This document shows, piece after piece, positions 1 to 64,000 of a DNA stretch of 64,000 nucleotides. A program made the position numbers and the translations under genes. The notes beneath the pieces are model-generated. The model saw nothing but the letters and a program-made list of their open reading frames with translations. It was not told the origin of the DNA and did not search any database. Numbering within the stretch: the first letter of the stretch is position 1; every line of letters starts with the position of its first letter. The stretch is from Candidatus Binatia bacterium (GTDB lineage: Bacteria; Desulfobacterota; Binatia; Bin18): assembly GCA_963664395.2 (NCBI GenBank), contig OY761159.2, positions 128,001 to 192,000 on the forward strand, in the 5' to 3' direction.

Positions 1-930
1 GCGCGCCCCACGCCGTGCGGCATGGTTGAAGGCCTGAATACCATCGGAAAGCGGATACACCGTTTCAATCAGTGAGGCAATCGGAATCCGGTTGTGGGCC
101 AACGCGTCCAGGGCTGGGGGAAACGGGCCGCAGCGCGAGCCTACGACAGTGACTTCGTTTATCACTAACGGTGCAAGCGAGAGGGTATGATTCTCCGCGA
201 CCGTACTTTTCAGCACCAGCGTGCCACGTGGCCGGACGGCAGCCAGGGCACGCTGTAGGCCGGCGGGAGAGCCGGTTGCTTCAACCACCAGATCAACTGC
301 GTGAGATTGCCAGTCGGACAGGTCAACCCCTCTCATGCCGGCATTCCTCACCAGGGCGAGTTTCTTGTCATGCCGACCAACAACCGTCACAGCCGCGCCG
401 GCTTGATCCAGCACAAACGCGCACAGCAAACCCAGCTTGCCATCGCCAAGCACCACCGCCTGTATCCCAGGCTGGATATGTATTTGTTCTAAGATCTCAA
501 ACGCGGCAGCAAGCGGCTCGGTGAAAACCGCGGCTTCGTCAGAAACAGCGTCCGGGACGGGATGCAGATTGGCAATCGGCACCGCCATATATTCGGCAAA
601 ACTGCCGTCTACCCCCAGGATGCCCATGACCTGGCGTGTTGGGCAGTGGCGTTTCAGGCCGCTCAGACATGCTGCACATATACCACAGCCGAAATTGATC
701 TCACCAACAATACGCTTGCCTGAAAGGTCGCCAGGTCCCTCCGTGACTTCGCCCACAAATTCATGGCCAGGAACCCCTGTGAAGCCCATATAGCCTTTGA
801 GAATCTGGAGATCCGTCGAACACACCCCCGCCAGCCGCACCCGCACCAGCGCCCGCTCATCGCTCGCGTGCGGCGTGTGATACTGCCCCTGCACACGCAG
901 GTTTTGTCCGTCCCAGTGAAGCGCGCGCAT
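1..930 (-). CDS. Zinc-dependent alcohol dehydrogenase (MDR family), 3' end runs off the window
   Basis: Not in the ORF track; translated by hand from ATG at 930: MRALHWDG...GVCSTDLQILKGY...GHEFVGEV...CGICAAC...HC...VLGDGKLG. Shows catalytic Zn ligands, the structural Zn cluster and a Rossmann motif. Confidence 0.9.
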   Translation of the reverse strand, partial: MRALHWDGQNLRVQGQYHTPHASDERALVRVRLAGVCSTDLQILKGYMGFTGVPGHEFVGEVTEGPGDLSGKRIVGEINFGCGICAACLSGLKRHCPTRQVMGILGVDGSFAEYMAVPIANLHPVPDAVSDEAAVFTEPLAAAFEILEQIHIQPGIQAVVLGDGKLGLLCAFVLDQAGAAVTVVGRHDKKLALVRNAGMRGVDLSDWQSHAVDLVVEATGSPAGLQRALAAVRPRGTLVLKSTVAENHTLSLAPLVINEVTVVGSRCGPFPPALDALAHNRIPIASLIETVYPLSDGIQAFNHAARRGAR

Positions 931-1010
931 GATTCGCTCAATATAGGGGCAGGGCTGCCCCCTCCCCTCACCGGCACCCCCATGGGGTCGCCCCGCCGAG
1001 GGTTGTGCAA

Positions 1011-1904
1011 TTACGACTCCAAATTCGACTTTTGGGCGAAGTCCTCCATGAACCCCACGCCTTCTTCCAATTTGTCGCTCCATAGCGGCAGCGGCGCAAG
1101 AAAGGAATCATAGCCCAGGTCCTGATAGCGTTTGGTCTCTTCAATGAACGCATCAACCGAGGTCGTGTAGGCCGGAGCAACTAAAATTTTGATGCTGTTC
1201 ATGTCACGTCCGGCTTTGTCCGCGGCGACTCTAATCATCTCCACGCCTTCTTTGAAGCCGGTATAACTCTTGGCAACCGCAACCCAGCCGTCGCCGAGTT
1301 CAACTACCCGCCGCATGGCACGAGCCGAATGACCACCAATCCACACCGGCAGTGGATTCTGCACCGGCTTGGGTTCACATTTAATATCGCTAAACTGACA
1401 AAATTCTCCGTCAAACTGCGGATCAGGGTTGGTCCATAACTCGCGCATAGCGCGCAGATACTCATCGCTGAGTTTTCCGCGTTTCTTAAACGGAGCGCCG
1501 AGCAAACTGATTTCCTCTTCCATCCAGCCAATACCGGCCCCCAGCATCATACGTCCACGCGATAGTACGTCCAGGGTCGCAAACATCTTGGCGGTGACAA
1601 TCGGGTTGCGGTGCGGCAGCACGAGCACCCACGTCCCCAGCCGCACCCGTTTGGTTGCGCCGGCCAGATAGCCCAAGAGCGCTAGAGGTTCAAGCAGGCC
1701 ATCGGCAGGGTCGGCTGGGAAGTCACCCGTGTCATTATACGGATACCGAGACTTGATATTGGTCGGCATGATCACATGGTCTGCGACCCAGAGTGCATCA
1801 TAGCCCAGCTCCTCCGCCTTCGTAGCAATAGTGGTGACCACGTCAACCGATCCAGGTCCGGTGGCCAAAGGACCAAGATTGGGAACCAGTAATCCTACTT
1901 TCAT
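1011..1904 (-). CDS. LLM-class (probably F420-dependent) oxidoreductase
   Basis: AEELGYDALWVADH, RVRLGTWVLVLPHRNP, PVWIGG motifs; start moved to MKVG (GGAGGAG RBS upstream). Confidence 0.9.
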   Translation of the reverse strand: MKVGLLVPNLGPLATGPGSVDVVTTIATKAEELGYDALWVADHVIMPTNIKSRYPYNDTGDFPADPADGLLEPLALLGYLAGATKRVRLGTWVLVLPHRNPIVTAKMFATLDVLSRGRMMLGAGIGWMEEEISLLGAPFKKRGKLSDEYLRAMRELWTNPDPQFDGEFCQFSDIKCEPKPVQNPLPVWIGGHSARAMRRVVELGDGWVAVAKSYTGFKEGVEMIRVAADKAGRDMNSIKILVAPAYTTSVDAFIEETKRYQDLGYDSFLAPLPLWSDKLEEGVGFMEDFAQKSNLES

Positions 1905-2063
1905 GGCATTCTCCTCCGTTGAAAAATTGATCTGAAAAACCAAGGCTCCTTTCCTATAGCGTCGCAGCCCGTTCGACAAGCGCGCGTTTCGGCTCTGTTG
2001 GCCACCTCTTCGATAATGCTCCGCTTTCCGCTATACAGTCGCTCAGCAAAAGGGAGGACTGCT

Positions 2064-3290
2064 ATGACACAGGAAAACACGCAACCATCAATGCTGGCCG
2101 GCACTACGGTACTCGACTTTACTCAATATCTGGCCGGACCAACCGCAACCCGACTGATGGCCGAACTCGGGGCAAACGTCATAAAAGTCGAACAGGCCAA
2201 GGGGGGCGACCCGGCGCGATCCCTCCCGTTTGTGAAAGACAATCGCAGCATCTATTTCATCCAGCAGAATCGCGGCAAGAAGAGTCTGTGCGTTGATTTC
2301 AAGCGGTCCGAAGGCGTCGAACTGATCCGGGCGCTGATCCCGCAGGTTGATGTCGTCATTGAAAACTACGGCCCTGGAGTGATGGAGCGGCGCGGCTGGG
2401 ATTACGCGTCTCTCAAGGCAATCAATCCCGGCATTGTCATGTGTTCCATCTCAGCCTTTGGACGCAAGAGTCCGCTCTCCCATTTGACCGGATACGATTA
2501 TATTGCTCAAGGCTTTTCCGGCATCATGCATATGACCGGCGACCCGGACGGACCGCCGCGTTTTGTCGGCGTGGCCATTGCCGACGGTATTGCCGGAGTG
2601 AGTGCCTTTGGCGCATTGGGGTATGCCTTGCTGCACCGCGACCGGACGGGCCAAGGTCAGCATATTGATATCTCCATGGTCGATGCGCTCTATCATCTCC
2701 AGTCCGTTGAGGTCCAAGCCTTTGCCGCCAGCAACGGCAAATACAAACCCATGCGTTTTGGTTTACATCACTATGCCTCGTGCCCGTTGGGCGTATTCAA
2801 AAGTCCGCAGGGCTATTGTGTACTCTTGGCGCTCAACCGCCAGTGGCCGAATGTGGCCAAAGCGCTGGGCAAGCCGGAACTCGTAGACGATCCCCGCTTT
2901 GCCACAGCCAAAGCGCGCGGCCAAAATCAAAAAGAACTCATTGCCATGATCGAAGCCTGGCTGCAATCGTTTCCAACCGATGCGGCCGCCCTCAAAGCCT
3001 TGGCAGAGCATCGGGTGCCGGCCGGCCCCGTACTCTCCATTGAAGAGACGGTTGCACATCCGTATTTTGCCGCCCGCAAAATGGTCCGTCAGGTGCCGGA
3101 CCAGATTCTGGGGGAGGTGACCATTCCGGGCTTTCCCTTCAAATACTCGGCCTTCCCGGATGAACTCGACCTGCGCGCGCCGCTGCTGGGCGAGAACAAC
3201 GATGAAATTCTCAGCCACTATCTGGGCCGGTCTCAGGATACGATTACGGCTCTATACGATCAGGGTGTTTTGTATAAGGGAGAGCGGTAA
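2064..3290 (+). CDS. CoA-transferase family III (CaiB/BaiF)
   Basis: VLDFTQYLAGP, NRGKKSL, DVVIENYGPG, GYDYIAQGFSG; GGAGG RBS before ATG 2064. Confidence 0.92.
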   Translation: MTQENTQPSMLAGTTVLDFTQYLAGPTATRLMAELGANVIKVEQAKGGDPARSLPFVKDNRSIYFIQQNRGKKSLCVDFKRSEGVELIRALIPQVDVVIENYGPGVMERRGWDYASLKAINPGIVMCSISAFGRKSPLSHLTGYDYIAQGFSGIMHMTGDPDGPPRFVGVAIADGIAGVSAFGALGYALLHRDRTGQGQHIDISMVDALYHLQSVEVQAFAASNGKYKPMRFGLHHYASCPLGVFKSPQGYCVLLALNRQWPNVAKALGKPELVDDPRFATAKARGQNQKELIAMIEAWLQSFPTDAAALKALAEHRVPAGPVLSIEETVAHPYFAARKMVRQVPDQILGEVTIPGFPFKYSAFPDELDLRAPLLGENNDEILSHYLGRSQDTITALYDQGVLYKGER

Positions 3291-3335
3291 CGCCCGGCCT
3301 GACGCCTGGTCAAGTAGAAAAGCGCCAGGATCTCC

Positions 3336-5072
3336 TCACGCCGGCCGCAAGCCGTCCCAGCGCCGACACCACTGCCTGCGTTCCTGGTCCGAGAGCGCGA
3401 ACAGACGCCCGGATTCAGACCGTGGCATGAGGGTGCAACGGTTCCGCGAAAATTGTACGATCAACCTGTCCAGCAGAGCCTCGCCCACTGGAGCCTTATC
3501 TTGAGCGGCCTGTGCCAGAATAACCCGTTCGGGCTGCCGCGACAGCTTTGCTATCAGCGTGTCCAGCAGTGCTTCGCCCTGACCTGACTGATCTGGGTCC
3601 GCCAGGAGCCTGTGCTCGGGAACTGACTTTCTCCTGAGTTGGGAAGATCGGGCAGACTGGGAAGATCGGGCAGACTGGGAAGATCGGGCGGACCGGGAAG
3701 CCGCGTAGCCGGCAAAGCCGCCATAATCTCGGGCCGAGGCTACACTGACCGCGTGCGCGGCACCGGACGCTCCGCTAGCCGTTTCCGACGGGCCGAGCAG
3801 ACGCGTCATCTGAAATCCGAAGACGTTCATGGCCAAATCGTAACGACCGGGGAAAGAGGGGTTTTCCCCGACAGCCGCACGCCGCGTCTCGACGCGAGGA
3901 GCCGTGCCGCCGATCACGTCGAAAATCCACGGGCCGTGCTTGTACTGACCGCCGAAGGCAACCATCATATCGGTATGGTCGGCCAGCGTGGGCTTGAGCG
4001 CGTCGTCCTTGATGGCCCACGGCTCATACGAGAACCCGACACCGAGCATGAGGTTTTCGGATATCTGGTAGGTGAGCCCGGCACCGGTCCGCCAGCGGTC
4101 CTTGGCCCGGCCCACCGCGGGTTGATTCAGCGCAGTATACTTCTTAAACCGGACGCGCGTCTCATCGAACACGGACAGATGGCTCCAGCGCGCCTGACCG
4201 GCAAACGTCAGACGGTCGGTGATCCGGTACGCAAAGCCGAACTTGACGTTCTGCGGGATATTAAAATAGACCGTGGCGTCGTCGCCCATCCCGTCAACGC
4301 GCGCGTTGCCGAACATCCAGATTTTGCCGGGCGTCTTATAGGTCAGCCCCAGGTTGAGCCGGTCCGTGGGTTGATACATCAGCCCGATAGTCCCGAACAC
4401 GCCCGGCCCGCGCACATCGAGATCGAGCCGACCGAGCGGAGTGGGCGATTTGGTCTTCAGCCGCCCATAGGTCGGGTTGATGCTGGCGCCGATGTGCAGA
4501 TTCGACGCCAGCGAATAGGACAGGGACGGCGCCAGCGACACCGCTACCAACTCGGTAAAGAAATTGTTGGGGACTCCGTGCTCGGGCCTGGCCTCATGGT
4601 TGAAGGCGAAGCCCAGAGAGCCATACATGCCGATACCGAAGGCAAAAGGGGCGAACCGGTCGGTCCGATAGCCGAAGTTCGGCGCTATTGGGAATTCGCG
4701 GCTGGTGCTGTCATAATACCCGCGGCGGTCAGCGTCCGGACGAAACCCGAGCGCCCCTCGCGCCGGCCCGGGCAGTTGGTTGAAGAGACCCTGTCTGTTC
4801 TCATAGGACGGATGGAACATGATGTTGAACGAGCCGGTGGAGAAGGAGTTCGGCAGCAGGCTGAGTTGGGCCGGATTGTGGAACAGCGCGGTCGCCGCGT
4901 TGAATGGATAGGCCACCGCGTTGCCGACCACCATACCGTCACTGGCGGCCAGCCCCGGTGCGGTGAGCTGGCTGGCCTGCGCGAGGGAGCCGGTAGAGAG
5001 GACCGCGATCAGCGCCAGCGTCCATATCCCCGACTGCGAACGGCCTCTCAGAAGCTGTACCTTCCTCATCAT
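3336..5072 (-). CDS. FadL/OmpP1/TodX-type outer-membrane hydrophobic-substrate channel with about 150-aa C-terminal extension
   Basis: Signal peptide, hatch motif NAATALFHNPAQL, amphipathic beta-strands (LNLGLTYKT, VKFGFAYRITDRLTF). Confidence 0.8.
   Translation of the reverse strand: MMRKVQLLRGRSQSGIWTLALIAVLSTGSLAQASQLTAPGLAASDGMVVGNAVAYPFNAATALFHNPAQLSLLPNSFSTGSFNIMFHPSYENRQGLFNQLPGPARGALGFRPDADRRGYYDSTSREFPIAPNFGYRTDRFAPFAFGIGMYGSLGFAFNHEARPEHGVPNNFFTELVAVSLAPSLSYSLASNLHIGASINPTYGRLKTKSPTPLGRLDLDVRGPGVFGTIGLMYQPTDRLNLGLTYKTPGKIWMFGNARVDGMGDDATVYFNIPQNVKFGFAYRITDRLTFAGQARWSHLSVFDETRVRFKKYTALNQPAVGRAKDRWRTGAGLTYQISENLMLGVGFSYEPWAIKDDALKPTLADHTDMMVAFGGQYKHGPWIFDVIGGTAPRVETRRAAVGENPSFPGRYDLAMNVFGFQMTRLLGPSETASGASGAAHAVSVASARDYGGFAGYAASRSARSSQSARSSQSARSSQLRRKSVPEHRLLADPDQSGQGEALLDTLIAKLSRQPERVILAQAAQDKAPVGEALLDRLIVQFSRNRCTLMPRSESGRLFALSDQERRQWCRRWDGLRPA
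3641..3694. repeat. 18-bp tandem repeat x3 (GGGAAGATCGGGCAGACT), encoding SARSSQ in the FadL tail
   Basis: Two exact copies plus one with 2 mismatches, read directly. Confidence 0.9.
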
Positions 5073-5183
5073 CCCTGCTCCTCCTTGCTGTTGGAGCGGC
5101 CTAGCTTATGCGAACGTCGGGGGTTACAAAAGGGGGGTAGGCCGGATTAACACTCACCTCGGGACACGGAGAGGAGACACGGC

Positions 5184-7211
5184 ATGAACCCACAATTGGA
5201 ACGTATCCGAACGAATTGTCCACGCGACTGCTATGATGGCTGCGGTATCGTGATCGAGCGAAGAGACGGCGCAATTACTCGCGTGCTGGGCGACCCGGAC
5301 CATCCGGTTTCGCGCGGCGCGTTGTGTGGTAAATGCGCGACGGCCTATAACGGCGTCTGGCAGGATGAGCAGGCACGTTTGTTATATCCGCTCAAACGGA
5401 TCGGCCCCAAAGGCCACGGCCAGTTCGAGCGGATCAATTGGGACGAAGCCTTAGAAACAATTGCCTCGAAACTCCAGAACATTGTGAATACGACCGGCCC
5501 GGAAGCCATTATTCATACCCATTACACCGGCACGCTGTCTCTGCTGGCCTATATGTTTCCCCTGCGTTTCTTTCACCGCCTGGGTGCAACCGAAGTCGAG
5601 CCTGACACGATCTGCAATATGGCCGGACATGTTGCCTGGGGGCTGTTGTTCGGCAGTTCGTCCGTCGGCTTTGACCCCCGCACGGCCGCGGACTCGCGCT
5701 GTATTCTGGTCTGGGGCGCGAACCCGGCCCATTCCGCCCCACATGCGCACAAGCATTGGTTGCCCGAATCCCCTGCCCACAAGATCGTTGTCGATCCAAT
5801 CCGGACGGAGACCGCAGCGCAGGCAGACCTCCACCTCCAGCCTTTTCCTGGAACTGATGCAGCTCTCGCCTTCAGCCTGTTGCACGTTCTGCACCGAGAC
5901 GGATTTTTTCAGGCTGACTTCATAGCCAAGCACACCGTGGGCGGCGATGAATTGCTGCCCTTGTTAGCGCCCTGTACGCCCGCCTGGGGAGAGCAGAAAA
6001 CCGGTGTTCCGGCAGATTTGATTGAACAAGCCGCCCATCTGTACGGACCCGGCCCTTCCCTGCTGTGGGCCGGACAGGGACTCCAAAGACAAACCACCGG
6101 CGGCAACATCATGCGCGCCTGTGGGCTGCTGCCGGCTCTGACCGGGAATATCGGCAAACCCGGCGCCGGCTTTTACTATCTGAATATCACCCCCGCCATT
6201 GCGGGCCTGGACTTTGATGCGCTGGCGGGCGGCTCGTTGGCAAATGGGAGACCGCCAAGCATCAGCCATATGGACTTTGCCGCGCGGCTCGAAGACGCCA
6301 GTGCCTCACAGGCCCTTCTGTGTTGGAATACCAACCCCGCGGCATCCGCCCCGCAGCAGCAACGCCTGCACGCCGCCCTCAAACGAGACGACCTGTTCAC
6401 GGTGGCCATCGATTGTTTTCCCACAGACACCACGGATCTCGCCGACATTGTGCTGCCGGCGGCGAGCTTTCTCGAATTCGACGACCTGACCTTCAGTTAT
6501 TTTCATCTCAACATCGGAGCGCAATCCAAAGCGCGCGAGCCCATGGGCGAGTCGCTGCCCAATCAGGAAATTTTTCGTCGTCTGGCCAAAGCTATGGGAT
6601 TTGAAGAGCCGGCCTTATTTGAGTCGGACGCTGCTATCATCAGTCAACTCCTCACTGAGATGCGGCTCGGCTGTGACTTCAGCGCGTTACAACGTAAAGG
6701 CTGGCATTCCCTCAGCGACACACCTCTGATTTTCCATGAAGACCTGACATTCGATACGCCCAGCGGCAAGATCGAAATCGCCTCGGACAAGGCCGAGCAA
6801 AAAGGGCTGCCGCGGCTGCCTCAGCCCTGGGCCGACACAAAGCCAACGAACAACCGTTTCCGACTGCTGAGTCCGGCCTCGCGCTGGCGGCTCAACGACT
6901 CGTACGCCAACGACGCAAACATTCAGCAACGCGCAGGTCAGGCCGACGTCACCCTGCATCCGGACGACGCCGCTCGGCTGGGTGTGACGGACGGGACGCG
7001 CGTTCGGCTTGAAAATGAAACGGGCCAGCTTGAGTTGACCGCTACCATTGACGCTCTCGTTCCCCAGGGCGTGGCCCTTACGCATAAAGGCCGCTGGCCC
7101 AAGCTCGAAGCAGGGCGTCACAATGTGAATACGCTGAATCCAGGGACTCGGTCTGATATGGGCGAGAGTTCCAGCGTGCACAGTGTGGAAGTCACGATTC
7201 GTCCGTGTTAG
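5184..7211 (+). CDS. Molybdopterin (bis-MGD) oxidoreductase with N-terminal 4Fe-4S motif
   Basis: CPRDCYDGC...LCGKC, RLLYPLKR, WGANPAHS, ADIVLPAASFLE, LHPDDAARLGV. Confidence 0.92.
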   Translation: MNPQLERIRTNCPRDCYDGCGIVIERRDGAITRVLGDPDHPVSRGALCGKCATAYNGVWQDEQARLLYPLKRIGPKGHGQFERINWDEALETIASKLQNIVNTTGPEAIIHTHYTGTLSLLAYMFPLRFFHRLGATEVEPDTICNMAGHVAWGLLFGSSSVGFDPRTAADSRCILVWGANPAHSAPHAHKHWLPESPAHKIVVDPIRTETAAQADLHLQPFPGTDAALAFSLLHVLHRDGFFQADFIAKHTVGGDELLPLLAPCTPAWGEQKTGVPADLIEQAAHLYGPGPSLLWAGQGLQRQTTGGNIMRACGLLPALTGNIGKPGAGFYYLNITPAIAGLDFDALAGGSLANGRPPSISHMDFAARLEDASASQALLCWNTNPAASAPQQQRLHAALKRDDLFTVAIDCFPTDTTDLADIVLPAASFLEFDDLTFSYFHLNIGAQSKAREPMGESLPNQEIFRRLAKAMGFEEPALFESDAAIISQLLTEMRLGCDFSALQRKGWHSLSDTPLIFHEDLTFDTPSGKIEIASDKAEQKGLPRLPQPWADTKPTNNRFRLLSPASRWRLNDSYANDANIQQRAGQADVTLHPDDAARLGVTDGTRVRLENETGQLELTATIDALVPQGVALTHKGRWPKLEAGRHNVNTLNPGTRSDMGESSSVHSVEVTIRPC

Positions 7212-7429
7212 GCCAAGGCGACGAGATTTTGTGGGCAAGATGCCCGCATTCCCATCTGTCGCGGGCGCTTCAGAGAGGCGCTTCTTGGCGACCCATAGGC
7301 GAGACTTCCCTGGCCTTTGTCCTTCTGTGTCGAGCCGAGGGACATCGACAGATGAGAGGCAACAGACTAATCTGGCCGATCTCACGCAATCGCTTACGCA
7401 AGAGAAACACCACGATAAAGGAGGGGCGT

Positions 7430-8728
7430 ATGTCCTGGGGGTTTGAAACCGAGCCGGAATTTCAAAAAGAACTGGATTGGATTGCAGAATTTGTCCGTGA
7501 AGAGGTCGAGCCGCTGGACCATATTTTAGGTAATCAGTACGATATTCAGAATCCGCGTAACAAAAAAATTGTTCCCAAGCTCCAGGAACAGGTCAGGCAG
7601 CGCGGCCTGTGGGCCTGCCATCTGGGGCCGGAACTGGGCGGCCCCGGCTACGGCCAACTCAAGCTCGCTCTGATGAACGAGATACTGGGTCGCGCGCGCT
7701 TTGCGTCCATCGTCTTCGGCTGCCAGGCACCGGACACGGGCAACAGCGAAATACTGGCCCACTACGGCACGCCGGAACTGAAAGAACGCTTTCTCACACC
7801 CTTGCTCAACAATGAGATCGTGTCGTGCTTTTCCATGACCGAGCCGCACGCCGGCGCCGACCCCAAGATGTTCAAGTGCAAGGCTGAACGCGACGGCGAT
7901 CAGTGGGTTATCAACGGCCAGAAGTGGTTCTCCTCAAACGCACGCTGGGCCAGCTTTCTGATCGTCATGGCCGTGACCGACCCGGACGCCGCGCCGTATC
8001 AGAGCATGTCCATGTTCGTTGTCCCGGCCGACACACCGGGTATCAACATCATTCGGAATGTCGGTATTGGCGACGAACGCGAAGACGAAGGCGACCACGC
8101 CTATATCAACTATGAAGACGTCAGGATTCCCGCGGATCACATCTTGGGCGGTCCCGGCCAAGGCTTTGAGGTGGCCCAGACGCGCTTGGGTGGCGGGCGG
8201 ATTCACCACGCCATGCGCACTATTGGGCAGGTCAAGAAATCGTTCGATCTGATGTGTGAGCGGGTGTTGTCGCGCGAAACCCAGGGTGAAATCCTGGCTA
8301 ACAAACAGATGGTCCAGGAAAAAATAGCGGACTCGTGGATCGAAATTGAGCAGTTCCGGCTACTCGTTCTACAAACGGCCTGGCGGATCGATAAATTCCA
8401 AGACTACCGCAAGGTGCGCAAAGACATTGCCGCGGTCAAGGCCCAGATGCCCAAAGTCTTTCACGACGTGGCGTGTCGGGCGCTCTACCTGCACGGTTCG
8501 CTGGGCGTGTCCAACGAGATGCCGTTCTCCAAACAGATCACCGAATCGTTCGTCATGGGCCTGGCCGACGGCCCGACCGAAGTGCACAAAGTCACCGTGG
8601 CCCGCCAGGTTCTGCGCGAATACGAAGGCACCAAGGGCCTGTTCCCCACCGGCCATTTACCGGCGTTGCGCGAGCAGGCGATTCGGAAATACGGAGAGTT
8701 GTTGGAGTTGGAAGTAGAGAATTTGTGA
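7430..8728 (+). CDS. Acyl-CoA dehydrogenase family protein
   Basis: CQAPDTGNSE, FSMTEP, INGQKWFSS, RLGGGRIHH, ADGPTEVH; AAGGAGG RBS before ATG 7430. Confidence 0.93.
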   Translation: MSWGFETEPEFQKELDWIAEFVREEVEPLDHILGNQYDIQNPRNKKIVPKLQEQVRQRGLWACHLGPELGGPGYGQLKLALMNEILGRARFASIVFGCQAPDTGNSEILAHYGTPELKERFLTPLLNNEIVSCFSMTEPHAGADPKMFKCKAERDGDQWVINGQKWFSSNARWASFLIVMAVTDPDAAPYQSMSMFVVPADTPGINIIRNVGIGDEREDEGDHAYINYEDVRIPADHILGGPGQGFEVAQTRLGGGRIHHAMRTIGQVKKSFDLMCERVLSRETQGEILANKQMVQEKIADSWIEIEQFRLLVLQTAWRIDKFQDYRKVRKDIAAVKAQMPKVFHDVACRALYLHGSLGVSNEMPFSKQITESFVMGLADGPTEVHKVTVARQVLREYEGTKGLFPTGHLPALREQAIRKYGELLELEVENL

Positions 8729-8760
8729 GGCCATCCCACCCAGGAGCACCTCGCAGACCG

Positions 8761-9021
8761 TCACCGATGGCGATAAACCTCTCGGCGGTGCGCAACTCGC
8801 ACTACGAGTACGACAAGCGATTCGTTGAGCACCTCATACACGATACGATAGTCGCCCACACGCACTCGCCGAAGCCCCCGAAGTTCTCCTTTCAGTGGGC
8901 TCCCGGCGAGTGGCTGCTCGCCCAAACGATCAATGGCATGCACAATGCGTAGACGGTCGTGGTGCGGGATACCGGCCAGTTCCTTGGACGCGCTCCGCTT
9001 AATCCGAACCGAGTAGCTCAT
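8761..9021 (-). CDS. Type II toxin, RelE/ParE family
   Basis: 86 aa with LKGELRGLRRVRVGDYRIVYEV...VAHRREVYR. Confidence 0.9.
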   Translation of the reverse strand: MSYSVRIKRSASKELAGIPHHDRLRIVHAIDRLGEQPLAGSPLKGELRGLRRVRVGDYRIVYEVLNESLVVLVVRVAHRREVYRHR

Positions 9022-9220
9022 GTCTGACCTGATCCCAGTCCAATACCGAGTCTGTGGGATCACGGAGCCGTTCCAGAGCTACAGTGAGGTCGTCAAAATC
9101 CTCCAGATATCGTTCAACCGCCTGGCGAACGATATCCGTGCGGCTCCGGTTCAACTCCTTTGCAGCCGTGTCCAGCGCTTCGACTAATGTATCTGGTAGG
9201 CGTGTGGTTATCTGGTGCAT
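8999..9220 (-). CDS. Ribbon-helix-helix (CopG/RelB-like) antitoxin
   Basis: ITTRLPDTLVEALD...SRTDIVRQAVERYLED with acidic C-terminus; overlaps the toxin start by 23 nt. Confidence 0.87.
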   Translation of the reverse strand: MHQITTRLPDTLVEALDTAAKELNRSRTDIVRQAVERYLEDFDDLTVALERLRDPTDSVLDWDQVRHELLGSD

Positions 9221-9328
9221 GAAAGACCCTCCAGTTGATTTCATGTGACCCTGCTTACTGTACCGTATTGTATGCTTACCCCTCTTAGCCCCTAACAAAG
9301 TCGAGGGGCAGTTTTCTATCCAGGCGGT

Positions 9329-9403
9329 GGGGTGGGTTTCTAGCCGGTTCAGGAACCCACCCCGGCCCTTCGACAAGCTCAGGACCACCCCTCCGAGGAG
9401 GAG
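9329..9403. repeat. REP-like palindromic intergenic element (CCCTTCGACAAGCTC type), copy 1
   Basis: Hairpin GGGGTGGGTT...AACCCACCCC; 27-nt core 9354-9380 is the exact reverse complement of 11815-11841. Confidence 0.8.
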
Positions 9404-9429
9404 AGTCGATTCGGCAGGAGGTATCTCGT

Positions 9430-9876
9430 CTACGACGAGGGCGGCTTTCTCGCCGTCGGCAACTGATCGTCAGGGGAGAAGAACTCCACGAAGTTGCCCT
9501 CATGGTCGTAGATGACGGGTACGAGGTGGGGTAGACCGCGTTCTTCTTCGAGGATTTCAACGTGGTGCTTGGCTGCAATGGCGGCCAGTTGGTCGAACGA
9601 CTTGTCGGTCGTAAACGCGACGTGCCCGAAGTGGTGATCCTGGCCTGCCGTGCGGTCGGTAAACTCGCCCTGGGCCCAGTGTTTGTCCAGCGGCCAGAAC
9701 TCCAGGATGTCGTTCAGCCGGCCGGGCTGCCAGTCGCCGAATACGACGGTGCGCACGCCGATGCTGTTCAACTGTGGCCCCGAGCCAACTACCTTGCCGT
9801 CGAGCAGCTCGGCGTACAGCTCGGCAGAGTGTTGCGGGTCATTCACGCGAAACGACATGTGCAGTAGTGTGGACAT
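9430..9876 (-). CDS. VOC/glyoxalase superfamily protein
   Basis: LLHMSFRVNDP, GHVAFTT, YDHEGNFVEFF. Confidence 0.8.
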   Translation of the reverse strand: MSTLLHMSFRVNDPQHSAELYAELLDGKVVGSGPQLNSIGVRTVVFGDWQPGRLNDILEFWPLDKHWAQGEFTDRTAGQDHHFGHVAFTTDKSFDQLAAIAAKHHVEILEEERGLPHLVPVIYDHEGNFVEFFSPDDQLPTARKPPSS

Positions 9877-9888
9877 TGCAAACCTCCT

Positions 9889-10878
9889 CTATTGCAGATG
9901 AGGCAGGACCTCAGCGGCAAACTTTTCCATAGAGCGGCGTGAGATGTTGCGATCCATGCCGGGAAAATGGAAGAACAGGACGAGTTCGTCCAGCTTGGTC
10001 TTTTCTTCCAGCTGTTTGATTTCATCGAGCACTTTTTGAGCAGAGCCGGAAAAGAAATTATCCACACTCCGGAAGCCATCCGATTGCAGCTGACGGTCTT
10101 CAGGTTTGTCGTTCGCCTCGAACATCCACTGCGCGTAGCAGTCCATCTGATATTTGACGTGGGGCCAGACTTTTTCCCATTCCTGGTCATAATCATCCGT
10201 CACCAGGCAGGAGCGCAACATGCGTACCTGACCGGGTTCACGGCCCTCCGCCCGACACGCCTGGCGATAAATCTCAATGTCATTATCGTCACCAATGGGG
10301 AGGAAGTGACAACCCATACGCGCGACGCGTTTGATGCCCTTCTCACTCCGCGCCCCGATCATCAGCGGCGGACCGCCTGCCTGCGCCGGGGCTGGGGTAA
10401 CGGTGATATTCGTGTACCGCCAAAACTTCCCCTCGTGAGAAAAAGGCTTTCCCTCCCACGCCTGGCGGAGTACTCGGATGCCTTCGGTCAGTGCTTGGCC
10501 ACGCCGGGTGTGATCTTTTTCAAAACCGATAAACTCCCCAACCCGGTAGCCCTGCCCCAGCCCGAGGACCAAGCGCCCGCCGGAGATGAGATCGACGACT
10601 GCGGCGTCCTCCGCAACGCGCACCGGATCGTGTAAGGGCAGCAGGAGCACGAACGTGCCGAGTCCCACCTTACTGGTACGAGCAGCAACAGCGGACAGCA
10701 CCGCCAGTTGGGAGGGTAAATATCCATCATCAAGAAAATGATGCTCTGTGGTCCACACAGTGTTAAACCCCAGCTCTTCGGCAGAGACCATGTCGTCCAG
10801 CGTATCCTTGTACAGGTCCGGATAAGGCTGGACCCATTGGGGCGGATTACGAAAATCATACAAACAACCAATTTGCAC
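9889..10878 (-). CDS. LLM-class flavin-dependent oxidoreductase
   Basis: AEELGFNTVWTTEHHF, PLHDPVRVAEDAAVVDLISGGRL; GTG start after AGGAGG. Confidence 0.92.
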   Translation of the reverse strand: MQIGCLYDFRNPPQWVQPYPDLYKDTLDDMVSAEELGFNTVWTTEHHFLDDGYLPSQLAVLSAVAARTSKVGLGTFVLLLPLHDPVRVAEDAAVVDLISGGRLVLGLGQGYRVGEFIGFEKDHTRRGQALTEGIRVLRQAWEGKPFSHEGKFWRYTNITVTPAPAQAGGPPLMIGARSEKGIKRVARMGCHFLPIGDDNDIEIYRQACRAEGREPGQVRMLRSCLVTDDYDQEWEKVWPHVKYQMDCYAQWMFEANDKPEDRQLQSDGFRSVDNFFSGSAQKVLDEIKQLEEKTKLDELVLFFHFPGMDRNISRRSMEKFAAEVLPHLQ

Positions 10879-10957
10879 ACTACACCTCCTGCTTACGGTC
10901 GATTATTTTGTTCTCTGGAAATTTGACTGGGCGGCACTTTATGCCTGCAGCCCAAAA

Positions 10958-11758
10958 CTATCCAATACGGGCGCTCTGTCCACCATCAACCGGTAGCAGA
11001 ACGCCGGTAATAAACTGAGCTTCGGCGGATGCCAGGAAGAGCGAGGCGTTGGCAATATCCCAGCCCGTGCCCATTTTCGCCCTCAAAGGCACGGAGGCGT
11101 CACGTTCCTGACGCAATTGCTCCTTGGAGATGCCTCGGGCTTGTGAAATACCCTCAATGGCCATGGGCGTATCCATCAAACCGGGCATAATACAATTCAC
11201 CCGAATGCCGTGTTTGGCGTTGCCTAGGGCCATCTGATGCGTAATCGCGTTCACCCCGGCCTTTGAGGTCTTATACGCCAGAATGCCCACCGCGCAGACC
11301 GCGGCTATTGAAGAAATATTAATAATCGCCCCGCTACGCTGGCCGCGCATAATGGGAAGAACGCATTTGCTCGGCATAATAACGCTCTTCATGTTGACGC
11401 TGAGAATGCGATCCCAGTTTTCTTCCTGCATATTGGTCACACCCGAATCGCCGTCGCCAATGCCAACGTTATTATGCAGGATATCGATACGGCCATAGCG
11501 TTCGACGCAGGCTTCCACCATTTTCTTGCAGTCGGCCTCACTGGTCGCGTCCGCGGCAAAAGAAGACGCGACCCCGCCTTCTTGCTCAATCATGGCCCGC
11601 GTGTCTTGGGCGGATTCAAGCCGACGGTCCACCAACAGCACACTGGCTCCCTCACGGGCATAGACAATCGCCGTGGCCCGGCCATTGCCAATTGTCTCCC
11701 CCGGCGTCTGCCCAGCCCCGACCACAATGGCCACCTTATCCTTCAGTCGATCTCCCAT
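10958..11758 (-). CDS. Short-chain dehydrogenase/reductase
   Basis: DILHNNVG, NISS, YKTSK, IRVNCIMPG, VDGG. Confidence 0.92.
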   Translation of the reverse strand: MGDRLKDKVAIVVGAGQTPGETIGNGRATAIVYAREGASVLLVDRRLESAQDTRAMIEQEGGVASSFAADATSEADCKKMVEACVERYGRIDILHNNVGIGDGDSGVTNMQEENWDRILSVNMKSVIMPSKCVLPIMRGQRSGAIINISSIAAVCAVGILAYKTSKAGVNAITHQMALGNAKHGIRVNCIMPGLMDTPMAIEGISQARGISKEQLRQERDASVPLRAKMGTGWDIANASLFLASAEAQFITGVLLPVDGGQSARIG

Positions 11759-11763
11759 ACTCT

Positions 11764-11888
11764 CTCCTTTTTAATCCCCTCCTTTTTAATCCCCTCCGTC
11801 GGAGGGGTCGCCCGGAGCTTGTCGAAGGGCCGGGGTGGGTTTCCCTTAATCAGTCCCCTCTCCCTCTGGGAGAGGGCCAGGGTGAGGG
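11764..11888. repeat. Composite intergenic repeat: 15-bp tandem duplication, REP-like copy 2 (inverted vs 9354) and a CCCTCTCCC/GGGAGAGGG hairpin
   Basis: CTCCTTTTTAATCCC x2 (11764-11793); GAGCTTGTCGAAGGGCCGGGGTGGGTT (11815-11841); CCCCTCTCCCTCTGGGAGAGGGCCAGGGTGAGGG (11855-11888). Confidence 0.8.
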
Positions 11889-11909
11889 TCCCCTTCAGTG
11901 AGGTTCCCC

Positions 11910-12458
11910 TCAAAACCCCTCCAAGCCCTCATCCAACTGCACGCCCAAAGTATTCAGCGCCATGGACACCAAGTTGTACTGCCCCACGGCAAAGACCACA
12001 TCCATGAGCTGTTTCTTATCAAAATGCTGAAGTAACCCGTTCCAGGTCGCATCGGTGATAAACGCATCCTTACGCAGTTCATCCGTGGCTTGCAGCAAGA
12101 GCTTGTCGGCCTCGCTCCAGCCTCGCGCATTCGGACCGGCTTTAATCCAATCAATCTCCTCAGCAGTCAGTCCGGCTTCCTTGCCAATCAAAACATGCTG
12201 CGCCCACTCATACTCGGCTTCACACAGCCAGCCAATGCGCAGAATGACCAATTCTCTCTCGCGGGGCGGCAGTGTAGATTTGAACAACACGTGATTGCCG
12301 AATACGAGCCAGCGGCGAAATAGATCAGGATGGTGGGCGAGGGTTTTGAAAATATTAAAAACCGTGCCCTTTTCGACATTGGGCTGCAAGGTCTTCTTGA
12401 TCTCCTCAGTCCAGTCTTCAGGTTGAATGGGCTCCAAACGGGGTGTATCGAGCTTCAT
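11910..12458 (-). CDS. Carboxymuconolactone decarboxylase/AhpD-like family protein
   Basis: NIFKTLAHHP, LPPRERELVILRIGWL...YEWAQH. Confidence 0.88.
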   Translation of the reverse strand: MKLDTPRLEPIQPEDWTEEIKKTLQPNVEKGTVFNIFKTLAHHPDLFRRWLVFGNHVLFKSTLPPRERELVILRIGWLCEAEYEWAQHVLIGKEAGLTAEEIDWIKAGPNARGWSEADKLLLQATDELRKDAFITDATWNGLLQHFDKKQLMDVVFAVGQYNLVSMALNTLGVQLDEGLEGF

Positions 12459-12568
12459 GCAGGTCTCCTTTCCTCATCCTTATTTGAGTGAAGGGAACAT
12501 AGCTTGTTCGATATTCCTTTGGAAGATCGCCAGAATAATGATAGAGCGAAACTTATGGGAGATAATCT

Positions 12569-13216
12569 ATGAAACTGTACGAACACCCGGAATCCGGCAA
12601 TAGCCATAAGGTCCGACTCCTGCTGTCCTTTCTCGGCCTTGAATATGAATCCGTTGTTGTCGATCTCATGACCGACGAGCAGCACCAAGCCCCGTTTCTG
12701 TCCGTCAATCCGCGCGGCGAGGTGCCGGTTCTGGTTGACGATGATGTCACTTTGCGTGACTCCATGGCCATCCTGGTCTATCTGGCGACCCAGCATGATG
12801 AGCGCCGGTACTGGCTCCCCAAAGACAGCGCCGACACGGCCGCCGTCATGGAATGGCTGGCCTTTGCGGCCAGTTGGATTCAGTTTGGTGTGTTTACAGC
12901 ACGCGCTCTCGTGTCGTTCGGGATTGCCGGTAATGGCATGCCGCATACGTTCAGCGGCAATGTTGAGGAAGCCCGCCTACGGGGCACGACGTCGCTGACG
13001 ATCATGGAGAAGCAGCTATCCGGGCGAGACTGGCTGTGTGGAGAGACGCCGACGATTGCCGACGTTGCCTGTTTTCCGTATATCGCGCTCGCGCCGATGG
13101 GCGATATTTCCCTGGAGCCCTACCCCGCGGTCCAAGCCTGGATTGCTCGGTTCAAGAAATTGCCCGGCTATCTCACCATGCCGGGGTTGGAGAACCCGGA
13201 CTATCGAAAGGGCTAA
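12569..13216 (+). CDS. Glutathione S-transferase
   Basis: SGNSHKVRL, NPRGEVPVL, DSMAILVYL, TIADVACFPY. Confidence 0.92.
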   Translation: MKLYEHPESGNSHKVRLLLSFLGLEYESVVVDLMTDEQHQAPFLSVNPRGEVPVLVDDDVTLRDSMAILVYLATQHDERRYWLPKDSADTAAVMEWLAFAASWIQFGVFTARALVSFGIAGNGMPHTFSGNVEEARLRGTTSLTIMEKQLSGRDWLCGETPTIADVACFPYIALAPMGDISLEPYPAVQAWIARFKKLPGYLTMPGLENPDYRKG

Positions 13217-13313
13217 GGCGCCGGCATTCCTGCCGGTGACCGGCCTGGCGAGTGCTTGAACCCGCGGGCAAAGAACCATAGGCTGGGCGCGAATAAAGAA
13301 GGAGTAATCGCGT

Positions 13314-14331
13314 ATGAAAGCAAAGAAGGAGGGTCGGACGCCCCCCGCTATCTGGCCCCTCATGCTACTGCTGACAGGATTGATTGCCCCACACGCTGCC
13401 AGCGCCCACAGCGTCGCCCACGAGCAAGACTCGAACAACGACAGGGTCATGGCCGCGCAGAAATACGGCGGGGTGCGCAAGAGCAGCGGGGAGGTGACCG
13501 TCACCTATTACGGCCACATGGCGTTCAAGATCACCTCGCCGCGCGGTATCGAGCTGCTCATTGACCCGTGGCGCAACGATCCGACGCATATGTTCGGCAT
13601 GTGGTATCAGATGCATCTGCCCAAACAGCAGACCGATATCGTGCTCGTCACCCATGCCCACTTCGATCACGACGCAACCGAACGGATCGACGCGAGCATG
13701 ATTCTGGACCGCATGGCCGGGACGTTTGAGTTGGGCGATGTCAAGATTCTCGGAATTGCCGAGAAACATATGTGCGAAGCCCAAGGCAAGTATCCCTTTC
13801 GGAGTGCGGTCATTGCCGCCACCGGCAATGACCCCTGCCCGCCCGACGAGAGGCACCCAATGGAACAATAACCTGTACGTGATCGAAACCGGCGGACTGC
13901 GCTTTCTGCACTGGGGCGACAACCGCCAGAACCCGCCCGAGCATATCTGGGACATGCTGGGCGACATCGACGTAGCGTTTTTGTCGGTCAGCGACGACGG
14001 GCATATCCTGACGCCCAAGTGGGCCGACGTGGTCATGAAAAAGCTCGGGGCCAACATCGTCATTCCGTCTCATTACTACGTCCACGGGATCGGAGTGCCG
14101 CACGCCGGCGGTCTGGAACCGGCGTTGGCGTGGACCAAGACGCACGAACACACCCTGCTTGACAGCCCGACGCTCGTGCTGACACCGGAGAAGGTGAAGC
14201 CGTACAATCAACATGTGATGTATTTTGGCAACCACGTCCCCTTTGCCGTGCCCGGCACGCCACCGGAACCGCAGCCGGACATCCCGCCGGTACCGGAACC
14301 GGCCAAAGCCTGGGAACGCTTTGCCCATTGA
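13314..14331 (+). pseudogene. Secreted MBL-fold metallo-hydrolase, frameshifted near 13851 (pseudogene or assembly error)
   Basis: Frame A gives signal peptide, GHMAF, LIDPW and THAHFDHD. Frame B gives NNLYVIETGGLRFLHWGDN and IVIPSHY. The frames join at GAC GAG A GGC ACC. Confidence 0.8.
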
Positions 14332-14379
14332 CCCGAATTTTCCCATTGACCCGAAACATTACCCCGCAAGGAGAATCGT

Positions 14380-15255
14380 ATGAAATTAGTGACCTTTACC
14401 CAGTCCGGAGCGACCCGTATCGGAGTTGTGGACGGAGACAACGTTGTTGACCTGTTCGCCGCCGCCCCAGACCTTCCCACCGAGATGTGCGCCTTTCTGG
14501 CCGCCGGCGCGGATGCCCTGGCAGGCGCACGGCAGGCCGCTGAAAAGAGCACGGCCCGGATTGCGTTGGCCGAAGTGACCCTGGAAGCGCCCATTCTCCG
14601 CCCGCCAAAGATTCTTGCGGTCGGCCTCAACTATAAAGATCACATTGAAGAAACCGGTATGAAGACGCCGGAAGTTCCCATGATCTTTAATAAGCAATCC
14701 ACCTCAGTGACCGGACCGGGCAAAGGCATCCACGTCCCACGCGCCTCGGACAAAGTGGACTACGAAGGCGAACTTGGGGTAGTCATTGGTCGCTATTGCC
14801 GCCATGTACCAAAGAACCGCGCCGCCGAAGTGATTGCCGGCTACACCATCGCCCACGATGTCAGCGTGCGTGACTGGCAAATTCGCGTTCCAACCTTCAC
14901 CATGGGCAAATCATTCGACACCCACTGTCCGCTGGGACCCTACATCGTGACGCCGGACGAAGTCGGCGACCCGCATAGCTTGGACCTCAAAACCTGGGTG
15001 AACGGCGAGCTGCGGCAAAGCTCGAATACCTGTCAGTTGTTGTTCGACTGCTTTGAGCTGATCGAGCACCTGTCAACGAGTTTCACCTTAGAGCCGGGGG
15101 ATGTCATCTCCACGGGCACCCCGAGCGGTGTGGGTTTTGCCATGAAGCCACCCAATTATCTCAAGCCGGGTGATACGGTCAAAATTGCCATCGACAAGCT
15201 GGGCGAGTTGGAAAACCCGGTAGTCGCCGAGCCGGAGAACACGGTCAGGATGTAG
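14380..15255 (+). CDS. Fumarylacetoacetate hydrolase family protein
   Basis: KILAVGLNYKDH, DYEGELGVVIG, DVSVRD, GKSFD, GDVISTGTP. Confidence 0.93.
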   Translation: MKLVTFTQSGATRIGVVDGDNVVDLFAAAPDLPTEMCAFLAAGADALAGARQAAEKSTARIALAEVTLEAPILRPPKILAVGLNYKDHIEETGMKTPEVPMIFNKQSTSVTGPGKGIHVPRASDKVDYEGELGVVIGRYCRHVPKNRAAEVIAGYTIAHDVSVRDWQIRVPTFTMGKSFDTHCPLGPYIVTPDEVGDPHSLDLKTWVNGELRQSSNTCQLLFDCFELIEHLSTSFTLEPGDVISTGTPSGVGFAMKPPNYLKPGDTVKIAIDKLGELENPVVAEPENTVRM

Positions 15256-15321
15256 GCAACTTCTCCTAAACAGCCCCCTACCTGAAGCTATACTGCGACA
15301 CCCAGCAACGGAGGACACACA

Positions 15322-16194
15322 ATGAGACTTGAAGGAAAAGTCGCGGTTATCACAGGTGGGGCCAGCGGTATGGGACGCTCGACCGTACTCCGTTTTCTCG
15401 ATGAAGGCGCTCGTATTGTGATTGCGGATTTCAACGAAGAAAATGGCACTGGGGTAGTGGCTGAAGCAAAAAATGCCGGTCATGGCGACGCGGTTCGTTT
15501 TATTAAAACAGACGTTGCCAAAGAAGCCGACGTTGAGGCCATGATCAGCCTGGCAACCTCTGAATTTGGCCAGATCGATATTGTGTTCAACAATGCCGGC
15601 GTAGGCGGAGCGGTGGGGCCGATCTGGGATATCGAGGTTGAGGAATGGGACTATACGTTCGATGTGCTCACCAAAGGTGTTTTCCTTGGCATCAAACACG
15701 CCGCCCGAGCCATGAAGCAGCAAGGCCACGGTGGGGCAATTATTAACACCGCCTCAACCGCAGGCTTAAGTGGCGGCAGTGGGCCGCTCGTCTACTCAGC
15801 CGCAAAGGCCGCTGTTATCAATCTGACAAAGGCTGCTGCCGTTCAACTCGCACCCGACCGGATTCGCGTCAACGCGATTTGTCCCGGCGGGATTTTGACC
15901 GGCCTGACCGACCAAGGTGATCCGGCCACAAGCGCAAAATTCCTCGATACGTTTCAGCCCTGGCCCGAACATGGCACAGGCGAAAACATTGCCGGCGCAG
16001 CCCTGTTCCTGGCGAGTGAGGACTCTACGTTCGTCACAGGTGAGGCACTCGTCGTTGATGGCGGACTGACCGCTATTGGACCGGACATGTGGCGACGCTT
16101 TGGTCTGAAACAGGAAGCCCAGGCTCGCAACAGTCACGTCAACCGGGGCTCGACGGGCGAATCGATTACTGCCCGGCGGGTCAAGCCGATATAG
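15322..16194 (+). CDS. Short-chain dehydrogenase/reductase
   Basis: TGGASGMG, NNAG, YSAAK, RVNAICPG. Confidence 0.93.
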   Translation: MRLEGKVAVITGGASGMGRSTVLRFLDEGARIVIADFNEENGTGVVAEAKNAGHGDAVRFIKTDVAKEADVEAMISLATSEFGQIDIVFNNAGVGGAVGPIWDIEVEEWDYTFDVLTKGVFLGIKHAARAMKQQGHGGAIINTASTAGLSGGSGPLVYSAAKAAVINLTKAAAVQLAPDRIRVNAICPGGILTGLTDQGDPATSAKFLDTFQPWPEHGTGENIAGAALFLASEDSTFVTGEALVVDGGLTAIGPDMWRRFGLKQEAQARNSHVNRGSTGESITARRVKPI

Positions 16195-16248
16195 ACAGCC
16201 CTTGGTAGGAAGAGATGGGAGCGGTCACAAGGACAGCGGAGGTGGAGT

Positions 16249-16686
16249 ATGAGGGGACGGAGAGGCGCGTACGGACTGCTGATGGTAGTGGCACTTGGGC
16301 TTACGTGCTTGACCGGTTGTGCATCGTACGAAAAGCGTACCATGGTGGTGACCGCCTACTCGTCCGACAAAATCAGTACCAATTGGCGCCGCGGACGCAT
16401 CCTTTTCTGGCGGGCGTATGTGGCCAGCGGACCGAATAGGGGCAAGCGGAAAATCGTTGGACTGACCGCCAGCGGAACCAAAGCCAAGCATGGCACCGTT
16501 GCCGCGGATACTCGCTATTATCCGTATGGAACGGTTATGAAAATCCCCGGTTATGGCAAAGGCGTAGTCGAGGATATAGGCAGCGCGATTAAGGGCTCTA
16601 ATCGGCTGGATGTCTATTTTTCCACCCGCAAGAAAGCGCTCAAATGGGGGCGGCAAAAGGTGGTTGTGAAAATTCGGCAAGATTAG
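16249..16686 (+). CDS. 3D (Asp-Asp-Asp) domain lipoprotein, lytic transglycosylase-like
   Basis: Lipobox LTGC; TAYS, TASG, VAADTRYYPYGT, EDIGSAIKG, RLDVYF. Confidence 0.88.
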   Translation: MRGRRGAYGLLMVVALGLTCLTGCASYEKRTMVVTAYSSDKISTNWRRGRILFWRAYVASGPNRGKRKIVGLTASGTKAKHGTVAADTRYYPYGTVMKIPGYGKGVVEDIGSAIKGSNRLDVYFSTRKKALKWGRQKVVVKIRQD

Positions 16687-16695
16687 AAAGCAGCA

Positions 16696-17118
16696 ATGCC
16701 TAACGAAACACCTTTTCTCCAGCAGCAACTCAGGGCGCGGCCCTGGTGGATGAATATCCTCTTTGTCTGGTGTGCCTTCCTGGCTCTTGGCGTTCCGGTT
16801 GAACTGATAGTCAAGCCGGTGGCAGAGGACATTGAAGTGTGGTTCGGCTTTGAACTCATGGGCTGGCCGGCAAAGGCCGGCGGCCTGCTGCATGCCCTGA
16901 TCTTTGCCGTGGGGACCTGGGGCTTCTGGAAAATGCGGCCCTGGATGTGGCCCTGGGCCGCGCTGTATGTCGCCCAAGTCGCCCTGAGCCATCTGGTCTG
17001 GAGCGAACTCAGCCCACACGGTCGGGGCTGGCCCATCGGGCTGCTACAAACAGCCGGGATTTCGATTATTGTCGTGCTGCTGTGGCGGGCGAGGCCGCTG
17101 TTTCAGAACAACGAGTAG
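16696..17118 (+). CDS. Hypothetical membrane protein (about 4 TM)
   Basis: Hydrophobic Trp-rich segments; follows the 3D gene by 9 nt. Confidence 0.7.
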   Translation: MPNETPFLQQQLRARPWWMNILFVWCAFLALGVPVELIVKPVAEDIEVWFGFELMGWPAKAGGLLHALIFAVGTWGFWKMRPWMWPWAALYVAQVALSHLVWSELSPHGRGWPIGLLQTAGISIIVVLLWRARPLFQNNE

Positions 17119-17142
17119 GGGCGACGCATGCGTCGCCCCTAC
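17115..17142. repeat. Perfect 28-bp GTAG-type REP palindrome, possible bidirectional terminator
   Basis: GTAGGGGCGACGCATGCGTCGCCCCTAC lies between convergent genes. Confidence 0.85.
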
Positions 17143-20100
17143 CTCACATCCGTAATGACAAAATTCTGACTATTCTGCTGCCACTCCAACAGCACGTTCT
17201 GCCCCAGGCGGGGGAAGTCCTCTACTACACACTCCCCCTCGGCCCCCCGTAGAAACTCTTCCTCTGCCCCTTCCCCCACGGTCGTCACCCGCACCGTCGC
17301 CCGGCCTAACTCCACCCCATCCACGAAGGCCACGACTTCATGCTCCCCATCGCCCAACAGATTCCAGTTGAACAACAGCCCAAAGCCGTTGTCCGTATCG
17401 CCACACACGCTGGCCGTGTCCAGCCGCTCCGTCCCATACGCCGCCACCTGCGGGGCTCCGTTCAACTCCAGTTCCACCCGGTCGGCGTCACACACCCAGC
17501 CCGACAGGACGCCCACCCCACTTTGGAACGAGAGATCGCCGGGGTTCTCCAGATAGCCCTGCACAAAGGTGACGACCACATCGTAGCCCCCGGTTGCCCC
17601 CCCCTGCCCTTGTACGGCCACGACGACTGGGCCGGCCTGCACGAGGGCACCAAGCCGGTCGTCTTGCGGATCGCCACGCGTGGAGCCGGACGCCAATATC
17701 CTGTCGTTCTGCCAGATGGTCCCGCGGGTCTGTACTCCGCCGAAGGTGTCCACAAAGACCAGTCCTCGGCCGGGGGCGGTCACGGTCAAATAATCTACGT
17801 CGGCGGCCGGACAGATGGCTCCGGCAGTTGTAGCAGACAAGGCAATATCAGTGGCTTGCGCCGCGCTGTTACCGTGTAAATCCTCCGTGCAGTCAGGACC
17901 ACGACCGCCGCCACCACCACCGCCACCACCACCGCCACCAGGACCAGGACCAGGACCGGGCGGTCCTGGCGGTCGGGGCGGCGAAGACGAGACGGTGATG
18001 AAGACGGGGACTTCGTCGGATTCCCCGGACGGGTCAGAGGCGATCACGGTGACCTGGTAGGGCTTCTGGGGTTCATCAGCCTTCGTGCTGATCGTGCGCT
18101 GCCCGAGTGACCGCGTCACTTGGTCCGCACAGGGCGATAGTCCCCCTGGACCTACCGTGATCTGTCCGCTGATCCAGTCGATATCGAAACAGGCCGCGTC
18201 CGCGTCCTTTTCGTCCAGCGTGTAGGTGAGCGGGTAATCCTCTGGGTCCTCGGCCCTCACCGTCCCGACGCGGCTCCCCGCCCCCGCGTTGGCTCCGACG
18301 GTGAGGGTGGCCGAGGGCGCGGGAAATGCCGGGGGAGCATTGTTGACCGGCGCCGTCCGCACCGCATGGGGCGCAACGATCTGCGCGCTCTTGGTCTCGT
18401 TGAGGTCGGCTCCATCGGTATACGTCACCGTGACACGCAGGTACCAGCCCTCATCATCAGTCTCCGGCGTATAGCTGGCGGCGGGCGTCCCCCTGACGGC
18501 CTCCCACGTCTGCTTATCCTGTGACCGCTCCCAGACCCAGTCGGTGGAGACGAGGCCGTCGGGATCGGTCAGGATGGCAGTCAACGCGGTATCGACCTGC
18601 GGCTGCACCGACGACAGGGTCAGATTGCCTGCTTCATCCTCGTTGGTCACGGTAACAGTCACGGGCAGCCCAGCCGTCAGCTCTCCATCGAAGGCCTCTA
18701 CGGTCACCTCGTAGTCGTTGTCGCGGTTGAAGTCGGTGGCCTCTTCGCGGTTGGGCGGGATGAGAAAGGTGAGGACGCCGTTGTTGATCGAGAAGGTCGT
18801 CCTGTCAGCTCCCGACAGCACCCACCGAATCGGGTCGTGCTCCGGGTCGGTGGCACGGTAGGTGGCAACTGGTCCCGTGTCGTTCTCCTCGTAGTCGTTA
18901 ATGGCAATCGGCCCAGTCAGCGTGGGCGACTCGTTGACGTTGGTGACACTGACGGTGACGGTCTGTCTCGCGGTATGGCTCCCGGCGGAGGCTTCCACGG
19001 TCACGGTGTAGCTGCTAGCCGCCTCGTAGTCGGGCGGGGTGAGGAAGCGCAGGATGCCGCCGTTGAGATTGATGTCTTCGAAGGCGTTGCGGTCAGCTCC
19101 CGCCAGCGCCCAAGTGAGCGGTTCCTGCTCCGGGTCGGTCGCGCTGAAGGTAGCAACTATCCCGGTGTCGTTCTCCTCGTACGGGACGCTGGTCCGGCCG
19201 GTCAGCGTGAGCGGTTCATCTACGTCGGAGATGTCGATGGTCACAACGATGGAGGCGGAGGCTCCAGAGGGGTCGGTGGCCGTCACGGTGACGGCGTAGC
19301 TATCCTTTGTCTCGCGGTCCAACTCCGTCCCCTCGGCCACCGTCAGTTGGCCGGTATCGGGGTTGAGGTCAAACGAACCGGTGTCAGCGCCCGAGAGCGT
19401 GTAGGTCAGCAGGTCTTTGTCCACCTCGTCCGCATCCGTTGCCGTCACCGGGGCGCCGACGGGACTCTCTGCTGCCGCGTTCTCCTGGACGCTCCGGGTC
19501 GTGGTAGCAGCCGGGAATTGTGGTGGGTTCCTGCCCTGCTCATCCCTTACCGGATTGGCGGCCATACGCTGGAGCTCTTTGCTGACGGGATCATCATATC
19601 CATCGGTGTAGGTCACCCTGACCCGCAGGGAGTCGCCCACGTCATCGCTCGCCGGTGTGTAGCTGTTTGAGGTCTCACCATCAATGACCGTCCACGTGCT
19701 CCTGTCCGAGGAGCGCTCCCAGACCCAGGTGGAGTCGGAGACGATGTCGGGATCGCTCAGGGTGGCCGTCAGCGCGGTGGCCTCCTGTGGCTGCTCCGAC
19801 GACAGGGTCAGGCTGCCTGCTTCGTCCAGGTTGTTGACGGTGACGGTGAGGGGCTGCGGCGTGGTGAGGTCTCCATCAGAGGCGACCACGGTCACTTCAT
19901 AGTTGTTGTTGCCGTCGGCGTCGGCGCGCGCCTCGAAGTTGGGAGCAGGGGCGAAGTTCAGAACGCCGTTGGTGATGGTGAAGTCGTCATCGTCGTTTCC
20001 GGTCACCGACCAAATGACGGTCGCGCCCTCCGGGTCCGTGGCGGTGTAGCGGGCGACCTGGGCCGTGTTGTTCTCGTCATACAGTGGAACGCTGGTCGGT

Positions 20101-23100
20101 CCCGTCAGCGTGGGTGGTTCATCCACATCGGTGACACGGAAAGTGATGGCGTGCCGTCTGATGTGAATCCCAGCGCGGGCGGTCACGGTCATCTCATAGA
20201 CGTTGTTGCGGTTGGCATCGGCGGGTCTCTCGTAGTCGGGCGGGGTGCGGAAACGCAGGACGCCGCGGGTAATAGAAATGTTAAAGACGCCACGGTCGTC
20301 TCCGAATCCTGACCATATTGGGGACACGCCCTCCGGGTCGGTGATGATGTATTTCGCAACCGGCCCGGTGCCGTTCTCGGCATACGACGAGACGCGGAAC
20401 AGCTCTGTAAGCGTGTGTACTTCATCCACGTTGGTGACAGTGACGGTGACGGGCAGTGTAGCGGGGCTGGAGGTCCCATCCGAGGCGACCACGGTCACTT
20501 CATAGACGTTGTTGTCACCGGCGTCGGTGGGCAACTCGTAGTTAGGAGCGGTACGGAAGCTCAGGATACCGTTGCTGATGGAGAAGTCATCGTGGTCGGT
20601 TCCAGCTAGCGGCAACCAAGTGAGTGCCTTCTTCTCCGGGTCGGTGGCGTCGTATTCAGCGACCGGGAGAATGTTGTTCTCGGCATACGGGACACTGTCT
20701 TGGCCGCTCAGCGTGGGCGATTCATCCACATCGGTGATGGTGATGGTCACGGTGATGGAATCGGCGTCGGCGGTGGGATCGTCGGTCGTCACGGGGTCGG
20801 TGGCCGTCACGATGACGACGTAGCTGTCCTTGGTTCCCTCGTAGTCCAGCGCCGTCCCCGAGGCTACCGATAGTTGGCCGGTGCTGTCATCGATATCAAA
20901 CGAGCGGACGTCGGTGCCTGAAAGCGTGTAAGTCAAAGTCTCATTGTTGGGATCGGTCGCCACGACCGGGACACCGACGTTGGTGCCGGTGGTCGCACTC
21001 TCATCGACGCTCCGGGTGGCGGCGGCGCCGTCCGCAAAGTAGGGCGTGTCGCTTGAGGGCGTCTCGGTGGCCGTGTCTGACCACACGCCGTCGCCCTGGG
21101 CGTTGACCGCCTGCACCTGCACGTCGTAGGCCACGTCATCGTCCAGGCCGCTGATAGTGTATTGCAGAGCGCCGGAGGTCGCGGGGTCAACGACGGTCCA
21201 GTTGGCGGCGGCCGTCTCGTCATCCGTGGTCTTGATAGAGCGCACATCGTAGGCGGTGACGGCGGAGGCGCCGCTGTTGTCCGGCGCCTGCCAGGCAACG
21301 GTGAGTGCGCCGGGCCCCGGCGTCACTGCGTCGATGTCCGGTGCGTCGGGGGTGAACCGGTAGCCGTAGACGGTCAGGCTCCACGACTTCAACGTGCCGG
21401 AGGAACCGGATACGCGGTCGCTGATGCGCAGTGTCCACTCCCCGGCGGGATTCTCGCCCAGGTGCTTGGCCGAGCCGAACCGGAAGCTCCTCCGTAAGCT
21501 GTATTCCTCCTCTATGATTATGGCGGCGGTTCTATGATCGTAGGGAACGGACAGGACAGAAATCTTCCCCGACGGGGAGGTCAACTCTACCTGTAAGTTA
21601 CGGAAGTATCTGTGGTCGAAGTCAGTATTGATTTCGACGAACTCGATGAACTCGACCGTCGAGTCCATAGTGATGCTACTCGTGACCCAGGAGCGCGAAT
21701 CGGGAATACTCAGAGAGCCACCGGTGAAGGGTGCGGCGTCTGTGGTAGCCTTGGTCAGTTCCGGAACAAGGGTCCAGCCGTCGGCCAAATCCACGGCGGC
21801 CTTGGCGTCCACCACCCCGAAGCCGTACTCGTGGTTGAAGTGGTAGCGCTCCGTGTCAGAGTCGTATTGCAGCGCCCCGTCCTCCCAGCCGGTGTTGTCC
21901 GGGTCGTTCTTGCGGGCGGACGCGGCCAGGATGAGCTTCACGTCCCGCCAGCTCAGGGCGGTATTGGCGCTGCGTACCAGCGCGGCCACGCCGGAGACGA
22001 TGGGAGCGGCCGCACTGGTGCCGCCAAAGTCGTTCCTGTAGAGGTCGTCGTTGTCGGTGGTGGTGATCCCGTGGCGACCGCGGGTGCGGTCATTCGACGG
22101 CGCGCAGACCCACAGGTTGGCACCCTCTTCCGAATACGCGGAGCGCTCGCCCTGGTCGTTCACCGCGCAGACCGCAGTCACGCCGTAGTGGTTGGCGTAC
22201 CCGCCTAAGTTGGAGTTGTCTCTCCGCAAGGCCCCGTTTCCGGCGGTCCAGACATAGAAGATGCCCTTGTCGTCAAAACCTTCTGTGATGCCTTTTTCTA
22301 TCGCCATCTCCCAGATTCTGGGAGCGGCGTCCAGTCCGGGCCCGTCGCGCGGTCCCCAACTGTTGTTGGAGACGGCTGTGGTATCCAGATTGCGTTTCGC
22401 GGCGTCCGCTTCGTTTTTATCGGTGAAATCCAGGAGGAGGTTGTAGCCGTAGATCGTCGCCTGGGGCGCCACTCCCCGCACGCCCAGGCTGTTATCCCGC
22501 GCCGCGATGATGCCCGCCACCGCCGTACCGTGGTCTTCGGCGGGATCGTAGATGTCGTTCCCGCCGGTGTAATCGTGGTTGCGCGCTGTATTCACGTTGG
22601 CGCTCAGATCCTCGTGCGTATAATCCATGCCGTCGTCGACCACGGCCACATTGATACCAGCCCCCAGGTTGTTGTCGTCCCAGACCTCTTCGACGTTGAT
22701 GTCCTCGCCTGACGTCCCGCCTGTGAGCTGCCCCGTGTTGTTCAGATGCCACTGACAACCGTACAGCAGGTCGCTGATTGTGTCATCGATATCCGCACAG
22801 TCGGCTAGAAATCTGTTGTAGCTCGCGTCTTCAAACGCGCGAATGGTGTACGGCCCGGTGTCGTCACTGTCAATCACCGTGCCGCTACTGTTCTGGAGTT
22901 CGCCCACGGTATCGAGAGCGCCGGTCGTCCAGATGAGCAGGCCGGTCTCTTCGGTCAGGGTGAACGTGAAGTAATCCACGTCGGTCCCTGGGTCGATCAC
23001 CCCTTCCATAGCGGTGTCCAGCGTCAGGCTCGTCGCCTCCGAAGCGCTGTCCCCATGATCCGGGGCGCCCGTTTCCGTGGTGGACCAGGTGCCGTCGCCG

Positions 23101-23471
23101 GTGGCGTTGACCGCCCGTACCTGCACGTCATATTCCGTGCTGTCGGTCAGACCGGAGAGGGTGGTGGACAGGGCGCCGTCGCCGGATTCCCAGACCTTTT
23201 CTTCCACGATCCAGTTGGCGTCGTCCGTCTCGTCGTCGGCAGTCTTGATAAAGCGCACATCGTAGGCTTCGATGGCCGAGCCGCCGGTGTCGGCGGGTGC
23301 GGTCCAGGTCACGACCAGGGTGAGACCGAGCGAACTGCTGCTACCCGCCGTAACCGTGGTGATGCTGGGCGCGCCGGGTGCAGTCTGCGCCCAGGCGTCA
23401 CCAGCGACCAGCAAGCAAAACAGCACCCAGCCTGCCGTCCGTAGTAGAGTTTTTCCCACGAGTAAGCGCAT
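17139..23471 (-). CDS. Giant secreted S8 kexin/furin-like serine protease with P-domain, FN3 and cadherin-like repeats (2110 aa)
   Basis: Signal peptide (AWA-Q); triad VAVVDDG/HGTAVAG/GTSAAAP; SWGP, AGNG, WRDVK, GFGVVDA; P-domain (GENPAGEWTLRISD); 2 FN3; cadherin motifs (ATDPE, LDYE, PDYE, VTDVDE); Pro/Gly linker. Confidence 0.93.
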   Translation of the reverse strand: MRLLVGKTLLRTAGWVLFCLLVAGDAWAQTAPGAPSITTVTAGSSSSLGLTLVVTWTAPADTGGSAIEAYDVRFIKTADDETDDANWIVEEKVWESGDGALSTTLSGLTDSTEYDVQVRAVNATGDGTWSTTETGAPDHGDSASEATSLTLDTAMEGVIDPGTDVDYFTFTLTEETGLLIWTTGALDTVGELQNSSGTVIDSDDTGPYTIRAFEDASYNRFLADCADIDDTISDLLYGCQWHLNNTGQLTGGTSGEDINVEEVWDDNNLGAGINVAVVDDGMDYTHEDLSANVNTARNHDYTGGNDIYDPAEDHGTAVAGIIAARDNSLGVRGVAPQATIYGYNLLLDFTDKNEADAAKRNLDTTAVSNNSWGPRDGPGLDAAPRIWEMAIEKGITEGFDDKGIFYVWTAGNGALRRDNSNLGGYANHYGVTAVCAVNDQGERSAYSEEGANLWVCAPSNDRTRGRHGITTTDNDDLYRNDFGGTSAAAPIVSGVAALVRSANTALSWRDVKLILAASARKNDPDNTGWEDGALQYDSDTERYHFNHEYGFGVVDAKAAVDLADGWTLVPELTKATTDAAPFTGGSLSIPDSRSWVTSSITMDSTVEFIEFVEINTDFDHRYFRNLQVELTSPSGKISVLSVPYDHRTAAIIIEEEYSLRRSFRFGSAKHLGENPAGEWTLRISDRVSGSSGTLKSWSLTVYGYRFTPDAPDIDAVTPGPGALTVAWQAPDNSGASAVTAYDVRSIKTTDDETAAANWTVVDPATSGALQYTISGLDDDVAYDVQVQAVNAQGDGVWSDTATETPSSDTPYFADGAAATRSVDESATTGTNVGVPVVATDPNNETLTYTLSGTDVRSFDIDDSTGQLSVASGTALDYEGTKDSYVVIVTATDPVTTDDPTADADSITVTITITDVDESPTLSGQDSVPYAENNILPVAEYDATDPEKKALTWLPLAGTDHDDFSISNGILSFRTAPNYELPTDAGDNNVYEVTVVASDGTSSPATLPVTVTVTNVDEVHTLTELFRVSSYAENGTGPVAKYIITDPEGVSPIWSGFGDDRGVFNISITRGVLRFRTPPDYERPADANRNNVYEMTVTARAGIHIRRHAITFRVTDVDEPPTLTGPTSVPLYDENNTAQVARYTATDPEGATVIWSVTGNDDDDFTITNGVLNFAPAPNFEARADADGNNNYEVTVVASDGDLTTPQPLTVTVNNLDEAGSLTLSSEQPQEATALTATLSDPDIVSDSTWVWERSSDRSTWTVIDGETSNSYTPASDDVGDSLRVRVTYTDGYDDPVSKELQRMAANPVRDEQGRNPPQFPAATTTRSVQENAAAESPVGAPVTATDADEVDKDLLTYTLSGADTGSFDLNPDTGQLTVAEGTELDRETKDSYAVTVTATDPSGASASIVVTIDISDVDEPLTLTGRTSVPYEENDTGIVATFSATDPEQEPLTWALAGADRNAFEDINLNGGILRFLTPPDYEAASSYTVTVEASAGSHTARQTVTVSVTNVNESPTLTGPIAINDYEENDTGPVATYRATDPEHDPIRWVLSGADRTTFSINNGVLTFLIPPNREEATDFNRDNDYEVTVEAFDGELTAGLPVTVTVTNEDEAGNLTLSSVQPQVDTALTAILTDPDGLVSTDWVWERSQDKQTWEAVRGTPAASYTPETDDEGWYLRVTVTYTDGADLNETKSAQIVAPHAVRTAPVNNAPPAFPAPSATLTVGANAGAGSRVGTVRAEDPEDYPLTYTLDEKDADAACFDIDWISGQITVGPGGLSPCADQVTRSLGQRTISTKADEPQKPYQVTVIASDPSGESDEVPVFITVSSSPPRPPGPPGPGPGPGGGGGGGGGGGGRGPDCTEDLHGNSAAQATDIALSATTAGAICPAADVDYLTVTAPGRGLVFVDTFGGVQTRGTIWQNDRILASGSTRGDPQDDRLGALVQAGPVVVAVQGQGGATGGYDVVVTFVQGYLENPGDLSFQSGVGVLSGWVCDADRVELELNGAPQVAAYGTERLDTASVCGDTDNGFGLLFNWNLLGDGEHEVVAFVDGVELGRATVRVTTVGEGAEEEFLRGAEGECVVEDFPRLGQNVLLEWQQNSQNFVITDVR

Positions 23472-23489
23472 GGTCTTGGGTCAGTGGCT

Positions 23490-23644
23490 AGTAGTGCCTC
23501 ACTTTGTATTGCCCCCCTCACCCCAGCCCTCTCCCTCCAGGGGAGAGGGAGTAGGACATTCCCTCCCCCCCGTGAGGGGGAGGGCCAGGGAGGGGGGAGC
23601 TGTGCAGGCAGAGGTGAAGGGCGCTGTGAAACTGAGACATTACC
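23490..23644. mobile_element. MITE-like element (about 155 bp) with imperfect terminal inverted repeats and internal hairpins
   Basis: GTAGTGCCTCACTTT (23491) matches the reverse complement of AAACTGAGACATTAC (to 23643) at 12/15; internal CCCTCTCCC..GGGAGAGGG and CCCTCCCCC..GGGGGAGGG hairpins are related to 11855-11888. Confidence 0.55.
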
Positions 23645-23651
23645 CGGTCGC

Positions 23652-24260
23652 TCACCTTGTTGTATGTTCTCTCCACCAGTTGGGGCTGGAGATGCGCACC
23701 CCGTCCTGCGCGGCCAGCGTGTTGGCCAAATTCAGGGACGCAAAGCCCGGCGCGGTCTCCACAAAAAAGCTGTTGGCGGCAACCTCCAAGTCTGACACCC
23801 GGCTCAGCTTGACCCGGTTGCGGGCGAAAAAGGCATTGGTCTGCGTCTCGCTCCACTCCGCCTCCAGCACCAGCAGGACACCGCCGGGCAAGGTCATCAG
23901 GGTGCCCGAGGATTCGGACCGGAACACCGGTTGCCCGGTGCTCCGCCTGGAGCTGTCGTTGGTCACGATGTGCTCCCCGCTGCCTCTGGCGACGCTGCTG
24001 TCCCCGCTCACCTCCAGGTCGGACTGCAACTGCACCCGCACGGTGCGATCGCCATCTTCGTAGGTGTAGATCTGCCCCTGGCTACTTTGGCCGGAGTCGC
24101 CGCGCGTTTGGGGACTACGCTGTTTCAGGGCGGGAGAGCGCTTGTCTGCAGAAGGCGGGTCGATTGATTCAAACTCAAGCGGCTGCGCCCACGCACCTGG
24201 CGAGGCAACCACTGCCACAACAAATAGAACGATACGAAGGTCCATTAACCGTCTGTACAA
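23652..24260 (-). CDS. Secreted protein resembling a stand-alone subtilase propeptide / ASP-type external chaperone
   Basis: Signal peptide (GAWA-Q); C-terminal PVFR..LPGGVLLVL..ASLNLANTLAAQDGVRISSPNWWREHTTR resembles S8 pro-domains; co-oriented directly upstream of the protease. Start may be ATG 24245. Confidence 0.7.
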   Translation of the reverse strand: MYRRLMDLRIVLFVVAVVASPGAWAQPLEFESIDPPSADKRSPALKQRSPQTRGDSGQSSQGQIYTYEDGDRTVRVQLQSDLEVSGDSSVARGSGEHIVTNDSSRRSTGQPVFRSESSGTLMTLPGGVLLVLEAEWSETQTNAFFARNRVKLSRVSDLEVAANSFFVETAPGFASLNLANTLAAQDGVRISSPNWWREHTTR

Positions 24261-24524
24261 CGACTACCGGCCATCCGCTACTGTCAAATGATAGATAAAT
24301 GCGTTTCCCGGCGCTCCGTCCCCGCTCCTCTCTTGCGCCAGCCCCAGGCTCTCAAGACGGGAGCGGGACTCAACTTTTTTCAAAGGGAGACACTACCCAT
24401 TCTCGGTATTGTGGCAGACCAGATTATCCAGCAATCGGAGATAAACATGAGACAGCAGAGATCAGCGTATCAGTGGCCAGCCACCCCACCGGGGCGGCTG
24501 GCATAGACACAGCGACCTGCGCCT

Positions 24525-25931
24525 CTACACCTTGGGCTGTCTGGTATGCCATTCGGTTGCTTGTTCGTAGGCGTGGGCGGCCTGCATGATCGTGCCCTCT
24601 TCTCCATGACGCCCAACAAGCTGAAGGCTGAGCGGTAAGCCCTCGTCCGTAAATCCGCACGGCAGGTTGACCGTCGGACTTCCACTGAAATCCATAGGCG
24701 CGGTAAAGGCCAACAAGGACGGAATGTTTTCAGGCGGTAAGACAGATTGCGGCGAGAAATCTTTGATCGCCATTGGCGGGGTCGCCATAGCCGGGCACAG
24801 CAGTATATCCACCTGCTGCAAGACCTCGTCAATCAGCCGGCGGGTGTGCTGCCGGGCAATATGGACTTTGACGTAGTGGGCGCCAGTGACTTTGACCCCG
24901 TCTTCTAAGAGAGCCCGGAACGTTGGTCCATATTCATCGGCCCGAGACGGAAAGGTCTCTGCGTGCGCAGCCGCAGCTTCTGCCGCGCACATGGCGTACC
25001 AGAGCGGCGTGGCATCATTGATCCCTGACACATCAACCTCGTGAATCTCAGCCCCCAAGTCCTTAAAAACCTGGACCGTGGCCAGCACGGCGTTGCGCAC
25101 GACCGGGTCAACGCCTTTGGTACAGTAGGCTTCGTCCACCCCAATTTGCAGACCCTGGGCGCCGTTGTATACGGTGTCCATGTAATCGCGCACCGTTTCG
25201 CGACGGGTGGTTGGATCGTTGGGGTCAAAGCCGGCAATCGTTCGTAGAATCGCTGCGGCGTCAGCCACCCTGCGCGTCATTGGCCCAACATGATCCAGGC
25301 TTTCTCCCAGGGGAAAGACGCCATAGCGGCTGACTTTGCCATAGGTTGGTTTTACCCCAACAATGCCGCAGGCAGCGGATGGGAAACGGATCGAACCGCC
25401 CGTGTCCGAGCCTAATGAGCCAAAACACAAGGAGGCTGCGGTCGCAGCGCCCGACCCACTCGACGACGCCCCCGGCCAATGGTCTGCGCTCCACGGATTT
25501 ATTGGCGGTTGCATGGATGGGTGGTAGCCGGACAGAGCAAACTCGGTCATCGCCAGTTTGCCCAGCATGACGGCGCCGGCTGCATAAAACTTATCAACTA
25601 CGGTTGCATTGAAGTCAGGTTTGAAATCCGCATACATCGGCGACGCCGCAGTGGTTGGAATCCCTTTGGTGTAACACAGGTCTTTGACCGCAATCGGCAC
25701 CCCATGCAGCAACCCTCGATACCTGCCGTTTTGGATTTCTTGTTCAGCCGCTTTGGCCTGTTCCAAAGCAAGGTCTGCCGTTACCGTAATATAGCTGTGG
25801 AGCGTGCCGTCGAGATCGTTAATGCGTTCGAGCATGGCCTGGGTCAACTCGATCGGCGAGACCTTTTTTCTCCTGATCAGCCCGGCAACCTCAGTCAGCG
25901 TTTTCGTACACAGTTCAGAAACGTCCGCCAT
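24525..25931 (-). CDS. Amidase signature family protein
   Basis: HGVPIAVKD, GASSSGSG, GSDTGGSIRFP, GVKPTYG. Confidence 0.93.
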   Translation of the reverse strand: MADVSELCTKTLTEVAGLIRRKKVSPIELTQAMLERINDLDGTLHSYITVTADLALEQAKAAEQEIQNGRYRGLLHGVPIAVKDLCYTKGIPTTAASPMYADFKPDFNATVVDKFYAAGAVMLGKLAMTEFALSGYHPSMQPPINPWSADHWPGASSSGSGAATAASLCFGSLGSDTGGSIRFPSAACGIVGVKPTYGKVSRYGVFPLGESLDHVGPMTRRVADAAAILRTIAGFDPNDPTTRRETVRDYMDTVYNGAQGLQIGVDEAYCTKGVDPVVRNAVLATVQVFKDLGAEIHEVDVSGINDATPLWYAMCAAEAAAAHAETFPSRADEYGPTFRALLEDGVKVTGAHYVKVHIARQHTRRLIDEVLQQVDILLCPAMATPPMAIKDFSPQSVLPPENIPSLLAFTAPMDFSGSPTVNLPCGFTDEGLPLSLQLVGRHGEEGTIMQAAHAYEQATEWHTRQPKV

Positions 25932-26000
25932 AGTGTGGTCCTCCTTCTACGTCTCCCTTAGCACTTTCTCTTATCAAAGGAAAAGCTACAATGCCTGACC

Positions 26001-26555
26001 ATGGCATATCACCCTGCCCTGCTCAGGGCAGTTAAAGATTTTAATTCCGGTCGCTATTTTGAAGCCCATGAACATTTGGAAGAAGCTCTGGATGACGTGG
26101 AAGACGATGACAATACCTGGGAGATGTTCGTCGGCCTCATTCAAATCGCGGTGGGCTATCATAAATATGTCTCTGGCCATCCGGGGGGAGCAAAAATGCT
26201 GGGGAAGGGGTTGAAGAAAGTCTCGCCCCTCCCAGAGGAGTGTGCCGGCGTCCGGTTGGAGTCGCTCCGCCAGCGCGTTCGGCAAGATGGAGAATCTGGA
26301 GAATCTGGAGAATCTGGAGAATCTGGAGAATCTGGAGAATCTGGAGAATCTGGAGAATCAGATACATATCCGGGCGTCTTCACCAAGAATTCAATTAGTG
26401 CGCACGTAGGCACGGCTGAGAGGAGATTTCATGGAGTACGGAAGGAATATTTGCATACCCACAAACGCGAAGGTCTGGCTCATGACAACACTCATCGTCA
26501 CCAGCTTCGGTTTCCAGCCTGCCCCTTCGCATGGAGACCAGCATGCGTCCGCTGA
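26001..26555 (+). CDS. DUF309 domain protein with (GES)8 tract and probable run-on C-terminus
   Basis: FNSGRYFEAHEHLE, GLIQIAVGYHK; the reading frame overlaps the next gene by 125 nt. Confidence 0.75.
   Translation: MAYHPALLRAVKDFNSGRYFEAHEHLEEALDDVEDDDNTWEMFVGLIQIAVGYHKYVSGHPGGAKMLGKGLKKVSPLPEECAGVRLESLRQRVRQDGESGESGESGESGESGESGESGESDTYPGVFTKNSISAHVGTAERRFHGVRKEYLHTHKREGLAHDNTHRHQLRFPACPFAWRPACVR
26289..26360. repeat. 9-bp VNTR (GGAGAATCT)x8
   Basis: 7 exact units plus GGAGAATCA. Confidence 0.95.
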
Positions 26556-27216
26556 CAAAGGAGGGGTGCAATCCGCCCCACTTGATCTTGCCGTTGTCGA
26601 TAAATTACTGACGACCACGCGCACGGTGCGGAGACGGCTCGACCTGACCCGGCCGGTTGAACCGGAGATTATTGAAGAGGTCATAGGGATCGCCCTCCAG
26701 GCACCGAGCGGCAGTAACCGGCAGAATTGGCGTTTTATGGTCGTGACTGACCCCGACAAGAAAAAGATCATCGGGGATCTGTACCGACACAGTTTTGAGA
26801 ATTATGCCGGTCCACGTCCCACTGGCTCACCGACAACTTCGGGTCAGCGCATTGCCGCCTCAGCGTGGCATCTGTCCGACCATATGCATGAGGTGCCCGT
26901 GCTGATTATCGGCTGCATTGAGGGTCGGCCGGACGACCCGAGCCCGGTGGCACAAGCTGGTCTGTACGGCTCGATCCTGCCGTCGGCCTGGTCGTTGATG
27001 TTAGCCCTGCGCGCCCGCGGACTCGGTTCTGCCTGGACAACGTTGCACTTGGTTGAAGAACGCAAAGTTGCTGAAGCCCTCGGCATCCCCGACTCCGTCA
27101 CCCAGGCCGTCCTGCTGCCGGTTGCCTATTACACGGGAAAAGACTTCAAGCCCGCAAGGCGGCGACCAGGGAAAGAGGTGACCTATTGGAATACCTGGGG
27201 GGCAGGCCGCAAATAG
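26431..27216 (+). CDS. Nitroreductase family protein with N-terminal extension
   Basis: TTTRTVRRRLD, QAPSGSNRQNWRF, ARGLGSAWTT; GAGGAG RBS. Confidence 0.9.
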   Translation: MEYGRNICIPTNAKVWLMTTLIVTSFGFQPAPSHGDQHASADKGGVQSAPLDLAVVDKLLTTTRTVRRRLDLTRPVEPEIIEEVIGIALQAPSGSNRQNWRFMVVTDPDKKKIIGDLYRHSFENYAGPRPTGSPTTSGQRIAASAWHLSDHMHEVPVLIIGCIEGRPDDPSPVAQAGLYGSILPSAWSLMLALRARGLGSAWTTLHLVEERKVAEALGIPDSVTQAVLLPVAYYTGKDFKPARRRPGKEVTYWNTWGAGRK

Positions 27217-27278
27217 ACAGGGTTAGTGGAAAATGTTCCGTACCTGTAGCGGACAAATCTGAGCGGGCTTCCTCGGAC

Positions 27279-28553
27279 TCACAGCCGCAAAATCGCCCCC
27301 CGGCCTTCGAGTTGCTGTTGGAGCTTTTTCACATCCAGCGCTTTTGGGTCGAGCCCGTTTTGCACGGCCAGAGCCGCCGCCGTCCCTGCGGCTTCGCCGG
27401 TTGCCATGCAGGCCGGGATTTCCTTGGTGGCGTGATGGACGCGATGATCGACGGAGATGCAGCGACCGGCCACAAGCAGATTTGAGAATTCTTTGGGGAG
27501 AAGTGAGCGGTACGGAATATAGTAGAGACTTTCGTATTGGGTCCAATGACCGGTGATGGCAATCACGTCCTCACAGGGTGTATCCATCTCTGCTCGGCTG
27601 AGCATATGCTCGCCGACTAAGCGCCGGCTTTCGGTGATGCCGAGTTGGTCGGCAATGTGGCACAGGTAGGCATTCCGAAAGCCGGGAGCCTCTTTCCGCA
27701 AACGATCAACCTCTGCCATGACCTGCTTACGGCATTCCAACTCAGCATAGGTCAGATCGTCGGGATCAGTCGCATCAATCTTTCTGGAAATCTTGTCGGT
27801 CGCGCCCCACGGCAACAAGACTTTGTCCTTACCGATAGTATGGAAAAACCAGCCGCCAGCGCGAATAGCGGCATCAGTGTTTTCTACCCCGCCCATAGAG
27901 AACCACAGCCAGGGCAGCACTTTTTCTTTTTCGTACTCAGACCCGGCTGAGACAAAAATATCGCCATCCCCGCTGGCGTCGATGACGACGTCTGCCAGGA
28001 TAGCAAAGCGGCCGGATTTCCCCTGAAACGTTACACCGGTAATGCGGTCATCCTCTACGAGGGCATCACAGGCATGCGAGTGCATAAGCAATTGCACCTG
28101 AGCGTCTTCAACCATGCCGTTCAGGGCAAACTTCAGCTCTTCAGGATCATAGGCGACCGAATAGCGCACGCGATGCGGTCCGTGCCCCCAGACCAGCCCC
28201 CAGGACTGGTCACGTTGGACAAGCGCTTCATCCTCGCGGCCCCATTCGTCTTGTGATGGAAATTGGGCCGCGCCGCGCTGGTCCAAGCGCTCGGTCACTT
28301 CTTGACATAAACCACCGACCACCTGCCGCCCGCGGCCGTCATCAAGCGTCAGCAGCAGAATAATCATGCCACCCGTGGCCAGGCCGCCAAGATATCCGAG
28401 GCGCTCAACCAGGATAACGTCAGCCCCCTGGCGTGCCGCAGCAACAGCGGCCGATACGCCGGCCGAGCCGCCGCCAACAACGAGGACTTGGGTTTCGGCC
28501 TTAACGGGTGTTGAGCGCGGAGGCTCTTCAATGAAACGGAGCGGCTTCGCCAT
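27279..28553 (-). CDS. FAD-dependent oxidoreductase
   Basis: VVGGGSAG, LGGLATGG, IDASGDGD, IPYRSLLP, NLLVAGRCIS. Confidence 0.9.
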   Translation of the reverse strand: MAKPLRFIEEPPRSTPVKAETQVLVVGGGSAGVSAAVAAARQGADVILVERLGYLGGLATGGMIILLLTLDDGRGRQVVGGLCQEVTERLDQRGAAQFPSQDEWGREDEALVQRDQSWGLVWGHGPHRVRYSVAYDPEELKFALNGMVEDAQVQLLMHSHACDALVEDDRITGVTFQGKSGRFAILADVVIDASGDGDIFVSAGSEYEKEKVLPWLWFSMGGVENTDAAIRAGGWFFHTIGKDKVLLPWGATDKISRKIDATDPDDLTYAELECRKQVMAEVDRLRKEAPGFRNAYLCHIADQLGITESRRLVGEHMLSRAEMDTPCEDVIAITGHWTQYESLYYIPYRSLLPKEFSNLLVAGRCISVDHRVHHATKEIPACMATGEAAGTAAALAVQNGLDPKALDVKKLQQQLEGRGAILRL

Positions 28554-28579
28554 ACAGGCTCTTTTCTCGGTCCGATTGC

Positions 28580-29695
28580 CTACCACATCTGCCGGAGCAG
28601 TCCGAGCAGCGCCTCCTCCCCACCCTGTTGGTTATGCCACAGGGAACTCTCTTTAATTACTTCCTCGGCAACGATAGACAGTTCGTCTTCTTTGGCACCG
28701 ACATCGCGCAGGCGGGTCGGTACGTCGAGCGACCGAATAAAGGCTTCAACCGTGTCAGCCGCTTCAGCCGCAACGGCCTCAGGACTGCGTCCGTTCATCT
28801 GAATACCCAGCGCCTCGGCAATCATGCCCTGCTGCTTCAACGTTTGCGGAGCCAGAAAGCGCATACAGTGTGGGATAGTGATGCACGAGGTCACCCCGTG
28901 TGGAACGTCCCAACGCGCGCCGATCTGATGCCCGAAAATATGACTTAAGCGTACCCCAACATTGGTCAATCCAAATATGGACAACCAGGCTGCGACCTGA
29001 CATTCACCCCGCGCTTCGAGATTATCGGGTTCTTCGATGGATACAGGAAGATACCGATGCAGCTTGCGGATTGCCTCCATAGCCAGCACGTCAGTCACCG
29101 GCTGTGGATTGACCGACCAAATAGCTTCAATGGCATGATCCATCGCTTTCATGCCGGTGGCGGTCCAGAGCTGCTTGGGCGTGGGCAGAGTAACTTCGGG
29201 ATCGAGAATCACTGTCTTGGGACAAATGCGCGGGTCCGTTCGCAGCCCTTTAACCCGTGTATCTTCGTCAGTGATGCCGGCGAAGGGCGTAAACTCACCC
29301 GCAGACAGGGTCGTAGAAATCGCAATCTGGGGCATAGCCTCTTGGGGCTGGCCCTCCTGGAGTAGTTCCATGGCCACAATCTTGGCCGCATCAATCGGGC
29401 TGCCACCGCCAAAAGCAATAATTGCGTCGGCCCGGACCTCCCGCGCTTGCGCGACTGCGGCGGCGACAGTCTGACTCGGTACATGTTGGCGGATACCGTT
29501 ATTCGTGCCGGCCCAGCGCTCACCCAGCAGGTTTTCCAGCTTTTTCACAAGATCGGTCTTGGTCGAAAGACTGTTGCCCGTCAGGACGAGCGCTCGTTTT
29601 TTGCCCAAGCGGTCCAGTTCTTCAGTGACTTTTTCCAGCGCTCCAATCCCAAAGATCACTTTCTCCAGCATGGGAAATTTATATTCGCGAATCAT
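28580..29695 (-). CDS. Iron-containing alcohol dehydrogenase (maleylacetate reductase-like)
   Basis: GGGSPIDAAK, TTLSAGE, DHAIE, HIFGH, HGVTS. Confidence 0.9.
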   Translation of the reverse strand: MIREYKFPMLEKVIFGIGALEKVTEELDRLGKKRALVLTGNSLSTKTDLVKKLENLLGERWAGTNNGIRQHVPSQTVAAAVAQAREVRADAIIAFGGGSPIDAAKIVAMELLQEGQPQEAMPQIAISTTLSAGEFTPFAGITDEDTRVKGLRTDPRICPKTVILDPEVTLPTPKQLWTATGMKAMDHAIEAIWSVNPQPVTDVLAMEAIRKLHRYLPVSIEEPDNLEARGECQVAAWLSIFGLTNVGVRLSHIFGHQIGARWDVPHGVTSCITIPHCMRFLAPQTLKQQGMIAEALGIQMNGRSPEAVAAEAADTVEAFIRSLDVPTRLRDVGAKEDELSIVAEEVIKESSLWHNQQGGEEALLGLLRQMW

Positions 29696-29901
29696 GTTGC
29701 CTCCTTACGACTCTAGCTCTGCTTTGATTCTAATGCGCCGCCATTATTCGGGTGAGGCTTTGGGTTTGTCAATCGCTATGCGGGCATCTTGTCTGTACTC
29801 CCAGGGCTATGCTCAGGCATGACGCAGGCTTGCATGCCGAGGTCTTCTTCGACACAGTATATTCAACCCACCACACTTAATACACTTGAGGAGGACGACA
29901 T

Positions 29902-30681
29902 ATGAAACGGCCCCTGACATTATTGGCGCTGTTTGGCCTGTGGCTGATGAGTATGCCGGGTCTGGCATTCGACGAAAGCAAAATTATTGACCTGACGTAT
30001 CCGTACAATGAACACACCATCTCGTGGCCAACGGCCAAGCCGTATGAACTCGAAGTCGTGGCCGCGCGAAGAACGGACGCCGGCTATTGGTATGCGGCCA
30101 ATAATATCTGTCTGGCCGAGCATAGCGGCACCCATATGGACGCGCCGATTCATTTTGCGGAAGGAACGCGGACCATCAGCGAGGTGCCGGTTGAGCAGCT
30201 CATCGGTCCGGCGGTTGTGATTGATGTCAGCGCCAAGGCCGCTCAGGATGCCGATTACCGCGTCAGCGTGGCGGATATCCAGGCCTGGGAGTCCGTCCAC
30301 GGTGAGATTCCCACAGGAGCACAGGTGCTCATGTTGAGTGGCTGGGGAAAGTACTGGCCGGATAAAAAACGCTACCTGGGGACAGACAAGTCGGGTGATG
30401 TCGCCAATCTCCACTTTCCGGGCTTTTCACGCGAGGCGGCTGAGTTCCTTATCTCGCACCGCGAGATAGATGCGGTGGGCGTGGATACGCCCAGCATCGA
30501 CTCCGGCCAGTCGAAAGATTTTATTGTCCACCAGATTGTGAATGGTGCAAACAAGCCGGGTCTGGAAAACATCGCCAATCTGGATAAGCTGCCGCCACGC
30601 GGCGCAACGCTCATTGCCCTCCCGATGAAAATCGCCAAAGGCTCAGGCGCGCCGGTTCGGATTATTGCGATTCTGCCGTGA
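29902..30681 (+). CDS. Cyclase family (kynurenine formamidase-like) metal hydrolase with signal peptide
   Basis: EHSGTHMDAPIHF, GVDTPSID, LENIANL, GSGAPVR. Confidence 0.9.
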   Translation: MKRPLTLLALFGLWLMSMPGLAFDESKIIDLTYPYNEHTISWPTAKPYELEVVAARRTDAGYWYAANNICLAEHSGTHMDAPIHFAEGTRTISEVPVEQLIGPAVVIDVSAKAAQDADYRVSVADIQAWESVHGEIPTGAQVLMLSGWGKYWPDKKRYLGTDKSGDVANLHFPGFSREAAEFLISHREIDAVGVDTPSIDSGQSKDFIVHQIVNGANKPGLENIANLDKLPPRGATLIALPMKIAKGSGAPVRIIAILP

Positions 30682-30766
30682 GAAAAATCAGGATAGCCGA
30701 TCCACCTGGGAACGTAGTGCATCAAGCTACAAACGGTCGAGTTTAGCTTCTAGTGTGTAAGGTCTT

Positions 30767-31420
30767 ATGTCCAACCAGAAACCTCTGACAGTGTATCTGG
30801 TCCGTCACGGAGAAACAGCCTGGAATGAAGAAGGACGCTGCCAAGGCGTTACGGATATCCCGCTGACCGATAAGGGCCTACGCCAAGCTCGGGCAGTGGC
30901 GAAAGCTCTTGAGCGCGAGCCCATTTGTCGGCTCCTCACCAGCCCATTGCAACGCGCTCGCGACACCGCCGCTTTAATCGCACACCCGCACGCTGTCTCA
31001 CTTGAGTGTTATGACGAACTCAAGGAGTGGGATCAGGGCAGATTAGAGGGGCTGACCGGCCCGGAGTTAATGAAAGACTATCCGGGCTTCTTTGAGCGCT
31101 GGCTTGCCGACCCAGCCGGGACTGCTCCACCGGGGGGTGAACCTTTGAAAGATTTACAAGAGCGCGCTTGGCCGATTCTTGACCGGCTGCGGCAACACGA
31201 TCCAAACGAGCAGACCGGGCCGGTTGTCGTAGTCAGCCACACACTTACGACCGCGGTCATTATATGCGCCGCGCTCGGTCTTGATCTCGCTCAGGTCCAT
31301 CGTCTCAAAATTGATCTGGCCTCGATCAGCCGCCTGATTTTTACCGAGTTTGGCCCTTTTACGATGTGGCGGCTCGCCGCACTGAATGACCGGCATCATT
31401 TGTCCACTGAGTTGTCTTAA
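30767..31420 (+). CDS. Histidine phosphatase family protein
   Basis: LVRHGET, SPLQRARDT, VVSH, LNDRHH. Confidence 0.92.
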   Translation: MSNQKPLTVYLVRHGETAWNEEGRCQGVTDIPLTDKGLRQARAVAKALEREPICRLLTSPLQRARDTAALIAHPHAVSLECYDELKEWDQGRLEGLTGPELMKDYPGFFERWLADPAGTAPPGGEPLKDLQERAWPILDRLRQHDPNEQTGPVVVVSHTLTTAVIICAALGLDLAQVHRLKIDLASISRLIFTEFGPFTMWRLAALNDRHHLSTELS

Positions 31421-31693
31421 TCACAATCCCCGTAAGAGTCGTTCGAGGTCTTTTCGATCTATCACTCTCAAAATGACGATGGTCTGCCCGCGCTCCTCAA
31501 AAATCGACCGATATGTTCCGGTTCTGAGACGATAAAGTTCGTATCCCCTGAGCTTTCTAATCTTTGGCGGTCCAGGCCAAGTCGTTGTTTCGAGAATCGA
31601 GAAATCTTCGAGAATCTGCTTCCTTGCAGAGGGGGGAAGCTTGCGCAGGTCTCGGAGGGCACGCGGGGCGATCTCAACCAACCGTTGCGCCAT
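31421..31693 (-). CDS. Type II toxin, RelE/ParE family
   Basis: ALRDLRKL, KLRGYELYRLRTGTYRSIF, VIDRKD. Confidence 0.87.
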   Translation of the reverse strand: MAQRLVEIAPRALRDLRKLPPSARKQILEDFSILETTTWPGPPKIRKLRGYELYRLRTGTYRSIFEERGQTIVILRVIDRKDLERLLRGL

Positions 31694-31947
31694 TAGTCCG
31701 CCAACAGCTCTTTTGCCTGCTGGAGCGATAGGCCACCCTCTTCTTCGTATTCCTGCTTTGCTGCATCGATCTCCTCAAGAAAATGCGGCTGACTGAGAAC
31801 GAGATCGTCAATATCGTCTTCGGTCAGTTTCACCAGAGCAGCCTGCGGTTTTCCATGTTTCGTCACGATGACTTTCTCTCCTTTGGCCACTCGCTTGAGC
31901 ACCTCGGGCGTTTGAATCCGGAGTTCTCGAACACTGACAAATTTCAT
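31693..31947 (-). CDS. Phd/YefM family antitoxin
   Basis: MKFVSVRELR...GEKVIVTKHGKPQAALV; TAATG coupling to the toxin; AAGGA RBS. Confidence 0.9.
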   Translation of the reverse strand: MKFVSVRELRIQTPEVLKRVAKGEKVIVTKHGKPQAALVKLTEDDIDDLVLSQPHFLEEIDAAKQEYEEEGGLSLQQAKELLAD

Positions 31948-32100
31948 GCAACTATCCTTTATTATGTTACTCAAATGTTCAACTAGAACTAACATTCCGA
32001 TCAAAGAGAAAGCAAGGTCGGGAAAGCAAAGTGCCGTTCCCGCGTCCTCCGCTTTCTGGTACAGTACCCGCCAATCTTCACCAGAACAGGGAGCGTTCAC

Positions 32101-33036
32101 ATGGGCGGAACGAAAATAGGTATTGGCTTTGGGTTATGGGGGCTCGGTTTACCGAGTCCGGACACGATCTGTGACTACGCTGAGCGGGCCGAGGATCAGG
32201 GGATCGACTCCATCTGGCTGTCCGATCATATTGTGGCACGCAATCCTTCGTTTGATACGGCCTGTATTATGGCGATGTGGGCCGGACGGACGAAGAAAAT
32301 CAAAATGGGCCCGAGTGTGTTGACCATGCCGGCCCGCGATCCTGTTCAGGTCGCCAAAACCTATGCCACCCTGGATTATCTGTCGGGAAGCTGCAACCGG
32401 GTGATCATGGCGGTCGGCCTGGGGAGCGACCCCAAAGACTGCCAGGCCTGCGGCGTGCCGCTGAAAAACCGTGGCAAACGGATGGCGGAAGCCGTTGCCG
32501 TCATGCGCAAGCTCTGGGCAGGTCCCAATGTAACCCACCAGGGTGAGTTTTATCAGTTTGAAGATGTGACCATTGAACCCCGCCCGGCAAAAGGCGCACT
32601 CGATGTCTGGATTGGGGGCGGGAGTGATTTAGCCATCAAACGCACGGTGCGCTATGGCGACGGCTGGTTTCCTTCGCTCGTTACTCCCCAGGAATATGCG
32701 GCTGGTCTTCGGAAGATGTTCGAGTACGGCAAGCAGTACGGCCGTAAGGTAGACCCGGACGAAACGGGTGTGCTGATCTTCACCCATATCAATGAGAACC
32801 AAAAAAAGGCCGACGAGATCGCGCGCGCGTTTTTGTCTGATTTTCCCACTATGTCAGCCGAGCCGCTGATCGCCCGTTCTGCAATTGGCCCGGCAGAGAT
32901 GTGCCTGGAGAAAGTCCAGGCCTATATTGATGAAGGCTGCTCCAAATTCGTGCTCTGGCCCATTGCCCCACCGGATCAGTTAGTGGGCCAGGTAGAGACC
33001 TTTGGACAGAAAATTGTTCCCCACTTCGTCTCGTGA
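32101..33036 (+). CDS. LLM-class flavin-dependent oxidoreductase
   Basis: GIDSIWLSDH, RDPVQVAKTYATLD, VWIGG, GDGWFP. Confidence 0.9.
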   Translation: MGGTKIGIGFGLWGLGLPSPDTICDYAERAEDQGIDSIWLSDHIVARNPSFDTACIMAMWAGRTKKIKMGPSVLTMPARDPVQVAKTYATLDYLSGSCNRVIMAVGLGSDPKDCQACGVPLKNRGKRMAEAVAVMRKLWAGPNVTHQGEFYQFEDVTIEPRPAKGALDVWIGGGSDLAIKRTVRYGDGWFPSLVTPQEYAAGLRKMFEYGKQYGRKVDPDETGVLIFTHINENQKKADEIARAFLSDFPTMSAEPLIARSAIGPAEMCLEKVQAYIDEGCSKFVLWPIAPPDQLVGQVETFGQKIVPHFVS

Positions 33037-33108
33037 TTCCCCCGCTCAGACCTCTCAGGACCCATAACTCGTTACGCCATTACCCCTCGCTATTTATTAG
33101 TCATCGTT

Positions 33109-34713
<1,605 letters not shown>

Positions 34714-34816
34714 CGCTGGGGGCACCCCCGCTTATCCGGACTGTCCAGACCCGCTATAGTGTTTCCCTTCTCTCCTTGGCAGTAACGGTATATGCAATAA
34801 GGAGCGGTATATTGGT

Positions 34817-35395
34817 ATGAGCTCGCGACCAGCACAAGGTATCGAGGACTACGTGCGCAACATTCTCCAACACATGGGAGAAGACCCGGACCGGGAGGGC
34901 TTACTCAAGACTCCGCATCGGGTGGCCCGCGCGTTTGAATATCTCACCAAAGGCTATCAACAAGACCCGAAAGAAGTCATTAACGGGGCCATCTTTACCG
35001 AAGAAGACTACTCCGAGATGATTGTCGTCAAAGACATCGATTTCTTCTCGATGTGCGAGCACCATATCCTGCCCTTTTTTGGCCGCGCCAACGTGGCCTA
35101 TATTCCGGACAAACATATTGTGGGGATCAGTAAGATCGCGCGGCTCGTTGACGTGTACGCCCGACGCTTGCAGGTACAAGAACGGCTCACAACCCAAGTG
35201 GCCAATACCATCATGGAAGAGTTGGACCCGGTAGGCGTTGGCGTGATCATCACCGCCGAACACCTATGCATGCGTATGCGGGGAGTGGAAAAGCAGAACT
35301 CAATCGTCACGACCAGCGCGACCCTGGGGGCATTTCGGACCCATCAGGAGACACGCGAGGAATTTATCACCCTCGTCAATGGGCGTCAGCGTTGA
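34817..35395 (+). CDS. folE: GTP cyclohydrolase I
   Basis: [44 protein letters not shown]. Confidence 0.97.
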
Positions 35396-37335
35396 GGCAG
35401 GTAGTCTTGCGCGAAGACCCCAATGGCGTTGTCGAGGTTCAATAAGGCGATCTGGTAGGTGTAGGTTTGATCAATCAGCTGAGTGCGGACCTGGTTGAGG
35501 GCGTTCAGCGCCGTATTGATGTCGAGACTGGTCGAGAGTCCAACCCGGTATTGCTTCGACGTCATATCATAATTCTCGCGCGCCAGCGTCACCTCTTTGC
35601 GCAAGGTCTCCAGTGTCGCGTGTAGCGTCTCAACAGTTAAAAGCGCCTCCCGTACCTCAACCCGAATCTGTTTCTCTAGTTCAGTCACGCGCAATTCAGC
35701 CTGAGAGAAGTTCTCGTTTGCCTCAAGCAGGTCGATTTCTCGCTTCCCGCCATCAAAGATCGCCCAGCGGAGGTTCACAAACAGGGTCCAAAATTCATCC
35801 CGGTTGGCAAACGTCTCCGGGTCAAGCCGGGGATACGAGAATTGGGCATTGACCTGCGGGAAGTAGCGGGTCAGGACAAGATTTTTACGCTCGCGGGCAA
35901 CGCCGACGGCCAAATTCTGAGCACGTAAGTCTTGGCGTTGGGCATAGGCTTGGTCAAGGAGGCTGGTATAGTCACTCCCGGTTTGCTGGGGTGGAGAGGG
36001 TTCCTGCACGCCGACCACTTCGGACAGACCCACCGTTCGGGCCAGAACCGTACGGGCTAGTTTAAGACGGTTCCGATCAACGACAAGGGCCCGTCCGGCA
36101 CGCTCGACTGCAACCTCCGCGCGCAACACATCCGTCTTCGTAACCTCGCCGACGCGAAATCGGACGCGCGCCCGTTTCAGTTCCTCCTGCGCGAGATTCA
36201 GGGCATCTTGCGTGACCTTCACTTGGGCTTCAAACCGCAACACTTCGTAGTAGGCTTGCGCAACACCAAACAACACGCCCCGAATAGTGAACTCGTACCG
36301 CTCCTCCTCCTCCCGAACCGCTTCTTTGCCGAGTCGCCAGGACGGGAAAAACAAGGGTTCAAGAAGCGGCTGGGTGACTTGAAATGTGGTAAGCCAATTA
36401 TTCCGTGGGCGAATGACCGAGGAGCCACCAAAAAGACTTTGCGCTTCAGGAGGGGCATTAAAGGCAATCGCATCCTTATTGCGGGAATAGGAGCCGCCGA
36501 TTTCACCCCGGGGCGTCATCAGTGCAATCGCCCGCCACGGCAGGAGTTCCGCTTTTGCCAGCTCGCGCGCGGCTATTGCGACCTGTTCTTCATTGACAAC
36601 AGCAAGCTGGTAGGCTTCTTCCAAAGCGATTACCCGGCTCGGACTCTCGGCGAGGGGGTGGATGGTCGCGGTCGCCCTTGTTGTGGTTTGCTCCGCTTCC
36701 GCCTCCTCCGGCGGGAGTGTCTTGGCAGCGGTTTGCGTAGCCGCCTCCGGTGGCTGTACTTTCGACTCTATGACCGGTGTAGCTACGGGAGCCGCAGGAC
36801 TCTCATCTTCGACGCGAGCGACAGCCTCTTCGGGTTCAGTTGTCGCATCAGCCCGAGGGATTTCTTCTGAGGGAGGGCCGATTGAAATCTGCAAACGTGG
36901 CGGATCAGATAAGAGCGTCACCTGACACTCCCGTGAGGAAACAAGGTCCAGAACGACCCGGACCGTATCGGCTCGAAACTGGGCCGCCCGGACCTGAAGA
37001 ATCATTGCCGAGTCGACTGCCACATAACGCTGAGCCTGCCGGTCGAGTATAGCGGGAGTCAGGTCCACATAGCAGCGGTCCTTGAGGTTACGCTTGGCAT
37101 CTCCGGGCAGCGCCGCTTGGGAGAACGACACTGACTCTGACAGGGTAATGAGAACGCGGTCCGTATCGGCTGCTATTGACCGAACAGGACCCACCTTGTC
37201 TACTATCGACCGGGCAGGAGCTGAAGAGGCGACGGCCGCCGGAGCGAGTAGAAGTATACACACGCCGATCCAGCCTCCTGTCCACCACAAAGAGGCGTAT
37301 CTGAAAAAAGCATACGGCTGGAAAGCGTACTTCAT
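35386..37335 (-). CDS. TolC-family outer-membrane efflux protein fused to an N-terminal AMIN domain
   Basis: AMIN ([30 protein letters not shown]), Pro/Glu/Ala linker, then OEP repeats ([36 protein letters not shown]). Confidence 0.88.
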
Positions 37336-37443
37336 TGAGTCAAATCATGAGCGGGACATTGCACGCACTGGAGCGCTGAGCTGTATAGACTAAAGATGTA
37401 TCAGCGACTATCCGAAATGCCTATACGGCGCAACGGACTGGGC

Positions 37444-38271
37444 TTACCATTCCAGCCGCGGGGCGGCCGAAGAACCCGCATCCTGGCCTTCCCCCTGCAG
37501 CAGATACAGACCGCTGGGCGCCAATTGAAACGCGCGCTCATCGATCGCCTGCCGGCTGAAAAGACTGGATTGGGAAGTGCCCCCTTCGGGCGGCTGCTGA
37601 TCGAGCAGACTTAGTTGAGACGGTGTCCCCTCGGGCGTCTGCTGATCGAAAATACTGATGGCTTGCGCCGGTTGGGCTCCGGACGAAAACGGGGTGCGCA
37701 GGTCCAGATACTCAAGCGCTCCGGAGGCCTGGAGTTCCGCGGCGGGTTCCTGTCGAGCGACTGGGCGGGCCTGCTCTTCAGGAGCGGGCTCCTGTTGAAG
37801 CGGCTGAGTCAGCGGTTCCGCCGGCATGAAGCCTGCACCGTTCATATTATCCGGCCACGGCGAACGGCCAACAATAATCTGCAGCCGGTCCGGGTTAACA
37901 GCTTGCTTGACCTGGCAGGGCTGAGCGGTAAGGAGATCAAGAACGACGCGCACCGTCTGGGGCTGAAACTGAGCCACACGTACCTGTTGGACATGCTGCA
38001 AGTCCCCAGCATACACGCGTTGGACCCGTTGCCCTAACACGCCGGACACATCAACGTAGCAGCGGTCGGTACGCCCATGCCGCGGGTCCTTGGGCAACGC
38101 CGCCTGAGTATATACCGCAGCGGCTGACAGATGAATCGTGACCTGTTCGGCCGTGACCTCTATAGACTGAACGGCTGCCCTGCCCTCGCTGTTCGCAGCA
38201 AAACTCCAGGTCTCCCACAGGGCCAGGGGAACGGTCATACACAGCAACAACGCGAGTCTGGAAGGCTGCAT
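37444..38271 (-). CDS. Secreted AMIN-domain protein with low-complexity C-terminus
   Basis: Signal peptide; [30 protein letters not shown]; 45-nt internal duplication at 37562-37651. Confidence 0.8.
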   Translation of the reverse strand: MQPSRLALLLCMTVPLALWETWSFAANSEGRAAVQSIEVTAEQVTIHLSAAAVYTQAALPKDPRHGRTDRCYVDVSGVLGQRVQRVYAGDLQHVQQVRVAQFQPQTVRVVLDLLTAQPCQVKQAVNPDRLQIIVGRSPWPDNMNGAGFMPAEPLTQPLQQEPAPEEQARPVARQEPAAELQASGALEYLDLRTPFSSGAQPAQAISIFDQQTPEGTPSQLSLLDQQPPEGGTSQSSLFSRQAIDERAFQLAPSGLYLLQGEGQDAGSSAAPRLEW

Positions 38272-38339
38272 GATGGCGTATACTAGGACGCAAGGCGGTC
38301 TAAACAGTTCCTACCCGTATAAGCCCCTCTATAAAAAAG

Positions 38340-38717
38340 GGGAGGAGATCGGTAAGCCGGATTCTGTGCCCTTCCCTAACAAGAAAGGGCAACGGCCATT
38401 CCTCTAGGCGTATCGTTGCCGATACGCTCAAGCGATCGAACCCAGAGGGTGGAGTGGGGCGACTCTTGCCCATGCTACGGGCTCCTCTTATTTGATCTTG
38501 CTCCAGGTGGGGTTTACCCAGCATCCTTGATCCCTCAAGGACTTGGTGAGCTCTTACCTCACCTTTTCACCCTTACCAGTGAAGTTGCTGGCGGTCTCTT
38601 TTCTGTGGCACTTTCCCTGCCTTACGACACGCTGTCATTAGCAGCCACCCTGCCCCACGGAGTCCGGACTTTCCTCGCTCCTGCATGTACAGGACCGCGA
38701 CCGTTTAATCTCCTCCC
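38340..38717 (-). ncRNA. rnpB: RNase P RNA (type A)
   Basis: Minus strand reads GAGGAAAGTCCGGACTCC, GAAAGTGCCACAGAAA, GGTAAACCCCACCTGGAGCAAG and ACAGAATCCGGCTTA; P1 pairing GGGAGGAGAT/ATCTCCTCCC. Confidence 0.96.
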
Positions 38718-38725
38718 ACACTGTG

Positions 38726-39475
38726 TTAGGCGTCGGACGCTCCATCTGCCTCTAACCGTACGTACACAATCCGCCCACAGTAGGGATGCGGACAGTGGAA
38801 GATATGACTGCTGTCCTGCATTTGGCTACTCTGGATCTGATTACACATATGAGGCGGAATACGCATATGGCAGCCTTGGCAGGTTCCATCTCGCACTTCC
38901 ACAACAGCCAAAGCCCCACGATTACCGAAGATGCGCTCATAGCGCGCGCACAAACTTGCGTCTAAGTTCGCAACGATCTGGTCCCGTTGTCTGCGGTCGG
39001 CCTGCGTCTCCTCTTCCAAGGTCGCTATTTGCGTTTCTACGTTCGCCGTCTCCTCAGTAAGCTGTGTTTGGAGTTCTGCTATGCGCGTTTGGACGTCGAC
39101 GAGCTGTAGTTGTTCTTCTTCGAGCTGCCCCAGCACACTCAGAACGCTTTCTTCTATCAGGCCATTCGCCTCTTTCATCGACTCAATTTCACGCTGGAGT
39201 ACGAGCAGTTCCCGTTCATTCCGCACACGGTTCAAGCGGACCCGTTTCTCTTTGATTTTTTCTTCTTCCAGCTTGAGTTGTCCATCCACCTCGCGCTGCT
39301 GACTTTCCAGTTTGCCGATTCGTTGTTGCCGCTCCTCGGCCTCGCGCTCCCGCATTTCTTTCTCGGCCATAATGGTGGCAACCTGCTGATGGAGATCTTT
39401 CAGTTGCTGCTCTTTCCGCTGAAGGCGCTGATCAAGCTCTTGTAGGCTGACCAGCTGGGTGATCTGCGTGGTCAA
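38726..39475 (-). CDS. Coiled-coil protein with C4 zinc-ribbon (DUF164/CT398-like)
   Basis: LVSLQELD, long coiled coil, CQGCHMRIPP..CPHPYCGRI; TTG start after AAGGAGG. Confidence 0.9.
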   Translation of the reverse strand: MTTQITQLVSLQELDQRLQRKEQQLKDLHQQVATIMAEKEMREREAEERQQRIGKLESQQREVDGQLKLEEEKIKEKRVRLNRVRNERELLVLQREIESMKEANGLIEESVLSVLGQLEEEQLQLVDVQTRIAELQTQLTEETANVETQIATLEEETQADRRQRDQIVANLDASLCARYERIFGNRGALAVVEVRDGTCQGCHMRIPPHMCNQIQSSQMQDSSHIFHCPHPYCGRIVYVRLEADGASDA

Positions 39476-39532
39476 TGCTGACCTCCTTTCACATCCGGTT
39501 TCCGTAGAGAGGTACTCCCCCTCCGTACTGTA

Positions 39533-39606
<74 letters not shown>

Positions 39607-39655
39607 ATCTCTCCGCCTCAGCGGTCCTTTTTATACCATGCTCCTGGTAGTTTTC

Positions 39656-41479
39656 CTACGACCTCCCTAATGCACGTAATGCTTCGAGCCGCTGGCGTAC
39701 TCCCGCCTCGTCCCCGCGTTGCTCCGCCTCACGAATTTCTCGCTGAAGCCGGACTCGCTTGGATTTTTGTTGCACATTCTGGATTTTCTCGATGCAGTCC
39801 CACATCAATTGCTCGTGCGTAGCCGCGGTCTCTTCGGACTCTTCTTCAACAAGCAGTTTTGAGACATGGTCGGCTACCATTTTGGGCAGACGATCGAGAA
39901 ACGTTCCAATGTCGATGCTTGCCCTACCGGCTTGCGGGTCTTGCTGTGCGTGTTGCTGCCAGGCTTGAGCGATATCTGCGGCAACCTCTCCCCACTCTTG
40001 GAAGACGGCAATCAGATTCCGCTCACAGACATGCCGCACGACCTGACGGTCCAGGAGCATGAGTTGGACTAATTCCAATTCAGCCGAGGAGAGGTAGCCG
40101 GTCGGCACGGACGGCTGCCGGTCGGTAGGAAGAGCAGGGCGCCGAGGAGTCCGGTCCGGGCGCAGTCGGCGGAGTTCTTCTTCGTTCACCCCAAAACGCT
40201 GCGCCACCTGAGTCAGCAGCGCTCCTCGAGTTAAGGTGTCGGTCATGGGCGCCAAGACAGCGACGGCTTCTTTCGCCGCTTGGGCACGCTGAAAAGCCGA
40301 CGCCGCAGGAGCCGGGGCGTGTTGCGTAAAATAAAACTCCTCTAATGGCGGGGCCGTGTCGATCAGTTCTTCGAGCCCTTCCCGCCCATACGCTTGCCCG
40401 AACGAATCGGGGTCTTCCCCTTGGGGCAAGAAAATCCCTTTCCCTGTTAATCCGGCTTCAACACACAGCGGAAATGCTCGGGTAGCAGCCCGGCGACCGG
40501 CATCATCGCCGTCAAAAAAAATATATATGTCTGTCGAGAATCGTTTGAGCAACCGTAATTGCTCCAGTGTCAGGGCGGTCCCGAGTATCGCCACGGTCTC
40601 GTCAAAGCCACGTTGCACCAGCGAAAGGAGGTCTGTATACCCCTCAACAACGAGCACCCGGCCGGTATCTCGAATCGGCTCTTTGGCTTGGAAGAGACCG
40701 TACACAAGCGCCCCTTTCTTATACAGGGCCGACTCCGGCGAATTGAGATATTTGGGCTGTGGCCGCTCTCTGCCCGCGTCTCTCTGAGGGTCAGGAATCA
40801 GCCGGCCGCCAAATCCGACTGGCCGGCCGGTCACATCGGTGATAGGAAACATGAGGCGGTGGCGGAATTTATCGTACCAGCGCTGCTCGCCCGACCTGTT
40901 TCTCCCGTCCCGTCCGTCGCGTTCGCCGACAAGCCCCAGGGCGGCCGCTTTGTCCATAGGTGCCCGCCGGGCTGAAAGAAAACGGACCAGGGCGCTCCAA
41001 CCGACAGGAGCATAGCCCAACTGGAAGCGCTCGGCGACGTCCGTATGGATGCCGCGCTCAGCCATATAGCGTCGAGCCGCAACTCCGACATCATCGAGCA
41101 GGCAGCTGCGGAAGTAGGTCTTCGCCAGACTGTTAAGACGGTAGAGGCGTGCCTGTTCTCGCGTATGCGGATCGTCGGGTGCCTGCGGCAAAGAGACCCC
41201 GGCTTTTGCCGCGAGTCGCCGCACTGCTTCGGGAAAGGATAGGCCTTCAAGGCGGCATAAAAAAGTAAACGCGTTGCCTCCAGCCCCACAGCCAAAACAG
41301 TGAAAGAAGCCCCGCTCGTCGTTCACACTGAACGACGGAGTCTTTTCCTCATGGAACGGACACAAACCGGTATAATTCTTCCCCGCTTTGCGCAGGGACA
41401 CGTAGATAGAAATAACCTCAACGATGCTGATTCGGGTACGAATCTCAGTCAGGGTCTCTTCGGGGATGCTGTGTGCCAT
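39656..41479 (-). CDS. dnaG: DNA primase
   Basis: CPFHEEKTPSF..CFGC, RLMFPI, KYLNSPE, VEGYTD, FDGDDAG. Confidence 0.97.
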   Translation of the reverse strand: MAHSIPEETLTEIRTRISIVEVISIYVSLRKAGKNYTGLCPFHEEKTPSFSVNDERGFFHCFGCGAGGNAFTFLCRLEGLSFPEAVRRLAAKAGVSLPQAPDDPHTREQARLYRLNSLAKTYFRSCLLDDVGVAARRYMAERGIHTDVAERFQLGYAPVGWSALVRFLSARRAPMDKAAALGLVGERDGRDGRNRSGEQRWYDKFRHRLMFPITDVTGRPVGFGGRLIPDPQRDAGRERPQPKYLNSPESALYKKGALVYGLFQAKEPIRDTGRVLVVEGYTDLLSLVQRGFDETVAILGTALTLEQLRLLKRFSTDIYIFFDGDDAGRRAATRAFPLCVEAGLTGKGIFLPQGEDPDSFGQAYGREGLEELIDTAPPLEEFYFTQHAPAPAASAFQRAQAAKEAVAVLAPMTDTLTRGALLTQVAQRFGVNEEELRRLRPDRTPRRPALPTDRQPSVPTGYLSSAELELVQLMLLDRQVVRHVCERNLIAVFQEWGEVAADIAQAWQQHAQQDPQAGRASIDIGTFLDRLPKMVADHVSKLLVEEESEETAATHEQLMWDCIEKIQNVQQKSKRVRLQREIREAEQRGDEAGVRQRLEALRALGRS

Positions 41480-41522
41480 AGCGTTACTGAGTATCGCTGA
41501 GAACGGCGTAGCAAGGCTCCGG

Positions 41523-41555
41523 AAAAGAAAACACCCACCTTCTTGAAGTGGGTGT
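41523..41555 (-). terminator. Rho-independent terminator between rpsU and dnaG
   Basis: Minus strand ACACCCAC-TTCAAGAAG-GTGGGTGT followed by TTTCTTTT. Confidence 0.75.
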
Positions 41556-41595
41556 CTCTCAGTCAATCGTCACTCACACAATACTACACATCGGC

Positions 41596-41793
41596 TTAAT
41601 ACATGGATCGACTTGCTCGGCGTAACGCACGTTTTCGTGCAGCAATGGCTTTTCGCTTACGACGGACACTCGGCTTTTCGTAGTGTTCGCGTTTCTTCAA
41701 CTCTTGCAGAATACCCGCCTTTTCACACTGCTTTTTAAAACGGCGAATTGCACTTTCAATGGGCTCGTTATCTTTAACTCGTACACCTGCCAT
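41596..41793 (-). CDS. rpsU: 30S ribosomal protein S21
   Basis: [32 protein letters not shown]. Confidence 0.98.
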
Positions 41794-41849
41794 GCGGCTT
41801 GCTCACCCCCTCCCAACTGGGGACCCTTCGTTTGATTACTTTTCTATCC

Positions 41850-41877
41850 AGCTTAGGGATTTCCCTCGGAAAGTCAA
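41850..41877 (-). promoter_or_regulatory. Putative sigma70 promoter for rpsU
   Basis: Minus strand TTGACT-16 nt-TAAGCT; a divergent TTGACA lies at 41899 on the plus strand. Confidence 0.45.
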
Positions 41878-41961
41878 GAGATTGAGGGACTTACGGACTT
41901 GACAGGCAAACCACCCCTGCGCTAAGGAGGCCCCAGAGATATACTAAAGGAGGTCCATTCC

Positions 41962-42747
41962 ATGGAGTTCAAAGAAGTTATTGGCCGGCGTCGCTCTATT
42001 CGCTACTTCCTCCCCTATCGTCCGGTTGAGCGGGAAAAAATTCAAACCATTATGGAGGCAACGCGTCTCTCGTCCTGCGCGGTCAATGCTTCATTTCTCC
42101 GGGCGATCGTGGTGGAACGCGACAAACTCTCCCCCGAAGATCTGGAAGCGCTCAAGGTTCCCACAACGACACTCCAGCTCGACATGGCTCCAGTGCATAT
42201 CTACTTCTACGGCAATCTCAATGCGATTCAGGAAAGCCACGGGCAGACCTTAAAAGAACTCTTTGATGTGGGGGCTCTCAATCCAACCCACGGGTGGAGT
42301 CATAAATTCATTGAAGAGACCGTATGGGCGCAAATTTTAGATCCGATTTCAAAGGACCCCAATATTAATCCCATTGCGGTGTCCATGGACAGTGGAGTCG
42401 CCATGAACCAAGCCCTCCTGACCGCGTTCGACGAAGGCTTGGGCGCACTCCTCACCGCTTTTAATGCGGAAAAGGCTAAAGAAGTGTTTAAGGTTCCAGA
42501 CCATTTTATGCCGCTCTACGCCATGCTTATCGGCTATCCTGCTGAATCCTGGGAGGCGGGTGGACAACGGCCGCGCCCCGCGTTTGAAAGCCTGTATTTT
42601 GAGGGAGAATATGGCGTGCCGATGAAACGTGACCCGGCCGTCGTCGAGCAGCTCAAACACGATAATATGATCCAGGAACCCGCGCCGCTCCCCTGGCGTA
42701 AGGATGAGGTCCGGGCGCTCTCCCGTATGTTTGGCCTGCCTGAGTGA
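41962..42747 (+). CDS. Nitroreductase family protein
   Basis: IGRRRSIRYF, LLTAFDEGLG, LIGYPAE; AAGGAGG RBS. Confidence 0.88.
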   Translation: MEFKEVIGRRRSIRYFLPYRPVEREKIQTIMEATRLSSCAVNASFLRAIVVERDKLSPEDLEALKVPTTTLQLDMAPVHIYFYGNLNAIQESHGQTLKELFDVGALNPTHGWSHKFIEETVWAQILDPISKDPNINPIAVSMDSGVAMNQALLTAFDEGLGALLTAFNAEKAKEVFKVPDHFMPLYAMLIGYPAESWEAGGQRPRPAFESLYFEGEYGVPMKRDPAVVEQLKHDNMIQEPAPLPWRKDEVRALSRMFGLPE

Positions 42748-42873
42748 GGTGGGGCATCCAGGACGGCAACCGTCCTGGAACTCCCAAGAAAGAGGTATTG
42801 TACGCAAACCCCACGTCTTTCCTTTCCCTCCCATATTCGCGAGCAGCTCAACCGTATCCAACCGTTTTCTATC

Positions 42874-44865
42874 ATGGCGCAGGCCTGTGCCGTAGGTATT
42901 ATCACAGGCTGTGGCGCTATTGGGTACGATGCGCTGATTCATCTGGTCCAGTGGGTTGCGCTGAGCTCAGACGACCATCCACTCCATGTGCTTCCTGAGT
43001 TACCCTGGTATCGCATTCTTTTCGTTCCAACACTCGGCGGATTGGCTGTCGGGCTGGTCACTTTTCTTCGTTCGCGGGACGCGCAAGGACACGGTGTCCC
43101 GGAAGTCATCGAGTCGGTCGCCTTGGGGAATGGCAAGTTTCGCTGGCAGACGGCCCTCGTCAAATCCGTTTCCTCTGCCCTCACTATTGGTTCCGGCGGC
43201 TCAGTCGGACGCGAGGGGCCCATCGTCCATATCGGAGCCTCGCTTGGCTCTATCCTCGGCCAACTGCTCAAAGTGCCCCCCAATCGACTGCCAACCTTGG
43301 CCGGCTGTGGTGTCGCGGGTGGTATCGCGGCGGTTTTCAATGCGCCTATTGCGGGTGCCTTTTTTGCCCTTGAAGTCGTGATTGGCAATTTCGCCATGAC
43401 GGCCTTTGGCCCCGTGATGTTGTCCTCCGTCCTCGCCACGGTTGTGAGTCGGGCCTATTTTGGCGATCATCCCGCGTTTGTGGTTCCCGCCTATACGCTG
43501 CTCAGCACCTGGGAGCTGCCGTTCTATCTCGGGCTCGGCATTGGCATTGTGTGTGGCCTGGGCGGGCTGGCCTTTATGTTCATCCTGGATCATCTGGAAA
43601 AAGGAGCCGAAAAAATCACACTGCCGCAGACGATCAAGCCAGCGCTGGGCGGGTTCCTGGTCGGCTGTCTGATTCTTGTTGCCCCGCACGTATACGGCAC
43701 GGGCCACGGAACAATGGATATCATTCTGCGTGGTGGCCTGGACTGGTCATATTTACTGCTGCTCTTCCCTCTCAAAATAGGGGCAACCAGCCTGACCCTG
43801 GCGTCAGGTGGCTCAGGTGGACTTTTTTTCCCGGCGCTCTACCTCGGCGCAGTATTAGGCAGCCTGTGTGGTGTGATCGCTGGCGCAGTCTTTCCCACGA
43901 TTACCGGTCCGAGCGGAGGCTACGCACTGGTCGGCATGGCCGCCTTCTTGGCCAGCGTGGTCCACTGTCCGATCACCGCCTTTTTGCTGCTCTTCGAGAT
44001 TACCACTGACTATCAGATTATCCTGCCGCTTATGGTTAGTTGTACGGTGAGCACCGTGGTCGCCAAACTCTTTCGGGAAGAGTCGATTTACACCTTACAA
44101 CTCTTACGGCGCGGCATTGACATCAGGCGGCGCGAACAAACTCTGATGCAAGGTTTTACAGTCGGGCAGGTCATGCGCCCAGAGCCACCAACCTTCGGAG
44201 AAGGAGCCCCCTTCTCCGATGTCATGGACCATTTCCTGGCCAGCACGCTGCCGCTGAGCTTTGTGGTTGATGAGGAGCGTCACCTCCTTGGTATCATCTC
44301 TATTCACGACGTGAAGGCGACCCTTCAGGATGACAGCCTGGCACCGCTGGTCGTGGCGGTTGACTTGGCCCAGCCGCCGGACACTGTCACAACCGCGCAA
44401 GAAACGCTGGCCCGCTGCCTCGAAAAGTTCAGCCTGAGTGATCAGGAATACTTACCCGTTCTTTCAGTTGATCAGAAGTTGGAAGGGTCATCTCGCGGCG
44501 CGATGTGTTGGAGCTCTATAATCGAGAGATCTTACGCAGCGAATACCTCGGCGTCAGTCTGCGGTCCGAAGCCCTCACCGAGATGGCCCACCAACAGGTC
44601 CATCTGCCACATGAATATGTCGTCGAAGTCGTTCAAGTCCCCCCACCGCTCGTTGGGAAAACATTGGGCGAGTCACAGCTGCGCAGTCGGTTTAATGTGA
44701 CGGCTATCGCAATGCGCCGTGGGGGCTTCTACGGTCCGGACGAACTCCCCGACCCCGGACAAACCCTTACGCCAAGAAGACTATCTTGTCCTGGTTGGGA
44801 GTGCAGAGCATTTCCGTCGATTAACAGCTATAGCAGAGAAGACGACGCACGCAGCAGACTCATAG
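42874..44865 (+). pseudogene. ClC chloride channel + CBS pair + TrkA-C, with two frameshifts (about 44487 and 44762)
   Basis: GHGVPE, GREGP, FNAPIAG, SIYT. Adding one G to GAAGGGTCATC and removing one A from CAAACCC restores colinearity with the downstream paralog, ending at TAG near 44865. Start uncertain. Confidence 0.75.
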
Positions 44866-44887
44866 GCTGCCCCTGAGATCAAATCAT

Positions 44888-46984
44888 GTGCAGAGAAGAA
44901 CAACACACTCCAAACCTGCTCCGTCGGATATGGGGACTATGCTCATAGCGTGGCGCACGCACCTCACAGCCTTCTTCCAAAGCAGTCAAGAGGGACTCAC
45001 GATTGTCTTAGCCTGCGGGGTCGGTCTGCTGGTCGGTGTCGCAGCCATTGCCTTTCACGAATTGCTCCATTTGGTACAACGGATCGCCCTTGGCAGCGAT
45101 TCGCCCCTCTCGGCTCTCCCTACCCTTCCCTGGTATTGGAAAGTTGGACTTCCTGCCCTTGGTGGGGCGCTGGTTGCTCCAATCGTCTATAAGTGGGCGG
45201 TTGAGGCCAAAGGGCATGGCGTCCCTGAGGTGATGGAAGCCGTTGCTCTCCGGGGAGGGATTATGCGAGCGCGGGTGGCCTTTGCCAAAGCGCTTGCCTC
45301 CGCGATCACCATTGGAATGGGAGGATCAACCGGACGAGAAGGTCCGGTTATTCAAATCGGGTCGGCCATAGGTTCGACGTGTGGACAAATCCTCCATCTC
45401 TCCCCTGAGCGCATCCGCACCCTCGTCGGCTGTGGGGCGGCGGGCGGAATCGCCGCCACCTTTAATGCGCCTATTGCCGGAGCATTTTTTGCACTCGAAG
45501 TGATTATGGGGAATTTTTCCATTCCGGCGTTCGCGCCGATCGTGCTCTCCTCGGTGTTAGCCACCGTCGTATCCCGGGCCTATCTGGGGGACTCGCCGGC
45601 ATTCGTGGTGCCGGAGTACACGTTGGTTCACTATGCAGAGGTCCCGCTGTATGCCGTCCTCGGCATGCTGATGGGCCTGGTGGCGGTGGTGTTTATCTGG
45701 GCGCTGTATAAAAGCGAAGACCTGTTTGAGCGGAGCCCGATTCCTCCTTTAGCCAGAACAACCGTTGGGGGCTTGTGTGTGGGCGGCCTCCTGCTTATCG
45801 CGCCGGAGGTATACGGAACCGGCTTTGAAGCCATGTATCGCCTCCTGCACGAGACCATCGAATGGCAGATTCTGATCTTCCTCTTTTTGCTCAAGCTCCT
45901 CGCGACCTGCACAACCTTGGGGTCTGGAGCCTCAGGCGGGATTTTCTCCCCGTCGCTCTTTCTTGGCGTTGTTGCCGGGGGCCTCTTCGGGCAACTCGTC
46001 CACTTCGTCTTTCCAGGCGTCACCGCCACGCCAGAAGCCTATGCCATGATTGGCATGGGCGCAGTCGTTGCCGGAACAACACATGCACCGGTGACCGCCA
46101 TTCTCATACTGTTTGAGTTAACCGAAGGCTACCAGATTATTCTGCCGGTTATGATTGCGTGTACCCTGAGTACAGTGACTGCCCGGTATCTCCAGCCTCA
46201 TTCGATCTATACACTCAAACTTGCGCGCCGTGGCATTTCACTCTCATTGGGTCGAGAAGAGACCGTCATGCGCTCTTTTCACGTCGCAGATGTCATGCAT
46301 ACCCCAGCGCCAACGCTTGCGGACGATGCCGCATTTCAGCAGGTCGTCGGGCGCGTACTCGGCTCACACGATCCGTACTATTATACCGTCAGCCCCGGTG
46401 ACCACCTCACCGGTGTGATTTCGTTGCACGATATTAAAGCCCTCCTCAACGAAGGCGGGCTTGATGGTCTCGTCGTTGCCCGCGACATGGCGCGCCCGGT
46501 CCATACCGTAGCCCATACGCAAGAACCACTGACAGATTGCTTACGCAAATTCCGAGAGACCCAGCTTGATTGTTTACCGGTCACCGCAGATAAGACCAGC
46601 ACCCAGGTCATTGGCGTTGTCACCCAGACCGACCTGCTTGAGTTATACGACCGGGAAGTCCTGCGCAAAGAATTTCTCGGGACGCTGCCGACCCCGACTT
46701 CACAGGATGAAGGGACGCTGGCCATGCCGTCCCAATATACGGTCCTCGCCCTGCCAGTCCCCGCTGCTTTTAGAGACAAAACCATACGGGAACTCGACCT
46801 GCGCGTCCGCTATGGAACAACAGTACTGGCCATCCGCAACAAGACTGCGTCCAGCTATGAAGATCGCCTTCCCCAGCCGGACCAGCCGCTCCGGGAAGAC
46901 GAGACGCTCATCCTGGCCGGTCCGAGGGAGGATATGACACGGCTCCAACAGGAGACTCAGGCCTCCCGCTCAGGCTTGGATTAG
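44888..46984 (+). CDS. ClC chloride channel + CBS pair + TrkA-C (RCK_C) domain
   Basis: GHGVPE, GREGP, GGIFSP, SIYT, CBS motifs, KTIRELDLRVRYGTTVLAI. Confidence 0.92.
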   Translation: MQRRTTHSKPAPSDMGTMLIAWRTHLTAFFQSSQEGLTIVLACGVGLLVGVAAIAFHELLHLVQRIALGSDSPLSALPTLPWYWKVGLPALGGALVAPIVYKWAVEAKGHGVPEVMEAVALRGGIMRARVAFAKALASAITIGMGGSTGREGPVIQIGSAIGSTCGQILHLSPERIRTLVGCGAAGGIAATFNAPIAGAFFALEVIMGNFSIPAFAPIVLSSVLATVVSRAYLGDSPAFVVPEYTLVHYAEVPLYAVLGMLMGLVAVVFIWALYKSEDLFERSPIPPLARTTVGGLCVGGLLLIAPEVYGTGFEAMYRLLHETIEWQILIFLFLLKLLATCTTLGSGASGGIFSPSLFLGVVAGGLFGQLVHFVFPGVTATPEAYAMIGMGAVVAGTTHAPVTAILILFELTEGYQIILPVMIACTLSTVTARYLQPHSIYTLKLARRGISLSLGREETVMRSFHVADVMHTPAPTLADDAAFQQVVGRVLGSHDPYYYTVSPGDHLTGVISLHDIKALLNEGGLDGLVVARDMARPVHTVAHTQEPLTDCLRKFRETQLDCLPVTADKTSTQVIGVVTQTDLLELYDREVLRKEFLGTLPTPTSQDEGTLAMPSQYTVLALPVPAAFRDKTIRELDLRVRYGTTVLAIRNKTASSYEDRLPQPDQPLREDETLILAGPREDMTRLQQETQASRSGLD

Positions 46985-47038
46985 CCCCAGGTCTCCGTGT
47001 GTCCATGCTCCACAGGGCGAGGCACTGCTCGTATCAGG

Positions 47039-49336
47039 TCAGGGGACGGCAGACAGCGGCAGCGTCGTGGCAATCTGCTTCGCAAATATACCCGGATCAG
47101 CCGTAGGCAAGGCGCAGACGTGCTGTTCGCACACGTAGGCCGTCACCTTGCCTTTAATTGCCCTCTTCGCCTCAAGCCACGGAACGACCTGCTGGTGCGT
47201 AGCTAACTCGTCTCCCTGGGTCACAATAGAGACGACCCGGTTCGGCAGGAAGTGCCTGCGCAGTTGCGCCAGTAAAGGCTCAACAGTGTCGTCTGGTGAC
47301 GCTTTGACTATCGCAATTTCCTTGGGGCGGTCCAAAGAAAAATCAAGAGCGCTGAGCATGCGTGGCATGCTTGTTGGGCGCTGCTTCAATCCTGAAGCAA
47401 CGACTTTGAAGCAGCGCTGCGCGTGCTGGCGATAGCTATCGTTCGTTGTCCATTCCGCGAGCCGCAGAAGGTTGTGCGCAGCCACCGCATTGCCCGAGGG
47501 CTCAGCTCCGTCGTACGAAGGCTTTTCACGGGCGAGCAGTTGCTCTGCATCATCTGCGGTCAGGAAATAGCCCCCACTCTTGCTATCCCAGAAGTGGGTG
47601 TCCAGTACCGCTTGCAAAGCAATCGCTTCTTGCAGCCAGCGCAGTTCAAATGTGGCCTCGTATAGGTCAAGCAGGCCCGCAATGAGAAAGGCATAATCAT
47701 CAAGGTAGGCGGCCCCGGCGATTATTGTCCCCAGCGCACTGCGTCGCAGCCGCCCATCTCGTTTCATCTGGGTCAGAAGAAACGCGGCGGCTTGCGTTGC
47801 CCGCGTTGCATAGCGTGGGACATTCAAGACGTGGGCCCCCTTTGCAAAAGCCGAAATGACGAGTCCGTTCCATGCAACAAGCACTTTGGTATCCGTATGG
47901 GGTGCAATGCGCTTCTGTCTTGCTCGGTAGAGAATATCCCGAGCGGCTTGAAGTTCACGCTGCGCCTGGTCCAGGGTGAGATCGAGTTCTTTTGCCGCAG
48001 TATCAAGCGGGCGGGCAACATGAAGAATATTCGCAGCTTCAAAATTTCCCGGCAGCGTAACGCCATAATGAGCCTGGACCAGCTGGAGCTGTTTTTGACT
48101 CAGGAGGGGGGCGAGTTCGGGCAGCGTCCAGAGAAAGAATTTTCCTTCTTCGCCCGCACTATCGGCATCCGTAGCCGAGTAGAACCCCCCGCCTGGAGCA
48201 CTCATCTCACGGTCGAGATAATCCAGGACCTCCCGCGCGACGCGAGCAAAATCTTCACGCTGCGTCACCTGATAGCCTTCAAGATAGGCCACTACGAGCA
48301 GGGCGTTGTCATACAGCATTTTCTCAAAATGCGGCACGAGCCATTTTTGATCCGTTGCATAGCGATGGAATCCTCCCCCGACCTGGTCATATATCCCACC
48401 GGCCGCCATGGCCTCTAAGGTCTTCACCACCATGTCCCGAACCTCGGGATCATTGGTCCGGCGACTATAGCGCAAGAGGAATTCCAACGTGACACTCCGC
48501 GGAAATTTCGGCGCCTTGCCAAAGCCACCGTACTGCGTATCAAAACGTGCTTTGAAATGTTCAGCCGCCTGGGTCAAAGCGGTCTGGGTTGGATGCTCAT
48601 TGAGCACCTCCGGTACAACGGCAGCTTGGATATTTTGGGTCAGGTTCTTCGTCACCGCGGCCACTTGGTGCGGCTCTTTGTGATACACCTCCTGCAATCG
48701 GGCCAGCAGGGTTGAAAAGCCAGCCGGCTGCCCGCGCATGCCATCACGCGGCGGGAAGTAGGTGCCTCCGTAGAAGGGCCGGCGGTCAGGGGTGAGCCAC
48801 ACGGTCATGGGCCAGCCGCCCCGGCCGGTCAACATTTGTACGGCAGTCATATAGATGCCGTCCAAGTCCGGCCGTTGTTCGCGGTCAACTTTGACCGCGA
48901 TATAGTGGCGGTTCATGTATTCGGCGATAGCACTGTCCTCAAAAGACTCCCGCTCCATCACGTGGCACCAGTGACAGGTCGAATAGCCTATAGACAGGAG
49001 GACGGGTTTGTTCTCCTTTTTTGCCCGGGCGAAGGCTGCATCTCCCCACGGGTACCAATTGACCGGATTGTGGGCGTGCTGGAGAAGATACGGACTTGGT
49101 TCAAGGATAAGCCGGTTCGTATACTGCGGACGACCATCTTCAAAGAGATGCTGGGTCCGGGGCGTATACGCTTCCCCCTTCGCTTGGAGTGCCCGGTCAA
49201 GCTGTTCCCGAACCGCCGCTGGAAACGGCTCCAGGCCGGGCAGCGCTGTGGGCGTGGTTTCTGCCAGGGCCTGGGTCAGGAGGAGGAGGCTCGCTCCGAT
49301 GACTCCGTAGTATATGATCCGCATGGAAATCCTCAC
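47039..49336 (-). CDS. YyaL/SSP411-type thioredoxin-domain protein (DUF255) with signal peptide
   Basis: [47 protein letters not shown]; start may be ATG 49324. Confidence 0.93.
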
Positions 49337-49416
49337 TCTCGATTATTCGTTTCACAGGGGAAATAGTACGTTTTGCTACTGGCTCTCACCCACAGTCTAT
49401 ACTAGAATGGCTGCGC

Positions 49417-50235
49417 ATGACTGCTGAGATCAGCACCGCGGCGTCCTCTCGCAAGACAACCGCCCATATGTCTGCGAACAGTCGTCCTGCCTGGACGCCC
49501 CTCCTCTCCGTCATTATCCCGGTCTATAACGAGGTCGAAACAATCTATGAACTCTTAAGGCGGGTTGCCCGCACTCCCTTTCCCAAAGAAATCTTTGTCG
49601 TTGATGACAACTCGACTGATGGTACCCGAGAATTACTCCGGGAGCTGCCCGACATCATGCGGCTGCTCGATGGCAGCCCGCTGTCTGCTCCGTGTCGGCT
49701 GAAAGCCCTGTTTCACGCGACCAATCAGGGTAAGGGCCAGGCCGTCCGGACCGCCTTACGTCACGTCACCGGCTCTTTCGTGCTGATCCAGGATGCCGAC
49801 CTCGAATACTCTCCCGCCGATTATCCCCAACTGCTCACCCCGCTCCTGACCGGCCAGGCCGATGTGGTGTATGGATCGCGCTTTCTGGATTCCCCGGCCG
49901 GTTCGTTCTCCTGGCATACGGCCACCAACAAGGTCCTGACGACGCTCTCCAATATCTGCACCCACCTCCAACTGACCGACATGGAAACCTGTTATAAAGC
50001 CTTCCGCTCCGATGTGTTACAGGGTCTCACACTCCGTTCAAAACGCTTCGGATTTGAACCTGAAATTACCGCTAGAATCGCTCGTGGTGGAGTCCGCATC
50101 TGTGAGGTCCCGATCTCATACAGTCCACGCACCTATGCAGAAGGCAAGAAGATCCGTTGGCAGGACGGTTTTGTCGCTCTGTGGACAATTCTCCGCTGCC
50201 ATATGCTTGAAGCCGATGAGAGAGTAGAGATGTAA
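49417..50235 (+). CDS. Glycosyltransferase family 2 (DPM1-like)
   Basis: SVIIPVYNE, VDDNSTDGT, QDADLEY, TDMETCYK, FGFEPE. Confidence 0.93.
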   Translation: MTAEISTAASSRKTTAHMSANSRPAWTPLLSVIIPVYNEVETIYELLRRVARTPFPKEIFVVDDNSTDGTRELLRELPDIMRLLDGSPLSAPCRLKALFHATNQGKGQAVRTALRHVTGSFVLIQDADLEYSPADYPQLLTPLLTGQADVVYGSRFLDSPAGSFSWHTATNKVLTTLSNICTHLQLTDMETCYKAFRSDVLQGLTLRSKRFGFEPEITARIARGGVRICEVPISYSPRTYAEGKKIRWQDGFVALWTILRCHMLEADERVEM

Positions 50236-50273
50236 CCACGCGGTTGGGCCTCGCGAGCCGTTCCCAAGCCCGG

Positions 50274-51665
50274 TCAAGTCCTTTTCGTTTTCTTCCGACT
50301 TTTCGCCCTCTTCCGACCTTTCGTTTTTGCGACTGCTCCCCTACCCGCTGTCACGCACTGCCGGAAAATCCGATGCCAATTGGTCACCGTACCAAATTGC
50401 TGCACATACGCCTCAAGGCCAAGCAACGCCCGGACTAAGAATAGTCCGTGCCCAGGCGTCTTGAATATCCGATGCTGGAGACCGATGTTTGTCACCTCCA
50501 TGGCCCTCTCCACCGCGTGAAAATCTTGTGGGTCATAGGCGCAGTCCTCCAGGACAGGCTCAAAAATAAGATACATGATCCGAACAAGCGGCGCGGGCTC
50601 ATCACCAGGATCAAGATAGCCAAGCTCAAGGAAACACCGCGCCATGGTTATTTCGTCTCGCTCCAGGACGGCTTGCGCCAGCCTGCGATATCCTGCTCGA
50701 ATGTCCTCCGGGAAAAGACGCACACTGCCAAAGTCCAGTATGGCAATCCTGGGATGGTACGTAATCAGATAATTGCCAGGATGCGGATCAGTATGGAGCA
50801 CACCAAAAGAACAAATCTGCCGCCAGGTAATCTCAAAATACTTCACCGCCACCCAGTCTTTGAGCTCTCGATCAACTCCGGGAGCTAACACATCTTGCAA
50901 TTTGTAGCCGTCAACAAATTCTAGGGTTAATACGCGCCGCGAGGAAAAATCAGGATAGACACGGGGAATGATGACGGCATCGTCTCCAGCGAAGAGGCGC
51001 TGAAAAATCGCAATATTGTTGGCTTCATTGACATAATCGATCTCTTCTCGTAAGCGTTCTTCCATTTCCTGATAGATCTCAGCAGCATCAAAGTTCTGGC
51101 GCATGACATCGCGCAGGATGAGGGTCAAAACCTTGAGCAACGCTTTCAGGTTCTTGAGGTCCTGTTCGACGGTCTCGTCAACCCCTGGATATTGGACCTT
51201 CACAACAACCTCTGCGCCACTCAGGAGTTGCGCCCGATGGACCTGCCCAAGCGAGGCCGCGGCAAAGGCATTTTTGTCAAAGCGTTTGAAGAGCTGTTCC
51301 GGGTCTTTTCCAAGCTCGTTTTCGACTTGGGCTCGGATGAGATCATAATCCATAGGCGGGACGGACGATTGGACGACCGAAAGAATGTCGAGGACCTCGG
51401 TCGGAAAGAGGTCGCTGCGCATGCTCAGCATTTGAATCAGCTTCATGAATGCGCCGCGCAGTTCCTGGGAGCCGGCCACAATCTTCAGCGCGTTTTTGAG
51501 ATGCAGCTCAAACAGCTCCTGCTCTTTTGCATCCGCTGACTGGAACGGCTGTTTCAGGGCGTTCCAGGCGTAGCTAGTGCTGACCGAGGTCGCCAGCGAA
51601 CCGACCTGAAGGGCGCGTTTTGCCCGCCCTCGGGTCAAGGCGTTGGAAGATTTTTTGGATGGCAT
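50274..51665 (-). CDS. AarF/UbiB/ABC1 atypical kinase
   Basis: AAASLGQVH, VKVQYPG, HTDPHPGN, LDFG. Confidence 0.93.
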   Translation of the reverse strand: MPSKKSSNALTRGRAKRALQVGSLATSVSTSYAWNALKQPFQSADAKEQELFELHLKNALKIVAGSQELRGAFMKLIQMLSMRSDLFPTEVLDILSVVQSSVPPMDYDLIRAQVENELGKDPEQLFKRFDKNAFAAASLGQVHRAQLLSGAEVVVKVQYPGVDETVEQDLKNLKALLKVLTLILRDVMRQNFDAAEIYQEMEERLREEIDYVNEANNIAIFQRLFAGDDAVIIPRVYPDFSSRRVLTLEFVDGYKLQDVLAPGVDRELKDWVAVKYFEITWRQICSFGVLHTDPHPGNYLITYHPRIAILDFGSVRLFPEDIRAGYRRLAQAVLERDEITMARCFLELGYLDPGDEPAPLVRIMYLIFEPVLEDCAYDPQDFHAVERAMEVTNIGLQHRIFKTPGHGLFLVRALLGLEAYVQQFGTVTNWHRIFRQCVTAGRGAVAKTKGRKRAKSRKKTKRT

Positions 51666-51986
51666 AGACGAGATGAAGTATGTTTGCGTATTCAGGACAT
51701 AGAATAATTGTGGCGGACCACCGCAAGCCGGATACGGTGACGGTTAAGCTGCTTCTTAACATAAACGAGGCATTCCCCCTTTTGTAGTAGCAACGGAGTG
51801 ACCCCCACTCCAAAGAAAATAAAGGCGGACACTGCACCGAAGCTGCGACTAAAACGGTGCTAGGGCTAGTGATCTCAGACGGGAAACGGTGATTTCGATA
51901 CCGCTCTATACTACGAGAATTTTGTAGAGGTGCTAAAAAATGAGTCGTCTGTTTGTGTGGAAGGTATTGAGGTGAGGAGTGATGGA

Positions 51987-52739
51987 GTGACCAAGATACT
52001 CAGCGACAGAAGAGACGACTGCGTTCAGATCCGCTTAGCGTCCGGCGAGACGAATGTGCTGACCACCGAGATGCTAGGCGCCTTGTCTGCCGCGCTGGCA
52101 GAGGCCGAGCAGAGTGCCCGAGGGGTGATGCTGTGTGGGGGCGACAAGTTCTTCTCCAACGGCGTCGATCTGGAATGGGCGCTGACCCAGTCGCGCGCCG
52201 AGATCCGCGCCCTGTTTCTCGAACTGGGGTATTGCATCCTCAAGATTATGGAATCTCCTGTGCCGGTCGTCGGGGTGGTGAAAGGGCATGCCATTGGCGG
52301 GGCGTTGGCGCTTCTGCTGGCCTGTGACTATCGGTATGGGGCAACTGGCCGCGTTTTGCTCGGCAAGCCAGAAATCCTGCTGGGGGTGCCCAACCCCTAC
52401 TAGGGCGATCAATTGTTGCGCTTTATCGCCGGGGATTTTGTGGCCTCCGACTTGATTTATACCGGTAGACTGGTCCCTGCTGACGAGGCCCACGCCCTCC
52501 ACCTGATTCACGCTGTGGGCACGAAAGAAGAAATCGAAGCGGTGGCTTGGCAGCAGCTCCTCGTCTTGCGCGATCTCGCCCCCGAGGCGTTCGCCGAGTC
52601 GAAACGGATGCGAACCGGACGCTTTTGCGCCGATGTGAGAGAACAGATGTTGGCCCGGGTAGCGCGTCAAGTTGAGATCTGGAACAGCGCTGAAGCCCAG
52701 ACCAGATTACACGCCGCAGCAAAGCGGCTTGCCCGCTAA
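51987..52739 (+). pseudogene. Enoyl-CoA hydratase/isomerase interrupted by an in-frame TAG at 52401-52403
   Basis: KFFSNGVDL, GHAIGG, PEILLGVPNPY*GDQLLRF; the same frame continues to TAA 52739. Confidence 0.85.
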
Positions 52740-52902
52740 CGCCTGTGGCCCCTCACTGATGACAGGCCCTAGCCTTTTCGATCATACCTGCATACCAAGG
52801 GGATATTTGATAGGAAAAGCATCCAAAGAGAGGCAGTGAAGAAGACAAAATAATATGGCGAAAATCCTGCTGAGGCCGGTATGTAAATAAGGAGGAAAAC
52901 GG

Positions 52903-53495
52903 ATGCATGATGTTGTGATTCGTGGCGGAACCATTTCGCGGCTACGGCTGCGCGGGAGAAACGTGACCCACGCGAGGTGGTCTACGATCTGATGTTGGAG
53001 CAAAACGGCCGGTCCTTTTTGATGTATGCCGCATTCGGATATGCCGATGGCAACGCCGACTGCCTGCGCGAGCTGATATGCGACCCGATTACGGTCCTGG
53101 GTGGCAGTGATGCCGGTGCCCATGTGCGGCAAATCATAGACGCGGGCATGCCGACATACGCCCTGACGCATTGGGTGCGCAATAAAGCGGCCGGCGATCC
53201 AAGCCGACTGCCGCTGGAGTTTGTGGTCAAGAAGTTGACGCACGACAGTGCCCGTCTATTTGGGATGACCGATCGCGGGACGCTGGAGCCTGGTGCGAAG
53301 GCCGATGTGAATGTGATTGATTATGACAACCTGAGTGTCAGCCACCCGGAAATGATCTACGATCTTCCCGCCGGTATGCCGCGTTTAATGCAAACCGCGA
53401 ACGGGTATGAAAAGACCTTTGTGAGTGGCGAAGTCGTGCAAGAGAACGGCAAAGACACCGGCGCTCGGCCGGGGCGTATCGTGCGCAGCGCCTAG
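52903..53495 (+). pseudogene. N-acyl-D-amino-acid deacylase/amidohydrolase remnant with a large internal deletion
   Basis: AGGAGG RBS + MHDVVIRGGTI (family N-terminus) is joined out of frame to the C-terminal third (GSDAGAHV, DRGTLEPGAKADVNVID, GARPGRIVR). Confidence 0.85.
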
Positions 53496-53687
53496 CAACC
53501 GATATGCCGAGTATTCCTGCAATCACGAGCACTCGGGCAGGGCTGCTCGTAGCCCGTCTGATGCGGACCTGGTTCAGGACGAGGAGAGCCGTTTGGGTGA
53601 CCGGACTTATTCCAGTTCGATGTTAGGAGGCCGTCCTGGTATTCTGTGACGGATAATCAAATAATCAGCAGCCTAAAGGAGCAAGAC

Positions 53688-54128
53688 ATGAACATCGACC
53701 AACACAACGATTTGGAAGCAATTCGCCAACTCAAAGCGCGCTATTTTCGATTGATGGATACGCGCCAGTGGGAGCTCTGGAGAGAATGTTTCACTACAGA
53801 TATTTCGGCTGTATACGAGGGTGCGCCGCGGGCAAGCGAGAATCTGCCGCGTGACATCGAGATCAAGGGGCGCGACGCGCTGGTTGACGGCGTCCGTACG
53901 CTGATGACCGGCGCAAAATCGATACATCAGGGGTATATGCCGGAAATTGAGCTGACCAGCGCAACGACCGCGAGGGCGGTCTGGTCAATGTTTGACGATG
54001 TGCGCCTGCCGACTTGCCATTTTAAGGGCTGGGGCCACTACCACGAAGACTATGTGAAGGAAGATGGCCAGTGGAAGCTCAAGAAGATCCACTTGACCCG
54101 CCTCCATACCGAGGAAGAATGGGTCTAG
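53688..54128 (+). CDS. SnoaL/NTF2-like (BaiE-type) protein
   Basis: AIRQLKARYFRLMD, HQGYMPEI, GWGHYHEDY; AAGGAG RBS before ATG 53688. Confidence 0.88.
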   Translation: MNIDQHNDLEAIRQLKARYFRLMDTRQWELWRECFTTDISAVYEGAPRASENLPRDIEIKGRDALVDGVRTLMTGAKSIHQGYMPEIELTSATTARAVWSMFDDVRLPTCHFKGWGHYHEDYVKEDGQWKLKKIHLTRLHTEEEWV

Positions 54129-54599
54129 CCCGATCTTTGCAGAGGCCAAATCCTAGGACTACGTGCGGCCACGAGCCCGGCTTGGCGGTGGCAGAAGCAG
54201 GGGCCGCGAGGCTGGCGTGGCCGGGGCTTCAAGAGCGTGTGCGCGAGTGGAGTATTCTCAGTGGGTGATGTTCGGTGGGCTAACAGCAGTATTTGCCTCG
54301 ACTTTTCCCGCCAACTGGCCCAGTTTCTCTCCCATAGTTGCCGATGACCACATTGGGGCAAAGGCCGGGGGCCTCAGCGACAAAAGAGTTGAGACTCTAT
54401 GCTGTATTCCTTTCGGTGACGAAGTCGCTCAAGTCGGCCTCGCGCGCTTCGATACGGTCGAACCATCCTTTTAGGTAAATGAGATCGTCGACATCAATGT
54501 TTCTCGTCGACACAGCGCTTGAAAATGGGGGCCGGTGATTCGTCAACGGTGAACGAGAATCATTTGTCACCGCCCCCCTTAGATAAGGCCCGTTGTGGG

Positions 54600-55352
54600 T
54601 TACAGCTCCAAGGGCATTTTGAAGTAGGTGTGCATGATCCGGTCGCGGTGTTCCAACAATATGGGATCGACCGCGGCGGTGACCTCGGCAGGCGTGTTCT
54701 CGAACATGGGCCGAATGGACAGGTCGAGCAAAATGTCTTCGGGCGATTGGAGGACAACGAAGTTACTAAACGCGGCCCAGTAAAAATCGGCGACCGTCAC
54801 GGCTTGTCCGATAATGTAATCGCTCCCGCGGGCTTTTTGCGCTTTTAGGGTCGCGGCGAGTTCGGTCATGAAGGCGATGACGCGCGGATTGGCCAGTTTC
54901 GCGTCCGCGTCGCGGTAGCCATATTTCAAACCGAATGCGGACGGTCCGGTTGCGTCATCAGCCGGACGCATCATGTCGAGCCGGCGGTTCCAGCCGAAAC
55001 CAAGCTCGCCGCAAATCTCGTGACCGATTCCAAATAATTGAACGCGCTCGGCTGCGTTTTCCGGCACGAGCGGCTTGTCCAGCGCGAGCCGTTCGAGCGA
55101 AAGCAAAATATCATCCCAACGGTTGATTGGTTTTTCATCGTTCCAGGCAACCACCGGCCCGCTGTTCGTACCCGACCACGCAAGCAGCTCCGGGTTTTCC
55201 GCCATCGGTTTTTGCGGCCCGAGCGTAAAGTCCAAGGACTTGTACTCCATCATCGCCTTAACAGCGACGCCCCAGGCACTGGGCATACCTTGCACTAAAA
55301 TAAGACGTAGGCCATTCGCATTGATGGCTTGATTGATGTCAACATAGGTCAT
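54600..55352 (-). CDS. Glutathione S-transferase-like protein
   Basis: PSAWG, PVVAWNDE, YIIGQAVTVADFYWA; AGGAGG RBS. Confidence 0.75.
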   Translation of the reverse strand: MTYVDINQAINANGLRLILVQGMPSAWGVAVKAMMEYKSLDFTLGPQKPMAENPELLAWSGTNSGPVVAWNDEKPINRWDDILLSLERLALDKPLVPENAAERVQLFGIGHEICGELGFGWNRRLDMMRPADDATGPSAFGLKYGYRDADAKLANPRVIAFMTELAATLKAQKARGSDYIIGQAVTVADFYWAAFSNFVVLQSPEDILLDLSIRPMFENTPAEVTAAVDPILLEHRDRIMHTYFKMPLEL

Positions 55353-55505
55353 TGCTTGTCTCCTCCTATCTTCGATTACGAAATCTTCCGCATCTCTCTT
55401 TAACGAAATTACAAGTCGCCCGCTACCCACGTCCGAACTTCACGTGTCGTGAGGTGAAAGGGGAATTCTCCTCAGGTCAGAGTTCGGGCGGTCGCGAGAG
55501 CCCCA

Positions 55506-55593
55506 CACAATCTTCAGCACGTTTTTGAGATACAAGTCGAACAGCTCCGGCTCTTTTTCATCCGCTGGCTGGAACGGCTGTTTCAGCGCGTTC
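55506..55593 (-). repeat. Diverged duplicate of AarF-kinase codons about 34-63 (direct repeat of 51477-51564)
   Basis: Hand alignment: 88 nt, ungapped, 9 mismatches. Confidence 0.9.
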
Positions 55594-56743
55594 GAAGCTC
55601 GTTCAAGAGCTCGGTGCGATGCCCATCAAGCTCAGGCGGTCCGCGGCGAATCGACGGAGCCGCTCCATTTATCCGCAAGGGTGAGGCGAAAGTCCGGGTG
55701 GTTGCACCGTTGGGGAGCGTTAAAGGTTGGACCCACCCCATCTCGACAACCTGCGCGTCTGACAATGCTTCAGCGTACGTGTTGGTGGGGCCACACGGGA
55801 CCCCCCGAGCTTCAAAGGTTTCAAGCCAGTCGGCCACCGTACGCGTGATGAACACCTTTTCGAGGATTTCTTTGAGCACCGTCTGGTTGGCAGCGCGATC
55901 GGTCGTCGTGAGAAACCGTGGATCGACAGCGAGGTCCGGCTGACCGACCTCCTCGCAGACGATCTGCCACAGCTTGTTATTACCGGCGGCAAGTACAAAA
56001 TTGCCATCCTTCGCCCGAAACAGATCATAGGGCGCATTACGGGGATGCGCCGCGCCGAGTTTCCGAGGATTCTTTCCAGTCCCAAAAAATTCGCTGGTTT
56101 GGAGGGCGGCGATGGCCATGCTCACGCCCATCATCGGGACGTCAATATGACCGCCAGGCTCACCCGCCCGGACTCGGGCCAGCAAGGACGAGACGGCAAA
56201 GGCGGCATACAGGCCGGCGGCAAAGTCCACTAACGGCACCCCGCATTTGACCGGGGCTCCATCCGGCTCGCCGGTCACGCTCATGATCCCCGCTATCGCC
56301 TGTATCGTGACATCGAAGCCACCCTGCTGGGCACGCGGGCCACTTTGCCCAAAGGCTGACAGTGAGCAGTAGATCAGCTGCGGCTGCGTCTCGGCGAAGT
56401 CCTCATAGCCGAGCCCGAGACGCTCCATCACTCCAGGCCGGTTGTTCTCGATCACAACATCCGCGCTCCGGACCAATCGGCACGCCACGTCGTTATCGGC
56501 CGCGTCTTTCAAATTCAACGCGATAGAGCGCTTATTGCGATTGAGTGAGGCAAAGTTCTCACTAAACCCGCCCGTTATCGGCGGCCATTGACGTAGGGCG
56601 TCACCTTGGCGTGGCTCAACCTTCACCACGTCCGCACCAAAATCCGCGAACAGCATGCCACAAAAGGGACCTGCCGCCACATTGCAAAACTCAATCACCC
56701 TGACATCCGCGAGGGGCCGCGTTGATCCTGCCGTGCGATTCAC
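55583..56743 (-). CDS. CoA-transferase family III (CaiB/BaiF)
   Basis: VIEFCNVAAGP, NRNKRS, ENNRPG, GFDVTIQA; GTG start after AGGAGG. Confidence 0.92.
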   Translation of the reverse strand: MNRTAGSTRPLADVRVIEFCNVAAGPFCGMLFADFGADVVKVEPRQGDALRQWPPITGGFSENFASLNRNKRSIALNLKDAADNDVACRLVRSADVVIENNRPGVMERLGLGYEDFAETQPQLIYCSLSAFGQSGPRAQQGGFDVTIQAIAGIMSVTGEPDGAPVKCGVPLVDFAAGLYAAFAVSSLLARVRAGEPGGHIDVPMMGVSMAIAALQTSEFFGTGKNPRKLGAAHPRNAPYDLFRAKDGNFVLAAGNNKLWQIVCEEVGQPDLAVDPRFLTTTDRAANQTVLKEILEKVFITRTVADWLETFEARGVPCGPTNTYAEALSDAQVVEMGWVQPLTLPNGATTRTFASPLRINGAAPSIRRGPPELDGHRTELLNELRTR

Positions 56744-56799
56744 TGCCTCTCTCCTCCTGACCCAACCGCACCTCAGCCGCGGTTGGTGAGATTCAGACT

Positions 56800-58008
56800 T
56801 CACGTTCCCCGTACCGCCTGCGCGCGGAGATGTTCACCCCCGCCCTTTGGCATGGCATGGCGCAAGTCGGCTTGCTGCATAAGGGGCAAAACAGTTGAGA
56901 TAAAATAATCGAGGTCCGGCCCGAAGTCGAAGAAATTGACCTGCACCCCGTCCACGCCAGCCTGACGCAGGCGGACGAACCACTCCACGATCATTTCCGG
57001 TGTCCCCACAAGATGGAGATTGCCGCCCACTGCCCACTCGAGCGCGCTATGCTGACGCCACGAAGACTGGTCCCCGCCCATGAAGGCGTTGAAGAAGTTT
57101 GCGACTGCCACCTCATCCCGTTCATCCCGAATCCGCTTATACCACGCCTGCGCCTCTTTCTCAGTTGGGCGACAAATCACATGCGGATTGACGAGAATCT
57201 TGACCTCTCGGCCCTTTTTCCGGGCGTGCGTCTTGATAGGCACAATGCGCTGGGGTAAGGACGCGCAAGCCTTGTCCGGATCGGCTCCCGTGGGCGCAGT
57301 CGCAAAGATGATATCCGCGTGACTGGTGGCATAGTCCATACCCGCCGGCGACGAGCCGGCACTGACCAGGACGGGTAAGCCATTCACGGGTTTGGGCGCA
57401 ACAAAAGCGCCGGCCGTCTTATACCACTCGCCGGTATAATCGAGGTTTTTATCCTCAGTCCACAGTCGCTTCATCACCGTCGTGAATTCATCCGCCATGG
57501 CGTAGCGTTGATTGTGCGGGAATGCTGCCTGGCCAAACATAGCGGCTTCGTCCGGTCGATAGCCGGTCACGACATTCAGACCCCAGCGGCCATGACTGAT
57601 ATGGTCGATGACGGCTCCATATTTAGCAATATGTAAGGGATGCCAGCCGTAGAGGACATGGATCGTTGATATGAGCAGGACATTGTGGGTCAGCGGTGCG
57701 AGGGCGGCACTGGTGATAAAGGGATCAATGGAGTGCTCACGAAAATGAATGTCACCACCATAGCCGCCTTTGCCAAGCCAGGTGGCCAGGGCAAAGATGA
57801 GGTCAAAGCCGGCCTCATCAACCCGGACTGCGAGTTCGGCATTATACTCAAAGGTCCACGAGGTCTTCCGGGGAGCTTTCGATGGTGTCCACGCGCCTTG
57901 TTGGTGGGGCATGAACAGTCCGAGCATAAGCGGTTGGCGGACCGCTCGCTCAAACGAGGTGAGGCCATCGAGCGGTTGCAGATGGGGTGCGGAGCTGATG
58001 CGTGTCAT
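56800..58008 (-). CDS. LLM-class FMNH2-dependent monooxygenase (SsuD/RutA/SfnG-like)
   Basis: WLGKGGYGG, GRWGLNVVTG, VSAGSSPAG, LVGTPEMI. Confidence 0.9.
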   Translation of the reverse strand: MTRISSAPHLQPLDGLTSFERAVRQPLMLGLFMPHQQGAWTPSKAPRKTSWTFEYNAELAVRVDEAGFDLIFALATWLGKGGYGGDIHFREHSIDPFITSAALAPLTHNVLLISTIHVLYGWHPLHIAKYGAVIDHISHGRWGLNVVTGYRPDEAAMFGQAAFPHNQRYAMADEFTTVMKRLWTEDKNLDYTGEWYKTAGAFVAPKPVNGLPVLVSAGSSPAGMDYATSHADIIFATAPTGADPDKACASLPQRIVPIKTHARKKGREVKILVNPHVICRPTEKEAQAWYKRIRDERDEVAVANFFNAFMGGDQSSWRQHSALEWAVGGNLHLVGTPEMIVEWFVRLRQAGVDGVQVNFFDFGPDLDYFISTVLPLMQQADLRHAMPKGGGEHLRAQAVRGT

Positions 58009-58096
58009 GGCTCTCTCAGCCTGCAAGCAGGGTACGGGCTTCGGTGGTTTTGCCCGGCAACTGCCGTCACCCGGCCTAGGCCACGCAGACCCGTCT

Positions 58097-59320
58097 CTAG
58101 TCGTCGTCCGAAGTCGCTGCGTCCAGCTCGGGCAGCACCTCAGTCATGAACACACCCAGTTCCTCCAGCATGAGTTCTTTGGGACAGTGCGCGTAGTGCC
58201 AGATGAGCGTGATGTACTCGCACGGCAGCGAGGCGTAGATATGGCGCCATTCCGTTTTCAGCTGCTCCACCGTGCCGCCCAGAAAAATACCACTGTCCTT
58301 CATGCCCTGGAGCGTGGCCGCTTGGGTGTCGAACTTGGGGATGCCGTCGTAGAACGTCGAGTAGTGTTGGACCCACATTTCGTAATCGTAGCGCAGCAAC
58401 TTGTCGGTAAATTCCTGTTCGTCGCGCCCGAGATGAATCCAACGCGCAATATTCTGTCGGGCCCCCAGCGGATAATCCGTGCCGGCCGCCCGCCCCTCTT
58501 CAACATACAGCCTGGCGAAGTTCACCAGGGTATCGAGGGCCGTGAAATAGGTCGGCCGAAAACCATGCTGGGCCAGAAAGGGAACCGAGGCGGCACTGCC
58601 GCTCATCGGGACGAACACCCGCGGATAGGGGTCGCTATACGGGCTCGGCACCACGCTCACCCGGCGAATGGCTCCGTCGGGTCCGAGTTCCCCCGGTGCG
58701 CCGGCAGCCTCGATACTCTTGCGTGCCGGATAGCCCCGCACACCGGTTTCGTACGGATACGGAATCTCGTAATGAGGCTGCTTGGTCTCCACGGATTCCT
58801 GCTGCCAGCACTGGAGCAATATGCGCGTACTCTCCTCGAACATCTCACGGTTGCGCGTGTCCGCCGCGCTGCCGTCCGACACGGTCGCCACGGCCCGGAC
58901 ATGCTGCCCCAGGATGTCCATCCAGCGAGACTGGTAGCCGCGCGTCAGACCCACAAAGAAACGGCCCTGGGTCATGTGATCGAGGATGGCGGTTTCCTCT
59001 GCCACCCGAATCGGATCGCGGGTCGCCATCACGTAGCCGAGGGCACCGACATAGGCATGCTTCACCTGACTCGCCCACCACGCATTCAGGACTCCGGGGT
59101 TCGGACCCACCTCGTACCCCTCGGAATGCAGGTGGTGCTCGATGGTACTGATGCCCCACACACCCATTTCGTCGAGCTGTTTCACCAGGTCGAAGGTCTC
59201 ATGCAGCACCTGATGGTACACGTCACGATTGCGCCCCAGCGGGCGCTTGCGCTCGCGGTCGGCACGGTCCTCGGCCGGAAGCACGGGATAGATTTGCACG
59301 ATCACTTTTGGTGTTGCCAC
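58097..59320 (-). CDS. LLM-class flavin-dependent oxidoreductase
   Basis: TIEHHLHSEGYE, DPIRVAEETAILDH, RGYQSRW; GTG start after AAGGAG. Confidence 0.88.
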   Translation of the reverse strand: MATPKVIVQIYPVLPAEDRADRERKRPLGRNRDVYHQVLHETFDLVKQLDEMGVWGISTIEHHLHSEGYEVGPNPGVLNAWWASQVKHAYVGALGYVMATRDPIRVAEETAILDHMTQGRFFVGLTRGYQSRWMDILGQHVRAVATVSDGSAADTRNREMFEESTRILLQCWQQESVETKQPHYEIPYPYETGVRGYPARKSIEAAGAPGELGPDGAIRRVSVVPSPYSDPYPRVFVPMSGSAASVPFLAQHGFRPTYFTALDTLVNFARLYVEEGRAAGTDYPLGARQNIARWIHLGRDEQEFTDKLLRYDYEMWVQHYSTFYDGIPKFDTQAATLQGMKDSGIFLGGTVEQLKTEWRHIYASLPCEYITLIWHYAHCPKELMLEELGVFMTEVLPELDAATSDDD

Positions 59321-59500
59321 GCTGTTCTCCTTTGGGCGGTCGGCGTCCCGCCTACGGCAGGCGTACACACCCAGTTCCGAGGCGGTGACCGAGGGTTCGC
59401 GCGTCACCTCCCAACGAGGTGGCCAACCACGCAACATTCCTCTATAGCCAGGGGTATCATACCCCAGCCGTGTTCCATAGCAAGAAGGTGAGAGGTACCC

Positions 59501-61429
59501 ATGAGATTAGAGATTCAACGGGTTGAAAACGTATTTGAAGATATGTCCTTCGGGAGCGCCGGTCCGTACGAGAAAATAGTCGGGCGGGCCTATGGCGAGG
59601 TCGATCCCACCAATCCACTCAATCAAGATATCGTTAATCTCGACAAGGCGCCGGCGAATACCAGGGGCAGGGTCGAATACGCGGTGGATTTCTGCGTGCT
59701 CAAACCCACCGACCTCGGCAAGAGTAATCGGCGCATTTTGTACGACACCCCCAATCGGGGTGACAAGCTGGCCCTGATTGACATCAACGACGCCCAGAAG
59801 GGTCCGACTTTCAACGACCCGGTCAGCGCAGCGGACGCCGGTAACGGCTTTCTCATGCGACAGGGGTATGTGCTGGTTTTCAGCGCCTGGCAGGGTGACG
59901 CGCAGCCGGGCGAGGGACATATGCTCGCCGAGTTTCCAGTCGCCACCAATAAGGGCGCTCCCATCGTCGGCGACTCGCGCGAGGAAATGATTTTCGGCCA
60001 TACCGATAGCCCGGCCGTACTGCCGCTCACGTATCCGGCGCATTCCTTGGATCAGAGCGCCGCGACGCTGACCGTCAGGCTGTATGAAGCAGACGCGCGC
60101 CTACCCGTTCCTGCCGAGCGCTGGCGGTATGTCTCACCCCGGCAGATCGAAATCGACCTGGTTGAGGGCTTTGATGCCGGTGCCATATACGAGTTCATTT
60201 ACCCGGCGTGTGACCCCATTGTCATGGGCCTCGGTTTTGTAGCGGTGCGTGACTTTGTGACCTATATGCGCTCTACCGAGCCGGACGCCGCCGGCCAGCC
60301 TCACCCGCTGAGCCCCGACCCCAGCGCACCGGCTATCGATCATGTGATTGCCTATGGACGCTCACAGCCCGGCCGCTTTTTGCGTGAGTTTGTCCGCCTG
60401 GGGTTTAACCAAGACCTGAATGGCGGCAGGGTCTTCGATGGCATCTATGCCAGTATCGCCGGGTCACGGCGTATTTTCCTGAACGCACCGTTTGCGCAGC
60501 CGGGTCGCTTTCACCGCCAACAGGAAGACCACCTGTATCCGGGCGATCAGTTTCCGTTCAGCTATGCGACCCGGACGGATTCGGTCAGTGGCAGGACCGA
60601 TGGCATCCTGGCCCGCAGCCTGGCGTCCGACACCTGCCCCAAGATTATACACGTCGATTCGAGCACCGAATTCTGGCTGGGGCGCAGTTCGCTGGTGGTG
60701 ACCGACGAACACGGCGCGGACATCGAAATCCCGGGGGAGGTGCGGGTCTTTCTGTTCTCAGGCACGGGCCATGCCGGGCCGATTATGCTGAACCACGCCG
60801 CCGTATTCTCTCAGAATCCGGCCTATGCCATGAACTTCTTGAACTATAATCCGCTGAATCGTTCGCTCCTGGTTGCCCTGGACCAATGGGCCACTCAGGG
60901 CATACCACCGCCGGACAGTCGTGTCCCGCGTTCGGGCGACGGCACCCTTGCTCGCCCAGCGCCCCAGGCTGCGACCGGGTTTCCGACCATCCCGGGCGTC
61001 CGTCACCCGGAGCGGGTGAACGAGTTGTCGGTAATGGATTACAGCCAGCAGCCACCCACGCCCGTACCCGGCAAAGCCTATCGCGTGTTGGTGCCCAAGG
61101 TTGATGCGGACGGCAATGAGCTGGCCGGTATCCGCCTGCCCGCTATCAGCGTCCCGCTCGGTACGCATACCGGCTGGAATCTCCGTGGGGCCGGATTCTC
61201 TCCGGGCGCGCTCATGCTGGTGGGCTCGTATTTCCCGTTTGCGGCGACCAAAGAGGAACGACAGGCCAACGGCGACCCCCGGCCCTCGTTGGAAGAGCGC
61301 TATCTCAGCCATGACGCCTACGTCGCCGCGGTCAGCCGCGCTGCCGCCGAGCTACAGGAGGCGCGCTTGCTGCTCGCCGAAGACGCGGAGCGCTCCGTTG
61401 CCGCGGCCAAAGCCGCTGCAATAGGCTAG
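59501..61429 (+). CDS. Alpha/beta-hydrolase-domain protein (uncharacterised family)
   Basis: AGPYEKIVG, GLGFVAVRDFV, GRSQPGRFLR, PKVDADGNELAGIRLP, DPRPSLEERY. Confidence 0.8.
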   Translation: MRLEIQRVENVFEDMSFGSAGPYEKIVGRAYGEVDPTNPLNQDIVNLDKAPANTRGRVEYAVDFCVLKPTDLGKSNRRILYDTPNRGDKLALIDINDAQKGPTFNDPVSAADAGNGFLMRQGYVLVFSAWQGDAQPGEGHMLAEFPVATNKGAPIVGDSREEMIFGHTDSPAVLPLTYPAHSLDQSAATLTVRLYEADARLPVPAERWRYVSPRQIEIDLVEGFDAGAIYEFIYPACDPIVMGLGFVAVRDFVTYMRSTEPDAAGQPHPLSPDPSAPAIDHVIAYGRSQPGRFLREFVRLGFNQDLNGGRVFDGIYASIAGSRRIFLNAPFAQPGRFHRQQEDHLYPGDQFPFSYATRTDSVSGRTDGILARSLASDTCPKIIHVDSSTEFWLGRSSLVVTDEHGADIEIPGEVRVFLFSGTGHAGPIMLNHAAVFSQNPAYAMNFLNYNPLNRSLLVALDQWATQGIPPPDSRVPRSGDGTLARPAPQAATGFPTIPGVRHPERVNELSVMDYSQQPPTPVPGKAYRVLVPKVDADGNELAGIRLPAISVPLGTHTGWNLRGAGFSPGALMLVGSYFPFAATKEERQANGDPRPSLEERYLSHDAYVAAVSRAAAELQEARLLLAEDAERSVAAAKAAAIG

Positions 61430-61459
61430 AGCGCCGGACGGACGAGCAGGGAGGTAGGC

Positions 61460-62470
61460 ATGCCAGCCGAGCACGAGAAGCTGTGGGACTATGACGCGGT
61501 GGCCGTCGGTCAGACCGGAACCGAGACCACGGTCATCCTCACCCTGGACATACTGCGCGAGTACTCCCGGGCCACCCAACATGCCCGGGGGGCGGAACTG
61601 GATCAGACTAACGATGCGACAACCCCCGCCGCAGTCCTGGCCATGCCCAGCATGGTGTTGGCCTACGCGCCGCTGTTGCGCTACGACTTGGCCGAGAACA
61701 ACGGTTTTGTGGCGCTCGAAGACGCCAAGACCGCGCGCCGCCAGACGCCGTTTGCCAAGTGCGATATTCGGTGGCATGCGCCGGTCGTGGTCGGTGATTG
61801 CATCACCGCCAGCCGTCGGGTCCTGGACAAGTATGAACGCCGTGGCAGCAAGTTTGTGACCTTTCGCGTGGAAGCGGTCAACCAGCGCGGGGTCAGGGTC
61901 GCCGACTATGACTACACCTGCATCTTCGCCTATGCCCAGGGACAGAAGACCGTCCCCGCCTCGGGGGAGGCCGAGACGGAGGGAACTCCAGTCAAGCCCG
62001 GACAGCCCGTAGCCGAAGCGCGTCGGGTACTGACGGCCGAGCAGGCCACGGTGGGTACCACGCTGCCGGCGCTCCAGGTCACGGAGAGTCAGGACACGAT
62101 TCTGGGCTATAACAACGTCCAGCTAGCGGGCCGGCTCATGACGAGCAATATCCATACGGATGAGGAGTTTGCGCGCCACAACATTTTTGGCGGGGCCGTC
62201 AACGCCGGGCCCGCCACCCTGTCCTACGTGGAGCAGATGCTCAGCCTGTCGTTTCCACTGTCCGCGTTTTACGCCGGCGGCCGCCTGCTCATGCGCGCTA
62301 TCGAGCCGTTTCGGGCCGGACAGGTAGTGACCCTGCGGGGCGAGGTGGTGGCGGTACAAGCCAGAGGGGATCACCATCAGGTCGGCTGTAGCGTGCGCGG
62401 TACCAATCAACTGGGCTCACTCGTGTGCCTGGCCGAGGCCACCTTGAACCTCCCCCCTACGGAGGAGTAG
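61460..62470 (+). CDS. Double hot-dog (MaoC-like) dehydratase
   Basis: Two hot-dog folds: WHAPVVVGD..KYERRG..VNQRG and NIHTDEEFAR..IFGG..NQLG. Confidence 0.8.
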   Translation: MPAEHEKLWDYDAVAVGQTGTETTVILTLDILREYSRATQHARGAELDQTNDATTPAAVLAMPSMVLAYAPLLRYDLAENNGFVALEDAKTARRQTPFAKCDIRWHAPVVVGDCITASRRVLDKYERRGSKFVTFRVEAVNQRGVRVADYDYTCIFAYAQGQKTVPASGEAETEGTPVKPGQPVAEARRVLTAEQATVGTTLPALQVTESQDTILGYNNVQLAGRLMTSNIHTDEEFARHNIFGGAVNAGPATLSYVEQMLSLSFPLSAFYAGGRLLMRAIEPFRAGQVVTLRGEVVAVQARGDHHQVGCSVRGTNQLGSLVCLAEATLNLPPTEE

Positions 62471-62482
62471 GGCATCGTCACT

Positions 62483-62974
62483 ATGCAAAAAGACTTTGGA
62501 GCAGCCTTTGCGTCGATTGGGGATAAAACGTTTACGGCAAAATATCATGCCAGTTGCTATTGTCAGGCTGTCCAATACGAAGTGAGCGCAGATCCGGTGG
62601 ACGCGAAAATCTGTCACTGCGTGGAATGCCAGAAGCTGCACGGCGCGCCCATGCAGTGGGCCGCCATTTTTCACAAACGCCACGTGCGCATTACGCACGG
62701 CATCGCTCAGCTCCGCTTCTACAACAGCGAGCGGCAGCAGTATGAACGCATTCTCCCCTGCAAAGTCAGCTGTGTCGGGTGTGGAACGCTGATTGCGGAT
62801 GAGGGGCGTAAGATGTGGCTGGCGTTTCCCTCTCTGTTTGATTTTGGGCGCCCGCCTCAGGTGCCAACAAGTTTCAAACCCACGTGTCATATTTTCTATG
62901 GGATGCGGGTAATGGATATGCCCGATGAGCTGCCGAAGTGGGCGGGCCATAAGAATAAGTCCGTTCAATTGTAA
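62483..62974 (+). CDS. GFA (Mss4-like, Zn) family protein
   Basis: CYCQAV, CHCVECQK, CVGCGT, PTCHIFY. Confidence 0.9.
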   Translation: MQKDFGAAFASIGDKTFTAKYHASCYCQAVQYEVSADPVDAKICHCVECQKLHGAPMQWAAIFHKRHVRITHGIAQLRFYNSERQQYERILPCKVSCVGCGTLIADEGRKMWLAFPSLFDFGRPPQVPTSFKPTCHIFYGMRVMDMPDELPKWAGHKNKSVQL

Positions 62975-63030
62975 CCAGAAGATTTGCTATTGGACCAGCG
63001 GACGCAATCAAGAGGTCGTGTGTTCAACCC

Positions 63031-63795
63031 TTAGTCGGCTTGCTCGGCGTGTGGCCGATTGATCAACGTGGCTGCGGCGGCCGCACCAAATCCGTTATCG
63101 ATATTCACCACGGTCACACCCGCCGCACACGAATTGAGCATAGCCAAGAGGGCGGCGACGCCACCGAAACTGGCGCCATAGCCGATGCTTGTTGGGACCG
63201 CGATGATGGGCCGATCAACCAGCCCGCCAATAACACTCGGCAGCGCGCCTTCCATACCGGCCACCACAATTAAGACCGACGCAGCCATGAGCTGATCCAG
63301 ATTATCAAACAAGCGGTGAATACCTGCGACGCCGACATCGTATAAACGCTCGACTTTGTTCCCGAGCCACTCGGCTGAAATCACCGCCTCTTCGGCAACC
63401 GGAATATCCGCAGTGCCAGCCGCGATCACCAGGATGGACAACCGCGTGCGGGGAATCGGCTGTTTGCCCAGGGCTCCGATGCGCGCCTCCGGATAGTACA
63501 CCAGGGCGGGCAGGGAGATTTTGATCTCCTGCGCCTTGTTTTCATCCAGACGCGTAATCAGGGCCGGCTGTCCGTTCTCAACCAGACGTGAGGCAATCGC
63601 GGCAATCTGCTGACTCGTTTTTCCCGGCCCCCAAATGACCTCGGGAAAGCCTTTGCGGAGCGCTCGGTGGTGGTCGATTCGGGCAAAGCCGAGATCTTCA
63701 AAAGGCAGGTGTTTGAGCCGTTCAAGTGCTTGCTCGACCGGCAACACCCCCTGTTGCACTTGGGTGAGCATTTCAGCCAAGCGGTCTGGTGTCAT
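63031..63795 (-). CDS. larB: Nickel-pincer cofactor biosynthesis protein LarB (AIR-carboxylase-like)
   Basis: DHHRALRKGFPEV, AGTADIPVAEEA, DVGVAGIHRL, AGMEGALPS, VNIDNGFGAA. Confidence 0.93.
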   Translation of the reverse strand: MTPDRLAEMLTQVQQGVLPVEQALERLKHLPFEDLGFARIDHHRALRKGFPEVIWGPGKTSQQIAAIASRLVENGQPALITRLDENKAQEIKISLPALVYYPEARIGALGKQPIPRTRLSILVIAAGTADIPVAEEAVISAEWLGNKVERLYDVGVAGIHRLFDNLDQLMAASVLIVVAGMEGALPSVIGGLVDRPIIAVPTSIGYGASFGGVAALLAMLNSCAAGVTVVNIDNGFGAAAAATLINRPHAEQAD

Positions 63796-64000
63796 AGTCT
63801 GCTCTGCGCGAAATGATTAAACCCGGTAAACTCGCTCGCGGCCCGCGGCCCGTCCGGTAACCTGACGGTGACTCCGTCTGCCTGGGGCACGAGCGAACCG
63901 ATGCGTGTGATCGCACAGCCGCTCTGGTCTGCGACGGCCTGAATCCTGGAGCGCGCCGCAGCCGGCGCACTAAAGAGTAACTCGTAATCCTCCCCGCCAG
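63792..64000 (-). CDS. thiL: Thiamine-monophosphate kinase, C-terminal fragment (5' end outside the window)
   Basis: Hand translation GGEDYELLFSAP...ITRIG...GFNHF; ATGA overlap with larB. Confidence 0.88.
   Translation of the reverse strand, partial: GGEDYELLFSAPAAARSRIQAVADQSGCAITRIGSLVPQADGVTVRLPDGPRAASEFTGFNHFAQSRL

Follow-up and report, generated by a model that had tools for sequence, protein, structure and literature searches.

A separately encoded propeptide-like partner predicted for a giant kexin-like protease-adhesin of Candidatus Binatia

In the window analysed here, a stretch of 64,000 nucleotides from Candidatus Binatia bacterium, the gene for a giant kexin-like protease-adhesin (17139..23471, minus strand; an open reading frame of 2110 aa) lies next to a co-oriented upstream gene for a small secreted protein (23652..24260, minus strand), and this small gene probably encodes the propeptide of the protease as a separate polypeptide (at roughly 78%, by our estimate). 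Subtilases serve in textbooks as the example of proteins that fold with the help of a propeptide in their own chain. We favour a detached one because the two genes are paired 1:1, the partner domain occurs in natural fusions, the partner ends in a fixed basic tail, it has a predicted fold compatible with a propeptide and a profile likeness to cis propeptides, and a complex with the protease is predicted. By analogy, the partner would work like Aeromonas ORF2, with chaperone as well as inhibitor activity, yet it is not a member of the ORF2 family. A trans-acting propeptide-like partner of a kexin-like protease is also what the original prediction had put forward; gene neighbourhood, fold and complex prediction speak for it, and the fusions and the profile alignment with cis propeptides are added here.

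The protease (all of its features are on the minus strand) begins with a signal-peptide-like stretch (residues 1-28), followed by an FN3 domain (residues 36-132, 23076..23366; Pfam fn3, E 9e-12) and a PPC-like stretch (residues 137-229, 22785..23063) that stays below the Pfam threshold (PF04151 at residues 164-209, E 0.081, 14.2 bits against a cut-off of 25.9). The S8 catalytic domain (residues 270-552, 21816..22664) matches Peptidase_S8 with 145.6 bits (Pfam cut-off 21.8) and is directly followed by a proprotein-convertase P-domain (residues 610-700, 21372..21644), which matches P_proprotein with 63.5 bits (cut-off 21). A second FN3 (residues 720-801) and a stalk of cadherin/Ig-like repeats (about 810-1830) occupy 17982..21314, with Pfam matches to fn3, Cadherin (126.2 bits) and Big_9 and with repeat-end motifs at residues 908, 1008, 1410, 1505 and 1604. 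The C-terminal region (17142..17990) consists of a linker rich in Pro and Gly (residues 1828-1860), another PPC-like stretch and a C-terminal domain of 135 aa; the last 253 aa have no Pfam match at E<=10, and the terminal 135 aa give 138 tblastn matches in the genome itself, i.e. a massively repeated domain. Both open reading frames and the order of the protease parts, from signal peptide through FN3, PPC-like stretch, kexin-type S8 and P-domain to FN3 and stalk, are thus as originally described.

Among proteins of solved structure, the closest by sequence is kexin (4e-57), then ASP (3hjr/3wqb, 1e-46), with furin also found. The alignment with kexin spans both the S8 and the P-domain and places D279, H314, N412 (the oxyanion Asn) and S486 on the catalytic residues of kexin; all four are invariant in 25/25 aligned relatives, in line with the intact triad that had been read from the sequence. 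With Peptidase_S8 followed by P_proprotein and the catalytic residues present, the protease is, as judged by sequence, one of the kexin/furin-type subtilases. On the side of the S1 pocket, D376 is retained within SWGPRDG. At one further aligned position, taken to correspond to Asp306 of the furin S1 pocket, Gly is found in the protease, and Asp or Glu in the majority of the 25 relatives; because of this Gly, basic P1 specificity of the window's enzyme is uncertain.

The protease had been described as devoid of a recognisable propeptide. Families of propeptides or inhibitors are absent from its Pfam matches, both for the full length (E<=0.01) and for residues 1-270 searched at E<=10. A six-frame search of the genome itself likewise gave no match to PF22148 or PF18492 (the latter at E<=1).

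The open reading frame of the small gene comprises 202 aa from a TTG at 24260, the true start being probably the ATG at 24245, five codons further on, which gives 197 aa; a database protein (P0004) is identical to this shorter form. The translation agrees with the earlier account of a co-oriented upstream gene with a signal peptide and a tail of basic end: the N-terminus (24186..24245, minus strand), judged by eye, is signal-peptide-like, MDLRIVLFVVAVVASPGAWA, then QP, and the C-terminus reads ...SSPNWWREHTTR. Family alignments delimit a conserved domain (residues 58-202, 23655..24089, minus strand) that opens with a beta-sheet part (about 60-123), continues as beta-alpha-beta-beta-alpha-beta (125-192) and terminates in the seven-residue tail WREHTTR after PNW, with Arg last (23655..23675, minus strand). 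The protein has no sequence match at E<=10 in Pfam, NCBIfam or the PDB (the PDB being searched with the single sequence and with a profile). Twenty family members scanned singly against Pfam at E<=10 gave no match either, including to the PF18492 and PF22148 models; the family escapes the Pfam models of cis propeptides and, unlike ORF2 (PF18492, ORF_2_N), has no sequence match to that model in any member scanned (0/20).

The family of the small protein is large, with 1560 matches at E<=0.01 and 936 cluster representatives at E<=0.001 (clusters at 50% identity), and its tail is of nearly constant length. Among the 243 members with the PNW motif, 232 end exactly 7 residues past it; 202 of these 232 tails terminate in K or R and the other 30 end otherwise, with Pro preceding the last residue in 35. 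N-termini of the relatives are either signal-peptide-like, similar to the copy in the window, or lipobox-like.

The pairing of the two genes is close to strict. The genome itself has precisely three genes of each kind, small and kexin-like S8+P; each small gene is located directly upstream of a protease gene, and an unpaired copy of the small gene was not found there. Scanning of other genomes yielded 80 loci, 3 of which are cut by a contig end; in 72 of the 77 evaluable loci, a near-full S8+P module lies no more than 3.5 kb downstream on the same strand, and the distance is 130 nt or less in 65 of the 69 gene pairs that could be resolved, 17 of these overlapping. The 80 loci belong, by record titles, to Dehalococcoidia/Chloroflexota (64), Acidobacteriota (9), Binatia/Binatota (4), Actinomycetota (2) and Thermodesulfobacteriota (1), such that the neighbourhood survey that had been proposed places the partner directly upstream of a kexin-like S8+P gene across phyla. 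Two exceptions have an intact small gene: L079 with no protease within 10 kb downstream, and L039 adjoining an adhesin that has no protease module. In some related loci, the protease contains two catalytic modules, yet there is a single partner gene. Of 200 other genomes sampled from the same phylum (one of the same genus), none matched the small-protein family, and literature searches, which covered main texts, returned no account of this family or of gene pairs like these in bacteria associated with sponges.

In the window, the partner domain is a separate gene; it stands in cis, N-terminal to the protease, only in five natural fusions. Two of these, L022 and L067, are single open reading frames that run from signal peptide through FN3, partner domain and PPC-like repeats to S8; in P0132 and P0135, the partner domain is N-terminal to Peptidase_S8 and P_proprotein, and in P0229 to Peptidase_S8. 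Structure prediction of the L022 fusion (1011 aa) reached a mean pLDDT of 72.9, with low values over the linker and most of the partner domain, and its docking is uninformative.

The AlphaFold2 model of the small protein, with pLDDT of 81-97 over residues 111-190, predicts the topology beta-alpha-beta-beta-alpha-beta for residues 125-192, the body found also in PF22148/I9-type cis propeptides. A wide fold search against 48,161 chains returned S8 propeptides or I9-type inhibitors as 7 of the best 50 matches (Z 5.5-6.4), the best propeptide among the matches listed being the PC1/3 prodomain (9fid_D; Z 6.4, rmsd 2.5 over 66 residues). The predicted fold is thus compatible with a propeptide, as anticipated; however, fold alone does not discriminate, because unrelated ferredoxin-like folds (RRM, ACT and ribosomal protein S6; Z 5.4-7.2) tie with the propeptides. 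Foldseek against the PDB gave no match at E<=0.001, just generic ferredoxin-like folds, and VIA-align, run on its top 1000, brought no gain over the wide search. In none of the fold searches is the ORF2 chain of 3WQB among the best 50 matches listed, an absence that does not amount to exclusion.

When the partner family was aligned by hhalign with 27 cis propeptides of the Fervidolysin_NPro-like type (PF22148), the probability was 51.5% (E 1.5e-4, 74 columns), which exceeds the null but is below the usual level of proof; the controls reached 0.3% (reversed) and 0.9% (best of 30 column shuffles). The alignment places SSPNW of the partner family on AEPNY of the cis propeptides, and the two groups have in common the final strand motif V-x-[YI]-[AS]-[ES]-P-N-[YW]. 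Seven residues follow this motif in both, up to the end of the protein in the partner and up to P[ND]D in cis propeptides; for 15 of the 27, this spacing was counted between PN[YF] and the next P[ND]D, located where the extracted stretch ends. Unlike cis propeptides, the partner is a separate gene with its own signal peptide, and its family has the extra conserved N-terminal beta-sheet part (about 60-123). Language-model neighbours of the small protein include clusters with PF22148 and with PF18492 ORF_2_N at scores of 0.91-0.94, a lead only; ORF_2_N was reached solely by this route, with scores <=0.91.

The complex of partner and protease was predicted with an ipSAE of 0.94 in 3/3 runs, compared to 0.00 for the best of 3 controls; in calibration, 116 of 157 solved complexes and 2 of 215 mismatched pairs attained the ipSAE mark. 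At least 88% of the contacts are common to the runs, and the pLDDT of the partner is at least 84. The predicted interface includes D279-D280, H314, N412, G484-S486 and 371-377 of the protease and, on the partner side, includes the C-terminal tail (residues 192-202), so that the model puts this tail on the catalytic residues, the outcome that had been expected from such a check. Because the model may recall solved propeptide-subtilase complexes, the score is a measure of likeness and not proof that this pair binds. The predicted interface shows no enrichment in invariant residues of the partner: it makes up 35 of 147 residues and contains 9 of the 32 invariant positions.

The closest known system is ASP and ORF2 of Aeromonas sobria, in which, as in the window, a kexin-like protease with S8 and P-domain lacks a cis propeptide and a small partner with a basic C-terminal residue is encoded beside the protease gene. 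A 2015 JBC paper on the ORF2-ASP structure reportedly found that the body of ORF2 resembles a propeptide. The proteases differ in size, a 2110-aa multidomain protein in the window and a 600-residue chain in ASP, and, unlike ORF2, the window's partner belongs to a family that can be aligned with cis propeptides and has natural fusions. ORF2 is a temporary inhibitor and maturation factor of ASP and ends in Gln-Pro-Lys, the terminal Lys being located at the catalytic centre of ASP (PMC5638518). The orf2 gene is located downstream of asp, whereas the window's partner is upstream of its protease (PMC5638518). The analogy drawn originally thus holds for the propeptide-less kexin-like protease and the adjoining partner, and does not extend to gene order or to an ORF2-family sequence match.

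If the small protein is a detached propeptide, it and the protease would be exported separately, each via its own signal peptide. Outside the cytoplasm, the beta-alpha-beta-beta-alpha-beta body and the N-terminal beta-sheet extension would dock on the catalytic domain, and the fixed 7-residue tail would lie in the substrate cleft in the manner of a product after cleavage, its terminal Arg/Lys at S1. By analogy with cis propeptides and Aeromonas ORF2, the docked partner could serve as folding template and as inhibitor until it is released or degraded; binding, the need for a chaperone, inhibition and release are thus all attributed to the partner by extrapolation.

Gene context, tail, fold and predicted complex would be identical, however, if the partner were a dedicated inhibitor only, i.e. 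a stand-alone I9-like regulator or a means of self-protection, and the protease folded alone and was kept silent until it reached the surface. Stand-alone propeptide-like inhibitors do exist. Pleurotus POIA1 (1v5i_B, with subtilisin; Z 5.7, rmsd 3.5 over 68 residues) is, like the partner, a separate small propeptide-like protein for a subtilase. Neither POIA1 nor the SUB1 inhibitor of Plasmodium is known to have a strictly conserved, operon-like association with a protease that lacks a propeptide. The latter, a subtilisin propeptide-like protein, is likewise a separate small protein that acts on a subtilase, and is described as an inhibitor of SUB1 (PMC6993865). Nevertheless, inhibition alone seems an unlikely role for a partner whose protease has no detectable cis propeptide and whose domain is placed by natural fusions at the cis-propeptide position; furthermore, ORF2, the nearest precedent in function, is required for maturation besides inhibiting (PMC5638518).

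The lipobox-like N-termini raise the question of whether the partner serves chiefly to anchor the giant protease to the cell envelope, as a tether or adaptor, a role that could coexist with that of a propeptide. The motif occurs within the first 45 residues of 54 of the 243 PNW-bearing members and, in the aligned examples, is separated from the domain by a long Pro/Ala/Thr-rich linker; the copy in the window and its close relatives, however, have a plain signal peptide and no lipobox, and the predicted contacts centre on the active site, not on a peripheral surface, all of which makes a predominantly anchoring function improbable. Least credible, at a very slight chance, is that the small gene accompanies the protease gene and encodes an unrelated secreted protein that does not physically interact with the protease. 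Neighbouring genes are co-inherited anyway, and the correlation of pairwise distances between partner and protease (r 0.69, reached in 0/2000 permutations) is not counted as evidence of interaction, because gene linkage alone predicts it; but a mere passenger would not account for the fusions to the protease, the fixed length and basic end of the tail, the profile match to cis propeptides, or the ipSAE of 0.94 versus 0.00.

A detached propeptide of this kind would matter in several respects. ASP/ORF2 is the sole external chaperone for such a protease that literature searches turned up, and the present family suggests that a detached propeptide gene is a recurrent arrangement in several phyla of uncultured bacteria, beyond a few gammaproteobacteria, the fused intermediate forms showing how detachment may have originated. 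Many 'hypothetical proteins' would gain a name and a testable function, co-expression of the partner could become a practical recipe for the production of giant kexin-like proteases, and the partner itself may be a natural scaffold for specific inhibitors of bacterial kexin-like enzymes.

Surface display of the protease and action on host or matrix proteins are conceivable. A broader reading, which we consider rather doubtful as a whole, is that a two-gene cassette has spread by horizontal transfer through sponge-associated bacteria from at least 4 phyla and encodes a mimic of convertases that cuts the host matrix and has its propeptide split off; the furin/kexin-like head would then be carried on a cadherin/FN3 stalk, and the partner would be lipid-anchored in some lineages. 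Were this the case, the split propeptide would offer control over where and when a host-like convertase becomes active, and host matrix and adhesion proteins would be cut at basic sites, mimicking animal convertases. The association with sponges derives from record titles, one taxon name and one run label. Because of this putative link to sponges, the proteases are candidates for host-matrix processing.

In one metatranscriptome run, exact contigs cover 23891-24254 in the small gene and 21279-21511 in the protease gene; contigs of this kind do not demonstrate a transcript and DNA carry-over is possible, so transcription is not implied, and no meaning attaches to the uncovered parts. The spacer between the two genes (23472..23651, minus strand, 180 nt) contains a 39-nt palindromic repeat at 23513-23551 that has 26 further copies in the genome itself. 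At this repeat, read depth is very high, with loose ends, in 4/4 runs, and one DNA contig omits 163 nt. In the two paralogous pairs of the same genome, the spacer is 17 nt.

As the original prediction held, two co-oriented ORFs lie on the minus strand: the protease ORF (17139-23471) encodes 2110 aa, and the small ORF upstream of it (23652-24260) encodes a partner of 202 aa counted from TTG; the identical database protein has 197 aa and starts at an ATG five codons after this TTG. In the protease, Pfam places Peptidase_S8 at residues 270-552 (145.6 bits) and a proprotein-convertase P-domain at residues 610-700 (63.5 bits), along with two fn3 stretches and cadherin repeats. By sequence, the protease lies closest among solved proteins to yeast kexin (4e-57), ASP of Aeromonas sobria (1e-46) and furin. 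The triad described as intact is so: D279, H314, N412 and S486 align with the catalytic residues of kexin and are invariant in 25/25 relatives. The claim that the protease is propeptide-less agrees with Pfam, where residues 1-270 hold an fn3 domain at 36-132, a sub-threshold PPC match at 164-209 (E 0.081) and nothing else, with no propeptide or inhibitor family found there even at E<=10. At residues 421-424 (about 22200-22211), the protease reads SNLGGY, whereas SNL[DE][EG] stands in most of the 25 relatives aligned with it; the Gly presumably occupies the position of furin Asp306 (furin numbering) in the S1 pocket.

The partner has a signal-peptide-like N-terminus, judged by eye, and ends in ...SSPNWWREHTTR. 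It has no sequence match in Pfam, NCBIfam or PDB; 20 diverse relatives, each scanned singly at E<=10, gave no family match, and neither did the family profile match any PDB entry. A word-indexed search returned 1560 proteins at E<=0.01, and searching 1.84 billion cluster representatives with a full HMMER profile gave 936 matches at E<=0.001, of which 348 reached E<=1e-30; judged by these sequence matches, the partner belongs to a large unnamed family. Neither this family nor the two-gene arrangement was found described in the main texts of the literature searched. Conservation is confined to the C-terminal ~145 residues. The motif [SAG][STAG]PNW is present in 243 of the 265 family proteins examined, and in 232 of these 243 the chain ends exactly 7 residues past PNW, with the consensus W-R-E-x-T-[TPA]-[KR] and a basic last residue in 202/232 (Lys in 132, Arg in 70). 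At the N-terminus, family members range from a plain signal peptide to a lipobox-like start followed by long Pro/Ala/Thr-rich linkers, the lipobox-like pattern occurring in 54 of the 243 motif-bearing members. Among family proteins in alignment A1, P0094, P0103, P0116, P0123 and others show such a start (e.g. ...LAGC), then the linker and the domain; in relatives of this kind, the partner may be lipid-anchored.

The genome itself contains exactly three small genes, which are 86-88% identical, and its kexin-like S8+P genes also number exactly three, every small gene lying directly upstream of a protease gene. With each prokaryotic species represented by a single genome, the neighbourhood survey proposed with the original prediction gave 187 stretches, and 80 loci were retained from them; three end at a contig edge within 600 nt downstream, leaving 77 evaluable. 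In 72 of these 77, the same strand carries a near-full S8+P module no more than 3.5 kb downstream. The exceptions are L007, with a protease remnant, L065, with the module 8.9 kb away, and L009, L039 and L079, with no protease module within 10 kb. Where both ORFs were resolved separately (69 loci), the gap is at most 130 nt in 65, 17 of which overlap. L009 and L039 have a downstream adhesin homologue devoid of the protease module, and L079 is a true orphan small gene. In L009 (protein P0080), the small gene lacks the SSPNWW tail and continues into unrelated sequence, and the protease module downstream is deleted; loss of the tail alongside the protease fits a partner useless without its protease. 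At least six loci (L012, L018, L026, L032, L035 and L077) encode two kexin-like catalytic modules per ORF, about 3 kb apart, behind a single partner gene.

By record titles, the 80 loci comprise 64 from Dehalococcoidia/Chloroflexota, 9 from Acidobacteriota (Ca. Multivorans, Holophagales), 4 from Binatia/Binatota, 2 from Actinomycetota (Acidimicrobiia, Ca. Spongiisociaceae) and 1 from Thermodesulfobacteriota. Among 200 other sampled genomes of the same phylum, one of them from the same genus, no partner-family match was found; thus, the distribution is patchy and both genes travel together. The same-genus genome, G110, is 100% complete, and its lack of matches, compared with three copies here, points to recent gain or loss. 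Of the paralogous protease genes, the second (C1:3356149-3363060, on a contig of the same genome) appears broken, consisting of a 1906-aa ORF followed by two short ORFs with C-terminal domains.

AlphaFold2 (20-row alignment) predicts the C-terminal half of the partner confidently (pLDDT 81-97 over residues 111-190), in the order beta(128-132), alpha(138-147), beta(155-158), beta(164-167), alpha(173-183), beta(188-192), preceded by a beta-sheet part of lower confidence. Foldseek gave generic ferredoxin-like matches only. Against 48,161 chains, VIA-align placed seven S8 propeptides or I9-type inhibitors in the top 50: the PC1/3 prodomain complexed with furin (9fid_D, Z 6.4, rmsd 2.5, 66 aligned), EpiP (3t41_A, Z 5.9), pro-subtilisin E (3whi_B, Z 5.9), CspC (6mw4_A, Z 5.9), POIA1 (1v5i_B, Z 5.7), Aspergillus alkaline protease (8gko_A, Z 5.6) and the subtilisin propeptide (3bgo_P, Z 5.5). 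Since these tie with unrelated RRM, ACT and S6 folds, the proposed propeptide likeness stands as to compatible topology but the fold is not diagnostic.

Language-model feature neighbours carry PF22148 (Fervidolysin_NPro-like) and PF18492 (ORF_2_N), with scores of 0.91-0.94. To test this lead, the family was compared with 27 PF22148-matching cis propeptides taken from genomes within the phylum; hhalign gave a modest probability of 51.5% (E 1.5e-4, 74 columns), compared with 0.3% for reversed profiles and 0.9% for the best of 30 column shuffles, and placed the partner's SSPNW on AEPNY of the cis propeptides. In 15/27 cis propeptides, PN[YF] is followed after exactly 7 residues by a P[ND]D motif, which we read as the N-terminal boundary of the mature domain and whose equivalents would be ISDLLYGCQWHL in the protease and SINDPLFERQWHL in kexin. 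If so, the detached partner would end where cis forms pass from pro-region to mature enzyme.

Natural fusions also occur. In L022 and L067, one ORF encodes a signal peptide, FN3, the partner domain, a linker, PPC-like repeats and the S8 module, and no second signal peptide follows the partner domain. The top 150 cluster representatives include P0132 (3846 aa) and P0135, where the partner domain at about residues 110-285 is followed by Peptidase_S8 and P_proprotein; in P0229 it precedes Peptidase_S8, and in P0136 (5724 aa) it lies near the N-terminus. With the partner domain ahead of S8, it holds the place of a pro-region in cis. At the position matching the end of stand-alone partners, L067 and P0135 have Arg.

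For protease residues 230-710 with partner residues 56-202 (25-row alignment each, from paired loci), the predicted complex scored 0.94 in 3/3 runs, against at best 0.00 among three controls, a mark reached by 116/157 solved complexes and 2/215 mismatched pairs. The predictor may pass a pair through memorised similarity to solved complexes, and propeptide-subtilase complexes are already solved, so the score shows likeness to such complexes, not binding. The runs have at least 88% of contacts in common, with partner pLDDT of at least 84. As anticipated, the tail meets the catalytic residues in the model: the confident interface includes D279-D280, H314, N412, G484-S486 and 371-377 including D376 (full-length numbering) of the protease. 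From the partner, it takes in all of 192-202 and, in the N-terminal part, the conserved DGDR and FRSESG regions.

The best-supported reading is that the partner is a detached propeptide. The exported partner would dock on the catalytic domain and place its tail into the cleft, acting, by analogy, as a folding helper and temporary inhibitor; to reach a kexin-like S1 pocket from a docked body, a product-like tail would need to be constant in length and basic at its end. Several points stand on the other side: the hhalign probability is modest, the fold does not discriminate, some loci are orphan or lack the protease, the last residue is non-basic in 30/232 tails, the protease has Gly at the S1 position given above, and in at least six loci two-catalytic-module proteases have one partner gene. 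The proposed analogy with ASP/ORF2, the Aeromonas sobria protease and its external chaperone, is supported with corrections. As a detached propeptide, the partner would work like ORF2, which ends in Gln-Pro-Lys with the Lys at the ASP catalytic centre, according to a passage of PMC5638518. However, its family shows no sequence match to the ORF2 family, and the gene order is reversed in the window pair. It is best described as a family of its own that is distantly related to cis propeptides and encoded in split form. That a kexin-like protease can have an external propeptide-like chaperone is already known from Aeromonas; the interest lies in the size and spread of the partner family and in the fused intermediates.

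The spacer that separates the genes holds a G/C-rich palindromic repeat of 39 nt (23513-23551), which has 26 further genomic copies and shows very high depth and loose ends on both sides in 4/4 runs; one DNA contig omits 163 nt at this site. The gene gap is 17 nt in the two paralogous pairs compared with 180 nt here, and the repeat looks like a REP-like insertion. The last 135 aa of the protease (17142-17546, minus strand) have 138 tblastn matches (about 40-84% identity) spread over the genome, many of them arranged in tandem pairs at about 450 nt spacing. They match nothing in Pfam at E<=10; Big_7 Ig-like domains occur in their language-model neighbours, which is a lead only. This repeated domain may be a surface-anchoring or sorting module common to many proteins.
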